Positions 1 through 64,000 are shown, numbered from the stretch's first letter. The stretch: 64,000 nucleotides of DNA from Longimicrobiales bacterium (GCA_965202985.1 CBDBCF010000001.1:1952001-2016000), one strand, 5' to 3'. Translations and numbers: made by a program. The notes: generated by a model not told the origin, from the letters alone.

Positions 1-783
1 CGAGGAGCTGCTGGCGGACTTGAAGATGCCGGGCGCGCTCGAAGCGCTTGCCGACGTGCTGGCCCGCGTCGACGGCGGCGCAGCGACGGCGGCCGAAGCG
101 ATCGAGGAGCTGCTGGCGGCGCAGATCGCGTTGCGCAACAGCCGTCGGCTGGCGACGGCGATGCGGTCGAGCCGTTTGCCGTCGGTCAAGACGCTCGAGG
201 AGTACGACTTCGCGTTCCAGCCGTCGGTGAAGCGGGAGCAGATCGTGTCGCTGCACGAACTGGGGTTCGTGGCACAAAAGGAGAATGTCGTGTTCATGGG
301 CCCGCCGGGCGTGGGCAAGACGCACCTGGCGATCAGCTTGGCCGTCGCGGCGGCGCAGGGCGGTCGGCGTATCTACTACGGCACGCGCTCCGATCTCGTG
401 GAGTCGCTCGAGGAGGCTCGGGCGGCCGGCTGCCTCAAGCAGCGGCTCAAGACGCTGACGCACCCGTCGCTGCTGGGGTCGACGAGATCGGCTACTTGCC
501 GGTGAGCCGGAGCGCGGCGACGCTGTTCTTCCAGCTGATCGCCCGGCGCTACGAGCACGCCTCGACGGTGGTCACCTCCAACAAGGGGTTCGAGGAGTGG
601 GGACGGATCCTGGGCGACGAAGTGATGGCGGCTGCACTGCTGGACCGGTTGCTGCACCGATGCCACATCGTCAACATCCGAGGCAACAGCTGGCGGACCC
701 GGCACCATGCCGCCGAGCTGGCCAAGGCGCTGGAAGGTCGGCCGTCGGACGACGGCCCCGGAGACGAAGGGAGCGGATCGTGA
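1..783 (+). pseudogene. istB: IS21-family helper ATPase IstB, split by a frameshift near 476 (5' end may lie outside the window)
   Basis: KTLEEYDFAFQP, Walker A GPPGVGKTHLA. Walker B (LLxVDEIGYLP) is broken across ORFs 20..505 and 496..783. The second ORF has TSNKGFEEWG and ALLDRLLHRC. The shift sits at a GGGG run, so a sequencing error is possible. Confidence 0.92.
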
Positions 784-910
784 CCAGGAATTGGGGCCAG
801 GGCCTCGTCGCCACCAAGAACGCCGTCGCGACCTGGACGATCACGCCGGCACTCCACGTCGCGGGAACCCGCCCCCGGTCGCTCCGCTCCCTACGTTCGG
901 GTCCCCATGA

Positions 911-961
911 GTGTGCAATTTTCGACGGCCAAGAAAGTGCAATCTTCGACGGTTGCTGACA
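911..961 (+). mobile_element. Right end of IS21-family element with tandem subterminal repeats, ending in CA
   Basis: GTGCAATTTTCGACGG (913-928) and GTGCAATCTTCGACGG (937-952), followed by TTGCTGACA ending at 961. Multiple terminal repeats and TG...CA ends are typical of IS21. Confidence 0.8.
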
Positions 962-1664
962 ACCCACTCCGCGTTCGACCCTTCTTCGGACGCTTCCCGT
1001 CCAGCTTCGCCAACTCCGCGCGCGTCGGCGTCTCGATCCCCGACGACCGCGCCAACTCTCGCAACCACGCCTCGTAGCCCGTGCCCCCGTCCCGACGCAC
1101 GATCGAACGCATCGCCGCGTCCGCCTCCAGCGTCGTTGAGTCCACGCCCAACGTCCCGACCCCCAGCAGCCCTAAATCGTCCAGCAGCCTCAGCACGCGG
1201 CCGAACGCCGCGACGTGTGCCTCCACGCTCGACCGCTTGCGCGTCTTCGACAGGCTCGAATGGTCCGGCGCGGGTTCTTCGTCAGCTCGTACCCCAGGAA
1301 CGCGCGCAGCGAAAACGAGTCCCTGCAACGCCAGGCGATGCCTCGCTCCGACGAGATGCCCTCCAAGTACCCCACCATCAGCCCCGGGAAGTACACCCCG
1401 GAGGATTCCTCGGCCGGCCCCCGTTGCCCGCGCAGAACTCCGCGCACACCTCCTCCTCGAACTTGTCGAAGCTGTCCTCCCGCAACAGCTTGTCCAGCGC
1501 CCGATAGAACGGATGCTCGGTCACGCCGAGCTCGCTCGTCGCCACGACCAGCGCCTGCTGGTGCACGCTCGGACGCTCGCCTACCGTCCTTCGAGGGGAT
1601 CGTTCCGTCACTCCAATCTAATCCCAACCAATCGCCGGCTCGTAAGGACTTTATCCACGGGCTG
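962..1664 (-). mobile_element. IS1182/IS5-like transposase remnant, frameshifted and truncated by the IS21 element
   Basis: Three frames give HPFYRALDKLL, GVYFPGLMVGYLEGISSERGIAWRCRDSFSLRAFLGY and PDHSSLSKTRKR...GVDSTTLEADAAMRSIVRRD. The putative end CAGCCCGTGGATAAAGTCC (minus strand from 1664) abuts CTAG at 1665-1668. Confidence 0.85.
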
Positions 1665-2537
1665 CTAGTCGATAGCACGTATGATCAGATCCATAATATC
1701 TTCCAACTCCTTACGGTTGAGCACACTCAGCTCCCGAACCGCCTGAACCGCACTCAAATTTCTGCACGCACGAACAAGCCACTGAGCATTCGCTAGTCGT
1801 TGATTGCCACTCAACTGGATGGTCTCGGCGAGTCGTGTAACAAAGGCCTCTCTAATCTCATGCGATCCCATCACCGAATTTCGTGATACAATCATAACGA
1901 CCAACTTTTCCCAGTATGTCTTGCTCAACCGGACTAAGTCTCGAACCTTCTTCGTCAGATCGGCGTCGTTTCGACCTACCTGAACCGCAAGGCGCTCTCT
2001 CCACCAAGTTCGGGCAAATGGGCAATCCACGTAAACCGTTCGATTGCCTCTCGCTTCCGGCAGACCACTAAGCCGCCGGAGAGCCGTCCGAACGCAATCA
2101 TCCATCATCTTCGCACGCTTCTTCCCGGCCCTCCGAAGCGCCCGGTCAATTCGTTCGGCACCACCGGCGTACGAGCCATTGGCCGCCAGGTAGGCCGCCT
2201 TGATCCGGCCCTGCCGAATGTGATGACAGGTGATGTTGCCCCAGAAGGACGATCGGCATGCGATCCGCGGAGTGAGCATCTCCCATACGTCGTAGAGCAT
2301 CAGCTGGGTGTCCACGGGAGGCTCCCGGTATTCCGTTTCCGTAAGGGGATGTGGACAGAGGGAAACGGTCCCCTTGCCGGTCACCGGTATACGCCCGATA
2401 AACTCCAGAAATTGGTGGTCTTCCTGCAAAGCATACAAGAATTCTTCTTGAAGCTCGCCACCCTTCTCTCGCAGAAGATCCCTTCGGAGCCTCGAGAACG
2501 CTGCATTGTCAAGCTCCTTGTTTCCCACTTTAGCCAT
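1665..2537 (-). CDS. Hypothetical protein, DUF6339-like (290 aa), last gene of the five-gene operon
   Basis: Intact ORF starting 3 nt after the previous stop. LYDVWEMLTPRIACRSSFWGNI and FARTWW resemble my recollection of the DUF6339 motifs LTPxxAxDxRLW and LARLWW. The family call is tentative. Confidence 0.6.
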   Translation of the reverse strand: MAKVGNKELDNAAFSRLRRDLLREKGGELQEEFLYALQEDHQFLEFIGRIPVTGKGTVSLCPHPLTETEYREPPVDTQLMLYDVWEMLTPRIACRSSFWGNITCHHIRQGRIKAAYLAANGSYAGGAERIDRALRRAGKKRAKMMDDCVRTALRRLSGLPEARGNRTVYVDCPFARTWWRERLAVQVGRNDADLTKKVRDLVRLSKTYWEKLVVMIVSRNSVMGSHEIREAFVTRLAETIQLSGNQRLANAQWLVRACRNLSAVQAVRELSVLNRKELEDIMDLIIRAID

Positions 2538-2540
2538 TAA

Positions 2541-3386
2541 CTACATTTCTCCGTTGTCGCTACTGTCAAGCTGCTGATGTGGGTACATGGCCGTCGCTAC
2601 CTCTTCAGGCCGGAACTCATCGTCCATCCATCTAGGAAGGTCTTCATCGTCGAGGTATTCTGCCAGTGCAACAAGATGTCGATCCGTCTGCCAGCGCTCT
2701 TCTTCGCGAAAATCACGCTGAAGTAACGCAAAGCAGGCCGTCACTATGTGCGTCATGATATGATTCCGAATATGGCTTCCCGTACTGTATCGTAAAAAAC
2801 GATGCAAATCGGTGCTTAAGGTCACTACAAACCGAAATGGTTGGCTTTCTGCGTCCACCATAAACGTACCATCTGACAAGTCTCCATCCTGTTTGAGATA
2901 CAACAGATGCAATACCGTAGGCTTCATCCGCACGACAGGTCCGATCGCTATACGGGAGCCTTTGTCGATTTTCACCGTTCGACCCGTCCACGAAGGGTGA
3001 ACATCATCCCGATCGGAACACAACGTCAGCGTTCGTGACTGAAATGCTATCACCATTGGAGTAAGCAACGGCGATTCTCCCATGTCGTCAGCACTCCAGG
3101 ACACCTCCTGTGTAGCCTCCGCCGAGAAGTGTACTCTCCGGTAGGACGACACAGGCGATGACACTGCGCAACAATATCTAGCGGCTCCTTCCCTAACTAA
3201 TCGTCGAACCAATTCAGCGTTCTGCATATCATGCTGCAACAAGAACGACGACCGTTCCTTTCCTGGTCTGAAGTCGATAGCATACTGGCCACTCGGATAC
3301 GACATGTTCCCTGCTTCTAGAACGGGATACCGTCTGGATTTCGTTGCGTTCGCCTCGGAATTCGCGAGCGCAACGATCTGAGTCAT
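2541..3386 (-). CDS. Conserved hypothetical protein (281 aa)
   Basis: ATGA overlap with the upstream ATPase. N-terminal YPVL and LVREGAARYCCAVSSPVSSYR patterns recall proteins usually encoded just downstream of this type of GHKL ATPase. Confidence 0.7.
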   Translation of the reverse strand: MTQIVALANSEANATKSRRYPVLEAGNMSYPSGQYAIDFRPGKERSSFLLQHDMQNAELVRRLVREGAARYCCAVSSPVSSYRRVHFSAEATQEVSWSADDMGESPLLTPMVIAFQSRTLTLCSDRDDVHPSWTGRTVKIDKGSRIAIGPVVRMKPTVLHLLYLKQDGDLSDGTFMVDAESQPFRFVVTLSTDLHRFLRYSTGSHIRNHIMTHIVTACFALLQRDFREEERWQTDRHLVALAEYLDDEDLPRWMDDEFRPEEVATAMYPHQQLDSSDNGEM

Positions 3387-5329
3387 CGACCTCCTCCTTC
3401 TTTGATTCCCGGCGCTACCTCAACCACGAGACTGGCGCTAGGCGCCTGGACGGCGTCAAAATATCCTGGTAGCGAGTAGCTTGCTTCCACCGTGACCTTT
3501 TGGCCTTTGGCAAGGGAGCCCAGTTGGACGCCAACGACTTTGCCGTTCTCCATCAGCAGCACGCAGCCGTCCGCGGCCGTACCGTCTACAAGAACATCGC
3601 ACAATTCTACGTCGGCCTTGGCGTCGCGAACTATACGGTCGCATGTTGAATCGATATTCTCGTCCACAAACAGGCGCAACTCCGCGGATCTACACTGGCG
3701 ATGGCATGTGACCTCAATGCGTCGTCGGTCAACTGACACGGGCACCGTGACGGCGCTGAATAGGGACTCGACGCTCCGCCTCCTGCTTCGACCCGATGGA
3801 TCTACCGTGCTATTACTAGGCTCGCGTCTTCTGGATCGCCCTTGCTGTGACCGAACAGGGTTCCTCTCAGGGCTCCTTTGGCCAACAGCCACTGGTGTGG
3901 CCCAAGAGTCACTGCCACCCCCAAAGTCAAGCACGAGAATGTCGTCCGGACTAAAGGCAGTGTCGGAGACTTCATTGGTATTGTCCAGCAGCCAGTCACG
4001 TAACTCTCCAAAGGCTTTTTTGATGGCCACTCTATCCTCTTTGCCTAAATTTTTGACATTGAGCTTGTCGTGAAGGGGGCCTTCGGCCTCTCTGACTAGG
4101 CGATACAGTTCTGTCGTATCGTCATCGAGCAACAAAAGCGCGTGAAATGGTCGACGATCTCGAAATTTGTAATAAAATCCTGGAATGCCGCCCTTCGGCG
4201 TCTTGTCGTCGGTGATCCACATTCCGTTTCTGAGAAGATCGACCCTAGGACTCCCGGATTGCTTCTGGAGCAGCCGTATTCGCAACGAACCGTGCGACGT
4301 CTCGACCGGAAAATAATCTTTCCCTCGTGTGAGAGCGGTGTAGCTGTCATAGGCTTTCGAACCGCTCAGAAACGCCTTCGATCGTGTTTTCTGTCGGTTG
4401 TCGGTTAGCACGCCACCAATATTGCTGTGGTCAAGGGTCCGAATCCCCGAATCGAGGTGGGTGGCATCGCCTGGGTCCTCGACATGTACAACAAGCTGTC
4501 GTTCGGCGATGGCTTGGAAGAAATTGCACGCCGCAGCCTCCGACACCATGTCCCAGAGAGATCGTGACTCTCGAAAGTTGTTGAAGGAAGGAATGATGAC
4601 GACGCTCCCATAATCCGCATCAGCCAGCAAATCGCTTAGTTGATCACGGATGACCTTAGGTATGTTTGAGCCACGAGCGCAATCGAACAGCTTGCCATTA
4701 CGACCGTTGCGAAACCCCTTGATCAGAAACCCGTCGCCGGAACAGACGTGTGTGCTTGCCATATCGTGTGAGGCATGTGAAGCAATGACCGCGTGACCGG
4801 AACCGATTGTCTCGCCTGTATTGAGGAGGCCTCCATAGAGCAGATAACGTAAGTCCGACGCAGGGATAGCAACAGAATGTCCGTTTCCGTACGTGCCGGA
4901 GGCACCGCCACCCTTGGCGCTTACCCCGTCGCTGAGGAGGGCGTTCATGCGTCGGTCGTCAAGCCCTATACCGTTGTCAAAGATCGACAGTACGCTCTGC
5001 GTCTCCTGTCGCAGCGCATGATCAATCGTCCTTATCACTGAAGAGGCTGTTGGAGCCAGACTGCCACCTGCCATTTCCTCCTGCATCTTAACGGCAGCGT
5101 CAAACGCCCCCTCGTAAGCTCTAATGCCCGGAATGTCGTCCGTGGCCACCGTGGCGAGCCGAAAGCGGACTATAGCTTTGTCCCGGCCGGCCTCGCAGGC
5201 TGCGTCGAACGAATTCTGGACAAGCTCCCGTACAACCGCTGCCGGGCGAAGGTCGTCAAACGCCGCAATCCCGGCTGGGTTGAATCCCTTAATGTCGCCG
5301 GCGGGGCCAAACCGCAGACGAACTGCCAC
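3383..5329 (-). CDS. GHKL (HATPase_c/Hsp90-MutL-like) ATPase-domain protein (648 aa)
   Basis: N box VVRELVQNSFDA, G1 box IFDNGIGLD, G2 box GGGASGTYGNG, G3-like GSVVII. A charged linker and a beta-rich C-terminal domain follow. Confidence 0.82.
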   Translation of the reverse strand: MAVRLRFGPAGDIKGFNPAGIAAFDDLRPAAVVRELVQNSFDAACEAGRDKAIVRFRLATVATDDIPGIRAYEGAFDAAVKMQEEMAGGSLAPTASSVIRTIDHALRQETQSVLSIFDNGIGLDDRRMNALLSDGVSAKGGGASGTYGNGHSVAIPASDLRYLLYGGLLNTGETIGSGHAVIASHASHDMASTHVCSGDGFLIKGFRNGRNGKLFDCARGSNIPKVIRDQLSDLLADADYGSVVIIPSFNNFRESRSLWDMVSEAAACNFFQAIAERQLVVHVEDPGDATHLDSGIRTLDHSNIGGVLTDNRQKTRSKAFLSGSKAYDSYTALTRGKDYFPVETSHGSLRIRLLQKQSGSPRVDLLRNGMWITDDKTPKGGIPGFYYKFRDRRPFHALLLLDDDTTELYRLVREAEGPLHDKLNVKNLGKEDRVAIKKAFGELRDWLLDNTNEVSDTAFSPDDILVLDFGGGSDSWATPVAVGQRSPERNPVRSQQGRSRRREPSNSTVDPSGRSRRRSVESLFSAVTVPVSVDRRRIEVTCHRQCRSAELRLFVDENIDSTCDRIVRDAKADVELCDVLVDGTAADGCVLLMENGKVVGVQLGSLAKGQKVTVEASYSLPGYFDAVQAPSASLVVEVAPGIKEGGGR

Positions 5330-5332
5330 CGG

Positions 5333-6502
5333 CTATGCCCCCACCAAGGTGCTAGCCATCGCAACGGCATCTGTCAACACGGCCGATGCTGTGGCAACAT
5401 CGTCTTCGGTAGTGAAGCGCCCCAAGCTGATTCGTATTCCCGTGGACGCCCGTTCGTAGTCGCAGCCAAGCGCCATGAGTACCCTAGAGGGCTTTGAGGC
5501 TACGGACGTGCAGGCGGCACCAGTCGAAATGGCGATCCTGTGGGAAACAGTGGAGAGTAGCTCCGTACCCCGAAGGCCGGGGAACCCGACATTGAGGTTG
5601 CCGGCTATGCGATGATGTCTGTGGCCGAACAGTCTCATGTCTGGACGACTGTCGCAAAGCTGGTCCGCCAACCAGCGAGAGTAACGAGACATGCGAGCAA
5701 CGTCTGACTGCCACTCGATTGCTGCCAGTTCGCTGGCCTTGCCTAGTCCCACGGCCAGCGGAACAGGAACGGTGCCAGGTCGAAGGCCTCGTTCCTGACC
5801 GCCACCGGCCAGAATGGGAGCGATCGGAGTTCCAGAACGCACGTACAGAGCCCCGATGCCCTTGGGACCGTACATCTTGTGTCCTGAAATACTGAGTAAA
5901 TCCACATTCCAGGCGTCGACGTCAATCTCCATCCGGCCCGCGGCCTGCGTTGCGTCACTGTGGAACAGTACGCCGGCTCGCCGGCACATTTTTCCAATCT
6001 GTTCGACTTCTTGAAGCACGCCAATCTCATTGTTGGCCGCCATCACCGACACGATCAGCACTTGGTCGTCCAAAGCCCGCTCGAGGTCGTCCATGTCGAG
6101 GATGCCGTCACGGTCCACTGGTAGAACGACCGAATCGATGTTGCGTTGATCGAGATGAGCGACCGTCTCCAGCACGGCGGAATGCTCCGTGGCAACAGTG
6201 ACGACCTTACGACGCTGAGGGTACCGATTTGCGTTGACGACTCCCTGGAGGGCGATGTTGCAGGACTCGGTTGCCCCAGCCGTCAACACAATCTCTTCGT
6301 CGTCTGCATTGACAAATCCCGCGACGAGTGCGCGCGCCTTCTCAACTTCGCCGAAAGCATCCCATCCGTAGCCGTGTCCGTTTGAATGCGGATTACCGTA
6401 ACGAGTGCGAAAGAAAGGTAGCATGGCCTCGAGGACACGCGGATCGAGCGGCGTAGTCGCCTGGTTGTCGAGGTAGATCGGATGGCTCGGCACGCTACTC
6501 AC
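5333..6502 (-). CDS. Cysteine desulfurase, IscS/DndA type (~389 aa)
   Basis: IYLDNQATTPLDP, YGNPHS, SGHKMYGPKGIGALY (PLP lysine), RPGT, STGAACTS (catalytic Cys). The GTG at 6502 overlaps the upstream TGA (GTGA); 6493 is an alternative start. Confidence 0.95.
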   Translation of the reverse strand: MSSVPSHPIYLDNQATTPLDPRVLEAMLPFFRTRYGNPHSNGHGYGWDAFGEVEKARALVAGFVNADDEEIVLTAGATESCNIALQGVVNANRYPQRRKVVTVATEHSAVLETVAHLDQRNIDSVVLPVDRDGILDMDDLERALDDQVLIVSVMAANNEIGVLQEVEQIGKMCRRAGVLFHSDATQAAGRMEIDVDAWNVDLLSISGHKMYGPKGIGALYVRSGTPIAPILAGGGQERGLRPGTVPVPLAVGLGKASELAAIEWQSDVARMSRYSRWLADQLCDSRPDMRLFGHRHHRIAGNLNVGFPGLRGTELLSTVSHRIAISTGAACTSVASKPSRVLMALGCDYERASTGIRISLGRFTTEDDVATASAVLTDAVAMASTLVGA

Positions 6503-7875
6503 TCCGTGCAGTCGCAGGGCAGGAGGCTCTCCGAGTACTTGGGAAGAACCTTTCCGTTGGACTCCTCCAGCTTCTCGTACGTCATCCCTTTCGCGCCGAA
6601 GAAGCCGATCGTCGTACTCTCGGGGTTCCCGGTGATCTTCCGGCCCTCCTCTTTCAGATCTCGGCCATACCTTTTCTCCATGCGTACCCACCAACGGATA
6701 TCGGACGGCGTGTCTCGTAGCGAACCGAAATCGGCTACGTCTTCTTCCGCAGCTGAATGCATGCGTTCATGCACATCTTGGAGATTGGACATCCCCTTCA
6801 GGAAGCAGTACACGCAGTTGGAAAGGCTTCCTTCGCCTGGTAACGACAGGTTCCATTGCTGCTGGTCCCAAAACGCGTTTACGTCGTCGCGAGCTATTGC
6901 CATGTCTGCCAGGGGCATGTAAACATGCTCGCCTTCGTAGCCGGAGGAACCCGGACCAGAATTGCGGGCTGAGACGCGGTTGACACGCTTTTCTTCATCC
7001 GCCCGAAGGCCGACGAACGCGACATATTCGACACCGCCGCCTCCGAACGAAACGCGATTTCCGTAGGCCTTGCCGTCTAGCAAGGGGTTGGCGAAAGGGA
7101 CCCACGCCGGACAGTAGTCTCTGTACCGCTGCGTAGGACGGACGTGCGGACGACCGCGGGAATAGGCACGCTTCTTCAGGAATATCTTTCTCGGAACCTC
7201 GCCATTGTTATTCTTGTGCCGCTTGTACAATGTGTCATCGTCCAGACGGGACTCGGTCCCATAGTGTCCAAGACGAGGGATCGCATCCGTACCAGCTAGC
7301 CAATCGCGAAGGAAATGTCGTGTGGCTTCAAGTTTCATGCTTTGAGTGCAGATGCGGCTAAAGACGTTCGGAACATAGCCGGAATAAGATATCAGCTCCT
7401 CAAAGACCTCTCCGCGCCAGTGAAAGCCATTCGGGTTGTCTTCGGAACGGGGCTGGTCATTGACTAGGCGGTAGGCTGGGAGACGAGTCCATTCCCCGTG
7501 TCGAGCGTCTTCGTACGTTTGGTATTCGATCCAGAAGAAAGGTATCCCGTACCGATTCGAAGCGCGCATGCAGTCTTGAACGAATCGATACGTGTCGGTG
7601 TGCTCAGCTGAAGTATTATTGAAGACGATCACGTCACCGCGGCTCGGCTGAAGAATCTTGTTCTCCAACAACACAAACAGCAACATGCCGCTAGAGCGCC
7701 CGCCCGAGAACTTCACGACGTGCGGCAAGTCCAGATGTTTCTTGGCACGGTAGCGGAAGCGGTACTCTTTGGTGGGATCGTGCCGTGGGGGCGGCTTCCG
7801 CAACTTGCCGGAGACGACGAGCCGTGGGACGGCCTGGAGCGTGAGCTGCGAATCGCTGCCGTTCCGCTCTCGCAT
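6499..7875 (-). CDS. PAPS-reductase-family / DndC-like PP-loop (adenine nucleotide alpha hydrolase) protein (458 aa)
   Basis: C-terminal half of the 910-aa ORF, ATG at 7875. PP-loop VKFSGGRSSG, FNNTSAEH, RICTQSMK, VGLRADEEKR, YMPL, SNCVYCFLKG and terminal PCDCTE. Confidence 0.85.
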   Translation of the reverse strand: MRERNGSDSQLTLQAVPRLVVSGKLRKPPPRHDPTKEYRFRYRAKKHLDLPHVVKFSGGRSSGMLLFVLLENKILQPSRGDVIVFNNTSAEHTDTYRFVQDCMRASNRYGIPFFWIEYQTYEDARHGEWTRLPAYRLVNDQPRSEDNPNGFHWRGEVFEELISYSGYVPNVFSRICTQSMKLEATRHFLRDWLAGTDAIPRLGHYGTESRLDDDTLYKRHKNNNGEVPRKIFLKKRAYSRGRPHVRPTQRYRDYCPAWVPFANPLLDGKAYGNRVSFGGGGVEYVAFVGLRADEEKRVNRVSARNSGPGSSGYEGEHVYMPLADMAIARDDVNAFWDQQQWNLSLPGEGSLSNCVYCFLKGMSNLQDVHERMHSAAEEDVADFGSLRDTPSDIRWWVRMEKRYGRDLKEEGRKITGNPESTTIGFFGAKGMTYEKLEESNGKVLPKYSESLLPCDCTE

Positions 7876-8091
7876 TAGTCGGCGACCTCGGGTAGGCGTG
7901 GTGGAGAGAAGAGTTCCGCTGCTGGGTCTTTCATGGCGTGCATGGTCACTCGTAGTACGATGGCACGGCGCTCCGTTCGTGGCAAGTGGCGCGAGTGGTA
8001 CCGGTCCTACCGAAGGCCGACCTTCCAAGCTCCCCTTCCAGCGGCTAGCTTCCGAGGTCCCCGCCATCTTCTCCCCGCCGCCAAGTTGCCC

Positions 8092-9297
8092 GTGCCGCCC
8101 ACCCACCCCGGCGTCCCCCTTCCCCGGTCCGCGCCCTTGGACCCCGCCGAGACGGCCCGCTACGCCCGGCACTTGGTGCTGCCCGAGGTGGGCCGCGACG
8201 GCCAGGAGCGCCTCAAGGCCGCCCGCGTGCTGCTGGTGGGGGCCGGCGGGCTGGGGTCGCCGGCGGGACTGTACTTGGCGGCGGCGGGGGTCGGCACGCT
8301 GGGCGTGGTGGACCCGGACGTGGTGGACGCCACCAACCTGCAGCGCCAGATCCTGCACGGCACCTCGGACCTGGGCGCGCCCAAGGTCGATTCCGCCAGG
8401 CGAAGGCTGGCCGAGGCGAACCCGCACGTGGCCGTCGAGACGCTGGCCGCCAAGCTGACGGCGGACAACGCCCTGGGCGTCGTGGCGGAGTACGACGTGG
8501 TGGTGGACGGGAGCGACAACTTCCCCACGCGGTACTTGGTCAACGACGCCTGCGTGCTTTCCGGCAAGCCCAACGTGTACGGGTCGGTCTACCGGTGGGA
8601 GGGGCAGCTGTCGGTCTTCGGCCTGGAAGGGGGACCTTGCTACCGCTGTCTGTTCAGGGAGCCGCCCCCGCCGGGCGCGGTCCCCAACTGCGCGGAGGCC
8701 GGCGTCTTCGGCGCGCTGCCGGGGGTGATCGGCGCGGCACAGGCCATGGAGACGATCAAGCTGGTCCTGGGCGCCGGCGACGTGCTGGCGGGCCGCCTCC
8801 AGCTCTTCGACGCGCTGGCGTATCGGTGGCGGGAGGTGGAGGTGCGCCGGGACCCCGCGTGCCCCGCGTGCGGCGATCGTCCCACCGTGACGGAGCTCGT
8901 CGACTACGACGCGTTCTGCGGCGCGGCCGGCAACGGAGCTGGCGCGAGCGCGGGCGCAGCCGACGACGAAGACCAAGTCGGCCGCGTCCACCCCGGCGAG
9001 CTTGCGGGCGTCATGTCCGGCGAACCCCGGCCCTTCCTCTTGGACGTGAGGGAGCCGTTGGAGTGGAGGGCGATGAACCTGCGGTCGCTGGGCGCGGTGC
9101 TGGTGCCCAAGGGAGAGATCCCCGAACGCCTGCAGGAAATCCCCAAGGACCGCCCGGTGGTGGTCTACTGCCACAGCGGCGTGCGCAGTCTGGACGTGGC
9201 GCGGACCCTGGCCGCCGCAGGCTACGATCACGTGCGGAACCTGGAAGGCGGGATCGCGGCGGTGCTGGAAGAGACGCCCCAGATGGTCGGTTCGTGA
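8092..9297 (+). CDS. moeB: Molybdopterin-synthase adenylyltransferase/sulfurtransferase (ThiF/MoeB + rhodanese, MoeZ type)
   Basis: RYARHLVLPEVG, GAGGLGSP, TNLQRQ, DGSDNFPTRY, CYRC, CPAC, rhodanese LDVRE...YCHSGVRS. Start is approximate. Confidence 0.93.
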   Translation: MPPTHPGVPLPRSAPLDPAETARYARHLVLPEVGRDGQERLKAARVLLVGAGGLGSPAGLYLAAAGVGTLGVVDPDVVDATNLQRQILHGTSDLGAPKVDSARRRLAEANPHVAVETLAAKLTADNALGVVAEYDVVVDGSDNFPTRYLVNDACVLSGKPNVYGSVYRWEGQLSVFGLEGGPCYRCLFREPPPPGAVPNCAEAGVFGALPGVIGAAQAMETIKLVLGAGDVLAGRLQLFDALAYRWREVEVRRDPACPACGDRPTVTELVDYDAFCGAAGNGAGASAGAADDEDQVGRVHPGELAGVMSGEPRPFLLDVREPLEWRAMNLRSLGAVLVPKGEIPERLQEIPKDRPVVVYCHSGVRSLDVARTLAAAGYDHVRNLEGGIAAVLEETPQMVGS

Positions 9298-9662
9298 CCG
9301 ACGGCCCGCGCAGCCCGGCCGGCTCGCATCCCGGCATGCCGGCCGCCGACGCCCCCTGGCGCCGGACGCTGGTGCGGCTGGCCCAAGCGATCGACAACCG
9401 CCGCGAGGTGCGGCTGCTCTACGGCTCCAGCCTGAGCGTTCGCTTGGTGCTGCCCCACGCCCTGGGCGTCAGCCGGTCCGGGAACCCGGCCTTGCTGGCC
9501 TGGCAGCAAGGAGGCGGCGCGAAGGAGGCCGAGACCGGCTGGCGGCAGTTCAAGTTGGACAAGATCGCCGCCGTGGACGTGTCGGAATCGACGTTCCGCG
9601 CCCCGGCGCCGGGCTACGACCCCAAGAACCCGGGCCTGTTCGGAGTCGTCAAAGCGATCTGA
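9294..9662 (+). CDS. Stand-alone WYL-domain protein (~122 aa)
   Basis: GTGA overlap with moeB. AIDNRREVRLLY, RLVLPHALG, LLAWQ, WRQFKLDKI, GYDP match the WYL pattern. Confidence 0.78.
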   Translation: MTDGPRSPAGSHPGMPAADAPWRRTLVRLAQAIDNRREVRLLYGSSLSVRLVLPHALGVSRSGNPALLAWQQGGGAKEAETGWRQFKLDKIAAVDVSESTFRAPAPGYDPKNPGLFGVVKAI

Positions 9663-11316
9663 AGCGGGACGGGCCTCCGCGCGCCGACCGACCCCCCGTG
9701 CGCCCGGCCCCTCGGCCGCGTGAACTCCCTCGGCTGCCCCTTCCCGCCGGCGCGTCCTCCAGCACCAGCTCGAAGTCTTCCTCGTAACCGACCTTGTCCG
9801 GCGAAGGCAGGTAGCGGGACAGGTCGATCTCCGCCCCGGCCAGCTCCCGGTCGAAGGCGGCCATGTCTCGCCGGGCGGCCTCTTCGCCGGTGTCGGAGGT
9901 CGAGTACACGATGCGGCCCAGCTTCTGGTCGCCCAGAGCCAGCTCGCGGCGCACGAGTTCGGCCTCCACGAACGCCTCGCGAACCGACGGAAAGCGGTAC
10001 CGGAACCCGTCGTCGTCCGTCTTCACGTCGGCCCCGAACTCCGAGGCCAGCGCTTCGAGCTGCCGCTTCGCCGCCGCTTGGTCCGCCCCGCCCCCGCCCA
10101 GCGCGCGGCCGGTCCGGGCCACGGCGTCTCCGGCCCCGACCCAGCGCACCGTTCCCACGCTGTTGCGGCAGACCGCGCCGACCAGAAGCCGACGAGCGTT
10201 GCGCTGCCGCCTGGCCCCGTTCTCGCGGCGCAATCCCAGCGACCGCACGACCGGAACGGCGAAGAACAGCGCGCTGAACGTCACGGGCACCACGCCCAGC
10301 CCCCAGAACCACAGCGGATCGAACGGGACCGCGCTCGGCGTCTGCAGGAACGGCGCAAGTCCCAGCACGGACCCGGCAGCCAAGTTGAAGCCGTTCATGG
10401 CGCCGATGACGACGTTGGAGCCGGCGCTGTTCCCGGTCAGCTTCCTGGGGTACTCCAAGCGCAGCCACGCCGGCTTGGGTTCGCGGGCGCGCACCTTCCC
10501 GTGGGCGCTCTTCATGAGTCCCGAAAAGGCGTAGACGACCTCTCCCTTGGGCGACACCCGGGGATCGCCGCCGTACGCCCCGGTCAGGCGTCCCATCTCC
10601 TCTTCCGCCTCGTCCAGGGGCAGGGCCGTGTGCTCGACCAGCTCGGTCGCGGTGAGGACGCCGTTTCTGGCACGGATCAGCTGCAGCGTGCTCCGGTCCT
10701 TCTGCAGGCGCGTGGGGCGCGGCTCCTCGGGGCCGAAGATGAAGGCGAAGACCTTCTTGTAGAACGGGGGCTGGGCCTCCTTGGGGAGCCGGCGAGCGTG
10801 GCGGTCGCCGTAGTAGAGGCTGCCCCGCCCCCAGCCGCTTCCGCCCATCAGCCAGTGGAGCAGGAACAGGTCGCCCAGGCCGAAGCCGCCGCCGCCCCGC
10901 CGCCCGCCGAAGCCGCCCTCTCGGTCGCCCTCTCGGTTGAGCGCCATCATCGCGGCGATCGCCAGCACCACGAACGTCACGAAGTAGACCACCAGCATGA
11001 CCGCCGTCCACGCCTTGAAGCCCGTCTTGAACGCCGCCCACGCGCCGCGCTTGAAGCGGACCCACGCGCTCTCGCGATCCCGCGTCATGAGGCGCGGATC
11101 GAAGCGGTAGAGAAGGTCGCCCGAGTCCGAGACCTCCAAGTGGCCGCGGTGCGTCTCGAGCAGGCCCTTCAAGCTGGACTCGGCCTGGTGCTCGGGCATC
11201 CCCGTGGCCGAAACCACGTCGCCCAGAGTGGCTCGGCCCTCCAAGCGTCGGAGAGCGGCCAAGAGGTCCGGCGCGGGACCGGGGGCGGTTGGGGCAACTG
11301 CGACTGGGCTGGACAA
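9649..11316 (-). CDS. Conserved membrane protein resembling the plant At5g03900 / cyanobacterial uncharacterised family
   Basis: TTG start with GGGGAG upstream. RATLGDVVSATG...GHLEVSDSGDLLYRF, FAFIFGP, IRARNGVLTATEL, YGGDPRVSPKGEVVYAF, several TM segments. Confidence 0.75.
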   Translation of the reverse strand: MSSPVAVAPTAPGPAPDLLAALRRLEGRATLGDVVSATGMPEHQAESSLKGLLETHRGHLEVSDSGDLLYRFDPRLMTRDRESAWVRFKRGAWAAFKTGFKAWTAVMLVVYFVTFVVLAIAAMMALNREGDREGGFGGRRGGGGFGLGDLFLLHWLMGGSGWGRGSLYYGDRHARRLPKEAQPPFYKKVFAFIFGPEEPRPTRLQKDRSTLQLIRARNGVLTATELVEHTALPLDEAEEEMGRLTGAYGGDPRVSPKGEVVYAFSGLMKSAHGKVRAREPKPAWLRLEYPRKLTGNSAGSNVVIGAMNGFNLAAGSVLGLAPFLQTPSAVPFDPLWFWGLGVVPVTFSALFFAVPVVRSLGLRRENGARRQRNARRLLVGAVCRNSVGTVRWVGAGDAVARTGRALGGGGADQAAAKRQLEALASEFGADVKTDDDGFRYRFPSVREAFVEAELVRRELALGDQKLGRIVYSTSDTGEEAARRDMAAFDRELAGAEIDLSRYLPSPDKVGYEEDFELVLEDAPAGRGSRGSSRGRGAGRTGGRSARGGPSRFRSL

Positions 11317-11616
11317 CGGAATGGCTCCCCGAGGACGGAAGGCGCGAAAACGAGACTCCAAAGCTAAGCCCCGGCGGCGGGCGTCGCACCGGGAAGCGGC
11401 GGACCTCGGCGTTGCGGCGTCGCTCGTCGGGTGGCTGTGGTGGGTGAAAGCCGAGACCCCGGACGCGAAGGCAACGTCGCACCGTTCCGGCAACCCAAAG
11501 GCTCGGGGCCCGCAGGTCTCCGGCGCCCCGGCCCTCAAGTGATGACGAAACGATGATGGAGAAAGGACAGGCTCCTCGGCCCAGTTTCCCCACCACTCCA
11601 CGAGGAGCAAGCGCCC

Positions 11617-12471
11617 ATGTCCGACCGTCCCGTGCTCACTGCGCCTGTATCGCTGATGGGGCCGCCCTATCGCCGGCTCGTATCCGTAGAGCATCCGGAG
11701 GGTGCGCAACCGAGGGGCGGAGGATGGGTGATGGTGTGGAACTTGGGAGCGAAGGAGTGGGCGGAACGCGGCGAACTGGCCGTGGGCCGTCATGCGGGCG
11801 TGGCGCTGGCCCTGGTCCTGCCGGACGAGGACGGGCTGTCGATCACGCAAGTCCTGCGCGCGATCGAGCGGTCGCGGCCGCAGGCGGTGCTGCCCAGTCA
11901 CGAGGCGCCGCGTCCCAGCGACGTGGCTGCGGTGATCCGTCGCCCGCCGGCCTCGCTGTCCACGAGCATCGGCGAGTACATGGAGTGGCGCGGGTTCTCG
12001 CTGGACCCGATCACGAAGAGCGTCATCCGTCGCACGATCGATCTCAGCGCCCACGTCCAGACGATCTCGGCCCTTGCCAAGAACCTGTACGTGTCCAGGC
12101 GCGCTCTGGGACGACGCTTCATCAAGAACGGCTTGCCCGTGCCGTCCCACTGGCTTCACGCCGCCCGCATCCTGCGGGCCGTGATCAAGCTCCAGAACAC
12201 GGACGCCAGCCTGTTCAGCGTCGCGTGTTCGATGGGCTACGCGGACGGGTTCTCCCTGAGCAACCAGATGAGCCGCCTCTGCGGGGTTCGGCCGGCGGAC
12301 ACGCGGACCATGGTCGGATGGGAATGGCTGTTCGAGAGCTGGCTGGCCCGCGAAGCCGAGCAGGGAAACGTGTCCAGAAGCGTCGTCGGAACGCGCCCGT
12401 CGATCGCGCCACTGTCGCGGATTCTGCCAGCCGACGACGAAGAGCGCGCCCCAGCCGCTATGTCGCTCTAG
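11617..12471 (+). CDS. AraC-family HTH transcriptional regulator
   Basis: GAGGAG RBS. C-terminal ISALAKNLYVSRRALGRRF and VACSMGYADGFSLSNQMSRLCGVRP. Confidence 0.85.
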   Translation: MSDRPVLTAPVSLMGPPYRRLVSVEHPEGAQPRGGGWVMVWNLGAKEWAERGELAVGRHAGVALALVLPDEDGLSITQVLRAIERSRPQAVLPSHEAPRPSDVAAVIRRPPASLSTSIGEYMEWRGFSLDPITKSVIRRTIDLSAHVQTISALAKNLYVSRRALGRRFIKNGLPVPSHWLHAARILRAVIKLQNTDASLFSVACSMGYADGFSLSNQMSRLCGVRPADTRTMVGWEWLFESWLAREAEQGNVSRSVVGTRPSIAPLSRILPADDEERAPAAMSL

Positions 12472-12505
12472 CTCCAGCTGCCGGACGAGTCCAAGCGGGG
12501 ATCGC

Positions 12506-15500
12506 GTGTCCGAGACCGATCCTGGAGGGGAACGCTCCGGGCTGCTGCTCGAGATGTTCGGCGGACCCGTCCTCAAGCGGGGCGGCCACAAAGTCAAGCT
12601 GTCGCCGTTCCAGCTGGCACTGATGACCGTCGTCTTCGGAGAAGGCGAGGAGCGCACGCCCAAGTCGCTGGTGGAGCGGCTGCTGTGGGAGGCCGGGGGC
12701 GAGCGGGGATCGGGAGGCGACCGGGCCGTGCGGCATCGGACGAGCCAGCTGGTCTACAAGACGAACCGCCGCTGCCAAGCCAGGGTGATCGAACCCGACG
12801 GCGAGTTCCTACGGGCCCGGGCCGACATGGTGCGCTGCGACCTGGACGACTTCCGCGGGAAGGTCGGCGCCTCTCGCCTTCGCGAAGCTGCGAAGCTGCT
12901 CGAGCGAGGGTTTCTTGCGACGCTGCCTCGGCAGACCCCGCCCGCGTTGCTGGACTGGGCCGAAGAACGGAGGCTGAGCCTGCGCGCGCAGTTGCGGCAG
13001 AAGGCCCTGGCGGGATGGGAGGCTTCCGAACGGTTGCAGGAATGGACCACGGCGCGGCAGGCGGCGGAAGTGCTGCTGGGGTTGGCGCCCGCGGACGAGA
13101 CCGTACTGAGGCGGGTCATGCGGGCAAGCGCCATGGGCGGCATGGTCCGGGAAGCCGAAGCCGTGTACTACGCCTTCGCGGAGCGCGCCGAGCCCGCCGG
13201 GGGCTGGGTGCCGGATCCGGCCACGTCCGAACTGCTTGCCACGGTTCGCGCCTCGGCATCTGGGCCGGGCCGCCTGCTTGCCGCAACCATGCCGCCGGAG
13301 CTCCCCTTCGTGGGCCGCTCGGGGGAACTTGCCCGCTTGACGCGCGCCATCGGGGGCTCGGATGCGGGCCGATCTCCTGCGACGATCGTCGTGCAGGGCG
13401 TCCAAGGCATCGGCAAGACGCGGCTCGTTCGGCAGGCGCTCCGGGCGGCCCGGTTCCGCGGCTTCCAGGTTGTGCAGGCTTGCGCCACGGAGCTCGAGCG
13501 GAGCGTCCCGTTCGGCTCGCTGGCCGACGCCCTCCTGGACAAACCACGCCTGAAGCCTGTCCTGCGGCGCATAGGCGATCCGTGGAGGCAAGCCCTATTG
13601 TCGCGGCTGCCCGAATGGCACGAGGAACTTGGCCCACCCGACGACCCCGAGCCCGGCGCGGCCGAGCCTGCCGACGCCGCCCTGTGGCCCGGTGCGTGCA
13701 AGCCCGCCCAAGGCGCCACGCCATCCGGCACGACCACTCCCGACGCCGCCATGTCCTCCCGCCCGGTCCCGTCCCGACTGCTCTGCCAAGCCTTTCTCCG
13801 GTTGTTGGAGGACGCCGTCCGATCGAAGCCGCTCCTCCTGTTCCTGGACGACTTCCACTGGATCGACGCGGAATCCGTGGCCGTCGTTCACTTCGTCCGA
13901 CGTCGCTGGCGAGCCGGCGTGCTGGTGCTCGTCGTGGCCTGCCGGCCCGAGGAGCTGCGACGCAACGGTGCCGCCCGCCAGTTCGTTCTTGAGGTCGAAG
14001 CGACGGCAAGCGACGCGGTCGTCTCCCTGGGACCGATGGACTGCCCATGCGCGTTCGAGCTCGCCAAGTCCGCGGCGCACCCGTCGCTGCCGAGCGACGT
14101 GCTGCAAGAGGTTGTGGACTTGGCCGGAGGGAACCCGCTTCATCTGGCCGAAATCGCGGCACACAACGCACGGCGGGCGGTTCGACTCGGGCCTGGGCCG
14201 ATCAAGGTTCCCGAGTCCGTGCGAAGGGCGGTGTCCGGGCGGGTCGGCACGTTGGACCCCGTCGTGGCCAAGGTGGCTTCGGCGCTGGCCGTCCGCGCCG
14301 TCCCCGTTCCGCTCGAGACGCTGTCGCGGATCGCGGGCTGCAAACCGAGCGCTTGCGCGGAAGCCCTGGAACACCTGGACGAACTGGGGCTGGTCGGGTG
14401 GACCAAGCAGGGGTTCGGTCTCGTCGACGCCGTCGTTCGCCATGTGCTCTACGAGGAAATGCGGCCGGCCCGACGCGCCCTTCTCCACGCCGTGGCGGCC
14501 CAAGTCCTCGTATCAGAAGCCGGCGCGTCGGGGTCGGCCGGAGGACCGCCGCTCGACCAGGTCGCCCGTCACTATCAGCGGGCCGGCGACAAGAAGCGGG
14601 CGCGCGCCTATGCGATCGAGGCGGCCGAACAACCGGCCGCGGACGCCACGAACCTGTTGCGGCTGGCCTACGACGCCAGTCGGGGCGAGGAACGACGAGA
14701 CGTTGCGGCTCGCTTGGCGCGATCCTACTACCAAGCCCGCAACCTGAAGGCGGTCCGCAAGTTCGGGGAAGAGGCCCTCGCCGCCCGGGAGCCGCGGTCT
14801 CCAGCCCACGGCGAAGTCCGTCTGATCGTGGCCGACGCGCGCTTCCTTGCCGGCATGGACGAACCGGATGCCACTCTGGGCGAGCTGACCAAGCTTGATC
14901 ACGTGTTCTCGAAGGCAGGCGACTCCGCCATGGTCCTGCGGGTCCTCGACACGGCTCTCCACGTCATGGAGGGGGCGGACGCCAAGGGGCGGACCGACGC
15001 TCTGTTCCGACGGGTGCGCAAGCTGGCGTCGGCAAGCGACTTCGTAGTGCGGCGCGAGGCGTTGAGCCTACTGACGAGGCAGGCGGTGCACGGTTCTCCC
15101 GAAGCCGGGCTCAAATGGGGACGAGAGGCGGCGCGGCTCGCTCAGGAGCAGGGGGACGCCATGACGGTGCTCCAACGCTTGGTGCAGGCCCTGCGAGCAG
15201 CAGGTCTGCTGGCCACGGAGGAAGGGCGCGCGACCGTGGCGCAGGCTCGGTCCATGGCCGAAACCACCCGAGACGTGCACGCCCGAGGTCTGTTTCTGCA
15301 CGAACTGGCGGCCTGGCACCTGGTGGCTGGAAGTCGCGGGTCCGCAGCACGGGTGCTGGCGGAGTTTCGGACCCTGAATCAAGCCAACGACTGTCCGCGG
15401 TTGCGGCTTCTGGAACTGCTGGGACACGGAACCCTGGCCCTGGAGCAGGGTGCGCTGGCCGACGCTCGGAGCGCCTTCGCCGACGCTCGGAGCCTTCCGG

Positions 15501-15907
15501 CGGCGACGGTGGCCCGCCGACACGTCTGGCGCTTGGCTGGCCTGGAAGGCAGGAGCCTGCTGGAACTGGGCCGGTTGCGCACCGCGGCCGTCCTCGCGGA
15601 AGCCAACCCGCTGCCCGAAGCATCGCGACTGCAGGAGCCGGGCGCGCCCGCCGAACTGGTGCTCTTCCACGCCCGCCTGGCGTCGCGCAACGGAGATATG
15701 CCCGGCGCCTTGGCCATCTTGGAGCGGCATTTGGCCCTCACGGACTCGGTCGGCCCGGTCTGTTCGCTGCGCATCGCGCTGGAGTACGTTCGTCTGGCCC
15801 GTCGGAGCAACCGCCCTTACGGCGACACCGCCCAGCGGGCCCGTGCCACGGCCCGCGCACTGGGCCTGCAGGGACTGGCGCACGACTTCCTGCCGTTCGT
15901 GAAATGA
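12506..15907 (+). CDS. Large SARP/BTAD + AAA (STAND-like) regulator with TPR-like C-terminus
   Basis: N-terminal LEMFGGPVL and BTAD-like helices, PFVGRSGEL, Walker A GVQGIGKT, Walker B LFLDDFHWID, AGGNPLHL. Confidence 0.82.
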   Translation: MSETDPGGERSGLLLEMFGGPVLKRGGHKVKLSPFQLALMTVVFGEGEERTPKSLVERLLWEAGGERGSGGDRAVRHRTSQLVYKTNRRCQARVIEPDGEFLRARADMVRCDLDDFRGKVGASRLREAAKLLERGFLATLPRQTPPALLDWAEERRLSLRAQLRQKALAGWEASERLQEWTTARQAAEVLLGLAPADETVLRRVMRASAMGGMVREAEAVYYAFAERAEPAGGWVPDPATSELLATVRASASGPGRLLAATMPPELPFVGRSGELARLTRAIGGSDAGRSPATIVVQGVQGIGKTRLVRQALRAARFRGFQVVQACATELERSVPFGSLADALLDKPRLKPVLRRIGDPWRQALLSRLPEWHEELGPPDDPEPGAAEPADAALWPGACKPAQGATPSGTTTPDAAMSSRPVPSRLLCQAFLRLLEDAVRSKPLLLFLDDFHWIDAESVAVVHFVRRRWRAGVLVLVVACRPEELRRNGAARQFVLEVEATASDAVVSLGPMDCPCAFELAKSAAHPSLPSDVLQEVVDLAGGNPLHLAEIAAHNARRAVRLGPGPIKVPESVRRAVSGRVGTLDPVVAKVASALAVRAVPVPLETLSRIAGCKPSACAEALEHLDELGLVGWTKQGFGLVDAVVRHVLYEEMRPARRALLHAVAAQVLVSEAGASGSAGGPPLDQVARHYQRAGDKKRARAYAIEAAEQPAADATNLLRLAYDASRGEERRDVAARLARSYYQARNLKAVRKFGEEALAAREPRSPAHGEVRLIVADARFLAGMDEPDATLGELTKLDHVFSKAGDSAMVLRVLDTALHVMEGADAKGRTDALFRRVRKLASASDFVVRREALSLLTRQAVHGSPEAGLKWGREAARLAQEQGDAMTVLQRLVQALRAAGLLATEEGRATVAQARSMAETTRDVHARGLFLHELAAWHLVAGSRGSAARVLAEFRTLNQANDCPRLRLLELLGHGTLALEQGALADARSAFADARSLPAATVARRHVWRLAGLEGRSLLELGRLRTAAVLAEANPLPEASRLQEPGAPAELVLFHARLASRNGDMPGALAILERHLALTDSVGPVCSLRIALEYVRLARRSNRPYGDTAQRARATARALGLQGLAHDFLPFVK

Positions 15908-15971
15908 CCTGCCGTTCGCGACCGGTCCCGACGGGCCGTGGTCCACGCTTGCCGAAGGGCGTAGATTCACG

Positions 15972-16244
15972 GTGATGACGAACGTCGAAGGAGAGGCTCG
16001 GCGGGCCGTGGGGCGGTTGCGTCGGTCGCTGGAAAAGGCCCGGCGGGAGCTTGGCGTCCTGCGGGCCGCCCTCGAGCGCGCGGAGGGCGGCGACTTCCCG
16101 GGCGGCGACTACGAGGACGCGGGCCGGCGGTTGGACGCCGTGGGCGACTGGCTGAACCAAGAAGAGGCGCGCCTTCGGGCCAAGGTGTTGCAGGCGGGCG
16201 GACTGGAACCGGGGCGGGTGCGGCGTTCGTCCATGAGCCGCTAA
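15972..16244 (+). CDS. Small helical hypothetical protein
   Basis: 90-aa ORF with host-like codon use filling the gap between two plus-strand genes. Confidence 0.65.
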   Translation: MMTNVEGEARRAVGRLRRSLEKARRELGVLRAALERAEGGDFPGGDYEDAGRRLDAVGDWLNQEEARLRAKVLQAGGLEPGRVRRSSMSR

Positions 16245-16255
16245 GCGACGCGCCG

Positions 16256-17980
16256 ATGAGGAGGCGCGAGTTCGTGGCCCGCGGGGCGGCGGGGCTGGCA
16301 GGCGCGGCCGCGATCGGAGGCGTTCCCGCCTGCTTGGGCGAGTCGTCCGACGGGTTGGACGGTGCCCAAGCGAACTTGGTGATCCGGGGCGGCACGATCT
16401 ACGACGGCGCCGGCGGCCCGCCCAAGAGCGGGGACGTGGCCGTTGCGGGGGATCGCATCTCGGCGGTGGGGAGCGTGTCGGCCCGGGGGGCCGCCGAGAT
16501 CGACGCCCGCGACATGGCGGTGGCGCCGGGGTTCATCGACATCCACTCCCACGCCGACCTGTCTCTGCTGGTGAACCCCCTGGCCGAGAGCCGCATCAGG
16601 CAGGGCGTGACGCTGGAGATCGTCGGCCAAGACGGCAGCTCGGTCGGCCCCTGGAGCGACGCCGTCTTCGAGTCCACGCGGGACCGCTACCGCCGGAGCT
16701 ACGGCGTCGAAATCGGCTTCCGCGATGTCGGCGGCTTCCTCGACCGCATCAACCAGGAGCGCCCGGCAGTGAGCGTGGCCACCATGGTCGGCCACGGCAC
16801 GATCCGCGGGCGGGTCGTGGGCGGCGCCGACCGGCCCGCCTCGTCGGCCGAGCTAGAGCGCATGCGCGCCCTGCTGCGCGAGGCCTTGTCGCAGGGGGCC
16901 GTCGGCCTGTCCTCGGGGCTGGAGTACGTCCCGGGCAGCTTCGCGGGCGTTGAAGAGCTGGCGTTCCTGGCCGCCGAGCTGCGCGGCACGCCCTATCCCT
17001 ACGCTTCCCATGTGCGCAACGAGGACGACCGCCTGCTGGCCGCGCTGGAAGAGGCCCTCCATGTGGGTCGGACGGCCGGCGTGCCCGTGCAGGTCTCCCA
17101 CCTGAAGGCTCAGGGCGAACGCAACCACTGGAAGGCCGACGCGGCACTGGCCGCCATCGAGGCCGCGCGTCGGGACAGGGTGGATGTGCACTTCGACCGC
17201 TATCCCTACGTGGCCTACGCGACCGGCCTGTCCAACCTGTTCCCCGCGTGGGGCAGGGCCGGCGGTTCGGCGCGCCTCTTGAAGCGGCTCGCGGACCCGG
17301 AGGACGGGCCCGCACTGGAGCGCGCCTGTCGGGACAAAGTGGCGTTGCTGGGCTCCTGGGACGCCGTCCAGGTCACGCGAACCGGCGGCGCCGACGCCCG
17401 CGCCAAGGGGCGTCGCCTGGGCGAACTGGCCCAGCAGCTGGGCGAGGAACCCTACGCGCTGGCAGTTCGGCTGCTGCGGGAGGCCGGCGGCAGCGTGGGA
17501 ATGATCGGCTTCGGCATGTCCGAGGAGAACACGGAGCGCATCTTGTCGCACCCCTTGGGAATGCTTTGCTCCGACGGCGGTGCGTACGCGCCCTACGGTC
17601 CCTTGTCGGGTTCGACGCCGCATCCACGCGGCTACGGCAGCTTCCCCCGCCTGCTGGGGCACTACGTTCGGGAACGCAGGGCCATGCCGTTGGAGACTGC
17701 GGTTCACAAGGCGACCGGCCTTCCCGCGGCCAAGCTGGGCCTTGCGGATCGCGGCGTGCTGGCCGTCGGCGCCGTCGCGGACCTGGTGGTTTTCGACCCG
17801 GATCAGGTAGCGGACCAAGCCACTTTCGAGGCTCCCCACCAGTACCCAACGGGGATGCTCCATGTGGTCGCGCGCGGCGTGCACACGATCCGCGACGGCG
17901 AGCAGACTGGGGAGCGCGGGGGACGAGCAGTGCGGGGCGCGCGCTACGCGCATCGGACCCAAGGCGGTGCCAAGCCGTAA
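16256..17980 (+). CDS. N-acyl-D-amino-acid deacylase (amidohydrolase) with Tat-like leader
   Basis: MRRREFV leader, APGFIDIHSHAD, SSGLEYVPG, SHVRNE, SHLK, SDGG, PHPRGYGSFPR, ADLVVFDP. Confidence 0.92.
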   Translation: MRRREFVARGAAGLAGAAAIGGVPACLGESSDGLDGAQANLVIRGGTIYDGAGGPPKSGDVAVAGDRISAVGSVSARGAAEIDARDMAVAPGFIDIHSHADLSLLVNPLAESRIRQGVTLEIVGQDGSSVGPWSDAVFESTRDRYRRSYGVEIGFRDVGGFLDRINQERPAVSVATMVGHGTIRGRVVGGADRPASSAELERMRALLREALSQGAVGLSSGLEYVPGSFAGVEELAFLAAELRGTPYPYASHVRNEDDRLLAALEEALHVGRTAGVPVQVSHLKAQGERNHWKADAALAAIEAARRDRVDVHFDRYPYVAYATGLSNLFPAWGRAGGSARLLKRLADPEDGPALERACRDKVALLGSWDAVQVTRTGGADARAKGRRLGELAQQLGEEPYALAVRLLREAGGSVGMIGFGMSEENTERILSHPLGMLCSDGGAYAPYGPLSGSTPHPRGYGSFPRLLGHYVRERRAMPLETAVHKATGLPAAKLGLADRGVLAVGAVADLVVFDPDQVADQATFEAPHQYPTGMLHVVARGVHTIRDGEQTGERGGRAVRGARYAHRTQGGAKP

Positions 17981-18113
17981 CTCGCTGGTCGGGCAAGGCG
18001 GCGGAGGGGGCTCGGCTGGCCGCCACCTGTCTGCTTGCTTCGGCATCGCCTGGCGACGTAGCGGTTCGGGCGGGCCGGAGCTCCAGCGGGCGACGGCGTT
18101 TTCGCGGTCGCCG

Positions 18114-18153
18114 AAAGACGGGCCGATCCAGCTATGGAAGCGCCCAATTTTCG
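18114..18153 (+). promoter_or_regulatory. Conserved 40-nt motif upstream of rpn remnant (copy 1)
   Basis: AAAGACGGGCCGATCCAGCTATGGAAGCGCCCAATTTTCG is 34/40 identical to the reverse complement of 55027-55066. Confidence 0.7.
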
Positions 18154-18271
18154 TCCCATCTTGCTCCGTATCCGGGACTCGCCCGGTCCTCGCAGGCCGA
18201 GCAGTCATCGTTCGCCCGCGACCCGCCCGCGAGATCCGCCAACTCCCCCGCGCCAACGGAGACCGCAACCC

Positions 18272-18891
18272 ATGACGGAGCGCCCCAAGCGCCCCCGCAG
18301 GCATGACGAGGTCCTCAAGTCGTTCTTCGCCCACCCCCTCGCCGCCCGGTCGCTCGTCCGCGACTTCATGGCCCGCGGCTGGCACCGCGAACTTGACCTC
18401 GACTCGATCCGCGAACTGCCCACCGAGCACGTCTCCCCCGGACCCAAGCTCCGGCGCGGAACCTGGGTCGCGTGACCGAGGCGCTGGCTGCGCGCTACGG
18501 CGGTCTGGAGCACGCGGGCGTGCGTGAGGGCTACGCGATGTGGGCGGAAGAGGCGGCGCGGGCGATGGGCGTGGCGCGGGCGACGAGAGAGCGGATCGTG
18601 GAGCGGATCAGACACCCAAGGGAGGGATGCGGCATGTCCTGGCAGGCGGCGGAAGCAGCGGAGGAGCTCCGGCGAGAAGGCCGAGAGCAGGGGCTGGAAC
18701 AGGGGTTGGCCGAGAAGCGGGCGCTGGTGGTTCGGCTGGCGGCGCGGCGGTTCGGGTCGGGGACGGCGGAGCGGCTGCGTCGCATCTTGGCGGCGTCGGG
18801 TTCGGAGTTGGTGGACGAGGCGGCGGACGCCGTGGTGGACTGCGACACGGGCGACAAGCTGCTGGCGCGGACCGCGAACGGCCGCGGCTAA
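18272..18891 (+). pseudogene. Rpn/YhgA-like (PD-(D/E)XK putative transposase) gene with central deletion; RpnS-like C-terminal ORF 18634..18891 intact
   Basis: N-terminus HDEVLKSFFAHPLAARSLVRDF...LDLDSIRELPTEHV. C-terminus in another frame: REGREQGLEQG...LAARRFG...[11 protein letters not shown]. The nuclease core is missing. Confidence 0.82.
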
Positions 18892-18959
18892 CTGCGCTTG
18901 GAGCTGCGGCCGGACGAGAAGGCCGTCGGTGCGTGTCCGCGATGCCCCTGGGGTTTGCG

Positions 18960-21278
18960 TCAGCGCCGTCGGCCGATCACCACTAGTGGACAGTCGGTCG
19001 CCTGGGCCACGCGGACCACGAACTGACCGAAGGCTCCCCGCTTCCCGGCGCCGCCGTGCAGTCCCATGACCACCAATCCGGCGTCGTGGGCTTTGAAAGC
19101 GACCTGGACGGCAGCGTCGCTCGCGCCCACCACCTCGACACGCGCCTCGCCCGCAACTTCGTCCTTGGCCAACTCCATAAGCTCTCGGCGCGTGCGCTCC
19201 TGGTCGGCGGTGCCGGTTCCTTCCCCCACGACGCCCAGGAACGTCACCTCGCGGTCCCCCGTTCGCCCCAGGCTTCCGAGCAGGCGCGCCCGCACCGCAC
19301 TCTGGGCCCGACCGCCGCGAGACGGCACTAGGATGCGGCGGACGCGGTCCGGGTTCCAGTTGCCGGGAGCGCGCAGAACCACCACGTCGGCGTCCACGGA
19401 CGCGACCAAGCGCTGCAAGGGTCCCGCCACCGTGGGCTCGTCGGTGCGGCCCATCCCCAGGAGCACCATCTCGCAGCGGCTGGTGCGCGCCACCCGAGCG
19501 ATCTCCGCCCATGGGTCGTCGTGGACGGTGACCAACGCCTCGGGCCGAAGATCCTGCTCCAACGCGGCAGCCAAGGCACCGCCCAAAACCGCCTGGGCGC
19601 GCGCGGCCGCGTCCAAGCGGCGGCTCCCGTCCGCACCCATGACGGACAGTAGACGAACCCGGGAGACGTCGGGCGGCGCCATGGCCTTCGCCATCGTTAC
19701 CAACGCCTGGGCTCGGGCCGGATTGGCGATCGGCACCAGGACCACCGGACGGCGCCCGCGGAGCTTGACCATCTCCGGATCGCGTCCCTCGGCAGAGGCG
19801 TCGACCGATCGCGCCCGCGGCGCCAAGTAGAGGGCGTACAACACCGCCCCGGCCCCTAGCCAAAGCGCCGCCAGCACGCCTGCCGACGGAACCGCCACGG
19901 CCTGGAAGAGGCCGATAGCCAGGCAAGCGCCGCCTCCCGCCGCGGGCGCCAACGGAAACCATGGCGTGCGGAAGCCCTTGCCGGAGCCGGTCCGACGACG
20001 CGCCAGGTAGGCGATCCAGTGCGTCGCGGCGAAGCTGGTCAGGAAGATGAGGCTTGCGACCGCGCCCGCAGCAGCCACGCCGGGCACCGCCACGATCAGG
20101 AGGGCCACGACCCCCGAGGTCAGGCGGACGGCGGCCACTGGGGCGCCCGTGCCGGAGGCCAGTCGGCCGAACCGTTCCGGCAGCGTCCGGTGCGACGCCA
20201 TCGCCGAAGCGAAGCGCGACGACGCCAACAAGTTGGCCTGCAGCGCCGACAGCATGGACAGGAGCCCGGCGACCACGACCAACCAGTAGCCCGCCGGCCC
20301 CATGAAGTTTCGCGCGGCCACGGCCACGAGGATCTCCGGGTTCGCGGCGGCCGTCTCCGCCACGGGTCGATCCGGCGAGCCCACGGCGACGATTAGGAAG
20401 AGGAGCGGCAGGTAGATGGCCAGGGCCGTCCCCAGCGAGAAGAACATGGCGCGGGGCACGTTGCGGCGCGGATGGCGGACCTCTCCGCCCACGGCGGCGA
20501 TCAGGTCGAACCCTTGGAGCGCGATGAACGTGTAGCCCATGGCCTGCGCCAGCCCCACGCCGCCCTCGGCGAAAAACGGCCTGAACCGACTGGCCAAGCC
20601 CTGCGCCGCGACATCTCCCGGAGCCTCCGCGAGCCCGCCGAGCAGCACCCAGGATCCGGCCGCGACAAGCACGGCGAAGACGACGACCTTGCCCACCGTC
20701 GCCCATTGGCCGCCCCCCGCCGCGGACCGGGAAAGGCGCCACGCGTAGAAGGCCACGGCCCCCAGGGCGTAGGCGACAAGCGCGAACCGTCCGCCCAGCC
20801 AAGCCGGAGGCTCGCCGCCGACCGCGCGGACCCCAAGCTCCAAGCAGGGGACCAGAAAGACGGCGAACCCCATGGCGTACAGGACGGCGGCCACCACCGA
20901 CGCGAACCACACCACCCAGCCCGTTGCGAAGGCGGCTTCGACGGTGAGGACCTTCCGGGCGTATGCGTAGGTCCCGCCGGACTGCGGGAAGCGCACTGCA
21001 AGCTCGGCGAACGAGCAGGCCGTCACGAGCGCTATGGTGCCGTTCAGGGCGAAGGCCAGGATGGCGCTGGGCCCCGTGGCGGCGAAGGCCACGCCCGCCA
21101 GCGCCAGGATGCCGCCGCCCACTATCGCGCCCACGCCCACGCCCGTGGCTCCCAGCAGTCCCAAGTGGCGAACCGGCTCGGGGCGGCCGGGCCCGGTTTC
21201 GCCCAACGCGCCCAATCCACCGTCCCCTCGCGACGGGGTTCCCGGCCCCGCGCCCGACGCGCCGCTCAAGCTCTTCAT
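18960..21278 (-). CDS. APC-family amino acid permease fused to two USP-like domains
   Basis: GVGAIVGGGIL, FAELAVRFPQSGGTY, GGEVRHPRRNVPRA, about 12 TM helices, then VLVPIANP and ILVPSRGG...VVMG. Confidence 0.88.
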   Translation of the reverse strand: MKSLSGASGAGPGTPSRGDGGLGALGETGPGRPEPVRHLGLLGATGVGVGAIVGGGILALAGVAFAATGPSAILAFALNGTIALVTACSFAELAVRFPQSGGTYAYARKVLTVEAAFATGWVVWFASVVAAVLYAMGFAVFLVPCLELGVRAVGGEPPAWLGGRFALVAYALGAVAFYAWRLSRSAAGGGQWATVGKVVVFAVLVAAGSWVLLGGLAEAPGDVAAQGLASRFRPFFAEGGVGLAQAMGYTFIALQGFDLIAAVGGEVRHPRRNVPRAMFFSLGTALAIYLPLLFLIVAVGSPDRPVAETAAANPEILVAVAARNFMGPAGYWLVVVAGLLSMLSALQANLLASSRFASAMASHRTLPERFGRLASGTGAPVAAVRLTSGVVALLIVAVPGVAAAGAVASLIFLTSFAATHWIAYLARRRTGSGKGFRTPWFPLAPAAGGGACLAIGLFQAVAVPSAGVLAALWLGAGAVLYALYLAPRARSVDASAEGRDPEMVKLRGRRPVVLVPIANPARAQALVTMAKAMAPPDVSRVRLLSVMGADGSRRLDAAARAQAVLGGALAAALEQDLRPEALVTVHDDPWAEIARVARTSRCEMVLLGMGRTDEPTVAGPLQRLVASVDADVVVLRAPGNWNPDRVRRILVPSRGGRAQSAVRARLLGSLGRTGDREVTFLGVVGEGTGTADQERTRRELMELAKDEVAGEARVEVVGASDAAVQVAFKAHDAGLVVMGLHGGAGKRGAFGQFVVRVAQATDCPLVVIGRRR

Positions 21279-21389
21279 GACGTGAACGATAGCCCGTCGG
21301 CGCCGCCCTGGAACTTGCTTGGCCGCCTGTTCCCACGTCCGGTGCCGGCGACGGCCACTTGGCGGTTCAGCGGGCGCTCCTCGTGCTTC

Positions 21390-22934
21390 CTACAAGTACG
21401 TCTCCGGCGGCATCCCGAAAACGTTGTCCACGATCTTCCGGGCTTGGGGCGGGACGCCTTCCACGGACGACGGAATGCCCCTGGCCCGGATCGCTTCCAC
21501 CACGCGCTTCAGCACCATCGCGCCGGTCAGGTCGATGCGGCCCAGTCCGTCCAGGTGGATCACCACCGACGACACCGTCCCCGCCACGGTGAGGCGTCCC
21601 ATCAGGGCCTCCTCCAGCCGCGGCGCCGACGCGAACCACAGGATCCCCATGACCTCCAGGTGGAGCACATCGCCCTCCATCCAGCTGGCGAACCCGGCCC
21701 GGCGCTCCCGCCACACGTGGATCGCCAGCGACAAGAGGATCCCCAGCAGCAGCGCCTGCTCGATGCGCGGCGACAGCAGCAGGCACATCGCCAAGGTGAA
21801 CCAAACGACCAAAGCCTGCACCCGCGACAACGCCCACACCTTGGCCAGCAAGCTCGGGCGCACCAGCCCCACCACGGCGGCGATCACGACCCCGGCCAGC
21901 ACGGCCTTGGGCAACGAGGACAGGACCCCGGCGAAAGGCAGGAAGACCAGGACGACGGCGCCGGTGACAACGCCCGACCAGCGGGAGTTGGCGCCGCAAA
22001 GGTGGTTCAAGTTGCTGCGCGAGAAGGACCCGTCCACGGGCATGCCGCCGAACAGTCCCGAGGCGGCGTTGGCGGCGCCCTGGGCAAGGAACTCGCGGTC
22101 GGGACTCCATCTGACTTGGTCCCGGCCCGCGAAGCTGCGCGCGATCGCCGTGGATTCGGCGAACCCCACCAAGGCGATCACGACGCCCGGAAAGACCAGC
22201 TGGGGCAGCTCGGCCCAAGGCAGCGCAAGCGACGGAAGGGGCGGGGCGCCTGGCACGCGACCGACCACGGGGCCGCCGTAGCCCAGCCAGAGGGAGACCG
22301 CGATGCCGGCGGCCACCGCGATCAGGGCGCCGGGAAGGTGAATGTGGACCTTCCGGGCCGTCAGGGTCACGGCGGCGGTGCCGGCGGCAAGCGCGATCGC
22401 CGCCCAGTTCCACGATCCGGGGCTGGCCAGCAGGCTGAACATGTTGCGCACCGGTCCGTCGCCCGGAGGCGCCGCCACGCCCAGGGCCGACGGCAGCTGC
22501 GACAGGAGGATCAGGATCGCCGCGCCGGAGGTGAAGCCACGCAGCACGGGTTGGGACATGAGGTAGGTGACCTTGCCCGCCTGCATGAAGCCGATGGCGA
22601 CCCGCGTGACGGCCACCACGAGCGCCAGCAAGGCCGCGCCGCCCACGTACTCGGGGCTGCCGGGCACGGCGATCGTCACCAGGGCGCCGTGGGTGAGCAG
22701 GGCCGTGAGGGCGACGGGACCCGTCTGGACGTACGGGCACGACGCCAGAACCCCGGCGAAGAGCAGCGGCAAGGCGGAGGCGTACAGGCCGTGGACGGCG
22801 GGCAGGCCGGCCAGCTCCGCGTAGGCCATGCTCTGCGGGATCAGCAGCATGGCGACGCTGATCCCCGCCACCACGTCCGCGGACGACGCCCGACGCTCGC
22901 GCCACGGATGGTCGCCGACGACGGGGCGCTTCAC
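21390..22934 (-). CDS. SulP-family inorganic anion transporter with STAS domain
   Basis: DVVAGISVAMLLIPQSMAYAELAGLP, GFTSGAA, GSFSRS, C-terminal LWFASA...IDLTGA. The GTG start overlaps the upstream TGA. Confidence 0.92.
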   Translation of the reverse strand: MKRPVVGDHPWRERRASSADVVAGISVAMLLIPQSMAYAELAGLPAVHGLYASALPLLFAGVLASCPYVQTGPVALTALLTHGALVTIAVPGSPEYVGGAALLALVVAVTRVAIGFMQAGKVTYLMSQPVLRGFTSGAAILILLSQLPSALGVAAPPGDGPVRNMFSLLASPGSWNWAAIALAAGTAAVTLTARKVHIHLPGALIAVAAGIAVSLWLGYGGPVVGRVPGAPPLPSLALPWAELPQLVFPGVVIALVGFAESTAIARSFAGRDQVRWSPDREFLAQGAANAASGLFGGMPVDGSFSRSNLNHLCGANSRWSGVVTGAVVLVFLPFAGVLSSLPKAVLAGVVIAAVVGLVRPSLLAKVWALSRVQALVVWFTLAMCLLLSPRIEQALLLGILLSLAIHVWRERRAGFASWMEGDVLHLEVMGILWFASAPRLEEALMGRLTVAGTVSSVVIHLDGLGRIDLTGAMVLKRVVEAIRARGIPSSVEGVPPQARKIVDNVFGMPPETYL

Positions 22935-23812
22935 GAAACCGCCACCGTCGCAGCCGAGCGTTCTTCTTGCGCCAGCCGGGCCAGAAGAGCGGCAGCCGCC
23001 GAGGCCCGCCCGGCCCACCACGCCGCGACCGGTTGCGGCCCCCGCCCAGCCAAGCGGTCCGCCCACCGGCGGGCGTGTTCGGCCAGCCAAGCCAGCGTCC
23101 CGGCCGCGTCTTGGGCCAAGAACCCGACCAGGGCGTACCGACGTTCGCCCGCCCGACAGGCCAGCCCCAAGTCGCCCGCCAGCCGGTTCAGGTCGTCGCG
23201 GGTCACGATCATGCCGGCGCGCACCGGCGCCAGCAGGCCGCGGGCGAACGCATCGCCGCCCTGCGCCAGGGGGTCGGGAAGCTCCGGGGCCTCGCGCAGC
23301 GCAATGGGCAGGTAGTCCGGCAGCTCCAAGTCGCCCTCGAAGGCGTCCACGGCCTGCTCAAGCAACGCCGCCCAGGCCTCGTGGAAGGGCGACCCGCAGT
23401 GCTCGAAGCTGGTCAAGTAGGGTCGAATCCAGGGCGACAGGTGTTCCCAAGCCAAAGTGGTCCGCGCCTGAGCCAAGAGGAGCGCCGCCGCCCGATCTCC
23501 GCCGCCGACCTCCTCTTTGCGCCACTCGCCCAGCCCCGCCGCCAGGGCCAGGAGCGACGCCAAGTGGTCCGGCTCGGGACAGGCGTCCAGCTTGAGCGCC
23601 TGCCGAAAGCCGGCGATGCGGTCGCGGACTTCGCCGCCGATCATCCCGTCCGCACCCAGGTAGATCGATGCGCAAGGCCGCCGCTGGAACGCGATCACCC
23701 GCCCGTGAACGGCCGGCGTCGGCGGCGTCGGCAGGTCCAGCGCCGTCGCCACCGCTCCGTGCTCCCCCGAAGGCGCCTCGATCAGCGAGCCGAGCGCGCG
23801 AAGCAGCTCCAT
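22931..23812 (-). CDS. TorD/DmsD-family molybdoenzyme maturation chaperone
   Basis: PCASIYL, EPDHLASLL, EHLSPW. Lies directly downstream of the catalytic subunit. Confidence 0.8.
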   Translation of the reverse strand: MELLRALGSLIEAPSGEHGAVATALDLPTPPTPAVHGRVIAFQRRPCASIYLGADGMIGGEVRDRIAGFRQALKLDACPEPDHLASLLALAAGLGEWRKEEVGGGDRAAALLLAQARTTLAWEHLSPWIRPYLTSFEHCGSPFHEAWAALLEQAVDAFEGDLELPDYLPIALREAPELPDPLAQGGDAFARGLLAPVRAGMIVTRDDLNRLAGDLGLACRAGERRYALVGFLAQDAAGTLAWLAEHARRWADRLAGRGPQPVAAWWAGRASAAAALLARLAQEERSAATVAVS

Positions 23813-26800
23813 TCACTCCGCGTCGCCGCGGTCGCCGTCCTCGGGCAGCCGGAACGCCTTTCGCTCGGGCCTCACGGGGCGCAGCAGCCAGTAGGGCCGA
23901 CGATCGCCGTTCGGGGAGTGGTCGCGGGCGGAGCGGGCCAGCTCCAGCCACTGGCGGAACTCGCGCCGGGCCTTGGCGGTGTCCGCCGACACGTCGCCGT
24001 AGCGGTCGCCGGGCCGGGCGCGCCGGATGCGAACGGCCTGGTGCCAGCAGTGGGCGCCGGAAACGGGGTCGGGTTGGACGGGGAAGGTCATGTTCTGGTG
24101 CACGCCCACGTCGGTCCACCAGATGCGCGACGTGTCCTCGTCCGACGACCGAAAGCCCCCCCCTGCGTTCTTGCGCCCCATGCTCCAGCGGCTGTCGTCC
24201 CGGTCCATCGACACCGTGGCCAGCGACTGGCGCGCCGCCCCGCGGGTCGGGCCGGAGTGCGTCTCCGCCCTCGACAGCCGCGCCTCGTCCGGCGAATTGC
24301 CGTTCGGCACGGGGGCCGGTTCGTCCAGCTTCCAGCGCCCCATGTGGTGCGAGCACGCCGCCACCCCGGGATGGATGCCCTCGGTGACCCACGCCTTCGC
24401 CACGAAGTGCCCGATCCGCGTCTCTACACGCACCAGGTCGCCCGTCTCCACGCCCACCCGGGCGGCGTCTCGGGGGTGCAGCCATACGGGGTTGGTGTGG
24501 GCGATCTCGTTGAGCCACTTGGCGTTGGCGCTGCGCGTGTGGATCTGCACCGGCAGGCGGAACGTCGAGATCAGGCACATCTGGTCGCGGTCCATGTTCT
24601 GCCGGTGCACGTGGCTGCGCGCATAGGCCGGCACCGCCATCTCGGGCCACCCCCACTCCGCCAAGGTGCGCGACCAGAACTCCAGCCGCCCCGACGGCGT
24701 GGGGAAGCCGCGCCGAACCGCGCCGCCCACCTCGACGCCGGCCCGACGCCGGCCCTCGCCGTCGCCCTCCACCGGCGGCATCGGCACCACGTTGCTCGAA
24801 GGGCGCGCCGGCGCCCGCGTGAACACCCGGCCCGCCGCGTCCACGCGCGCGTCGTCCAGCTCCTCTTCCGGCACGACGGCCTCGTGCAGGGCGCCCACCT
24901 TGCGGTCGATCTCGAAGGCGCCGTAGCGCCGCATGTACTCAAGGGGCGACAAGCCCTCGCGCGCGGCCCGCTCCGGCAGCCCCGGCACCGAGTGCTCGAA
25001 CAGCCAGCCGTAGTACTCGTCGACGCCCAGCTTCTTGCCGGGCCGCTTCCTGGACTCGAAGAAGCCGCGGATACCCTGCGAGCCGTCCGGGTCGATCCGC
25101 CACGTCAGCTCGATCCAGAACTCGTTCTCTTCCCACACTTCGCCCGGGTTGGCGCCCAAGGTGGCGGTCACGTCCTCTCCCAACCGCTCGCGGGCCGTCC
25201 GGAGCACCGGCTGGCGGAAGCCGATCCACCGCCCGTCGTACTGCTCGTACGAGGTCAGGTCGTGGCGCTCCGCCGAGTGTCCCATGGGAAGCACGTAGTC
25301 GGCGAAGTAGGCGGTCTCGTTCCAGGTGGGCGTCAGCGCCACGTGCAGGCCGATGCGCTCCGGGTCGGCCAGCATCTCGATCCACGAGAAGCCGTCCGGG
25401 TTGGTCCAGACCGGGTTGTAGACGCGCGTGAAGTACACGTCCAGGCGCCCGTCGCGCTCCGCTGTCAGGTGGGGCAGCAGGAACGACATCTCCATCAGGC
25501 TCAGCGGATAGTCGCCGGGCCACGTCAGGTCGTTCCACTCTTCCGGATGCCGGGCCGGCATGCGAATGGGCCGGGGCACGTACTTGTTCCAGGCGTTCGG
25601 GTAGGTGCCGCCGGGGACGGCCACCGCGCCGGTCAGGGCGTTGAGCAGGAACAGGCAGCGGGCGACTTGCCAGCCGCCCAGGTTGCCCGCCGCAGCGCTC
25701 CGCCAGTTGTGCGTGGACAGGCGGGCGCCGGCGCCGGCCACGAGCTCGGCCACGGCCTCGATCGTGGAGGCGGACACGCCGCTCTCCGCCGCCGCGAACT
25801 CGAAGGTGTACTCGTCGTAGAGGCGGCGCAGAGCCTGCTGGAAGGCGGCGAAGTCGGGCGGCTCGTCCGGGTGGTTCTCCTCCATGTACTCGCGCCAGTT
25901 CCACCAGCGCTCCACGAAGGCGGCGTCGTAGCGCTCCGAGCGGATCAGGTAGGCGGCCACGGCCAGGAGCACCGCCGCTTCCGAGCCCGGGTAGGTGGAC
26001 AGCCATTGGTCGGCGTGGGTGGCCGTGTTGGACAGCCGGGTGTCGAAGACCACCAGCTTGGCGCCGTTGCGCTTTCCCTCCATGACCCGCTGGGCGTGCG
26101 GGTTGAAGTAGTGGCCGGCCTCCAGATGGCTGCTGACCAGCAGGATGACGCGGGCGTTGGCGTGGTCCGGGCTGGGACGGTCCATGCCCATCCAGAAGTG
26201 GTACCCGGCGCGCGCCCCCGAGGAACAGATGTTGGTGTGCGAGTTGTGGCCGTCCACGCCCCAGGCGGCCAGCATCCGCTCGGTGAAGCCGTCCTCGCCC
26301 GGCCGTCCCACGTGGTACATGATCTGCCGGCGCCGCCCCTCGTCGATCGCCTTCCGTATGCGGCTGGCGATATCGTCCAGCGCCTCGTCCCAGGTCGTCC
26401 GCTCCCACTTCCCTTCGCCACGGGCGCCGGCCCGCCTGAGCGGATGGAGGATACGATCCGGGTCGGTCAGCTGCGTGACCGTGGCCGGCCCCTTGGCGCA
26501 GTTCCTCCCCCGCGAGCCCGGGTGCTCCGGGTTCCCCTCGAACTTGCGCACTTCCAGCGTCTCGCGGTCCACGTACGCCAGCAACCCGCACGCCGACTCG
26601 CAGTTGAAGCACGTGGTCGGGACCAGCATGTAGCGGCGCTCCACGCGGTCCGGCCAAGCCTTCGAGTCCAGCTCCACCCAGTCGCTCCACCGCTCCTTGG
26701 GCGGGTACGCGGCCAAGTGGACCCGACTGGCGCCGGGGTAGAAGGTCTCGCCGCGCGCCTCGACGTCGGCCTTGGCGGCGGAAACGCGCGCCTCCAAGCG

Positions 26801-26818
26801 GGCCAGGGGCGCGTTCAT
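23813..26818 (-). CDS. Molybdopterin (bis-MGD) oxidoreductase catalytic subunit, DMSO reductase superfamily
   Basis: TTCFNCESACG...RGRNCAKG [4Fe-4S] motif, DRILHPLRR, WDEALD, HNSHTNICSSG, ETAYFADYVLP, HTRSANAKWL, WLHPRDA. ATG at 26818 overlaps the upstream stop. Confidence 0.93.
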   Translation of the reverse strand: MNAPLARLEARVSAAKADVEARGETFYPGASRVHLAAYPPKERWSDWVELDSKAWPDRVERRYMLVPTTCFNCESACGLLAYVDRETLEVRKFEGNPEHPGSRGRNCAKGPATVTQLTDPDRILHPLRRAGARGEGKWERTTWDEALDDIASRIRKAIDEGRRRQIMYHVGRPGEDGFTERMLAAWGVDGHNSHTNICSSGARAGYHFWMGMDRPSPDHANARVILLVSSHLEAGHYFNPHAQRVMEGKRNGAKLVVFDTRLSNTATHADQWLSTYPGSEAAVLLAVAAYLIRSERYDAAFVERWWNWREYMEENHPDEPPDFAAFQQALRRLYDEYTFEFAAAESGVSASTIEAVAELVAGAGARLSTHNWRSAAAGNLGGWQVARCLFLLNALTGAVAVPGGTYPNAWNKYVPRPIRMPARHPEEWNDLTWPGDYPLSLMEMSFLLPHLTAERDGRLDVYFTRVYNPVWTNPDGFSWIEMLADPERIGLHVALTPTWNETAYFADYVLPMGHSAERHDLTSYEQYDGRWIGFRQPVLRTARERLGEDVTATLGANPGEVWEENEFWIELTWRIDPDGSQGIRGFFESRKRPGKKLGVDEYYGWLFEHSVPGLPERAAREGLSPLEYMRRYGAFEIDRKVGALHEAVVPEEELDDARVDAAGRVFTRAPARPSSNVVPMPPVEGDGEGRRRAGVEVGGAVRRGFPTPSGRLEFWSRTLAEWGWPEMAVPAYARSHVHRQNMDRDQMCLISTFRLPVQIHTRSANAKWLNEIAHTNPVWLHPRDAARVGVETGDLVRVETRIGHFVAKAWVTEGIHPGVAACSHHMGRWKLDEPAPVPNGNSPDEARLSRAETHSGPTRGAARQSLATVSMDRDDSRWSMGRKNAGGGFRSSDEDTSRIWWTDVGVHQNMTFPVQPDPVSGAHCWHQAVRIRRARPGDRYGDVSADTAKARREFRQWLELARSARDHSPNGDRRPYWLLRPVRPERKAFRLPEDGDRGDAE

Positions 26819-28560
26819 GCCAGCGGGACCGATTGGCCGGCCTGCACGTAGGCGTGTTCGTAGGCCAGCAGTCCGACAAGTCCGGCCACTGCGGCGCCCA
26901 AGCCCCACCCCGCGCCCAGTCCCTGCCCGGTCTCCATCCCCAGCCCCACCCCCAACCCAGCCTCCGCCCCCAGTCCCACCCCAACCCACGCCGCCGCCGC
27001 GCCGGCTAGCGCTCCCAAGACGCCGACGCGGAACCACGCGCGGTAGCGCCCGCTCGTCATTTCGCGCTCGGCCTGCTTGGCGTGCGCCGTGGGGGCCGGC
27101 ATGAGCACCTCGCCCGCCAGCATCAGCAGGTGGCCCCCGCTCGCCACGCCGAACACCAGCAGAGCGTGGCCGTACACGCCGCTCCCGACCCCGGCGGCCA
27201 GCGCCAAGAGCGCCGTCGCGGCCCCGCCCGCCAGCAGCGCTTGGACCAGGAAGTGGGCGGGCAGCAAGGGGTTCTGCCATAGGTCGCGGGCCTTGGCCTG
27301 TCCGAAGAGGAACGCCGTGTAGACCGCCGCCAGCACGGCCAAGGGGCCGCCCAGCCAACCCAGCCACGCCGGAGGCGGCGCCGGGCCGGAACCCAGGACG
27401 AAGTGGAGCGCCAGCAGGACGCCGTATGCGCCCAGGACGAACCCGCCCCGCACCAGCCAACTGCGCCATTGAGGCCGCTTGAAGAGCAGCAGGCAGCGCT
27501 TCGGGTGTTCCAGGTCCCAGATCAGAAGGCCGCCGGTCAGGGCCAGAAAGACTGCCGCCACCGCCGGCGCCCAGGCGCGCCACAGAGAACCGTCGGCGGG
27601 CAGCACGCCAAGCAGCACCAGCAGGAGGGGGACCAAGTACGCTCCCGCGGAGATCGACTTCGTCCACGTGTACAGCGAGACGCGAAAGTCCCAAGGGGCC
27701 TTGCGGGGCACGTCGTAGCTGACCACGGCGGCGGCGGACGAGTTCCAGGCGGCGGCTCCCTGGGCGGTTCTTCGGCCGGCAGCCTCCCCGGCGGCGGCGC
27801 GACGCCCAGCTCCTCCTCCGCCCTTGCCCCGGCCGCTGCGCCCGCCCCTAGTCGCCTCTTGTTCGCTCCACATGAACAGCCCGCCGCCGGGGCGCCGGGC
27901 GGCCAGGGGGTCCAGCGCCGCTTGATCCGCGCCCTTGTAGAACAGCTTGGGCCGCGTGCGCTTCTCGGGCCGGCGGACCGTCACCGAGTCCCGGTGAACG
28001 ACCTTGGCCACCTGCGACTCCAGATCGTTCAAGTCGCCCACCAGCAGCGCCTCGGTCGGACAGACCACCACGCACGCCGGCTCGAGTCCCATGTCCAAGC
28101 GATGCGCGCAGAAGTTGCACTTCTCGGCCGAGTGGTCCGCCGGGTTGATGAAGATCGCGTCGTACGGGCACGCCGCGATGCACGCCTTGCACCCGATGCA
28201 CGCGCTCTTGTCGAAGTCCACGATCCCGTCGGCGCGCCGGAACATGGCGGAGGTGGGGCACGCGTCCACGCACGGGGGTTCCTCGCACTGGTTGCACCGG
28301 GTCACCTGGAACGAACGCTTGGCTTCGGGAAAGACGCCGGCGTCCACGTACTTCACGAAGGTGCGCGTGACCGACAGCGGGACTTCGTTCTCCGACTTGC
28401 AGGCCGTGGTGCAGGCGTGGCAGCCGATGCAGCGCGACTGGTCCACCACCTTGGCCCACGAGGGACCTGGCGCGCGAGCGGCGGAATCGAGTTCGGCGGA
28501 CGGCAAGGCGGAAGGAGGTCGCGGCGGCGGGCGGCTCGGGGGGACGGCCAAGGGTGGCAA
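26815..28560 (-). CDS. 4Fe-4S dicluster subunit fused to NrfD/PsrC-like membrane anchor
   Basis: CIGCHACTTAC, CNQCEEPPCVDACP, CIGCKACIAACP, CNFC...CVVVCP, then LIWDLEHPKR and TM helices. Start is approximate. Confidence 0.9.
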   Translation of the reverse strand: MPPLAVPPSRPPPRPPSALPSAELDSAARAPGPSWAKVVDQSRCIGCHACTTACKSENEVPLSVTRTFVKYVDAGVFPEAKRSFQVTRCNQCEEPPCVDACPTSAMFRRADGIVDFDKSACIGCKACIAACPYDAIFINPADHSAEKCNFCAHRLDMGLEPACVVVCPTEALLVGDLNDLESQVAKVVHRDSVTVRRPEKRTRPKLFYKGADQAALDPLAARRPGGGLFMWSEQEATRGGRSGRGKGGGGAGRRAAAGEAAGRRTAQGAAAWNSSAAAVVSYDVPRKAPWDFRVSLYTWTKSISAGAYLVPLLLVLLGVLPADGSLWRAWAPAVAAVFLALTGGLLIWDLEHPKRCLLLFKRPQWRSWLVRGGFVLGAYGVLLALHFVLGSGPAPPPAWLGWLGGPLAVLAAVYTAFLFGQAKARDLWQNPLLPAHFLVQALLAGGAATALLALAAGVGSGVYGHALLVFGVASGGHLLMLAGEVLMPAPTAHAKQAEREMTSGRYRAWFRVGVLGALAGAAAAWVGVGLGAEAGLGVGLGMETGQGLGAGWGLGAAVAGLVGLLAYEHAYVQAGQSVPLA

Positions 28561-28646
28561 GACAATATGACTAGAAGCCGCCGCGGTGCCAGCCTGGAGG
28601 GGCCGACGCTTCGCCCGGCCGGCAGCGCACCGTACCTTCACGGACC

Positions 28647-29450
28647 ATGCACGCCGACACGCCTGGATGCCTCTTCGCCGGAAGCCGACTGGTGCTGGCC
28701 GAAGGCGCGCGGGCGTTGCCCCCGTGGCGTCTTGTGGCGCGCTGGGCCGCGGACGACCCCGCGTGCTTTCCGGTGCGGGCGGGTCGGGGCCGAGCAATGG
28801 CTGGATTGGCCGTCCCCGGCTGGATGCTCCCGCCGGGTTGGACCGCAATCGGGATGCGCAGCGTCTTGAGCCGGTTGGTCCAGCCCGAGCTTGCCCTGGC
28901 CCTCAAGGCCGCCCACTTGGCGCGCTGGCGTCGGACCTCGCGCTTCTGCGGCGAGTGCGGCACGCGGACGGCCCTGGCGGCTCGCCACCAAGCCATGGAG
29001 TGTCCGTCGTGCGGCCGCTTGGCGTTCCCCAAGATATCCCCCGCCGTGATCGTGCAAGTCACCCGAGGCGATCGCCTGCTTCTGGGCCGCTCGCGCCGCC
29101 ATCCGCCCGGCGGCTGGTCCGTGCTGGCCGGCTTCGTGGACCCCGGCGAGAGCCTGGAAGACGCGGTGCGGCGCGAGATCCGAGAAGAGGCCGGGGTGCG
29201 CGTGGGCGATGTGCGCTACTTCGGCAGCCAACCGTGGCCGTTCCCGGACTCGCTCATGGTCGGCTTCACGGCGCAGCACCTGGACGGCGCCCTGCAGCGG
29301 CTGGACGGCGAGCTGGAGGAGCTGGCGTGGTTCGGACCCGGCGAACTGCCTCCCGTGCCCCCACCCCACAGCATCGCGCGGGCCTTAGTGGACGACTTCG
29401 CCCGACGTCGCGGCGGCGACCCGGCGAAGCTGGCAACCTGGGGTCGGTGA
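28647..29450 (+). CDS. nudC: NAD(+) diphosphatase (Nudix)
   Basis: RFCGECG, CPSCG, FPKISPAVIV, AGFVDPGESLEDAVRREIREEAG, SQPWPFPDSLM. Confidence 0.93.
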   Translation: MHADTPGCLFAGSRLVLAEGARALPPWRLVARWAADDPACFPVRAGRGRAMAGLAVPGWMLPPGWTAIGMRSVLSRLVQPELALALKAAHLARWRRTSRFCGECGTRTALAARHQAMECPSCGRLAFPKISPAVIVQVTRGDRLLLGRSRRHPPGGWSVLAGFVDPGESLEDAVRREIREEAGVRVGDVRYFGSQPWPFPDSLMVGFTAQHLDGALQRLDGELEELAWFGPGELPPVPPPHSIARALVDDFARRRGGDPAKLATWGR

Positions 29451-29541
29451 CCGCGCCTTCTCTTGCGGCCTCTGGGACGCTGTACGATCATGTTCGCGAA
29501 ACCGCAACCGCCGAAGCCGTCCCCGAGGGAGTGAACCGATC

Positions 29542-29913
29542 ATGACCCGACGCCGCCTGACGACCCTGCCCATCGCGCTCCTGCTGGCGGGATGCGCCAG
29601 CGCCCCGCAAGGACCGCCCCCCTTCGACCCCACAGGAACCTACGCGTACAGCGCCAGCGTGGAGGGCATGGCGATCTCCGGCACCATGACGATCGACGGC
29701 GCCGACGGGGCCTACGGAGGGCAGCTGCTCAGCGACATGGCGCCGCCGATTCCCATCAACTCCGTCGTCGTGGACGGCCAAGCCGTCACAATCGAAGCGT
29801 CCGGCCCCCAAGGCCCCCTGACGATCCAAGTCACAGCTAGCGGCAGCAGCGTGGAGGGCACGTGGACCATGGCCGGCATGAGCGGCTCGTTCTCGGGGAC
29901 CAAGACGAATTGA
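29542..29913 (+). CDS. Small lipoprotein
   Basis: Lipobox LLAGC after a basic, hydrophobic leader; beta-rich mature part. Confidence 0.8.
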   Translation: MTRRRLTTLPIALLLAGCASAPQGPPPFDPTGTYAYSASVEGMAISGTMTIDGADGAYGGQLLSDMAPPIPINSVVVDGQAVTIEASGPQGPLTIQVTASGSSVEGTWTMAGMSGSFSGTKTN

Positions 29914-30040
29914 AGCGGATCGCAGGCCTCGCAGCGATCAGGGGCTGAGCCCGCTGGTCCCGCACATGGCCCGGCGGCCTGCGCTCTAGTGCCGGGCACC
30001 GTAGATCCCTGTCGCTAGCCAACGGAGAGGAGCAACCAAG

Positions 30041-31105
30041 ATGATCATGACCGCCACCGACGCTCGAGGCCGACTGCTGGCTTATCTTGACACGCCGTAC
30101 ACGGAACCGCTGTTCGTGCTTGGCGACGCCGCCGGCGTGCTGAGGACTTTTCCATCAAACGTATTCGACTGCTGTATGACAAGCCCCCCGTACTGGGGGA
30201 AACGCGAGTATGCCGACGCTGGCATCGGCCTCGAGAATCACTACGGCGATTTCATCGACAACTTGGTGGCCGTGTGCGCCGAAATCAAGCGGGTCCTTCG
30301 GCCCACCGGCTCGTTCTGGCTCAACATCGGCGACTCCTACTACCGCAGGCAACTGCTTGGGATACCCTGGCGAGTCGCCCTCGAGCTAACGGACAAGCAA
30401 GGCTGGACCCTGCGCAACAACATTGTGTGGAACAAGGTGAAGGGCGGACCCGACAACACCAAGGACCGCCTCCGTAACGTGCACGAGCATATTTTTCACT
30501 TTGTCGCGACGCCCCGTAGATACTACTACAATGCAGACGCGATTCGCAGCACGCCGACGAAGGCGCGGGTGGTTAATGGATCTGTCGTTTCGGCGACCGG
30601 CGTCCGAGGGATTCGTTACAAGCGGCAGATACAGCTGTCCACAGCTCTAGCCGATGGTGAAAAGGACTCCGCCTGTCGGGCGCTTGACGCCATGCTGGAC
30701 CGCGTGCGCAAGAACGAAATCGCGGATTTTCGCATGATCATCCGTGGCCAGCAAAGGACTACGCACTCGGAATCCGAGAAGGTGTCCGGCCGAGCCAGGG
30801 AACTTCGCGACAAGGGCTACTATTTTCTCCGCTACCACCCCAAAGGCAGCAAACCGTCCGACGTATGGGACATACTTCCCGAAGACAGTCAAAATCGGAA
30901 GGGCCATTTTGCCCCTTATCCCAAGGATCTGTGCAAGATACCGATCATGGCTACCTGCCCCGCTGGTGGGCTGGTGCTCGATCCATTCTGCGGAACAGGA
31001 ACCACGATGGCTGTAGCCAGCGACCTAGGCAGAAAATCAGTGGGCGTGGACGTATCTGGCGAGTACCTCGGGATTGCGAAAGAACGGAGCATGACGCTTC
31101 TGTGA
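30041..31105 (+). CDS. Site-specific DNA methyltransferase, beta class (probably N4-cytosine)
   Basis: Catalytic TSPPY precedes the SAM-binding VLDPFCGTGTT; also GSFWLNIGD, HFAPYP. GC is lower than the flanks. Confidence 0.92.
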   Translation: MIMTATDARGRLLAYLDTPYTEPLFVLGDAAGVLRTFPSNVFDCCMTSPPYWGKREYADAGIGLENHYGDFIDNLVAVCAEIKRVLRPTGSFWLNIGDSYYRRQLLGIPWRVALELTDKQGWTLRNNIVWNKVKGGPDNTKDRLRNVHEHIFHFVATPRRYYYNADAIRSTPTKARVVNGSVVSATGVRGIRYKRQIQLSTALADGEKDSACRALDAMLDRVRKNEIADFRMIIRGQQRTTHSESEKVSGRARELRDKGYYFLRYHPKGSKPSDVWDILPEDSQNRKGHFAPYPKDLCKIPIMATCPAGGLVLDPFCGTGTTMAVASDLGRKSVGVDVSGEYLGIAKERSMTLL

Positions 31106-31781
31106 GTGATGTCGTCGAGTTGTTTGGATATCCGACTAACGACTCCGCACGCGTGCCGATTGCCTGCATCTCTTGTCGCGGCATGAGCCCGGAAACGAAA
31201 TCCATGTTGTATCGGAAATGACCGTACCTGGAGGCAGTGTCGATTATGTTCTTGTCTCTGCTCGAAATGGACAGGTAGCAGATTTCGTCGGCATCGAGCT
31301 CCAGACCTTGGACACTACCGGCACGGTGTGGCCTGCGCGACAACACTTTCTTGGTAGTGTGGGCGTTGGCGAAGTTCGAGAAGACGATGTTTGCCGTCGG
31401 GGCTACGGGATGAATTGGAAGATGACAGCCAAGACGATCTTGATCCAGCTCCATCACAAGCTCCGAACGTTCGAAGCGATTGATCAGACACTCGTGCTTG
31501 TTGTTCAGGATCACTTGTTGCAATACCTCCGCAGGGAATTCAACTTCTCTCACGTCGCTGACGTACGGCAGATCGATTCGATGCATTTTCATGCCTATGC
31601 AATGAATCTCGGAGCCGACGGCAGTTTTGAGCTACAACTGGACATGCGAGCAAGCACGGATTCGGAGGGCATTGCCACATGCCTTGGACTTAGAGCAGAA
31701 CCAGACGTTGGATTGGAGAAGATCGTCCGACAGCTTGAGGATAGACTGTCCGACCAGACGCTGTTTCGTCTGGATTCATGA
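31102..31781 (+). pseudogene. NotI/EagI-like type II restriction endonuclease, disrupted near its N-terminus
   Basis: Coupled GTG start gives VSDVVELFGYP. The body ADCLHLLSRHEPGNEIH...GGSVDYVLVS...FVGIELQTLDTTG is in a different frame, with the junction near 31155. Confidence 0.75.
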
Positions 31782-31782
31782 G

Positions 31783-32844
31783 ATGACGGCCGTGGCGGAG
31801 TCGGGTAGCGCGAAGAAGAACATCCCGCCGGTGTTGGTGCTGAGCACGGGACGGTGCGGTTCCACCATGCTGTCCGATATTCTGAACACGCACCCGCACG
31901 TGCTCAGTTTGTCCGAGACCTTCACGACGGTGGGCCAGGGGCCGTTCCGTCGCCGCTTGTGCAGTGGAAGGCACATCTGGCGGGCTCTAAGCCGCCAGTC
32001 GAAGTGGCTCCACGAGGCCTTGCAGGCCGGCTACAAGGAGGTGCTGTATCCTTTCGGCTCGCCCGGCGCGCGCTACACGCACAGCGACGTCCCTGCGCTG
32101 GCGTGCACCACGTTGCCTCACCTCACGAACGAGTGCGACGCCCTCTTCGACGAGCTGGCGCAGGTGGTGCCGGCGTGGCCTCGGCGACGCCCCAGCGAGC
32201 ACTTCCGAGCACTCTTTGAATGGCTGCGCCGACGGTTCGGGCGAGACGTGTGGGTGGAACGGTCCGGCGCGTCGCTGCTACTGGCGTCGCGGCTCATGCG
32301 CGACTACCCGGACGCCCGCATCGTCCACATTTACCGGGACGGTCGGGACACGGCGCTCTCGATGCGCAACCACTACGTCTTCTCCACTTTGGTGGCCACG
32401 ACCCGCGCAGTCCGATCGGCGGGCATCGACGCCACGCGTTCGATCGCCGAGAGCCGTCGCTGGAACCGCGTCAGTCCCTGGGTCGAGTGGGTCGGCGGCA
32501 CGTTCCTGCCACCGAAGCGCTTGCCCTACCGCAAGCTGACGCTCGGCGACTACGGCCGCTTTTGGAGCGCGATGGTCGAGCGCAGCCGCTGGGTACTGGC
32601 GGACTTGCCCCCCGAAGCGCTTCTGAACGTGAAGATGGAGGACATGCAGGCCGAGCCGGAGGAGCAGATTCGCCGCTTGATCCGCTTCGTGGCCCCGGAG
32701 CTGGAGGACGACGAGTGGGTACGCGCCGCGTCCGCGATTCCCCGGCCGACCGCCTCCCGGTTCAACGACCTGGACTCGGCGGAGCAGGAGGAGTTGGTCC
32801 AAGCCTGCCGTCCCGGGCTGGATATCTTGGGTTATCCGTTGTGA
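31783..32844 (+). CDS. Sulfotransferase family protein
   Basis: 5'-PSB loop VLSTGRCGSTMLS, LNTHP, 3'-PB motif IVHIYRDGRDTALSM. Confidence 0.88.
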   Translation: MTAVAESGSAKKNIPPVLVLSTGRCGSTMLSDILNTHPHVLSLSETFTTVGQGPFRRRLCSGRHIWRALSRQSKWLHEALQAGYKEVLYPFGSPGARYTHSDVPALACTTLPHLTNECDALFDELAQVVPAWPRRRPSEHFRALFEWLRRRFGRDVWVERSGASLLLASRLMRDYPDARIVHIYRDGRDTALSMRNHYVFSTLVATTRAVRSAGIDATRSIAESRRWNRVSPWVEWVGGTFLPPKRLPYRKLTLGDYGRFWSAMVERSRWVLADLPPEALLNVKMEDMQAEPEEQIRRLIRFVAPELEDDEWVRAASAIPRPTASRFNDLDSAEQEELVQACRPGLDILGYPL

Positions 32845-34034
32845 GATCGGATCGACCATCCATGCGCGCACCTGCGGCCTACCAGCCGGGATACGACAAG
32901 GCTCGTGCCCTGAACAGCCGCTTGGCCGACAATTACGTTCGTCACACCTGCGTCGAGGATCCCTTGGCCGACGCCGCCGTGGACGCGCTGGCCCCATTCG
33001 ACCAACAAGAGGCGCACCGCGTGATCGCCGCAGGAATGGAGCAGCGCGGCGATGTGCTTTCCAAAGCTCCGACAGCGGTACAGGAGTTCTTCGCCAGGGT
33101 GTCGGAGCCGCCGCCGTGGCTGGACCTGCGGTCCTTGGTGCCGGGGATGCGCGCGTACCACCAGTATTCGGACTTGTTCATCGCTGTGCACGTCACCGGC
33201 GTGCTCGTCAGCGGCTTCTCCACCTTGATCAGCAAGTCTTTTTTTCGGACCGGCAGGCTCACCGAATACGGCGTTCGACGCCTTCAGCAAAACAACCGCC
33301 ACCTGATCGAGATCTGCCTGCCGGGCGGCCTGGAGCGGCGTGGAGACGGCTGGAAGCTCTCGGTTCGCATTCGCCTCGTGCATGCGCAGATCCGGCGCCT
33401 CCTGCGCCAGCCGGGCGAATGGGACGAAGACCGCGACGGCGCCCCCCTCAGCGCGGCCCACATGGCGTTTGCGTCCGCCGCCTTCTCGTCGCTGCTCGTC
33501 GAGCAAGTTCGCCGAGTCGGCGCCCGCATCAGCCAAGAGGAAGGGGAGAGCTTCGTGCAGATATGGCGCTACGTGGCATGGCTGTTCGGGGTGCCCGAGA
33601 CGATCCTGTTTCGCAACTTTGACGAGGGGCTCGAACTCTGCCGCATCGGATTTCTGTGCGAACCGGAGCCCAGCGAAGAAGCCGTTCTCATGGCCAACGC
33701 CCTGATCAACTCGGCGCCGCTGATCACCGGCGCCACCGACCCCGAGAAGCGGCAGGCCATGGCCAAGTTCGTGTACCGCGTCTCCCGCGCGCTCGTCGGC
33801 GACGAACTTGCCGACCAGCTTCGCTTCCCGCCGCAACGGACCACGGGGGTTCTTGCCATGTTGAAGTGGCAACATCGCCTTGGGGCCTTCATGAGCCGCC
33901 TGCTTCCGGGAGGCTCGGATCGCCGTCGCAACAGAAACTTCGTCACGCTTCTCGAGCGATCCTTGTTCGAGCAAGCGGGCATCCCCTACAGGTTGCCGGA
34001 CGCCCTGGACGCCGACCGCGCCACGCAATGGTAG
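32841..34034 (+). CDS. MpaB/DUF2236 (rubber-oxygenase-like) haem oxygenase-family protein
   Basis: DPLADAAV, PPWLD, RRLQQN, GWKLSVRIRLVHAQIR, PLSAAHM, WRYVAWLFGVPE. Start is 32841 (GTG) or 32862 (ATG). Confidence 0.8.
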   Translation: MRSDRPSMRAPAAYQPGYDKARALNSRLADNYVRHTCVEDPLADAAVDALAPFDQQEAHRVIAAGMEQRGDVLSKAPTAVQEFFARVSEPPPWLDLRSLVPGMRAYHQYSDLFIAVHVTGVLVSGFSTLISKSFFRTGRLTEYGVRRLQQNNRHLIEICLPGGLERRGDGWKLSVRIRLVHAQIRRLLRQPGEWDEDRDGAPLSAAHMAFASAAFSSLLVEQVRRVGARISQEEGESFVQIWRYVAWLFGVPETILFRNFDEGLELCRIGFLCEPEPSEEAVLMANALINSAPLITGATDPEKRQAMAKFVYRVSRALVGDELADQLRFPPQRTTGVLAMLKWQHRLGAFMSRLLPGGSDRRRNRNFVTLLERSLFEQAGIPYRLPDALDADRATQW

Positions 34035-35167
34035 ACCGGGCAGAGGCGAGGCGCTTTCACGACCTGGACGCGCTGCGGGCCTTCGCCATGATGCTGGGCG
34101 TCCTCCTCCACGCCGCGCTGTTTCTGCTGCCCGACCCGAAGCCCGACAACGATGTGCCCGCTTGGCCCGCCTCCCACCCGTACGCCTATGATACGCTGCC
34201 GGTGGCCAACCCCTACTCGTACTTGCTGTTGCTGATTCACGGCTTCAGGATGCCCCTCTTCTTCATGCTCAGCGGCTTCTTCACGGCCATGCTGTGGCGC
34301 AGACGGGGACCGCGCGCGTTGGCTGTGCACCGGTTGAAGCGCATCGTCGTTCCGCTGGCGGTGGGCATGTTCACCGTTGTTCCGATCGTTTCGCTGTTCT
34401 ACCCCGGCAGCAACTTCGGCTTCGCCGGGTGGACGACGGCCTGGACGCGGGATCTCTATCACCTGTGGTTTCTACTGTACTTGTTGCTGATGGCGGCTGG
34501 CTTCCTGCTCTTCGTGCGGTGCGGGGCCCGGTTTCGGAGCCGTCTCTGGTGGCTGCTGCTCCCCATGGTGGTGGTTCCACAGTACGCCATGAGAGAGACG
34601 TTCGGCGCCGACGTTCCCTCGGGCTTCTTGCCGATGCCCGACGCGTTCCTCTACTACGCCTTGTTCTTCATGTTCGGCGCTGTCTTTCACGAGCGCGGCA
34701 TGACGGTGCGCCGGTGGTGGACCGCAGGACTGCCGGTCGCGCTCCTGTTGTTCATGCCCGGCGTGGCCTTTGCATACCCCGACCAGATCGACGCGCTGAG
34801 CGCCTACGTCGGCGCTGGTTGGTTTCAGGTTGCGTCGGCAGGGCTCCAAGTGTCGTTCGCTTGGCTCGCAAGCTTCGGCATGATGGGACTGTTCCGCTGG
34901 ATCGCGGGAAGCGAGCGCTATTGGGTGCGCTACATGTCGGACGCCTCCTACTGGATATACCTGTGGCACCTGCCCCTGATCATCGGAGGACAGCTCATCG
35001 CCACCGATTGGGGAATGGGACCCCACACGGCGTACCTGCTGATCTGCGGAGGCGCCACCGCCGTGCTTCTGGTCACGTACCAGCTCGGCGTGCGCTACAG
35101 CTTCGTCGGCACCACGCTGAACGGCCCCCGTCAGAGGCCCTTGCGTAGCGGGAGGCGGAGCGCGTAG
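34028..35167 (+). CDS. Acyltransferase-3 family membrane protein (OpgC/MdoC-like)
   Basis: RFHDLDALRAFAMMLGVLLH, HGFRMPLFFMLSGFF, HLWFLLYL, SDASYWIYLWHLP. Confidence 0.88.
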   Translation: MVDRAEARRFHDLDALRAFAMMLGVLLHAALFLLPDPKPDNDVPAWPASHPYAYDTLPVANPYSYLLLLIHGFRMPLFFMLSGFFTAMLWRRRGPRALAVHRLKRIVVPLAVGMFTVVPIVSLFYPGSNFGFAGWTTAWTRDLYHLWFLLYLLLMAAGFLLFVRCGARFRSRLWWLLLPMVVVPQYAMRETFGADVPSGFLPMPDAFLYYALFFMFGAVFHERGMTVRRWWTAGLPVALLLFMPGVAFAYPDQIDALSAYVGAGWFQVASAGLQVSFAWLASFGMMGLFRWIAGSERYWVRYMSDASYWIYLWHLPLIIGGQLIATDWGMGPHTAYLLICGGATAVLLVTYQLGVRYSFVGTTLNGPRQRPLRSGRRSA

Positions 35168-35181
35168 TTGCCGTAGCATGA

Positions 35182-35663
35182 ATGAAGTACCTTCCCCGAA
35201 TCGTCAATGCCGAGCTGGCCGAGCGGCTCGCCGCCACCGGTGCGGTCGTTGTTGTCCCAAGGCCTGCGGGAAAACCGCGACGGCCGAATCGGTCGCGGCC
35301 AGCGCTGGACGTGGACGATGTTGCCCGGGCCATGGTCGATCTGGACCCGGCGGCCGTCCTAGCAGGCGAAACGCCGCGGCTCATCGACGAGTGGCAGACG
35401 GAGCCGGCGATCTGGAACCAAATCCGAAGGGCCGTGGACAGACGAGGCGCCCCCGGCCAGTTCATCCTCACCGGTCGGCGGTGCCGGACGACATCGCCCG
35501 CCGGGACCTGCGGGTCTACGCCCAGGCCGCCGACGCCCATGTGTTCCACTACCGCGAGAAGGACGGCCTGGAGCGCGAGGAAGCGAGCGCCTTGCTCGCG
35601 CGCGCTCACGGCCACGTGAAGACTGCGATGATGATGGGCCGGCTCGGCGTGGACGCGGAGTGA
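35182..35663 (+). pseudogene. COG1373-type AAA+ ATPase (AAA_14/DUF4143) remnant with frameshifts and large internal deletion
   Basis: MKYLPRIV, PKACGKT, PRLIDEWQ, GQFILTG in mixed frames, joined directly to the C-terminal RDLRVYAQ...HYREKDGLE. Confidence 0.8.
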
Positions 35664-37477
35664 GCGCGCGAAGCGCTGGCGAAGGCGGGCGGCGCGGTTG
35701 GGGCCGCAACCGAGTTCGCTTGACCGCCGCTCCATTGGGCCGCCGGGGCGCCGGACGGGAGGCGCGCACGCCGGAGCGGAGCCCGGAGACCGCGCGGACC
35801 CGCGCGACCGTGGCGGGCTTGGCCGCCGTCTGGATCATCGTGTGCGCAGTGGCTTGGGGCGTCCGGTGGCCGGCGATGCACCCGGGCGGGGACAACGCGG
35901 GCTATCTCTCGTTGGCAGCCGCGTTGGCGTTCGAGGGCCATTACGCGGAGACGTGGACGCCCGGCTCCCCTCCGCACGCCAAGTATCCGCCCGTCTACCC
36001 CGCCGTGCTGGCCGCCATGATGCTGGCCGGAGCCGAGAGCTGGGACGCCTTCAAGGCGGCTTCGGCGCTCAGCGTCGGCTTGGCGGCGGCGTTCGCCTTC
36101 CTGTGGGCGCGGCGGTCGGAAGGGTTCGCCGTCGCCATCGCGGTTGCCCTCGCCTTCGGTTTGTCGCCATCGGCCCTGGACGCCTCGAGATGGATCTGGT
36201 CCGACACGCTCTTCGCCGCGCTCGCCTTTTCCGCTCTTTGGGCGCTGACGCCGCCGCGCCTCGTCCGCACCGACTCGGCCAGCCCTTCGGAGGCGTCCCA
36301 CCCAGGCAACCTCTCCGCATGGTGGCTCGCCGGCGGCTTGGCGCTCGTGGGGCTTGCCTACTTCACCCGCTCGGCCGGACTTCCCTTGGTGGTGACCGCC
36401 GCGATCTGCATCGCCCTTGCACGGCGCTGGAGGGCGCTGGCGGCGTTCGCGCTCTGCTTCCTGCCGTTCGCCGCACTTTGGGGGTCCAGGAGCGGCGGGC
36501 AGGCCTACGGGTCGGAATTCTGGCTGATAGACATGTACGATCCGGGCTTGGGCACGTTCGGAGCGGCGGAGTTCCTGCAGCGAGTCGCGGCCAATGTCCG
36601 GACCTACGTGACCTCCATTGTTCCCTATGGACTCGCGGCATGGAGGGGAACATGGGCGGTTGTCGGCGGAGTCGCGCTAGCGGCGCTGGCCGTCGGCGGT
36701 TGGGTTCGCCGGCTCCGGCGAAGCGTCGGCCCGGCCGAGGTGTTCATGCCCCTCTACGCCGCGCTGCTGTTCGCATGGCCGCACATTGGGGCCGCCGCTC
36801 GGTACGCGTTGCCCTTGTTGCCGGTCCTTCTTCTGTACGCGGCCGAGGCGTTGCGGTCGCTTGCGGGCCGCCTTCGCGTCCCACCGGCCGCCGCCGTCGC
36901 CGCGGGAGGACTGGCCGTGGCCGTCCCGGCCGTTTGGTCCGCGTCGGGGACGATGATCGCAACCGTCGAGGAGGCTCCCGCCTGCCGGTTTGCTCCCGGG
37001 CCAGTTGCCTGCGCGGGTCGAGCCGTCGCCGCCTCCGCCCTCCTCGGAGCCTGGGCCGCGCAGCATCTTCCCGACGACGCGGTCGTGATGGCCCGCAAGC
37101 CCCGCATCTTCCACTTGTTCAGCGGGTTGCCGTCTGTGCCTCCGCCCTTCTACCGGGACGACGACGGTTTCTTCGCCTTCAGCGCCGACTTGGGAGTCCG
37201 CCACGTCGTCTTGGACTTGGGCTTCCGGGACAACCGCAATTACTTGCTACCCACAATCGAGCGCAATCCAGATCGCTTCTGCATACGGCAAGCAGTTGAG
37301 ACGGAACCGGACTTCCACGTCCGCTTGCTGGAGATCACCGAGCCCGGCGGCCCGGGCCGGGACGCCCCCCCCGGCACGGTCGGTTGGTGCCGCGACGTAC
37401 CGGTAGGGGCCATCGACTGGACGACCTTGGCTTCCATGAAGATCCCCCTAGTGGAGCGCGCCCGGATCACGCGATGA
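35660..37477 (+). CDS. GT-C-fold (ArnT/PMT-like) membrane glycosyltransferase
   Basis: GGDNAGYLSLA, KYPPVYPAVLA, WSDTLF, AYFTRSAG, RYALPLLP, many TM helices. Start is uncertain. Confidence 0.72.
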   Translation: MSARSAGEGGRRGWGRNRVRLTAAPLGRRGAGREARTPERSPETARTRATVAGLAAVWIIVCAVAWGVRWPAMHPGGDNAGYLSLAAALAFEGHYAETWTPGSPPHAKYPPVYPAVLAAMMLAGAESWDAFKAASALSVGLAAAFAFLWARRSEGFAVAIAVALAFGLSPSALDASRWIWSDTLFAALAFSALWALTPPRLVRTDSASPSEASHPGNLSAWWLAGGLALVGLAYFTRSAGLPLVVTAAICIALARRWRALAAFALCFLPFAALWGSRSGGQAYGSEFWLIDMYDPGLGTFGAAEFLQRVAANVRTYVTSIVPYGLAAWRGTWAVVGGVALAALAVGGWVRRLRRSVGPAEVFMPLYAALLFAWPHIGAAARYALPLLPVLLLYAAEALRSLAGRLRVPPAAAVAAGGLAVAVPAVWSASGTMIATVEEAPACRFAPGPVACAGRAVAASALLGAWAAQHLPDDAVVMARKPRIFHLFSGLPSVPPPFYRDDDGFFAFSADLGVRHVVLDLGFRDNRNYLLPTIERNPDRFCIRQAVETEPDFHVRLLEITEPGGPGRDAPPGTVGWCRDVPVGAIDWTTLASMKIPLVERARITR

Positions 37478-37994
37478 CGCGTACGGGCGTCGTCCTCGCT
37501 CCTTTTGGCCGCGGCCTTCGTGTCCGTGGCTCTCGTCGCCCCGTCCCGCTCGGGCCCAGGCGACGTCACCTCTATCCCGCGTCCGTGGGCGAGCTGGCCG
37601 GCAGGGCCGCCGCCATAGCCGAACGCGTCCACGCGATCCTGTCGGACCGCTTCGCTTCGGCGCCCGCAGGCCGCGTTCAGCTGCTTCTGTCCGACCACGC
37701 CGACATCTCGAACGGCTACGCCTCGGCGTCCCCCACAACCGGATCACCGTCTTCGCCCGTCCTCCAATGGACGGCGGCAGCATCTCCTACTTCGACGACT
37801 GGCTCGAGCTGGTGATCACGCACGAGCTGGTGCACACATTCCACTTCGAGATGGCGGGCCCCCTCGGCAAGGTTGCCCGCCGCGTGTTCGGACGTTGCCG
37901 CAGCGGCTGCCGTTGCTCTCTCTCTGTAAAGTCGAGCGAATCCGTCACTCGTAGCACCGACTTGAAGCCGGGCCAAAGCACTCGATTTCATTAA
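37474..37994 (+). pseudogene. Fragment of an HExxH (gluzincin-like) surface/outer-membrane protein
   Basis: Frameshifted pieces RAAAIAERVH, LLSDHADISNGYA, NRITVFARPP, DDWLELVITHELVHTFH. Truncated afterwards. Confidence 0.6.
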
Positions 37995-38007
37995 TCATCA
38001 TTCCCGC

Positions 38008-38036
38008 TTGGCCCTCCCCGCCCGCGACCCTATGTT
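38008..38036 (+). promoter_or_regulatory. Candidate sigma70 promoter for a leaderless Rieske-oxygenase mRNA
   Basis: TTGGCC-N17-TATGTT, then 6 nt to ATG 38043; no SD sequence. Confidence 0.5.
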
Positions 38037-38042
38037 GGCCAT

Positions 38043-39152
38043 ATGAGCGCGGTCCACGTACACCCAGACATTAGCAAGGCCGAGACGCTCCCAGGGCGCA
38101 TCTACCACTCGGAGCGGATCTATCGGCTACAGAGGGAGCGCGTCTTCGCGCCGGCTTGGCACTTCGTGGCGGACTTGAACCGGCTGAAGGCGCCGGGCCA
38201 TGTGCTGCCGGTCGAGCTGCTGCCGGGCTGCCTCGACGAGCCCGTGGTGGTCACCAGGGACAAGGCGGGCGCACTGCACTGCCTTTCCAACGTGTGCACG
38301 CATCGGGGAGCGATCGTGGTGGAGGGCGAGGGTCACGCGAACACGTTGAAGTGTCGGTACCACGGCCGGCGCTTCGCCTTGGACGGCGCGTTTCGCTCCA
38401 TGCCCGAGTTCGACGGCGCCGAAGGCTTCCCGCGCCCTTGCGACGACCTTCCCCGCTTGGCGACGGGCCAGTGGGGGCCGTTCCTGTTCGCGTGCATGGA
38501 CGCAGCGCCGAAGCCGGCGTTCGACGAGTGGATCGGCCCGGTGCGCGAGCGCTGCGCATGGATGCCCCTGGACCGGGCGCGCTTCGACCCGGACGGCGTC
38601 CGCACCTACTTGATCGACGCCAACTGGGCGCTGTACTGCGACAACTACTTGGAGGAGTTCCACATCCCGTACATCCATGCGGACAGCTTGGCCGGACTGG
38701 ACTACGGCGCCTACCGAACCGAGTGCTTCGCGTGGTCCAACCTCCAGTTCGGCGTGGCGGCCGAGGGCGAGCCCGCGTTCGACCTGCCCGCGGGACATCC
38801 CGACTACGGCCAGCGCATGGCGGCCTACTACTTCTGGCTGTTCCCCAACCTGATGCTGAACTTCTACCCGTGGGGCATCTCGGTGAACGTGGTCACGCCC
38901 CTGGGCAAGGACCGAACGAGGGTCCAGTTCCTGCCCTTCGTGTGGGACGAGTCCTTGCGCGATCAGGGCGCAGGCGCCGACCTGCACCGGGTCGAGATGG
39001 AGGACGAAGAGGTGGTGGAATCCCAGCACCGCGGACTGGGCTCGCGCCTCTACCGAAGAGGCCGATTCTCCCCCCGGCGCGAAGCCGGCACGCACCACTT
39101 CCACCGGCTGCTGGCGGAAGCGATGGCGACGGAAATCGAACCGCCCGGCTGA
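38043..39152 (+). CDS. Rieske non-haem iron oxygenase alpha subunit (choline monooxygenase-like)
   Basis: NVCTHRG...CRYHG Rieske motif, [39 protein letters not shown]. Confidence 0.9.
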
Positions 39153-39404
39153 CGCCATCGTGCGTGCTTGGGCGGCGCGGCGACGCGCGATCCGGCCAAC
39201 GCGCCTCGCCATTCGGACCCAGGCACGCGGGTTGGGGGCGACTCGAAGCGCTTCCCGGCCACCGGGTGCTTGACTTGCAGTCGGCCTTCGCGCAAGACTT
39301 GTTTCCGAAGGGCCGAGTGCTCGGCTGGAGCACGGGTTCGCCGGAGCTTGGCGGGGTGCCGGCGCGGACCGGGGGCGCTCGGACATGCAACGAGAAGAGA
39401 GGAC

Positions 39405-39512
39405 ATGGAGAGCTACGAAGACCGGGCGAGGGGCCACGGGGACGCGGTGGTGGACTGCGACACCGGCGACGAGCTGTTGGAGGCCGCAGGAAACGAGGCC
39501 GAATGCACCTGA
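39405..39512 (+). pseudogene. Minimal RpnS-like remnant (35 aa) overlapping the ureA start
   Basis: [37 protein letters not shown] is near-identical to ~18825-18865. Confidence 0.65.
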
Positions 39513-39805
39513 CGCCCCGAGAGCAGGAGAAGCTGCTGGTCTTCGTCGCGGCCGAGCTGGCCAAGAAGCGCATGGCGCGCGGCCTTAGGCTCAACTACCC
39601 CGAGGCCGTGGCGGTCATCACCGCCGAGGTGCTCGAAGGCGCCAGGGACGGCAAGTCCGTGGCCGAACTCATGCAGCACGGCGCCAAGGTGCTGACTCGC
39701 GACGACGTGATGGAGGGCGTTCCCGAGATGATCCACGAGGTCCAGGTGGAAGGCACCTTCCCCGACGGCACGAAGCTGGTGACCGTGCACGATCCGGTTC
39801 GCTAG
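39503..39805 (+). CDS. ureA: Urease gamma subunit
   Basis: [12 protein letters not shown]...LNYPEA...[16 protein letters not shown]. Confidence 0.97.
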
Positions 39806-39818
39806 CGGACGCGCGCTG

Positions 39819-40229
39819 GTGATTCCGGGAGAGTACGTCTTGGCCGGCGGCGACATCGTCATCAACGCCGGACGCCGCACTGCCACGGTCACCGTGGCCA
39901 ACCGAGGCGACCGCCCGATCCAAGTCGGATCGCACTTTCACTTCTTCGAGGTCAACCGCGCCCTGGACTTCGACCGACGCGCCGCTTTCGGCATGCGGCT
40001 GGACATTCCTGCGGGCACGGCGGTGCGCTTCGAGCCGGGCGACGAGCGCGAGATCGGCTTGGTCGAGTTCGCCGGGGGCCGAACGATCATGGGACTCAAC
40101 GCCTTGACCGACGGCGACGCCGATTCCGCCCAAGTTCGCCAGGACGCCATGGGGCGCGCCCGCGCCGCCGGCTACTTGGGCGCCGGCCCCGCGAGCGCAA
40201 CCGACCCCGCAAGCGAGGCCGAGCGATGA
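39819..40229 (+). CDS. ureB: Urease beta subunit
   Basis: [38 protein letters not shown]. Confidence 0.97.
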
Positions 40230-41944
40230 GCATGGCCATGGACCGCCGGTCCTATGCGGACATGTTCGGGCCCACGGTGGGAGACAAGGTCAGGCTGGCC
40301 GACACGGACCTCTTCATCGAGGTGGAGGAGGATCGGACCGTGTACGGCGACGAGGCCAAGTTCGGCGGCGGCAAGGTGCTGCGCGACGGCTTGGGCCAAT
40401 CGCCCACGGAGACGCGGGCCGGCGAAGCCCTCGACCTGCTGGTGACCAACGCCCTGGTGCTGGACCACTGGGGCGTGGTCAAGGCCGACGTGGGCGTCAA
40501 GGACGGCGTGATCGTCGGCGTCGGCAAGTCGGGGAACCCGCATCTGATGGCGGGTGTGGACCCCAAGATGATCGTCGGCGCCTCGACCGAAGTGCTGGCG
40601 GGCGAGGGGTTCATCCTGACCGCAGGCGGCATCGACACGCACATCCACTTCATCTGTCCGCAGCAGATCGACGAGGCCCTGGCGTCGGGCGTGACCACGC
40701 TCTTCGGCGGGGGAACGGGTCCCGCCACGGGCACCAAGGCCACCACGTGCACGCCGGGAGCGTGGAACATCGCGCGGATGTTGCAGGCGGCGGAGGCGTA
40801 CCCCGTGAACCTGGGCTTTCTGGGCAAGGGGAACTGCTCCCGACCAGAGCCGCTGGTCGAACAGATCCGCGCCGGGGCCGCCGGCATGAAGCTGCACGAG
40901 GACTGGGGGACCACGCCGGCGGCGATCGACTGCTGCCTGTCGGTGGCCGACGACTTGGACGTGCAAGTGTGCATTCACACCGACACGCTGAACGAGTCAG
41001 GCTTCGTCGAGGCGTCGATCGATGCGTTCAAGGGCCGCACCATTCACACCTACCACACCGAGGGCGCGGGCGGCGGCCATGCGCCGGACATCATCCGCGT
41101 CTGCGGCGAAGCCAACGTGCTGCCGTCGTCCACGAATCCGACCCGGCCCTTCACCGTGAACACCGTGGACGAGCACCTGGACATGCTCATGGTGTGCCAT
41201 CACTTGGACAGCAAGATCCCCGAGGACGTGGCGTTCGCGGAATCGCGCATCCGCCCCGAGACGATCGCCGCCGAAGACATCCTGCACGACCTGGGCGCCT
41301 TCAGCATCATGGGCTCCGATTCGCAGGCGATGGGCAGGGTGGGCGAAACGATCGTCCGCACGTGGCAGACGGCGCACAAGATGAAGCGTCAGCGCGGCCC
41401 GCTCCCGGAAGAGACGGGCGACAACGACAACTATCGCGCTAGGCGCTACGTGGCCAAGTACACGGTCAACCCGGCCGTCGCGCACGGCGTGTCTCACTGC
41501 GTGGGTTCGGTGGAGCCCGGCAAGCTGGCGGACTTCGTGCTCTGGAAGCCGACGTTCTTCGGCGTGCGGCCCGAAGTCGTGGTCAAGGGCGGCTTCATTG
41601 CGCATGCGGCGATGGGCGACGCCAACGCCTCGATTCCGACGCCTCAACCGGTGCTGGGCCGACCCATGTTCGGCGCGGCGGCGGGCGCGGTGGGAGCCAC
41701 TTGCTTCACCTTCGTCTCCGCGGTGGCCGAAGAGGCCGGCGTGGCCGAGCGCCTGGGACTGCGCAGACAGGTTCGGGCGGTGCACCACTGCCGGTCGATC
41801 GGCAAGAAGGACATGCGCTTGAACGACCGCTTGCCGCGCATCGACGTGGACCCGGAGACGTACGTGGTCAAGGCGGACGACCAAGTCCTTGCGTGCGAAC
41901 CCGCCGAAGTGCTGCCGATGGCGCAGCGCTACTTCCTCTTCTAG
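40226..41944 (+). CDS. ureC: Urease alpha subunit
   Basis: [65 protein letters not shown]. Confidence 0.98.
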
Positions 41945-41969
41945 CGCCGTCGGAGCGGGAGATGCGCCG

Positions 41970-42410
41970 GTGATCGTGGTCCGCAAGCTTCTGGGCAAGG
42001 TGGCCCCCGACGAAACGCGGCGCGTGGAGACGGTGCCGATGGGCTGGGAAGCGCGCCTGCGCAGTCGGCAGCGGGTTCGGACCAGTCGCGGCGCCGAACT
42101 CGGCATCAGCTTGCCCACGGGCCAGGCGATGCACGAAGGGGACGTCCTGTACGAGGACGACCAGCGGGTCGTGGTGGTCGCGACGGTCCCCGAGGACGTC
42201 CTGGTCCTCTACCCCGAATCGCGCGTGGAGATGGGCCGCGTGGCGTTCCAGGTCGGCAACCGCCACGCGCCCGTCCAAGTGGAAGAACGACGCATCCTCA
42301 CGCCCTACGACCACGTGCTGGAAGAGTACTTTCGCAACCTGGGCGTCCGCTGCGAGCGAGCAAAGGAGCCGTTCACCCACGACTTCGGGACCTACCACCA
42401 TCACCACTGA
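41970..42410 (+). CDS. ureE: Urease accessory nickel chaperone
   Basis: RSRQRVRTSRG, EGDVL, AFQVGNRHAP, YDHVL, His-rich tail. Confidence 0.9.
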   Translation: MIVVRKLLGKVAPDETRRVETVPMGWEARLRSRQRVRTSRGAELGISLPTGQAMHEGDVLYEDDQRVVVVATVPEDVLVLYPESRVEMGRVAFQVGNRHAPVQVEERRILTPYDHVLEEYFRNLGVRCERAKEPFTHDFGTYHHHH

Positions 42411-43191
42411 CGCCGGCGCGACCGCGAGCGCCAGCGCGACCGAGCCCGGTGCCGCCCGCCGCCCGGTCGTCGAGCCGTCCAGCGACCGGCCGAGCGCCGC
42501 CCAACAACGCCGGTCGGCCTACCGCCTGCTGCAGATCTCCGATTCGGCCTTCCCCAGGGGCTCGTTCGCCCATTCCCTGGGACTGGAGACCTACGTGGCC
42601 GAAGGCGTCGTCGAAGACGGCAAGTCCTTGCAGGAGTTCGCGGAGAGCGTGCTGCTGAACAGCGCGGGACCACTCGAAGGCGTGTACTTGCGCGAAGCCT
42701 ACCGGTGCACCGACGCGGGCGACTTCGAGCGCCTGCTGCGGCTCGACCGACGGTTGTCCGCGGCCAAGCCCGTGGCCTCCTTGCGCAAGGCCAGCCGAAC
42801 CGTGGGCAGGCAGTTCCTGCGCACGATGACAGGGTACGCCGAGGACGACTTCCTGACCCGATACGAACGCCGCGTTCGCCAAGGAGGTTCCCCCGGCCAC
42901 TATGCGGTGGCGCTGGGCGTCGCCGGCTGCGCGCTGGCACTGGGACTGCGACGGACGCTCGAATCGTTCTTCTACGGCGTGGCGTCGGGCTTGGCTTCGT
43001 CGGCCATCCGATTGGCGCCCTTGGGCCAGACCGAAGGCCAGCGCGTCGTTGCCGCGTGCGAAGAGGCGGTCCGACAGGCGACCGAGACGGCCCTTGCATT
43101 GCCCCTTGAAGACGCATATTCGGTGGGACCCGGACACGAACTCCGGGCCATGACCCATCTCCGGCTGCACACGAGACTCTTCGTTTCATGA
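42379..43191 (+). CDS. ureF: Urease accessory protein UreF (start codon uncertain, possibly ACG)
   Basis: Conserved [23 protein letters not shown] (~42526-42594) lies upstream of the first GTG at 42595; C-terminal HTRLFVS. Confidence 0.85.
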
Positions 43192-43811
43192 GCGAGGCAA
43201 CGATGAACGAACCCGTCAAGATTGGCGTCGGCGGCCCCGTCGGCACGGGCAAGACCGCCCTGGTGGACCTGCTTTGCAAGCGCCTCCGCGACAAGTACGC
43301 CATCGCCGTCGTCACCAACGACATCTACACCAAGGAAGACGCCGAGTTCCTGGTGCGCAGCGGCGCCTTGGCCCCCGAACGGATCACCGGCGTCGAGACC
43401 GGCGGGTGTCCCCACACGGCGATCCGCGAGGACATCTCCGTCAACCGCGACGCCATGGAGCAACTGATTCTGCGCTTCGCTCCCCTGGACATCCTCTTCG
43501 TGGAGAGCGGCGGCGACAACTTGGCCGCCACGTTCAGCCCCGAGCTTGTGGACGCCTCGATCTACGTCATCGACGTGTCGGCGGGGGACAAGATTCCGCG
43601 CAAGGGAGGCCCCGGAATCACCCGATCCGAACTGTTGCTGATCAACAAGACCGACCTGGCCCCGCTCGTTGGCGCCAGCCTGCCGGTCATGGAGCGCGAC
43701 GCCAAGAAGATGCGCGGCGACAAGCCGTTCCTCTTCACCAACCTGAAGACCGAGTTCGGCGTCGAGGACGTCATCGACTGGATCGAGTCGGAGCTCCTGT
43801 TCGTGCAGTGA
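43188..43811 (+). CDS. ureG: Urease accessory GTPase
   Basis: [38 protein letters not shown]. Confidence 0.97.
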
Positions 43812-44743
43812 GCGTTCGGGGCCGGGCGGTCCCCAGCGCCGACGCAGTGCCGGACGCCGAAGCAATTCCCGGCGCCGCGCGCGCCTCGGACGCCGCGATA
43901 GTGCCCGCCCGCGTGGGCCGCCACGGCATCGCCTATTGCGACTTCGAGCGGACGCGAGGCCGCACCGTCTTGCGCGACGACTACTCCCGCGTGCCCTTGC
44001 AGGTCGTGCGGCCGCTATACCCGGAAGGCCTCGACGGCCCGGCCCATCTGACGCTGGTCAACCCCACCGGCGGTCACGTGGGCGGAGACCGCCTGGACGC
44101 GAACGTCCGGCTTGGCAGGAACGCGCACGTGCTGTGGACCACCCAGGGTGCCACGAAGGTGTACCGCAGCCTAGGCGACCCCGTGGTCTCGACGATGGCC
44201 GTGCAGATGGCCCCCGGCGCCGTTCTCGAGGTCGTGCCTGACCCCGTGATTCCCTACAAGGGCGCGCTGTATCGACAAGAGATCGACGTGCACATGCAAG
44301 AAGACGCCCGCCTTCTGTGCGGCGAGATCTTGTACCCGGGTCGTGTGGCCGCCGGCGAGTTCTTCGACTATGCGGAAGTCGCGTTGCGCTTCCGAGTCCG
44401 TCTGGACGACGCGCCGCTGTTGAACGACGCCATGGTGGTTCGTCCGTCCGACCGCTTCCCGGACCGGCTCGGCATGTTCGAACCGCACCCCTACTTGGGT
44501 TCGTTCTACGTCTTGGGAGGCGACCCGCAAACGCTGGCGGCGGTGGTGGCGGCGGCCGAAGAAGCCTTTCGCAACGGCTCGGTGGGCGTCGGCGGCGGAG
44601 CAACGCTGCTGGAGGGCCCCGGCGTCATGATCCGCTGGCTGGCGCGCACGCCCGTCCTTGCCAAGCGAACCTTCGACCGCGTGTGGGGCGTGGCCCGCCG
44701 GATGCACCTGGGTCGCCCCGCGGTGCGCCTGCGGAAGTACTGA
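43808..44743 (+). CDS. ureD: Urease accessory protein UreD/UreH
   Basis: [39 protein letters not shown], terminal LRKY. GTGA overlap with ureG. Confidence 0.92.
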
Positions 44744-44755
44744 TCGAAGGCCGCG

Positions 44756-45598
44756 TCACTCGTTCCGCCCTGCCGTGCCGTCGCCTGCGGGCGCCTGCCA
44801 GATGCGGCGCAGGTAGCGCTCGGGCGCTTGCAGGAAGTCCTTCAGAAGCTTGACCGAATCCAGGTCCTCGTAGGAGACGCGGGCCAGGGGCGACGAATCG
44901 AAGCTGTATAGCGTGGCGTCGGGCACGGCCATGATTACCGGCGAGTGCGTGGCGACGACGAACTGGCCTCCCTGTCCGACCATGTCGCTCATCATCGACA
45001 CGAACCCCAGCTGGCTCTGGGGCGACAGGGCCGCCTCCGGCTCGTCCAGCAGGTAGAGGCCGCCGGGCACGAATCGCGACTGGAAGAGGCGCAGGAAGCT
45101 CTCGCCGTGCGAGCGGGCGTCCAGGTCGCGGCCGTAACGGGCCTCCATGGCGGCGATTGATCCGGCGGCTGGACCCCGCGCCAGCACTCTCGCAAGCTCG
45201 GAGCGGTCCTTGTAGTCGCGCTCCACCTGGGCGATGCGCTCCTCCATCTCCTTGCGCATGACTCGCAGCCGGCGGGCGAAGCCGAAGAAGTCCTCGGCGC
45301 GCAGGAAGAAGCCTCGGTGCGACCGCTTGCCCCAAACGGCCGTCAGCGTGCGCGCCAACCGTCGCTGTTGCGCCAGCGAGCCGTCGTCCGCCGCCTCGGC
45401 CCGGCCCACCGTGGGCAGGTTCGCCGTCAGCGCCAACGCCTCCAAGAGGGTGGACTTGCCCGAACCGTTCTCGCCCACGAAGACGGTGACCGGTCCCGGA
45501 AAGCGCACCTCCGCCAGTCCCGCCAGCGCCGGCACGTCGAAGGGGAACGCATCCTCTTCGCCGACCGGAGGCGTCCCCAGCCGGATCGCCTTCAGCAT
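44756..45598 (-). CDS. Stand-alone ABC-type ATPase (COG3910-like)
   Basis: FPFDVP, VGENGSGKSTLLEA, GFFLRAE, RSHGESF, LLDEPEAALSP, ATHSP. Confidence 0.88.
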   Translation of the reverse strand: MLKAIRLGTPPVGEEDAFPFDVPALAGLAEVRFPGPVTVFVGENGSGKSTLLEALALTANLPTVGRAEAADDGSLAQQRRLARTLTAVWGKRSHRGFFLRAEDFFGFARRLRVMRKEMEERIAQVERDYKDRSELARVLARGPAAGSIAAMEARYGRDLDARSHGESFLRLFQSRFVPGGLYLLDEPEAALSPQSQLGFVSMMSDMVGQGGQFVVATHSPVIMAVPDATLYSFDSSPLARVSYEDLDSVKLLKDFLQAPERYLRRIWQAPAGDGTAGRNE

Positions 45599-45784
45599 CC
45601 CCGTGCCGCCGCGGTGCGCCTTGCCCCGGAAGCCTGCATGTCCGCCCCCAGCGCGCCCGCCCCCCGCACCTCCGCCTTGCGTTTCGGCACTTCGCTTGCC
45701 GCCTTGATTTCGGTTGCGCCCTGTTGCCGCCGCCCGCCAGACCCCACAATAGGAACCCGGATCGACATCTGCGACACCCCCGCC

Positions 45785-45842
45785 CCAGTGGACGACATCC
45801 ATTCCAGTGGACGACGCCCAGCCCCGGACGACGCCCAGCCCC
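45785..45842. repeat. Short direct repeats in a divergent intergenic region
   Basis: CCAGTGGACGAC at 45785 and 45804; tandem GGACGACGCCCAGCCCC at 45809-45825 and 45826-45842. Confidence 0.7.
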
Positions 45843-45858
45843 AGCAAGGAGCCCCGCC

Positions 45859-48021
45859 ATGACCCGCCCGCGCTTCGACCTCGCCCTTCGCCGCCCCTTC
45901 GCCGCCCGGCGTCGCGTTGGCGGCGTCCACCGCGCATCGGCCGCCGGTTTGTTCGCCTTGGCCGCCGTCGCCTCGGCCGTCGTCGTCGCCACCGCTGTTC
46001 GTCCGGCCCCGGCCCAAGCCCAAGCCGACGCTTCGCCCGCCGCCGCAGAGGAGCCCGCCCCTGCCTGGGACCGCTGGACGCCCGCGCTCAGCATGCGCTA
46101 TCCGCAGCTCTCGGCCGTGGCCGTGTCTCCCTCGGGCGACCGCGTCGCCTACGTGGTGCGGAAGCCGCTCATGGAGGGCGAGCAGTCCGAGTACCTGAGC
46201 CACGTCTGGGTAGCGCCCGCGGACGGCAGCGGCGAGCCCGTCCAGTTCACCCGGGGGGACAAGTCCGCCTCCAATCCGGCGTTCCGCCCCGGCGGAGACT
46301 GGCTGGCGTTCACCACGGCCCGTTCGGGCAAGAACCAAGTCTGGGCCATCTCGATGGCAGGCGGAGAGGCGCGGCAGCTCACCGACGCCAAGGCGGGCGT
46401 GGGGTCCTACCGCTGGTCGCCCGACGGCAGCGCCGTGGCCTTCGTCATGCGCGACCCGCCGACCGACGAAGAGGAGAAGGCGAAGAAGGAGAAGCGCGAC
46501 GTGATCCTGGTGGACCAGAACTTCAAGAACGGACACCTGTACACGACGCCGTTCGACCCCGCCGCCACCGAGCCAGCGGAAGCCGCGCGCGTCACCGAGG
46601 GCGACTTCCACGTGACCGGCTTCGACTGGAGTCCCGACGGAGCGCACCTCGTCTTCGCGCACCAGGCCGACCCCCGGATCAACACGGGCCGTCTGTCGGG
46701 CGACATCTCCGTGGTGGCGACCTCCGGCGGCGTCCATCGCCCGCTGGTGACCGGCGCCGGCGTCGAATCGTCCCCGCGCTGGTCCCCCGACGGCTCGCTG
46801 ATCGCCTACGTCTCGACAGGAGAGCAGCCCGAGCCGATCGGCCTGGGAGACGTGTACGTGGCGGACCCGGAGACGGGCCGCTCCCGGCGCTTGGCCGAAA
46901 CGCCCAACCGCAGCGCCTCGATCCTGGGCTGGTCCGCCGAGTCCGACGCACTGTTCCTCAACGAGCTGCTGGGCACGACCCGTCACGTGGTCGCGGTGCC
47001 CGTGGACCCGACCGCATCGAACTCCGGCGACATCCGGCACCTGACGAGCGGCGCCGGCGTCGTGGGCGGTGCGGCGGTTGCGCCCGGCGCCGGCGTCCTG
47101 GCGTTTGCCTGGGAAACCACCGACGAGCCACGCGAACTGCACGTCTCCCCGCTGGACGACTTCCGTCCGACGCGGATCACCCAGGTCGCCGACGGCGTGC
47201 CGCGCCCGTCCATGGGCCGCACCGAGCTCCTGTCCTGGAACGCCCCCGACGGCACTCCCGTGGAAGGGCTGCTTACCTACCCCGTGGACTACGAGGACGG
47301 CGCCCGCGTGCCCCTGGTTCTGAACGTGCACGGCGGCCCGGCCGGCGTATTCAGCCAGTCGTTCACCGGCGCGCCCAGCATCTACATGATCCAGTATTTC
47401 GCGCAGGAGGGGTTTGCGGTTCTGCGGCCCAACCCGCGGGGAAGCACCGGCTACGGCAAGGAATTCCGCTACGCCAACTTCATGGACTGGGGCTACGGCG
47501 ACCTGTCGGACCTGCTGGCCGGCGTGGACCACGTGATCGACATGGGCGTGGCGCACCCCGACAGCCTGCTCCTCATGGGATGGAGCTACGGCGGCTACAT
47601 GACGTCGTTCGCGGTGACGCAGACCGACCGCTTCCAGGCGGCGTCGATGGGCGCGGGCCTTCCCAACCTGGTGAGCATGGTCACCACCACCGACATCGGC
47701 GACTACTTGGCCGGCCACATGGGCGGCGAGTACTTCGACGACTACGAGACCTACGAGAAGCACTCGGCGATCTACCACATCAAGAACACGACGACGCCCA
47801 CCCAGGTGATCCACGGCGCCGAAGACCTGCGCGTCCCCTTCACGCAAGGCCAGGAGTTCTACAACTCGCTTGTGCGCCTGGGCGTGGACACCGAGATGAT
47901 CGTCTACCCACGCACGCCCCACGGCCCCCGAGAGCCCAAGTTCCTCATGGACGTGTCGGAGCGGATCATGACGTGGTTCGACGAGCACCTGCGGAAGGAG
48001 ACGCCCAAGGCGGACCGCTGA
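45859..48021 (+). CDS. S9-family (prolyl oligopeptidase / acylaminoacyl) peptidase, secreted
   Basis: Signal peptide, WSPDG propeller repeats, VHGGP, NPRGSTGYG, GWSYGG, HGAEDLRVP, PHG. Confidence 0.93.
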   Translation: MTRPRFDLALRRPFAARRRVGGVHRASAAGLFALAAVASAVVVATAVRPAPAQAQADASPAAAEEPAPAWDRWTPALSMRYPQLSAVAVSPSGDRVAYVVRKPLMEGEQSEYLSHVWVAPADGSGEPVQFTRGDKSASNPAFRPGGDWLAFTTARSGKNQVWAISMAGGEARQLTDAKAGVGSYRWSPDGSAVAFVMRDPPTDEEEKAKKEKRDVILVDQNFKNGHLYTTPFDPAATEPAEAARVTEGDFHVTGFDWSPDGAHLVFAHQADPRINTGRLSGDISVVATSGGVHRPLVTGAGVESSPRWSPDGSLIAYVSTGEQPEPIGLGDVYVADPETGRSRRLAETPNRSASILGWSAESDALFLNELLGTTRHVVAVPVDPTASNSGDIRHLTSGAGVVGGAAVAPGAGVLAFAWETTDEPRELHVSPLDDFRPTRITQVADGVPRPSMGRTELLSWNAPDGTPVEGLLTYPVDYEDGARVPLVLNVHGGPAGVFSQSFTGAPSIYMIQYFAQEGFAVLRPNPRGSTGYGKEFRYANFMDWGYGDLSDLLAGVDHVIDMGVAHPDSLLLMGWSYGGYMTSFAVTQTDRFQAASMGAGLPNLVSMVTTTDIGDYLAGHMGGEYFDDYETYEKHSAIYHIKNTTTPTQVIHGAEDLRVPFTQGQEFYNSLVRLGVDTEMIVYPRTPHGPREPKFLMDVSERIMTWFDEHLRKETPKADR

Positions 48022-48099
48022 GGCTGATCGACGCACGCGGACAACGCAACGTCAGTAGGCGCTGTCGCCGGCGTATTCTTGCCACCGAGGGAGAACTCC

Positions 48100-49578
48100 A
48101 TGGCTGGATCGACAAACAAGGACATCGCGGGCATCGAAGTCGCCGATGTCGGTCCGATCGTCGAGGCCAACGTCGATCTCCGGCCAATCACGGTGTTCGT
48201 AGGGCCAAGCAACACCGGCAAGTCCTACCTGGCGATGTTGATCTATGCGCTCCACCGATTCGCAAGCGATTCTTTGTATTTTCATGGTTTCAGATTTGCT
48301 CATCGCCGCAAACCACTGGGTGACATCCCTTTAGACGGCTTGAGTTCCGTACTGCGGAGCTGGCTGGAGGACGTATGGCTCGCCAAAGGCCGGGACGCGG
48401 GGCGCTTGCCTGCCGAGGTGTCGGCGGTTGTGCGCAGCGTACTGGCCGAGCCCGGACCGTTGGCTGACGCCTTGGGCGAGAGAATAGGATCAAGCCTTGG
48501 TTTTCCCGACCTCAAACGCCTCATCCGACACGACATGCAGGGCCCGGCCACCGTGGCTTGGCATGCCGGTACCGCTGATGCTCCTGTGTCTAGATACGAA
48601 TACACGATCACGCGCAGGGGCAGGCCAAAACTCACAGGCGCAGTGCCCGACGAGATCGATCTACGGATCCCCCCGCGTCGGATTGGCAGATCACCGTGGT
48701 TGTTGCGTCGGCGCGCGGGTGCGGAAGACTTGCGCGAATCCGACCTTCGCCTGCTACTGGCTGACATTGCCGACATGGCCTTCCACTCCACCACTGGTCA
48801 GTTCAACCAACGTGCGCACTACCTGCCGGCTGACCGCACCGGAATCATGCACGCCCACAGTGTGGTTGTCCGCTCGTTGATCGGACAGGCCTCGCACGCC
48901 GGGATTCGTCGCCAGGTCGAACTGCCAATGTTGTCGGGCGTCTTGGCCGATTTTCTCGAAAAACTGATTGATCTTCCCGAGGCTAGGTCGCGGTACGGAA
49001 AGATTGTCGAAGTGATGGAATCCGACCTCCTGGGGGGATCAGTAGAGAGCACGAAGTCCGACGCCGGCTATCCGTCGTTCTCCTACTTGCCCTCTGGATG
49101 GACGAACGGACTTCCGCTGATGAATGCGTCGTCGATGGTGTCGGAGCTCGCTCCAGTGGCGCTGTATCTTCGCCATGTGGTCAGATCTGGGGAATTGCTG
49201 ATAATCGAAGAGCCCGAGTCTCATCTGCACCCGGCGATGCAGGTTCTCCTTGCTCAATTCTTGGCCAGAGTCGCGAAGAGCGGATTGCGGCTGCTTGTGA
49301 CGACGCACAGCGAAACGTTCTTGGAGGCGCTGAGCAACGTGATCGTTTTGGATAGCGTCCCGGTGGCAGAGAGGACTGAAATTTCAGGCAACGACTCCAC
49401 CATGCCGCAAGAAGACGTCGGTGTTTGGCTATTTCATCACAACGCCGACACGCCGGGATCGCGCGTCAAGGAGATCAAGCTGAATATGGAATCTGGAACA
49501 TTTCCGACGCAGTTCGAAGTGGTAAACAAAGCCCTCTACGACGATTGGGCGATGGCCTTGGAGCGGAGTAATGGATGA
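48100..49578 (+). CDS. AAA_15/AAA_21 ABC-like ATPase (defence/TA-associated class)
   Basis: VFVGPSNTGKS, YLPADRTG, ASSMVSELAP, IIEEPESHLHP, VTTHS. GC is lower than the flanks. Confidence 0.85.
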   Translation: MAGSTNKDIAGIEVADVGPIVEANVDLRPITVFVGPSNTGKSYLAMLIYALHRFASDSLYFHGFRFAHRRKPLGDIPLDGLSSVLRSWLEDVWLAKGRDAGRLPAEVSAVVRSVLAEPGPLADALGERIGSSLGFPDLKRLIRHDMQGPATVAWHAGTADAPVSRYEYTITRRGRPKLTGAVPDEIDLRIPPRRIGRSPWLLRRRAGAEDLRESDLRLLLADIADMAFHSTTGQFNQRAHYLPADRTGIMHAHSVVVRSLIGQASHAGIRRQVELPMLSGVLADFLEKLIDLPEARSRYGKIVEVMESDLLGGSVESTKSDAGYPSFSYLPSGWTNGLPLMNASSMVSELAPVALYLRHVVRSGELLIIEEPESHLHPAMQVLLAQFLARVAKSGLRLLVTTHSETFLEALSNVIVLDSVPVAERTEISGNDSTMPQEDVGVWLFHHNADTPGSRVKEIKLNMESGTFPTQFEVVNKALYDDWAMALERSNG

Positions 49579-50107
49579 TACGACCATGAATTCAGTCCGG
49601 GAAAGCATTTTGGCGAAGATTGAACATCGTTGGTTGACGAAAACGTGTCAAAGCGGCGGCGGGTGTTCGGTTGACATGGACAATGCGCCCGAACCATTCG
49701 ATATGATCAACGTCGATCGGTTTACGCCAAGAGAGCTGGACAACATGAGTGACCAGCGAAAGCGTTGCGACTATCTGTACATGTGCACGCAGGTCGGCGG
49801 TGTCGACGTGATAATTGTTCCTATTGAATTGAAGGGAGGCGCCTTCCGGCCGGCTGATGTCGTGCAACAACTGCAGGGAGGGGCTGATGTGGCGAACGCC
49901 ATCGCTCCGGCCGATGTGTCTTTCTGGTTTGTCCCTGTACTGGCATCCCCTTCCCCTCGTCGGCGTCATGTCTGGCGGCAGTTGCGAAGCCCAGTCGTCT
50001 TTCGTGGCGAGTCCTGTGCGATAACGGCGATACAATGCGGCGAACGGCTCACGACCGCGCTGGAGGCGGCAAGGAAACGAGGTGTGAGAGGAAGCGCGGA
50101 ACACTAA
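49571..50107 (+). CDS. Hypothetical protein with PD-(D/E)XK-like motif
   Basis: RKRCDYL...PIELKGG...QQLQGG; overlaps the ATPase stop. Confidence 0.65.
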   Translation: MDDTTMNSVRESILAKIEHRWLTKTCQSGGGCSVDMDNAPEPFDMINVDRFTPRELDNMSDQRKRCDYLYMCTQVGGVDVIIVPIELKGGAFRPADVVQQLQGGADVANAIAPADVSFWFVPVLASPSPRRRHVWRQLRSPVVFRGESCAITAIQCGERLTTALEAARKRGVRGSAEH

Positions 50108-50161
50108 CGCGGTCAGGTGCTCCTGCTGCAGGTTGGTACATCCGTCCTAGGCCAGTTGGCG

Positions 50162-50228
50162 AAGATGCGCATTCCAGGAACAGCTCGACGGCCTCCTTGA
50201 GGTTGTCGCGAGCTTCCTGAATGGTGTG
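50162..50228 (-). pseudogene. HicB-like antitoxin fragment
   Basis: Manual translation of the minus strand gives HTIQEARDNLKEAVELFLECAS, preceded by an in-frame stop. Confidence 0.6.
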
Positions 50229-50363
50229 TCATTGTGTAGTTTCTTGGGCAATCTCAGCACTTTCTTGGGCGGTCTCGGTCGAACTCGCACCGTCTCGGGC
50301 AACGGCGTCCTCTGGGGCGACGCCGAAGCCCGAGCGTCATGTCGTCCCAGGCCCGCCTCTGGA

Positions 50364-51725
50364 TCACGCGCAGGCGTCCCGGTTCTGCTCCAGCCATTCC
50401 AGCAGTGCTTCTGCCGCCCACTGGTGGCCCTGGGTGCTCCAGTGGTAGTCGTGAGCCCAGTGCGCGTCCCGAATGCGGCCGTTCTGGCGCGCGATGTAGG
50501 CGTACTGGTCGACTACGGGAATGTCTCGTGCGGATGCAAGGGCGTGCATGTGGTCGAACTTCAAGTCTTCACGCGCATTACGGTGGGTAGAAAGCATCAA
50601 CAGGACGAAGTTGTCGCGCTCGGCACGGGTCTTCCATTCGTCCAACGCGAATCCCGTGTAATCCAGAGCTTCCTGGGTGGCCTCCGACAAGCGGGCGTCG
50701 TTGAAGGGCTTCACGAACGAGATCGAAAGCCGTGGGTCCCGTGCGCTCCTTTTGGCTTCAACAGTGCGTTGGTTCGCAATCACTTGGACTTTGGCGTCCA
50801 AGAACAGGGCGAAGTGCGAGGTTGATCTGGCAATCCTTCTGACGGCTGCGAGAAGAGGACGCTTTGGGTGAGGCATGGGCATGTTGCGATATGCCCCCGG
50901 ATCGGGGGGATGCATCAAGAAAGCGCCGTCGGCGTTTCGCCGGGCCGATGTCCAGGGCAACCCATCCGGGCCGTACCCAATTCTCACTCCCTTGAGGACA
51001 GGGTGGTTGTCGAAGAAGTCGTTGCCATAGAAAACGAGCACGACGACGCGCGGCGAAATCCTGGAGACGAACTCGTCGTAGTAGCCGAGTTGATGGATCT
51101 GTCCGGTGCCCGTATGGCCAAAGGCGGAGGTTGCGACGCGCAACGCGGGCAGACGTTCGCGAGCCATGTCTTCCAACCGCACATGCAACTTGTCCGCAAT
51201 GGGGACTTGCTCGGCGGCCACAAACGAGTCGCCGACGACGGCCACGCGGCACGACGCATTATCATTAGAAGTAGTGATGCCGTCTAGGGGGAGGGGGGGG
51301 CGATCAAGAAAGCCCCAGCGGTTGACCCGGGTAACGTTCCAGTAATCGAGTATGTTGGTGTGGTGGATCTCCGATCCCGGCACCAGAAGACGTCCTGCCC
51401 TGGGATGGATGTAGCTCTTTCCGACCTGGATCTGCCCGACCGGGGTCTCGAAATCCTCGATGAGCCTCTTGTACACCTGGGCGTCCACCGACCCAACGGA
51501 ACGGAGCCCGACCCTGCTCCGGGCCCAGCCCTCGGCCGCAAGCGCGACGACCACCAGCCCGACCAGAGTCCAGGCCGCGTTGATCGCGGCGACCCGCGCC
51601 CGACCACGAAGCCTCGGCCTACTACCCCTGCCTGCACGCCCGATGGTACGGAGTCCCTCGTCGCCGTGACTGCCCCCCTCCACATAACCCACCGGGCTGC
51701 GCTTCGCCGGCCTGCCCTTCGCCAT
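50364..51725 (-). CDS. Membrane-anchored SGNH/GDSL hydrolase-like protein
   Basis: N-terminal TM, NRWGFLD, VVGDSFV, FYGND, DYHWSTQGH. Confidence 0.78.
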   Translation of the reverse strand: MAKGRPAKRSPVGYVEGGSHGDEGLRTIGRAGRGSRPRLRGRARVAAINAAWTLVGLVVVALAAEGWARSRVGLRSVGSVDAQVYKRLIEDFETPVGQIQVGKSYIHPRAGRLLVPGSEIHHTNILDYWNVTRVNRWGFLDRPPLPLDGITTSNDNASCRVAVVGDSFVAAEQVPIADKLHVRLEDMARERLPALRVATSAFGHTGTGQIHQLGYYDEFVSRISPRVVVLVFYGNDFFDNHPVLKGVRIGYGPDGLPWTSARRNADGAFLMHPPDPGAYRNMPMPHPKRPLLAAVRRIARSTSHFALFLDAKVQVIANQRTVEAKRSARDPRLSISFVKPFNDARLSEATQEALDYTGFALDEWKTRAERDNFVLLMLSTHRNAREDLKFDHMHALASARDIPVVDQYAYIARQNGRIRDAHWAHDYHWSTQGHQWAAEALLEWLEQNRDACA

Positions 51726-51871
51726 CGCCTTCCTCCGTCAAAAGAAACCGTCAATGATCGCCGTCAGTGTTCTCGACACCCCTCTGGCCTCCTTGGCGCT
51801 CAGTTTCCAGGCTGACACGCACGTCAACGTACCTTGTAGCGCCTGCTGAGTCAACGTCAGCTTCCAGGCCG

Positions 51872-54217
51872 TCAGAACGCCGTGCCGAAGCTCAACCAGG
51901 GCCGCCACTTGGAGTCCGGGGGCGCGTCGCCGTTCACGGGGAAGCGTCGGGTCAAGTCGATTCGAAGGCCGCCGGGCAGGACTATGCCCGTTCCGGCCGA
52001 GAGGAAGGTCAGGCGCTCCCGTTGCAGGTCGGGCGCGTCCGTCGGAGGCCAGTCGGCGAAGGTGCGCATCCAGTCGCTGAAGATCGAGAGCCGAGCGAAG
52101 GCGATCTGGATCTGCATGTCGGCTCGGGCGCGGAGGGCCACGCGACTGGCCAATCCCTGCGGCGTCCGTCCGCGAAACCACCGGCCCGAGGGGTCGAGGA
52201 GCCACGAGTCGGTGCGGGGTGGTCCTCCCCAGGTCCGGGCGGCGCCGGCTTCCGCTCCTATCGATACGCGCCGGCCCGGAAACAGGATCGCGGTTGCGGT
52301 CGCTGCCGCTCGAAGCGTCGGGTCGTCTTCCAGAGTGCCCGCCAGGGACAGCGCGGTGCCTCCCTGCAGCCGGCCGGAGCGGTTTCCCCACCAAGGTCTC
52401 CACGTTGCCGTCGCCCCGGACCGCATCTCGCCCGCGCCGTACTCGTCGTGGCGCTCGGCGAAGAGGCTCACGGCAACGGACTGGCGATTGCGCCGCGCCG
52501 GCGAGAGCCAGACCCGCAGTCCGTCGGCGACGTACCACAACGGATCGTCGGAGGAGGCGGGCGCGTCGCTGGGCAGGACGGACGCCAGACGGTAGTCGTG
52601 ATAGGCGGATACGCGCAAGCGCCAGGCGGGGAGGCGCGAATCGAGGGAGAGGAAGACGCGCGGCCGGGATCGGCGGGTGCCGGCGTTCGTCGCCAGAGCA
52701 ACCCGGCCCCACGGGAAGCTTCGCCACAGCCGGCTTCCGGCGACGAGCCCCTCGGACTGGTTGTAGTTCAGAAGCCGAAGCGTCAGGAGAGGCGGCTCGA
52801 AGAACCAGGGGCTGAGGTCGGCACCTTCGTCCTCGGCGCCCTCGTCTTCGCCGACCTCGATCCGGGCCAGTTCGGCCGCCATCCGGTCCCGACCGGGCTC
52901 GTGGGCGCGGGCGTCCCACGACGCGGGGAGAAAGAGATCGGCTGGCGAACTCGCCTCGCGAAATCGACGGCGGGGGACAAGGACGACGAGTTCCTCTCCG
53001 GTCCCGTGGACCACGCTGTCCCCGGGTTGCTCCCACGTCCCAAGGACGGGACTCGCCCCTCCGGGCGTCTCGCTCACCTCCTCAATCTCGAACGCCGCCT
53101 GGACCGAGGCGCGGACCATGATCTCCGGGTACTCCTCCCAGTCCCAGCTGCTGGGCTCCTCGATCAGGGCTTGGTGCATCCTTGCGGTCATGGAGTGTGG
53201 CAGCCACCACCGGTTCCCCCACAACGAGTACTCCACCACGATCGACGAGGCCGCCAACTCGAACCGGGGAAGGGCCGAGTTGAACGCCCAGTTCACCAGT
53301 CGGCCAAAGCCCTCCGGCTCGCCCCCGACCTCCGCTCGGCCAGCGCTCGGAACCGCCGACGAATCGCCCCCGGCCCCACTCCCCCGCTTGCTTCCGGCCC
53401 CGCCCTCCGAGAAGTCGAAGTCGACTCCAACGTTCCATCCGTCCGCGTCGCGCAAGCGAAAGGCGGCCTCCCGATCGATCGGCTTCGCGGGACGGAACGC
53501 CACTCGGGCCACGCCGTGCGTCTTCGGCTCGATCCACATCAGGGAGGCCATGAACCGGATGCTTCGGTAGCGAGGCATCGCCTCCACGACTACGGTGTGC
53601 ACTACCTCTCCGTCGGGAAGCGTCACCGAGAGCGTGTCCCCCGACCGGTATCGGTAGAAGTGCTCGGCGTCCGGGTCCAGCGGCGCAACGATCGATGTCA
53701 TGTCGGCGGAGTCCAACACCCCCAGCGTCGCCAGCTGCCGAAGGCCGAAGCGGAAGGGGTTCCGACCGGGCTCCGGCGGCCGATCGACCGCTCGGCGCGC
53801 GAAGAGCGAGTCCGGCGGGCCCCATCGCGGGTAGCGCGACCAGTGACCGTCGAGCCGGACGACGGCCTCCCCCTCCCGGGACCATCGCACCCGGGCCGAA
53901 TAGCGATAGTCCCGCAGAAGGTGCGCGCGACGCTCGGTCACCATCTCGAACACCTGTCGCTCGTGCAGTCGGGCGGTGTACGACGCCGGACCCGAACCGT
54001 CCCGCCGGGCCTTGGCCCCCTCGACCAGGCGACGAGCGACCGCGTCCAGATAGGCGTCCTCCGCAGACTGGCCGAGAAGCGGACCGGCGGTCGCCATGCC
54101 CACCGCCCAAGCAACGGCCGCCGCCAAGCAAGCCGGCGTCAAGCAAGCGGCCGCCGCCCTCCCGACCCGCACAAGGCCGCGCGCTGGAAGACCTCGCCCT
54201 TGAGAACCTCGAACCAT
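51872..54217 (-). CDS. Probable outer-membrane beta-barrel protein
   Basis: Signal peptide, NYNQSEGLVAG, alternating beta strands, terminal Phe (WLSFGTAF). Start is uncertain. Confidence 0.68.
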   Translation of the reverse strand: MVRGSQGRGLPARGLVRVGRAAAACLTPACLAAAVAWAVGMATAGPLLGQSAEDAYLDAVARRLVEGAKARRDGSGPASYTARLHERQVFEMVTERRAHLLRDYRYSARVRWSREGEAVVRLDGHWSRYPRWGPPDSLFARRAVDRPPEPGRNPFRFGLRQLATLGVLDSADMTSIVAPLDPDAEHFYRYRSGDTLSVTLPDGEVVHTVVVEAMPRYRSIRFMASLMWIEPKTHGVARVAFRPAKPIDREAAFRLRDADGWNVGVDFDFSEGGAGSKRGSGAGGDSSAVPSAGRAEVGGEPEGFGRLVNWAFNSALPRFELAASSIVVEYSLWGNRWWLPHSMTARMHQALIEEPSSWDWEEYPEIMVRASVQAAFEIEEVSETPGGASPVLGTWEQPGDSVVHGTGEELVVLVPRRRFREASSPADLFLPASWDARAHEPGRDRMAAELARIEVGEDEGAEDEGADLSPWFFEPPLLTLRLLNYNQSEGLVAGSRLWRSFPWGRVALATNAGTRRSRPRVFLSLDSRLPAWRLRVSAYHDYRLASVLPSDAPASSDDPLWYVADGLRVWLSPARRNRQSVAVSLFAERHDEYGAGEMRSGATATWRPWWGNRSGRLQGGTALSLAGTLEDDPTLRAAATATAILFPGRRVSIGAEAGAARTWGGPPRTDSWLLDPSGRWFRGRTPQGLASRVALRARADMQIQIAFARLSIFSDWMRTFADWPPTDAPDLQRERLTFLSAGTGIVLPGGLRIDLTRRFPVNGDAPPDSKWRPWLSFGTAF

Positions 54218-54345
54218 CGCTTCCCTGCCGGCTGGACCAGACTGCTACGCAGCGCAGGGACATCATCAGCCCGAGACCGGCAGCGGCGCAAGACGCCTTG
54301 GCGACGGCAGCGCCCGCCCCGTCCCCGTGCCTTGCTGTCCCCGCC

Positions 54346-54391
54346 TTCAGCCCAGCAGGGGGCGAATGTTCAGCCCAGCAGGGGGCGAATG
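54346..54391. repeat. Perfect 23-bp tandem duplication
   Basis: TTCAGCCCAGCAGGGGGCGAATG at 54346-54368 and 54369-54391. Confidence 0.92.
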
Positions 54392-54915
54392 TGCGTGTTG
54401 GTGGAGCCCGGAATCTGGATGCCGGCCCGCAGCGTGGAGCCCAGCAGGTCGACCAGCACGTACTCCTGCTGGGGCTGGAAGGTGTCCGGCTTGGGCGCCG
54501 TGGGGTCGATCAGGTCGATGAGGCGCAGCGACACCGGCCACGGGTCCAGCCCCGTGTAGACGACGATGGGCAGCACCGGCGGCACGGTGGAGCCGATGCT
54601 AAGGTCGCCGTTCTTGAACAGCTCCAGCCACGTGAGTATCGAGTTGGTCGTCACGCGAAGCGCCATGTGCTTGTCCGCCTTGGGCTCCGCGAAGAGCAGG
54701 ACGTACATCCACGACCCTCCCTTGAGTCGCATCCTCCAGACCGTGTCCCGCTTGCCGCGCAGCGGATTGGCGTCCAGGTAGTCGTCCGGCACCCGCTCCA
54801 GAGTGGGCAGGTCGCAGTACTGCCGGGCCTCCGGCGGCACCACGTTGCGCACCAGGTCGTGGACGACCTCCTTGAAGTGGAACGCGCGGTTCATGAACGA
54901 GTCGGTGGTGGCCAT
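54370..54915 (-). pseudogene. Rpn/YhgA-like N-terminal fragment with a degenerate nuclease motif
   Basis: DLPTLERVPDDYL, RDTVWRMRL, YVLLFAEPKADKHMALR (normally EFQS), PPVLPIVVYTGLDPW. C-terminal half is absent. Confidence 0.78.
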
Positions 54916-55026
54916 GCTGTTCGGTCCTTTCGGATGTGGGGCGTGCCTTGCCCGCCGAGGGCCGGAACGGGCCTCCGCCGGGTCGCCGAACCCGTCGGTC
55001 CGGCCTTCGCCCCATACAATCTGCGC

Positions 55027-55066
55027 CGAAAATTGGGCGCTTCCATGCTCAGATCGGCCCGACTTT
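55027..55066 (-). promoter_or_regulatory. Conserved 40-nt motif upstream of rpn fragment (copy 2)
   Basis: Minus strand reads AAAGTCGGGCCGATCTGAGCATGGAAGCGCCCAATTTTCG, matching 18114-18153. Confidence 0.7.
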
Positions 55067-55130
55067 AGCGGCCCCGGGTTCCGCCCTTGCCCCGGCCGAG
55101 CAACCGTGCCTCATTTGTTGGACCATGGGC

Positions 55131-55910
55131 ATGAGAATCGCGGCGTGGAACGTCAACTCGGTGAAGGCGCGGGAGGCCAGGGTGGTGCACTGGCTTCGGG
55201 AGCACCGGCCCGACGCCCTGTGCCTCCAGGAGATCAAGACCACGGAGGACCACTTTCCGTCCGAAAGGCTTCGGGAGGACGGATACCAGGCCGCCGTCTT
55301 CGGGCAGAGGACCTACAACGGCGTCGCGGTGGTCAGCCCCCATCCGATCGGCTCGGTCGAACGGGGACTGGAAGGCGACGAGCACGACGACCAAGCCCGC
55401 TTGGTGCGCGGCGTCGTCCGGGGCGTGACCGTGCTCTCCGCCTACTTCCCGAACGGAAGGACGGTGGGCTCCGAGTCCTACCGCTACAAGCTGGCGTGGA
55501 TGGGCCGCCTGCTGGCGCTGCTGGAGCGCCGCTTCGACCCCCGCGATCCGGTCGTGCTGGCCGGCGACTTCAACGTGGCCCGCGACGACCTGGACGCGGA
55601 GCATCCGGATCGGTGGGCGGCCAGCGTGCTGTGCGACCCGGCGACCCGCGAAGCCTTGGAGCGGATTCGGGAGTGGGGTTTCGTGGACGTGGTGCGGAAG
55701 CACAACCCCGACGGGAAGCTCTACAGCTGGTGGGACTACCGACGCCTGGCGTTTCCCAAGAACGACGGGTTGCGCATCGACCACGTGTTCGCCACCGTGC
55801 CCGTGGCGGAAGCGTCCATCGGGGCCTGGGTGGACCGCAACCAGCGAAAGGGAGGCAAGGCCGACAAGCCGTCCGACCACGCGCCCGTGGTGGCCGACTT
55901 CGATCTGTAG
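55131..55910 (+). CDS. xth: Exodeoxyribonuclease III
   Basis: WNVNSV, CLQEIK, YNGVAV, YFPNG, GDFNVA, SWWDYR, GLRIDH, SDHAPV. Confidence 0.95.
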   Translation: MRIAAWNVNSVKAREARVVHWLREHRPDALCLQEIKTTEDHFPSERLREDGYQAAVFGQRTYNGVAVVSPHPIGSVERGLEGDEHDDQARLVRGVVRGVTVLSAYFPNGRTVGSESYRYKLAWMGRLLALLERRFDPRDPVVLAGDFNVARDDLDAEHPDRWAASVLCDPATREALERIREWGFVDVVRKHNPDGKLYSWWDYRRLAFPKNDGLRIDHVFATVPVAEASIGAWVDRNQRKGGKADKPSDHAPVVADFDL

Positions 55911-56000
55911 TCGGGACTAGGGGGGCGGGGCAACCCAAGCGCGAGGCCGCGCCGTCGGAAGAAGCAAGGACGCCCACGTCTCCGGCAAAGGAGGGGAAAG

Positions 56001-56621
56001 ATGAAGAGCACGAGACGCGCCAAGGAACGGCAGCACCGGCGGCTGTTCGCCGCTGGAATCGGGACATCGGCGGCGTTGCACGCCGCGGTCCTGGGGTTCT
56101 CGACGTTCAGCGTCCCGGCGTCCACCGCCGGCGTGGCGGAACGGAACGCGGATCGCTCGCCCGCCCCCGCCGACGAAGCTCCGGCCATGGAGGTGGTGAC
56201 GCTGGCGAAAGCCCCGGCCACGCCCGCGCAGTCCCCGAGCGCGTCTGTCGCGCCGTCCGCCGCCGCGCCGTCCCCTGCCGCCGGAGCCGCCTCCCCCGCT
56301 GCCGCCGCCCCGCGCACTGCCGCCGAAGCCACCCCCAGCGCGGCCCTCATGCTGGCCGCGTTCGAGGCCCGCGCCCGTCCCGCCATGAAGCCCAACTTCG
56401 CCGCCCAGCAGGGCGTGTCGCCGCGCGGCTTGAGCGCCCTCCCGGCAACGGCCGGCCCCGGCGACGACCTCGCCGGCCACGATCACGGCCACGACGAGGA
56501 CGACGGCAACAGCTGGTGGCGCCGATTGGGCATCTCCGTCGGCAGCGGCGGCGGCCACTGCAAGCCCCGCCCCGGCGGAACGATCGTCTCCGAACCCCGC
56601 GAGCCCGTCACTTCCCGCTGA
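56001..56621 (+). CDS. Hypothetical Ala/Pro-rich membrane-anchored protein
   Basis: GGAGG RBS; N-terminal SAALHAAVL anchor resembling the TonB-type SxxxH motif. Confidence 0.55.
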   Translation: MKSTRRAKERQHRRLFAAGIGTSAALHAAVLGFSTFSVPASTAGVAERNADRSPAPADEAPAMEVVTLAKAPATPAQSPSASVAPSAAAPSPAAGAASPAAAAPRTAAEATPSAALMLAAFEARARPAMKPNFAAQQGVSPRGLSALPATAGPGDDLAGHDHGHDEDDGNSWWRRLGISVGSGGGHCKPRPGGTIVSEPREPVTSR

Positions 56622-57564
56622 CGCGTGGTCGCCCGGACCTGACGCACGGTCGCCCGGACGCCCCGCTCCCGTCCCGCAGCGCCTCCATCTCCTCCAGGCT
56701 CCTGGGCCAGTCCTTGCCCAGCAGCCGCGACAGCGCCCGGTCGGCCAGCAGCCGGCCCCCCGTCTGACACTCCGGACAGTAGTTGGTCTCTCGGGCCGCG
56801 TAGACGATGCGCTGGATCGGCGTCCCGCACTGGGGGCACGGCTGCCCATACTTGCCGTGGGCCGCCATTTTCGGGTGGAACGCGGTCACCTTGCCGGGAA
56901 AGCGCCCGGCCGCCTCTTCCACCAGCCGCGCGCACCACTCCCGCAGCGAGACCTGCACCGCTTTGTGGAGCCGCGCCGTCTCCGCGTCGCTCAGCTGCCG
57001 GCTCAGGCGCACCGGCGACAGCCGCGCCCGCAACAGGATCTCGTCGGAGTGCGCGTTCCCGATCCCCGACAGGATGCGCGGGTCGGTGAGCGCGCGCTTC
57101 AAGGTGCGGTTCTCCCGCCGGATCGCCGCCGCGAACTCCGTCGCCGACGCCTCCAAGGGCTCGATGCCGCCCGGGTCGTGCTCCGCCAGCGCCGCCTCGC
57201 CCCGCACCACATGCAGCGACGCCCGCTTCTGCGTCGCTGCCTCGGTCAGCAGCAGGGTCCCCCCGTCGAAGTCGAACGCCGCGTGTCCACGCTTCCGGGG
57301 CACGGCAGCGCCGGGCGCGCGCCATTGGAAGCGCCCGCTGATCATCAGGTGCACCACGCAGAAGAGGTCGTCTTCCAGGCAGATCACCACCCGCTTGCCG
57401 ATCCGCCGCAGGTCTTCGACCCTCTTGCTGCGAACCGCGGACAGAGGCGGGTCCCAGCTCTTCAGAAGCGACGGCGACCGCACCCGAACCCGTCGCAGCC
57501 GCTCGCCTTGGACGCGGTCCCGCAGCGCGTGCAGGTACAGGGCGACTTCGGGCAGCTCGGGCAT
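56608..57564 (-). CDS. mutM: Fpg/Nei-family DNA glycosylase
   Basis: MPELPEV, RRIGK, HLMISG, SGIGNAHSDEIL, zinc finger CPQC...CPECQ. May be a paralogue. Confidence 0.88.
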   Translation of the reverse strand: MPELPEVALYLHALRDRVQGERLRRVRVRSPSLLKSWDPPLSAVRSKRVEDLRRIGKRVVICLEDDLFCVVHLMISGRFQWRAPGAAVPRKRGHAAFDFDGGTLLLTEAATQKRASLHVVRGEAALAEHDPGGIEPLEASATEFAAAIRRENRTLKRALTDPRILSGIGNAHSDEILLRARLSPVRLSRQLSDAETARLHKAVQVSLREWCARLVEEAAGRFPGKVTAFHPKMAAHGKYGQPCPQCGTPIQRIVYAARETNYCPECQTGGRLLADRALSRLLGKDWPRSLEEMEALRDGSGASGRPCVRSGRPRVSGK

Positions 57565-57683
57565 GGGCCACGATGGGGTCACCCGCCTTCGCCGGCAATC
57601 TCGCCCGTTCCGCTCTGCTGCCCTCCGGTTCCGCCCCGCCGGCCCCCTGTTGCCGCCTCGCATCCGGCGCGAGATTTGAGGCC

Positions 57684-58880
57684 ATGATCGTTCGTCCCAA
57701 GGTTCGGGGCTTCGTCTGCGTGACGGCGCACCCCACGGGTTGCAAAGAGAATGTGGCCGCCCAGATCCGCCATGCCCGCGCCCACCCCATCGCCAACCCG
57801 CCCCGGTGCGCGCTGGTGCTGGGGTCGTCGGCCAGCTACGGAATGGGATCGCGGGTCGCGCTGGCGTTCGGCGGCGGTGCCGCCACCTTCGGCGTCTTCT
57901 TCGACCGTCCGCCCACGCACCGCCGGACCGCCACGGCCGGCTGGTACAACACGGCGGCGTTCGAAGCGGCCGCGGCCCGGGCGGGCCTCGCGTCGGCTTG
58001 CTGGAACGGCGACGCCTTCTCCCACCAGGCCAAGGAGCGCGTCGTCGAAGCCCTGAAGCGCGACTTCCCTCCCGTCGACTGCGTGGTGAACTCCCTGGCG
58101 GCCCCTCGGCGAACCCACCCCGACACGGGACAGAACTTCGCCTCGGTCCTGAAGCCGATCGGCGCGCCCTACCGCTCCAAGACGCTGAACACCGACAAGG
58201 CCCGCGTCGAGGAGGTGGAGCTGGACCCGGCCTCGCCGGAAGAGGTGGACGCGACCGTGGCCGTCATGGGCGGCGAGGACTGGCGCCTGTGGATCGAAGC
58301 CCTGGAGGCCGGCGGCGTCCTGGCGCCCAACTGCCGCACCTTCGCCTACAGCTACGTCGGCCCCGAGCTCACGTGGCCGATCTACCGGGACGGCGCCATC
58401 GGCCGCGCCAAGGCCGACCTGCATCGAACCGCGGCGGCCCTGGACCAGCGCCTGTCCCCGTCAGGCGGCGGCGCGACCGTGGCGGTCATGAAGGCGGTGA
58501 CGACCCAGGCCAGCGCCGCGATCCCGGTCGTGCCCCTGTACGTGTCGATCCTGTATAAGATCATGAAGGCCGCCGGCGACCACGAAGGCCCCGCGGAACA
58601 GGCGGTCCGGCTGTACGCTTCCAAGGTGTACGGCCCGGGCGGGCTGGAGACGGACGGCGACGGCTTCGTCCGCATGGACGACCTCGAAATGAAGCCCGAC
58701 ACCCAGGCCGCGGTGCTGCGGGCGTGGGAAGCGATCTCCACCGAGAACCTCCGAACCGAGTCCGACTTCGACGGCTACCGCCGCGACTTCCTGCGGCTCT
58801 TCGGCTTCGAGACGCCCGGCGTGGACTACGACGCGGAAGTGGACCCGGTGGTCGCTGTTCCCGGCTTGGTCGCGGACTGA
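57684..58880 (+). CDS. fabV: Trans-2-enoyl-ACP/CoA reductase
   Basis: MIVRPKVRGFVCVTAHPTGC, TAGWYN, NGDAFS, VMGGEDW, YSYVGP, TQASAAIP, LFGF. Confidence 0.95.
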   Translation: MIVRPKVRGFVCVTAHPTGCKENVAAQIRHARAHPIANPPRCALVLGSSASYGMGSRVALAFGGGAATFGVFFDRPPTHRRTATAGWYNTAAFEAAAARAGLASACWNGDAFSHQAKERVVEALKRDFPPVDCVVNSLAAPRRTHPDTGQNFASVLKPIGAPYRSKTLNTDKARVEEVELDPASPEEVDATVAVMGGEDWRLWIEALEAGGVLAPNCRTFAYSYVGPELTWPIYRDGAIGRAKADLHRTAAALDQRLSPSGGGATVAVMKAVTTQASAAIPVVPLYVSILYKIMKAAGDHEGPAEQAVRLYASKVYGPGGLETDGDGFVRMDDLEMKPDTQAAVLRAWEAISTENLRTESDFDGYRRDFLRLFGFETPGVDYDAEVDPVVAVPGLVAD

Positions 58881-58889
58881 CGGCGCGCA

Positions 58890-59528
58890 GTGCCCAAGGT
58901 CAAGCCCACGCCCGCACAGCTTCGCGAGCTGGCTCGCTGCGACCCGGCGATGGGCGCGGCCATGGATCGCGTCGCCCCCTACCCGGGCTTCCCCGCCGGC
59001 TTCCTGGCCCGCGGCTCGCACTTCCAGGCCATCGCCCGGTCCATCGTCTTCCAGCAGCTGGCCGGTGCCGCCGCCAGGACGATCTACGGGCGGGTGTGCG
59101 ACCTGACGCCGGGACCGGGCTTCCCGACGGCCGCGGAGTGCATGGCGCTGCCCGACCCGCACCTTCGCAAGGCGGGGCTGTCGGCCGCCAAGTCCAGAGC
59201 CATCAAGGACCTGGCCGCCAAGTCCGCCGACGGCTCGGTCCGGCTGCGGAGCGTGTCGCGAATGACCGACGAAGAAGTGGTGGACATGCTCTCCTCGGTC
59301 TGGGGGATCGGGGAGTGGACGGCCCAGATGTTCCTGATCTTTCGGCTGGGACGCCTGGACGTGATGCCCGCAGGAGACCTGGGCGTGCGGGAGGGCGCGC
59401 GCCGGCTGGACGGCTTGACGGAGCGCCCGTCGCCCGGCGCCGTGCTACAGCGCGCAGAGGCGTGGCGACCCCTGCGGTCCGTGGCCACTTGGGTTCTCTA
59501 TCGACTGTGCGACGAGCCGGCGGCGTGA
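58890..59528 (+). CDS. alkA: DNA-3-methyladenine glycosylase II family (HhH-GPD)
   Basis: SIVFQQL, GLSAAK, WGIGEWTAQMFLIF, PAGDLGV, WRPLRS. Confidence 0.88.
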   Translation: MPKVKPTPAQLRELARCDPAMGAAMDRVAPYPGFPAGFLARGSHFQAIARSIVFQQLAGAAARTIYGRVCDLTPGPGFPTAAECMALPDPHLRKAGLSAAKSRAIKDLAAKSADGSVRLRSVSRMTDEEVVDMLSSVWGIGEWTAQMFLIFRLGRLDVMPAGDLGVREGARRLDGLTERPSPGAVLQRAEAWRPLRSVATWVLYRLCDEPAA

Positions 59529-60076
59529 CGCCGCTCGAAACGCGGGCCCAACCCGCCGGGCAGGTAACCTCGGCTCGACTGGACACGCCGCTGGGCGCCA
59601 TGGAGGCGGCCGCGTGCGACCACGGCGTGTGCATGCTGGAGTTCGCGGATCGGCCCATGCTGCCCACGCAGCTCGGGCGCGTGGAGCGTCGCTGGGGGAC
59701 GCCGGTACCGGGCGAACACCCGCTTCTGGAGCGTCTGGAGGTCGAGCTGCGCGAGTACTTCGACGGCGCTCGGCTCGAGTTCGAGGTGCCCTTGGCGCTG
59801 GCGGGAACGCCCTTCCAAGAGCGGGTTTGGCGACGCCTCCTGGAGATCCCGTACGGACGGACGATCACCTACGACGAGCTGGCCCGACAGGTCGCATGCC
59901 CCGGAGGCCAGCGCGCCGTGGGTCGCGCCAACGGCGACAACCGCATCGCGGTCGTGGTGCCCTGCCACCGCGTGGTCCGTTCCGGCGGCGGCTTGGGAGG
60001 CTACGGGGGCGGCCTTGCCCGCAAGCGGCGGCTTCTGGGCCTGGAGCAAGGCGCCGTCCAGGGCGGCCTGTTCTAA
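59525..60076 (+). CDS. ogt: Methylated-DNA--protein-cysteine methyltransferase
   Basis: GTPFQERVW, IPYG, RAVGRANGDN, PCHRV, GGYGGG. Confidence 0.93.
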   Translation: MTPLETRAQPAGQVTSARLDTPLGAMEAAACDHGVCMLEFADRPMLPTQLGRVERRWGTPVPGEHPLLERLEVELREYFDGARLEFEVPLALAGTPFQERVWRRLLEIPYGRTITYDELARQVACPGGQRAVGRANGDNRIAVVVPCHRVVRSGGGLGGYGGGLARKRRLLGLEQGAVQGGLF

Positions 60077-60098
60077 ACCGCGAGCCCGTGTCCCGACC

Positions 60099-61295
60099 AT
60101 GAAGGTGCCCCTGCTGGACCTGAAGGCGCAGTACGCCTCGATCAAGGACGAGATCGACAACGCCGTGGGCGACGTGCTCGCCTCGCAGCGCTTCGTCCTG
60201 GGTCCCGCCGTGGAGGCGTGCGAAGAAGCGATCGCCCGGTACTGCGGCTGCGCCCACGCGGTCGGCGCGTCCTCGGGCACCGACGCCCTGCTCGCGGTGC
60301 TCATGGCCGAGCGAATCCGCCCCGGCGACGAAGTGATCACCACCCCGTTCACCTTCTTCTCCACCGCCGGCGTCGCGGCCCGCCTGGGGGCCGTCCCCGT
60401 CTTCGCCGACATCGATCCGGCCACCTTCAACATCGATCCCGCCAAGATCGAGGCGCGCGTCACGGAGCGCACTCGCGCAATCGTCCCCGTCCACCTCTTC
60501 GGCCAGATCGCCGACATGGACCCGGTGACGGAGATCGCCGAACACCACGGCCTGCTCGTCGTGGAGGACGCAGCCCAAGCCATAGGAGCGGAACGCGACG
60601 GCCGCCGCGCCGGCTCGTTCGGACACTACGGATGCTTCTCCTTCTTCCCGTCCAAGAACCTGGGCGGATACGGCGACGGCGGCATGGTGACGACCAACGA
60701 CGAGGACCGGGCCGCCCGCCTCCGGGCCATCCGCGTCCACGGCGAGGCGCGCAAGTACCATCACCACGTGGTGGGCGGCAACTTCCGCCTGGACGCCCTT
60801 CAGGCCGCGGTGCTGTCGGCCAAGTTGCCCCACCTGGACGCTTGGAGCGACGCGCGAGCCCGAAACGCCGCTCTGTACGCCCGAATCTTCGGCGAAATGC
60901 CCGCCCGCATCCGCGACCGCGTGCGCTTGCCCCAGGTAGGGTCGGGCAGGCACGTCTTCAACCAGTTCGTGGTTCGCGTCCCGAACCGCGACCGCGTGCA
61001 GGCCCGGCTGGCCGCGGCCGGCGTCGGCTGCGCCGTCTACTACCCCGTGCCCCTGCACCTGCAACGGTGCTTCGCGACGCTGGGATACGCCCGCGGCGAC
61101 CTGCCCGAGGCCGAGAAAGCGGCGGACGAGGTCCTTGCGCTGCCGGTCTACCCGGAGCTCTCCGAGGCCCAGGTCCGCTACGTGGTGGAGGCCGTGGCGG
61201 CAGCCGTTGACAGGCCGACTCCGGGGCCGAATCATCTACGGCGGGCCGGGCCGACCGCCGGAAACGATGCGCGACGGGACGAGGGGGGTGAATGA
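60099..61295 (+). CDS. DegT/DnrJ/EryC1/StrS aminotransferase
   Basis: VPLLDLKAQY, SGTDAL, VHLFGQ, EDAAQAIG, SFFPSKNLGGYGDGG, NFRLDALQAA. Confidence 0.93.
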   Translation: MKVPLLDLKAQYASIKDEIDNAVGDVLASQRFVLGPAVEACEEAIARYCGCAHAVGASSGTDALLAVLMAERIRPGDEVITTPFTFFSTAGVAARLGAVPVFADIDPATFNIDPAKIEARVTERTRAIVPVHLFGQIADMDPVTEIAEHHGLLVVEDAAQAIGAERDGRRAGSFGHYGCFSFFPSKNLGGYGDGGMVTTNDEDRAARLRAIRVHGEARKYHHHVVGGNFRLDALQAAVLSAKLPHLDAWSDARARNAALYARIFGEMPARIRDRVRLPQVGSGRHVFNQFVVRVPNRDRVQARLAAAGVGCAVYYPVPLHLQRCFATLGYARGDLPEAEKAADEVLALPVYPELSEAQVRYVVEAVAAAVDRPTPGPNHLRRAGPTAGNDARRDEGGE

Positions 61296-61678
61296 CGGAA
61301 CCAGGGGGCAAGCAGCTGATCGTCGTGGGAGACCGCATCCTCGTGGAACCTGAAGAGGGCGAAGAACGTACAAAGGTGGGGCTGTACCTTCCGGCCTCGG
61401 CCGTGGACAAGCAGTCGGTCCAGGGCGGCCGAGTGCTGGCTACCGGTCCCGGCACTCCCATCGGCGCACCTGCGGACTTGGACGACGAACCTTGGAAGAT
61501 CGGCTCCGGCGAGGCTCGCTACTTGCCCGTTCAGGCCCAGCCGGGCGACTTTGCCATCTTCTTCCGAAAAGCCGCCGTCGAGATCAGCTTCGAGGGCAAG
61601 CGCTATCTGGTCGTGCCCCAAGCGGCCGTGCTGACGTTGGTTCGCGACACTCGGAGCCGGTCCGCTCCCCCCTACTAG
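61292..61678 (+). CDS. GroES-family co-chaperonin paralogue (no adjacent groEL)
   Basis: VGDRILVEP, TKVGLYLP, GRVLATGPG, EGKRYLVV. Confidence 0.85.
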   Translation: MTEPGGKQLIVVGDRILVEPEEGEERTKVGLYLPASAVDKQSVQGGRVLATGPGTPIGAPADLDDEPWKIGSGEARYLPVQAQPGDFAIFFRKAAVEISFEGKRYLVVPQAAVLTLVRDTRSRSAPPY

Positions 61679-61724
61679 TTCTTCCTATTCACCGGTGCCG
61701 TCCGGCGCACAAGACACGCAACCC

Positions 61725-62825
61725 ATGCAACCGCATCTAAGGCGACTTTCTGTGACCGGCTTCCGGTCGATGAGCAGAACCGCGCTGGACCTTCGGGGCC
61801 TCAACGTCCTGGTCGGGCCGAACGGCGCCGGCAAGAGCAACGTCGTAGCCTGCTTCAAGCTGATCAACGAAATGATGGGCAGACGGCTTCAGAAGCACTT
61901 GGCCACGACCGGACGGGCGAGCGCCAACCTCCACTTCGGCCCCGACCAGACGCCGGCGATGGAGATCGAACTCCAGTTCGAGGTGGAGAACGGAACCGAC
62001 GCGTACGTCATGAAGCTGGCTCGCGTGTTCGGGGACGCCATGGTGTTCGCGGACGAGACCCTGGTCTTTCACCAGGACGGCTACCCCACGCCCAAGGTGG
62101 TGCGCCTGGGGGCCGGTCATTCGGAGACGCTGCTGAGCGCCAAAGCCGAAGAAGGCGACATCACCGCGAAGACGCTGCGCTACCTGCTCAACCGATGTCG
62201 AGTCTTCGACTTTCACGACATGTCGCCCGAGGCGCGCGTTCGCCAGCGCTGCTCCGTGAGCGATCACCGCTGGATCATGCCCGACGCCGGAAACTTGGCG
62301 GCGGTGCTCTACCGGCTCCGGTCCGAGCGCCCCGCAGCCTACGAGGCCATCACCAACGAAGTCCGGCAGTTGGCGCCCTTCTTCGAAGACTTCGACCTGG
62401 CGCCCGGCGAGGCCGGCGGCATCGCCCTGAACTGGCGGCACCGAAGCGCCGACAAGGCGTTCGGCCCCCAGCAGTTCTCCGAAGGCACCCTCCGCGCCAT
62501 CTGTCTGATCGCCCTGCTGTTGCAGCCGCGCGAGAGCCGGCCCTTGGTGATCGTCGTGGACGAGCCGGAGATGGGGCTCCACCCGAAGGCGCTCGACTTG
62601 GTGGGCTCCCTGTTCCGTCGCGCCAGCCGGGAGACGCAGATCGTCGCATGCACGCAGTCCGCCGAGCTGGTCGACCTGTTCGACCCCGAAGACGTGCTGG
62701 TCGTGGACCGCATGAACGGAGCGACCACCTTCCATCGCCACGAAGAAGAGGCGCTGGAGCGGTGGATCGATTCCTACGTGGACGACGGCGCCGGCGACGA
62801 CGAGGCGGAAGACGACGACCGCTGA
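61725..62825 (+). CDS. COG4637-like ABC/SMC-type ATPase (AAA_21)
   Basis: GFRSM, VGPNGAGKSN, DAGNLAAVL, FSEGTLR, VDEPEMGLHP, TQS. Confidence 0.85.
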   Translation: MQPHLRRLSVTGFRSMSRTALDLRGLNVLVGPNGAGKSNVVACFKLINEMMGRRLQKHLATTGRASANLHFGPDQTPAMEIELQFEVENGTDAYVMKLARVFGDAMVFADETLVFHQDGYPTPKVVRLGAGHSETLLSAKAEEGDITAKTLRYLLNRCRVFDFHDMSPEARVRQRCSVSDHRWIMPDAGNLAAVLYRLRSERPAAYEAITNEVRQLAPFFEDFDLAPGEAGGIALNWRHRSADKAFGPQQFSEGTLRAICLIALLLQPRESRPLVIVVDEPEMGLHPKALDLVGSLFRRASRETQIVACTQSAELVDLFDPEDVLVVDRMNGATTFHRHEEEALERWIDSYVDDGAGDDEAEDDDR

Positions 62826-63819
62826 TCCGTTCGGGCCGTTCCTGGCCGCCAAGGGGTTCGTGCTCTTGGACGGCGGACTGGCCACCGAGCTGGAGGCCGC
62901 CGGCCACGACCTGAACGATCCCCTCTGGTCCGCCAAGGTGCTTCTGGAGGACCCGGAGGCCGTGGCCGCCGCGCACCGCTCGTTCCTGGAGGCCGGTGCA
63001 GACTGCATCTCCACGGTCACCTACCAAGCCACGTTCCCGGGCCTGACCCGGCGCGACATGACCGTCACGCAGGCCGAAAGCGTGTTCACGCGGGCGGTGG
63101 AACTGGCGGTTCAAGTCCGCGACGAGTTCTGGGCCGCGGCGCGCGGGTCCGGTCGAGCGGGCCCCCCTCGCCCCCTCGTGGCGGCGAGCGTGGGACCGTA
63201 CGGCGCCTTCCTGGCAGACGGCAGCGAGTACCGCGGCGGCTACGGGATCGGCGTCGCCGAACTGGACGCCTTCCACCGGGACCGCTGGCACCTGCTCGCG
63301 GCCGGCCCGGCCGACGTGATCGCGGCCGAGACCCTCCCGTGCCTGGACGAGGTCCGCGTGCTGGCGCGACTGGCGGCCGAAACCCCGTCCAAGCCCGCAT
63401 GGCTGAGCTTCTGCTGCCGCGAAGGTGCCCTGCTGGCCGACGGCGAAGCCTCGGTGGCCCAGGCGGGCGCGATCGCGGCCGAGTCCCCCGGCGTCTTCGC
63501 AACCGGTGTCAACTGCACGGCGCCGACCCACGTGCCCGAGGCGGCGGCAACTCTGGCGTCCGCGACGTCCAAACCCGTGCTCGCCTACCCGAACTCCGGC
63601 GGCGCCTACGATGCCGCTGGGAAGCGCTGGGACTCGGACGCGGACCGATTCGACTGGGAGCAGGCGTGCAGGAGTTGGGTGCAGGCCGGCGCCGTTGCCG
63701 TGGGCGGGTGCTGCCGCGTCAGCCCCTCCGCGATCCGACGCATGGGTGCGGCGCTGGCCGGCGCCGTCTCGGCGTCTCGGGGCGCGCCCCAGCTTCCCGG
63801 AGGCGCCGCCGGGCGTTAG
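62812..63819 (+). CDS. mmuM: Homocysteine S-methyltransferase (start uncertain; first canonical GTG at 62860)
   Basis: LDGGLATELE, LWSA, TYQA, SVGPYGAFLADGSEY, GVNC, YPNSG, GGCCR. Confidence 0.92.
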   Translation, partial: TTTADPFGPFLAAKGFVLLDGGLATELEAAGHDLNDPLWSAKVLLEDPEAVAAAHRSFLEAGADCISTVTYQATFPGLTRRDMTVTQAESVFTRAVELAVQVRDEFWAAARGSGRAGPPRPLVAASVGPYGAFLADGSEYRGGYGIGVAELDAFHRDRWHLLAAGPADVIAAETLPCLDEVRVLARLAAETPSKPAWLSFCCREGALLADGEASVAQAGAIAAESPGVFATGVNCTAPTHVPEAAATLASATSKPVLAYPNSGGAYDAAGKRWDSDADRFDWEQACRSWVQAGAVAVGGCCRVSPSAIRRMGAALAGAVSASRGAPQLPGGAAGR

Positions 63820-63832
63820 CTTCCCTGCTTCT

Positions 63833-63906
63833 CGGGACGTGGCGCAGTCCGGTAGCGCACCTGAATGGGGTTCAGGGGGTCGCCGGTTCGAATCCGGCCG
63901 TCCCGA
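63833..63906 (+). tRNA. tRNA-Pro(GGG), CCA not encoded
   Basis: Acceptor CGGGACG/CGTCCCG, D stem GCGC/GCGC, anticodon arm CCTGA-ATGGGGT-TCAGG, T arm GCCGG-TTCGAAT-CCGGC. Confidence 0.96.
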
Positions 63907-64000
63907 TTCAAGGCAGGCCCCAGCTCAGCGCGATCTCCACGTCGCCGGACCGCTCGGTCCTTGCCAGCGCTCCGACCAAGGCGCCGTTCCAGTCTTGAAG

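Follow-up and report, generated by a model that had tools for sequence, protein, structure and literature searches.

The window, as we call the whole analysed stretch of 64,000 nucleotides from a Longimicrobiales bacterium, carries near its left edge five co-oriented genes, named here A to E (Table 1). All five are free of internal stops and have full-length homologues elsewhere, and they are tightly coupled, as the first-pass annotation had described: A and B overlap by GTGA, C and D by ATGA, and gaps of 3 nt separate B from C and D from E. The cluster is also lower in GC than its surroundings, as that annotation had pointed out: we measured 0.50-0.61 over positions 1501-8000, 0.67-0.69 in the left flank and 0.70-0.75 in the right one. 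Its further statement that the genes are bounded by IS remnants is correct for the left side, where the IstB and DUF772 remnants lie, but not for the right one, where the neighbour is a ThiF+rhodanese gene of host-like GC. Beyond the left edge of the window low GC (0.51-0.55) resumes in a related sixth gene, a DUF262 gene, while the IS stretch in between has the host-like GC of 0.67-0.72. The IS interrupts the island and does not bound it, and the DUF772 fragment is part of the debris that splits it. The five-gene cluster was acquired horizontally.

Table 1. Genes and other features at the locus (window positions, unless a genome coordinate is given).
Feature	Position	Strand	Remarks
Gene A	6499..7875	-	458 aa; PP-loop enzyme, motif KFSGGRSS
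Gene B	5333..6502	-	389 aa from GTG; cysteine desulfurase (predicted)
Gene C	3383..5329	-	648 aa; GHKL ATPase (predicted)
Gene D	2541..3386	-	281 aa; PDC-M33B-like
Gene E	1665..2537	-	290 aa; DUF6339-like, PDC-M33C-like
DUF772 transposase fragment	1190..1678	-	directly downstream of E; Pfam DUF772 9.8e-7
Frameshifted IstB (IS21 helper ATPase)	1..783	+	crosses the left edge of the window; two frames, IstB_IS21 1.5e-39 and 2.2e-32
ThiF+rhodanese gene	7933-9297		right neighbour; GC as in host; not an IS
DUF262 + predicted His-Me nuclease gene	G000:C1:1948388-1950487		left of the window, outside it

In the product of gene A the motif KFSGGRSS, Cys176, Cys354-x2-Cys357 and Cys454-x-Cys456 are invariant among 22 sequences; these five cysteines may correspond to those that bind a [4Fe-4S] cluster in DndC and SspD. 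Its AF2 model has a pLDDT of 84.6, and the VIA structure comparison placed APS/PAPS reductases on top (Z 10.7-9.8; for Z 10.7, 186 residues were aligned with an rmsd of 3.6). Next came GMP synthetase, CysD and the PP-loop/[4Fe-4S] thiolases NcsA (Z 8.8), TtuA (8.6) and LarE (8.6-8.8). As to sequence similarity at the family level, it is confined to SspD (PADLOC, 1e-9 over 38 aa only), BrxP (PADLOC, 1e-4) and DndC; hhalign with two DndC sequences gave E 0.013 at a probability of 3.3%, the alignment taking in the PP-loop and the segment SRICTQSMK of A (FRWCTDRMK in DndC). Gene A had no Pfam or NCBIfam family match, including none to Pfam PAPS_reduct at E <= 0.01, and the DndC model TIGR03183 (cut-off 290.4 bits) was matched neither by A (at E <= 0.01) nor by anything else in a genome-wide search. 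The SGGxxS PP-loop, the PAPS-reductase-like fold and the Cys-Thr...Lys motif place A in the DndC/SspD/PAPS-reductase-like superfamily, and we regard it as a putative sulfur-inserting DNA-modification enzyme, a functional counterpart of DndC, SspD and BrxP. The low hhalign probability and the position of A below every curated family threshold were counted against the reading that we prefer (see below). Moreover, the Z scores of the thiolases NcsA and TtuA are near those of PAPS reductases, so A could act in base or RNA thiolation. We consider it unlikely that the system is built as proposed below and A thiolates a DNA base, or adds some other ATP-activated substituent, instead of making phosphorothioate (PT). 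The proximity of the thiolases, the great distance of A from DndC and SspD, and the base-modifying nature of Dcm, which A replaces relative to the sister systems, would agree with such chemistry; on the other hand, the sole sequence-level family signals of A are those of PT enzymes, and the Pbe and SspE-type partners found at related loci are known from PT systems.

The product of gene B matches class-V aminotransferases over its full length (Pfam Aminotran_5, 1e-79) and the PADLOC models of DndA and SspA (1.8e-137 and 3.1e-137, respectively). The NCBIfam models of IscS, NifS and DndA all match it, each below the equivalog cut-off, so that the desulfurase subfamily is not resolved. We assign B, by these matches, as an island-borne class-V PLP cysteine desulfurase of the DndA/SspA/NifS/IscS type and as the predicted sulfur donor. 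The genome contains five further B matches, the best of them with 37% identity. Here B is translationally coupled to A; among the 32 A-linked loci described below it is present in 12. Optional dndA/sspA is a known pattern of PT systems, according to the accessible parts of PMC10853773 and PMC12839542, and the similar behaviour of B was therefore counted for the preferred reading, while the 20 of 32 loci that lack B were counted against it.

The product of gene C possesses the N-box ExxxNxxD and the DxGxG and GxxGxG motifs of GHKL ATPases. Among 19 sequences of both branches of the family, E35/N39/D42 (RELxQNSxDA), D118xxxG122, G145xxG148xG150 and E416xxxH420 are invariant. The ATPase part is followed by a basic linker and a variable C-terminal domain. 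There was no Pfam HATPase match at E <= 0.01, and the PDB profile matches with a GHKL relation (HSP90, MORC, MutL and PMS2) are all weak (E 0.04-2); PADLOC gives PDC-M33A at 5e-29. The ExxxH motif is a reported hallmark of paraMORC2 in the accessible text of PMC2292703, and C has the GHKL motifs plus ExxxH as described there, which is a likeness by described motif. Judging from its motifs, C is a GHKL (Bergerat-fold) ATPase, PDC-M33A-like and MORC-like.

Gene D, which follows C in 44 loci, is matched by PDC-M33B (3e-10). Its AF2 model (pLDDT 90.7) combines an N-terminal beta-sandwich with a C-terminal helical bundle, and the fold matches of D are generic FN3/Ig-like only (Z <= 7.2). Pro21 is the sole invariant residue in an alignment of 41 sequences, in which no conserved catalytic residues were found; D is probably a fast-evolving, non-enzymatic adaptor or specificity subunit. 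The product of gene E scores 23.0 bits (E 7.6e-5) with Pfam DUF6339 (PF19866), just under the gathering cut-off of 23.2, and DUF6339 is matched at E <= 0.01 by five of 15 orthologues of E, at best with 1.5e-8. PDC-M33C does not match the E of the window but matches its orthologue from locus L001 at 2e-7, and Dcm-linked E homologues match DUF6339 at 1e-31 to 1e-54. A common alignment and HMM indicate that E is homologous to true DUF6339 proteins. Conserved Trp and Arg are abundant in it (W99 and W179 do not vary at all, R150 and R154 hardly), and E may be a reader of DNA or of a mark on it. Neither a nuclease fold nor a conserved catalytic residue was found in D and E. On the whole, motifs, PADLOC and Pfam uphold the first-pass gene assignments, from the DndC/SspD-like PP-loop enzyme and the cysteine desulfurase to the GHKL ATPase and the DUF6339-like protein.

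Synteny in other genomes, by which the first-pass annotation proposed to check its idea of an operon, is found for A-C-D-E, with B as the occasional member noted above. The four genes are syntenic in 32 loci, this one and 31 others, from many phyla, the hosts including Alpha- and Gammaproteobacteria, Limisphaerales, Nitrospina and Nitrospirales. Of 18 genome loci, 14 keep their order and four are contig ends or a fragment; the order is kept, too, in 15 metagenome loci and in a second, divergent paralogous set in this genome. A set of genes whose order recurs at 31 further loci is very unlikely to be a chance assembly. The A-linked loci are neighboured by IS elements, toxin-antitoxin genes, methylases, Cas1 and AbiH, and of 71 genomes in this taxonomic family six, the present one among them, have a member of the A family. 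Low GC, such neighbours and patchiness together point to an accessory, island-like setting, which was counted for a role in defence.

A further 21 loci, more distant, have the C-D-E trio but no A, and their PDC-M33A/B/C matches are strong (7e-153, 4e-61 and 8e-60, respectively, in locus L042), canonical PDC-M33 members scoring 1e-60 to 1e-153. By sequence, the trio of the window represents a distant sister branch of PDC-M33, which is, to our knowledge, an untested candidate system; a literature search on PDC-M33 and on DUF6339 by name found no paper. Canonical PDC-M33 loci lack a PP-loop enzyme and contain Dcm, in some cases together with Vsr, MvaI/BcnI or EcoRII. In 10 of the 12 A-less loci with examined flanks a C5 DNA methylase (PF00145) adjoins the trio; it is co-oriented directly upstream in seven, and Vsr lies downstream in four. 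The methylase thus takes the A/B position, which indicates that the slot of A is one for a DNA-modifying enzyme and that C-D-E is a conserved core beside which this enzyme is exchangeable. The first-pass annotation had called the architecture distinct; this is true of A and B standing beside the trio, whereas C-D-E resembles a listed PADLOC candidate, and its ATPase has the ExxxH motif reported for paraMORC2. Similarly, the suggested coupling of sulfur enzymes to a GHKL complex gains comparative support from the methylase at their place by the same trio; the desulfurase, however, is an optional member.

Two other roles have to be weighed against these distributions. Pairs of a PP-loop enzyme and a desulfurase are the rule in tRNA thiolation, and A has no curated family, which would both suit A and B thiolating tRNA/rRNA or making a thio-metabolite, with a regulatory or fortuitous link to the trio. 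We hold this very improbable, since the trio accompanies A at every one of the 32 loci where both could be seen, a DNA methylase is in its place in sister loci, DNA nucleases are recurrent partners, and the patchy distribution is unlike that of housekeeping thiolases. The trio might also be a MutL-like accessory of modification-linked repair, acting on lesions that arise from modification much as MutL helps Vsr to deal with deaminated 5mC, the A/B-linked copies handling damage at sulfur sites. Such a function would be in line with the operonic Vsr in the four Dcm-linked loci, with a functional MutL-Vsr link cited in the accessible text of PMC2292703, and with a trio devoid of a nuclease; it is improbable, as no Vsr or other repair nuclease was found beside the 32 A-linked loci, the setting is that of defence islands with a patchy, laterally transferred distribution, and two divergent copies in this genome are typical of specificity-diversified defence systems.

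The sixth gene of the island lies 3.2 kb beyond E, behind the IS21 insertion. Its product (GmrSD_N 2.6e-16) has the SspE/GmrSD architecture, with DUF262, DGQQR and a C-terminal HH(I/V)FP..N..N motif, which we take to be a His-Me finger. Therefore, the first-pass statement that an SspE homologue is missing is valid inside the five-gene cluster, but not for the island as a whole, nor for other loci: in L001, L025 and L029 the operon includes, or ends with, a DUF262 protein with both motifs, and in two loci such homologues sit between B and C. In L006 a DUF262+HNH gene directly follows E. The SspE HMMs match the L029 homologue alone, and weakly (2e-6). PbeA (4.7e-155) and PbeC (4e-44) come after the operon in L028, as does the N-terminal part of PbeA (1e-46) in L023; the abstract of PMC9239217 lists pbeABCD among the partners of PT modification. 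The recurrence of DUF262 and Pbe partners was counted for defence by sulfur marking of DNA, although they occur in only seven loci. Defence genes are known to cluster for other reasons too, which speaks against taking the partners as functional. In the present genome about 3 kb of IS DNA separates the DUF262 gene from the operon, so the system may no longer work as one unit.

As for the known systems, the first-pass annotation had seen no DndB/D/E or SspB/C in the cluster, and PADLOC and genome searches agree with it. DndB, DndC (TIGR03183), DndD and DndE were found in neither the locus nor the genome, PADLOC found no DndD, DndE, SspB (DUF4007) or SspC (BrxC-type ATPase) among the five proteins, and a genome search for DUF4007 was negative, though weak, as control genomes likewise gave no signal. 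BrxC, PglZ and BrxL were not found among the five proteins by PADLOC either, the match of A to BrxP being the only BREX signal. The Ssp system consists of single-strand phosphorothioation and the PT-sensing DUF262 nuclease SspE. The cluster resembles SspABCD-SspE in the combination of a desulfurase with a PAPS-reductase-like PP-loop enzyme, in having an ATPase and DNA-binding partners in one operon, and in a partner with an N-terminal DUF262 domain fused to a putative His-Me nuclease. It differs in the shortness of the match between A and SspD, in the absence of DUF4007 and of a BrxC-type P-loop ATPase, in a GHKL ATPase next to two proteins that belong to no known fold family, and in DUF262 proteins that match SspE models only weakly. 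With DndABCDE and DndFGH/PbeABCD it shares a DndA-grade and a DndC-like counterpart, an optional desulfurase and a modification module that is often decoupled from nucleases or variably paired with them (PbeA/PbeC in L028 and L023), but has the GHKL ATPase in place of the SMC-like ABC ATPase DndD. A relative genome, G061, holds a true DndC and two copies of the A-C-D-E-type system, which shows that the two are distinct. In BREX type 4 the PAPS reductase BrxP takes the place of the type 1 methyltransferase PglX on a common ATPase core, and here too an ATPase-centred core is kept while a methylase is swapped for a PAPS-reductase-like enzyme; the core is, in contrast, GHKL-D-DUF6339, and the swapped methylase is a C5 cytosine one. 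Another likeness is the presence of a desulfurase in only part of the loci (56% of BREX-4 according to the accessible text of PMC12839542, 12/32 here). As regards PDC-M33, C, D and E are homologous to its A, B and C components, but the Dcm-type loci have no PP-loop enzyme and the proteins of the window are distant from the models. In the literature searched we did not find the combination of sulfur enzymes, a MORC-like ATPase trio and a nuclease.

The genes present, their folds, motifs and synteny, the exchange at the modification slot and the nucleases that recur as partners, all of which the analysis shows, lead us to believe, at about even odds (roughly 0.5), that the island represents a new architecture of mobile six-gene defence based on sulfur modification of DNA, probably phosphorothioate, of which the window holds five genes; DNA would be the substrate, and the proteins would form a physical complex. 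In this case B would take sulfur off cysteine as a persulfide, the PP-loop of A would use ATP to activate a DNA oxygen, most likely that of a backbone phosphate, and its predicted Fe-S/cysteine set would swap this oxygen for the sulfur of B, producing a phosphorothioate. A lone PAPS-reductase-type enzyme, TdpC, writes PT according to the accessible text of PMC12914056, so the writer could plausibly consist of A only, or of A and B. C-D-E should then be an ATP-driven DNA-handling core, with C as a MORC-like GHKL clamp and D and E as non-enzymatic adaptors or readers, which could engage DNA, present it to the modifying enzyme and couple the modification status to an effector, as DndD/E, SspB/C or BrxC do in the known systems; the same core beside a C5 methylase in the sister systems suggests that this role is generic. 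The nuclease would be supplied by variable partners, here by the SspE/GmrSD-type DUF262 + His-Me protein, parted from the operon by IS21.

A weak point of this scheme is that C5 methylases do without a helper ATPase, an argument for the trio being an effector and not a part of the writer. It is possible, if doubtful, that the logic is that of classic restriction-modification with a restriction arm that lacks a nuclease: A and B would write a self mark and the GHKL trio alone would clamp or compact unmarked incoming DNA in a BREX-/MORC-like manner, the DUF262 and Pbe proteins being independent systems. PADLOC has the trio alone as a candidate system, the C5 methylase is operonic with it in seven loci, and many A-C-D-E loci are without a nearby nuclease; RM operons that combine paraMORCs with cytosine methylases and Vsr are, moreover, described in the accessible text of Iyer, Abhiman and Aravind (2008, PMC2292703). 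Distinctly unlikely is the more specific variant that A writes a DNA thio-base and the paraMORC-like trio reads it and excludes unmarked DNA without cutting, which would amount to a prokaryotic MORC-type clamp on a new DNA modification. An effector trio is at odds with C, D and E themselves, from which no effector activity except ATP hydrolysis can be read, and with the DUF262/His-Me genes between B and C, which are hard to accept as chance neighbours. Besides, two trios are found without A on the 8.9-kb contig of L031, where A may lie past the contig end; if unmarked DNA were the target of the trio, such a set would harm its own cell.

The locus may best be interpreted as a modification-based defence system combining a PAPS-reductase-like sulfur enzyme with a new ATPase core, its distribution being wide but unnoticed. 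Its five genes encode a PP-loop enzyme (A), a cysteine desulfurase (B), a GHKL ATPase (C), a beta-sandwich/helical protein (D) and a DUF6339-like protein (E). As claimed in the first-pass annotation, A and B overlap by GTGA (read directly in the sequence) and C and D by ATGA, with 3 nt separating B from C and D from E, and the lower GC content that it ascribed to them was confirmed (0.50-0.61 versus 0.67-0.69 leftward and 0.70-0.75 rightward). IS remnants, supposed to bound the operon on both sides, are present in the left flank (fragments of IstB and of a DUF772 transposase) and missing on the right, where a ThiF+rhodanese gene with host-like GC comes next. Other features looked for at the island borders, a tRNA gene and informative repeats, were absent.

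Genes of the operon and transposase remnants in its left flank (window coordinates)
Feature	Coordinates	Strand	Remark
A, PP-loop enzyme	7875..6499	minus	uninterrupted ORF
B, cysteine desulfurase	6502..5333	minus	uninterrupted ORF
C, GHKL ATPase	5329..3383	minus	uninterrupted ORF
D, beta-sandwich/helical protein	3386..2541	minus	uninterrupted ORF
E, DUF6339-like protein	2537..1665	minus	uninterrupted ORF
IstB of IS21	1-783		frameshifted; left flank
DUF772 transposase fragment	1190-1678		left flank

The ThiF+rhodanese gene (MoeZ-like, sulfur-carrier-activating; 7933-9297, plus strand) directly adjoins the island of sulfur enzymes. We rejected it as a member of the system in view of its host-like GC and because related loci show no ThiF neighbour, for which reason its adjacency is probably a coincidence. 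Just past it, a WYL-domain match (Pfam 1.8e-5, PADLOC WYL 6e-7; approximately 9366-9579, plus strand) lies inside an ORF at 8595-9662, in high-GC DNA that blurs gene boundaries.

The PP-loop enzyme A has no family match in Pfam or NCBIfam, and its PADLOC matches are to SspD (1e-9 across just 38 residues) and, weakly, to BrxP. In the alignment of 22 homologues, the PP-loop KFSGGRSS and five cysteines (C176, C354xxC357, C454xC456) are invariant. A sequence search of the PDB was empty, and Foldseek against the PDB gave no match at E < 1e-3 for the AF2 model (pLDDT 84.6, pTM 0.88); an exhaustive VIA search with this model ranked APS/PAPS reductases first (2goy, Z 10.7; 7rge, 10.6; 6vpu, 10.3), followed by GMP synthetase, CysD, NcsA, TtuA, LarE and TilS (Z 8-9.3). 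The profile-profile alignment of A with two genuine DndC proteins from relatives is weak (E 0.013, probability 3.3%) and pairs the PP-loops as well as SRICTQSMK of A with FRWCTDRMK of DndC. Because of the fold matches and of this alignment of the PP-loop and the CT motif, we place A in the PAPS-reductase-like PP-loop branch that includes DndC, SspD and BrxP, of which it is a very divergent member; judged by the models of these three families, it stands outside all of them. A has at least 1325 homologues, distributed over many phyla, none of them with a Pfam domain or an informative name. A profile search of viral contigs revealed no relative, and tblastn of A against phages and plasmids returned only short PAPS-reductase/NinC-like proteins of about 30% identity, the operon being absent there. 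These short relatives (about 280 aa) are located in phage early regions (H2-H16), and a Bosea plasmid (L065, 6120-8295) carries one that is flanked by thymidylate synthase and dihydrofolate reductase.

B is a full-length class-V cysteine desulfurase (Aminotran_5, 1e-79; DndA and SspA, 1e-137), all of whose scores against the IscS, NifS and DndA equivalogs are under the cut-off. It is an additional copy, as the genome contains five other matches, the closest of 37% identity. In C, the GHKL motifs are invariant (E35/N39/D42, D118..G122, G145..G148.G150), the PDB profile matches (HSP90, MORC, MutL, PMS2) being weak. E416xxxH420 is invariant as well; Iyer et al. (2008, PMC2292703) name an ExxxH motif that follows the GHKL domain as the hallmark of the paraMORC2 family.

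The model of D is confident (pLDDT 90.7) and consists of a beta-sandwich followed by helices, with generic FN3/Ig-like fold matches only (Z <= 7.2) and a single invariant residue among 41 sequences. For this protein the sequence search of the PDB was empty, Foldseek against the PDB gave no match at E < 1e-3, and the protein atlas returned unnamed clusters only. E scores 23.0 bits, just short of the DUF6339 cut-off of 23.2, and is clearly a homologue of true DUF6339 proteins; no more than two of its tryptophans are invariant and two arginines almost so, the PDB sequence search was empty and the protein atlas gave no usable match. D and E look like non-enzymatic subunits. A nuclease function of either was rejected, since conserved catalytic residues are absent and, in the case of D, the fold is also contrary to it. 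Prediction of a complex between the two proteins (0.69, 0.01 and 0.01 in separate runs) argues neither way on binding.

Scanning one genome per species for the pattern retrieved 18 loci, 14 of which contain A, C, D and E in this order on one strand; three others stop within A or C, and the last is an A fragment. Signs of decay in relatives are seen in two of the ordered loci, one with a DDE transposase inserted between A and C (L009:11477-12673) and one with A split into two ORFs (L016:236-1530). The organisms named in the locus records include Alpha- and Gammaproteobacteria (several of them thiotrophic or sponge symbionts), Limisphaerales, Nitrospina and Nitrospirales; further MAGs, with the labels Gemmatimonadetes, Holophagales and Poribacteria, came from the protein search. 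Scanning of metagenome contigs with the profile of C gave 40 loci, and A adjoins the C-D-E trio in 15 of them, once in the permuted order C-D-E-A-B. Broader HMMs place D after C in 44 loci and E next in 38, the loci without D/E ending inside or just past C. Of the 32 A-linked loci, 12 have the desulfurase gene in the operon (the window, L001-L003, L005 and L023-L029).

In 21 of the 40 metagenome loci the trio occurs without A. Such trios strongly match the PADLOC candidate-system models PDC-M33A/B/C (7e-153, 4e-61 and 8e-60 in L042) and Pfam DUF6339 (1e-31 to 1e-54); C-D-E of the window appears to be a distant sister of the PDC-M33 candidate. A C5 cytosine DNA methylase (PF00145) adjoins the A-less trio in 10 of the 12 loci with flanks examined: it is co-oriented directly upstream of C in seven, divergent and accompanied by a MvaI/BcnI-type endonuclease in two, and convergent in one. 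As for the other two loci, the trio of L049 is preceded by IS elements and followed by EcoRII, and in L058 only a MvaI/BcnI endonuclease was detected. The DUF6339 gene is followed by a Vsr gene in four of these methylase-branch loci. Depending on the branch, the same trio is thus accompanied either by a DNA methylase or by A (with or without B), and this exchange provides the best available evidence that A may act on DNA. It parallels the difference between BREX types 1 and 4, in which PglX is exchanged for the PAPS reductase BrxP; common to BREX-4 (PMC12839542) and the A-linked loci is also the presence of a desulfurase in only part of the loci. Two divergent GHKL-D-DUF6339 trios stand back to back on an 8.9-kb metagenome contig (L031:993-8916), on which a PP-loop gene is not seen.

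The gene of a DUF262 (GmrSD_N) protein of about 550-610 residues separates B from C in L001 and L025 and immediately follows B in L029; in L006, a shorter DUF262+HNH protein is encoded immediately past E. Using tblastn with these proteins, we found a homologue in the window's own genome (G000:C1:1948388-1950487) on the strand of the operon, 3.2 kb past E and 1.5 kb left of the first base of the window; its product (GmrSD_N, 2.6e-16) shares 27.5% identity with the L029 protein across 599 residues. The GC content of this gene is operon-like (0.51-0.55), that of the intervening IS21 stretch being 0.67-0.72. The common strand, the operon-like GC and the position beyond IS21 suggest that the island was once continuous, with an original order A-B-C-D-E-DUF262 nuclease, and was later split by IS. 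The four long DUF262 proteins align end to end. All have DGQQR in the N-terminal domain and, close to the C-terminus, HH(I/V)FP..N..N, which we take to be a His-Me finger as in GmrSD/SspE. The lack of an SspE homologue, stated in the first-pass annotation, holds for the five genes themselves and not for the DNA just left of the window, where this DUF262/GmrSD_N gene lies. ParB-like proteins (DndB or DUF262) recur alongside both branches of the trio, as a full-length DndB-family gene (L043:1598-2788; Pfam 3.6e-102, PADLOC DndB 3e-110) is located two genes upstream of a Dcm-trio-Vsr operon.

Downstream of the operon, L028 has a 700-residue HTH protein, PbeA (4.7e-155) and PbeC (4e-44), and L023 likewise has this HTH protein and then an N-terminal portion of PbeA, after which the contig ends; pbeABCD is named as a partner of phosphorothioate (PT) modification (PMC9239217). 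Among the nine B-containing loci with readable flanks, four have a DUF262 nuclease, two Pbe genes and three neither. The HTH protein standing between the operon and PbeA (L028:6935-9037, L023:9177-11459; 700-760 residues, with Sigma70_r4 and RNAP alpha-CTD-like HTH motifs) belongs to no PADLOC family, and a homologue of 26-27% identity is encoded elsewhere in the window's genome (G000:C1:2631857-2633329). About 280 kb right of the window end (G000:C1:2295530-2296873), the N-terminal half of the PbeA model matches (6e-66) inside a 1288-residue ORF, which may encode a Pbe-like helicase.

From the anatomy of the proteins and their context we infer the following mechanism. B would convert cysteine to a persulfide, and the PP-loop of A would adenylate a DNA oxygen, sulfur then being substituted via the cysteines or an Fe-S centre. 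The product is most likely a phosphorothioate, because A shows family signals to PT enzymes only, and the SspE-type and Pbe partners, which recur, are those of PT systems. C, as a MORC-like clamp, would form together with D and E a DNA-handling core that hands DNA to the modifying enzymes (the writer) and connects the nuclease partner with the state of the mark. We estimate at about 0.5 the probability of the trio being a component of the writer, like DndD/E and SspB/C in their systems; the nucleases embedded in the operon and the strict linkage of A to the trio argue for this assignment and against a trio that is itself a nuclease-free effector. The latter is favoured by the ability of a C5 methylase to work without a helper, and we consider it rather unlikely.

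As to the novelty of the trio as a putative part of a sulfur writer, paraMORC-type ATPases were predicted in methylase/Vsr operons as early as 2008 (Iyer et al., PMC2292703). Our literature searches found in print no coupling of the trio to a DndC/SspD-like enzyme and a desulfurase, nothing on PDC-M33 and DUF6339, and, among the papers listed, no system combining phosphorothioation with GHKL; DndC was absent from the papers listed by a search on DndC/GHKL/MORC. GHKL and MORC are unmentioned in the main texts of the reappraisal of Dnd (PMC10853773) and the BREX survey (PMC12839542). Four PT systems, Dnd, Ssp, BREX-4 and Tdp, are counted in a recent account (PMC12914056), according to which a PAPS-reductase enzyme goes with a P-loop ATPase in Dnd, Ssp and the described BREX-4 genes, and Tdp requires tdpC only. 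In the neighbourhood-based search for new PT systems described there, candidates had to have a P-loop NTPase next to them and to match DndC/SspD at a BLAST E-value of 1e-5 or better, so that the A family would be missed by design. If the mark is confirmed, the locus would represent a fifth architecture of sulfur DNA modification, assign a function to the candidate PDC-M33/DUF6339/paraMORC2 trio, offer a bacterial system in which the coupling of a MORC-like ATPase to an epigenetic mark is tractable, and add another case of defence cores swapping methylases for sulfur-inserting enzymes.

Within the same taxonomic family the distribution of A is patchy (6 of 71 genomes, that of the window included). 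One of these relatives (G061) encodes a genuine DndC (343 bits, over the cut-off) and two A-family copies, one with an in-frame TGA. The genome of the window itself harbors another A-C-D-E set, a divergent one located about 200 kb to the left of the window (G000:C1:1751630-1756505; L021:7630-12505, minus strand), which lacks B and whose A is 41% identical to that of the window; a Fic/DOC protein (SoFic/PDC-S04-like) and a methyltransferase are encoded near it.
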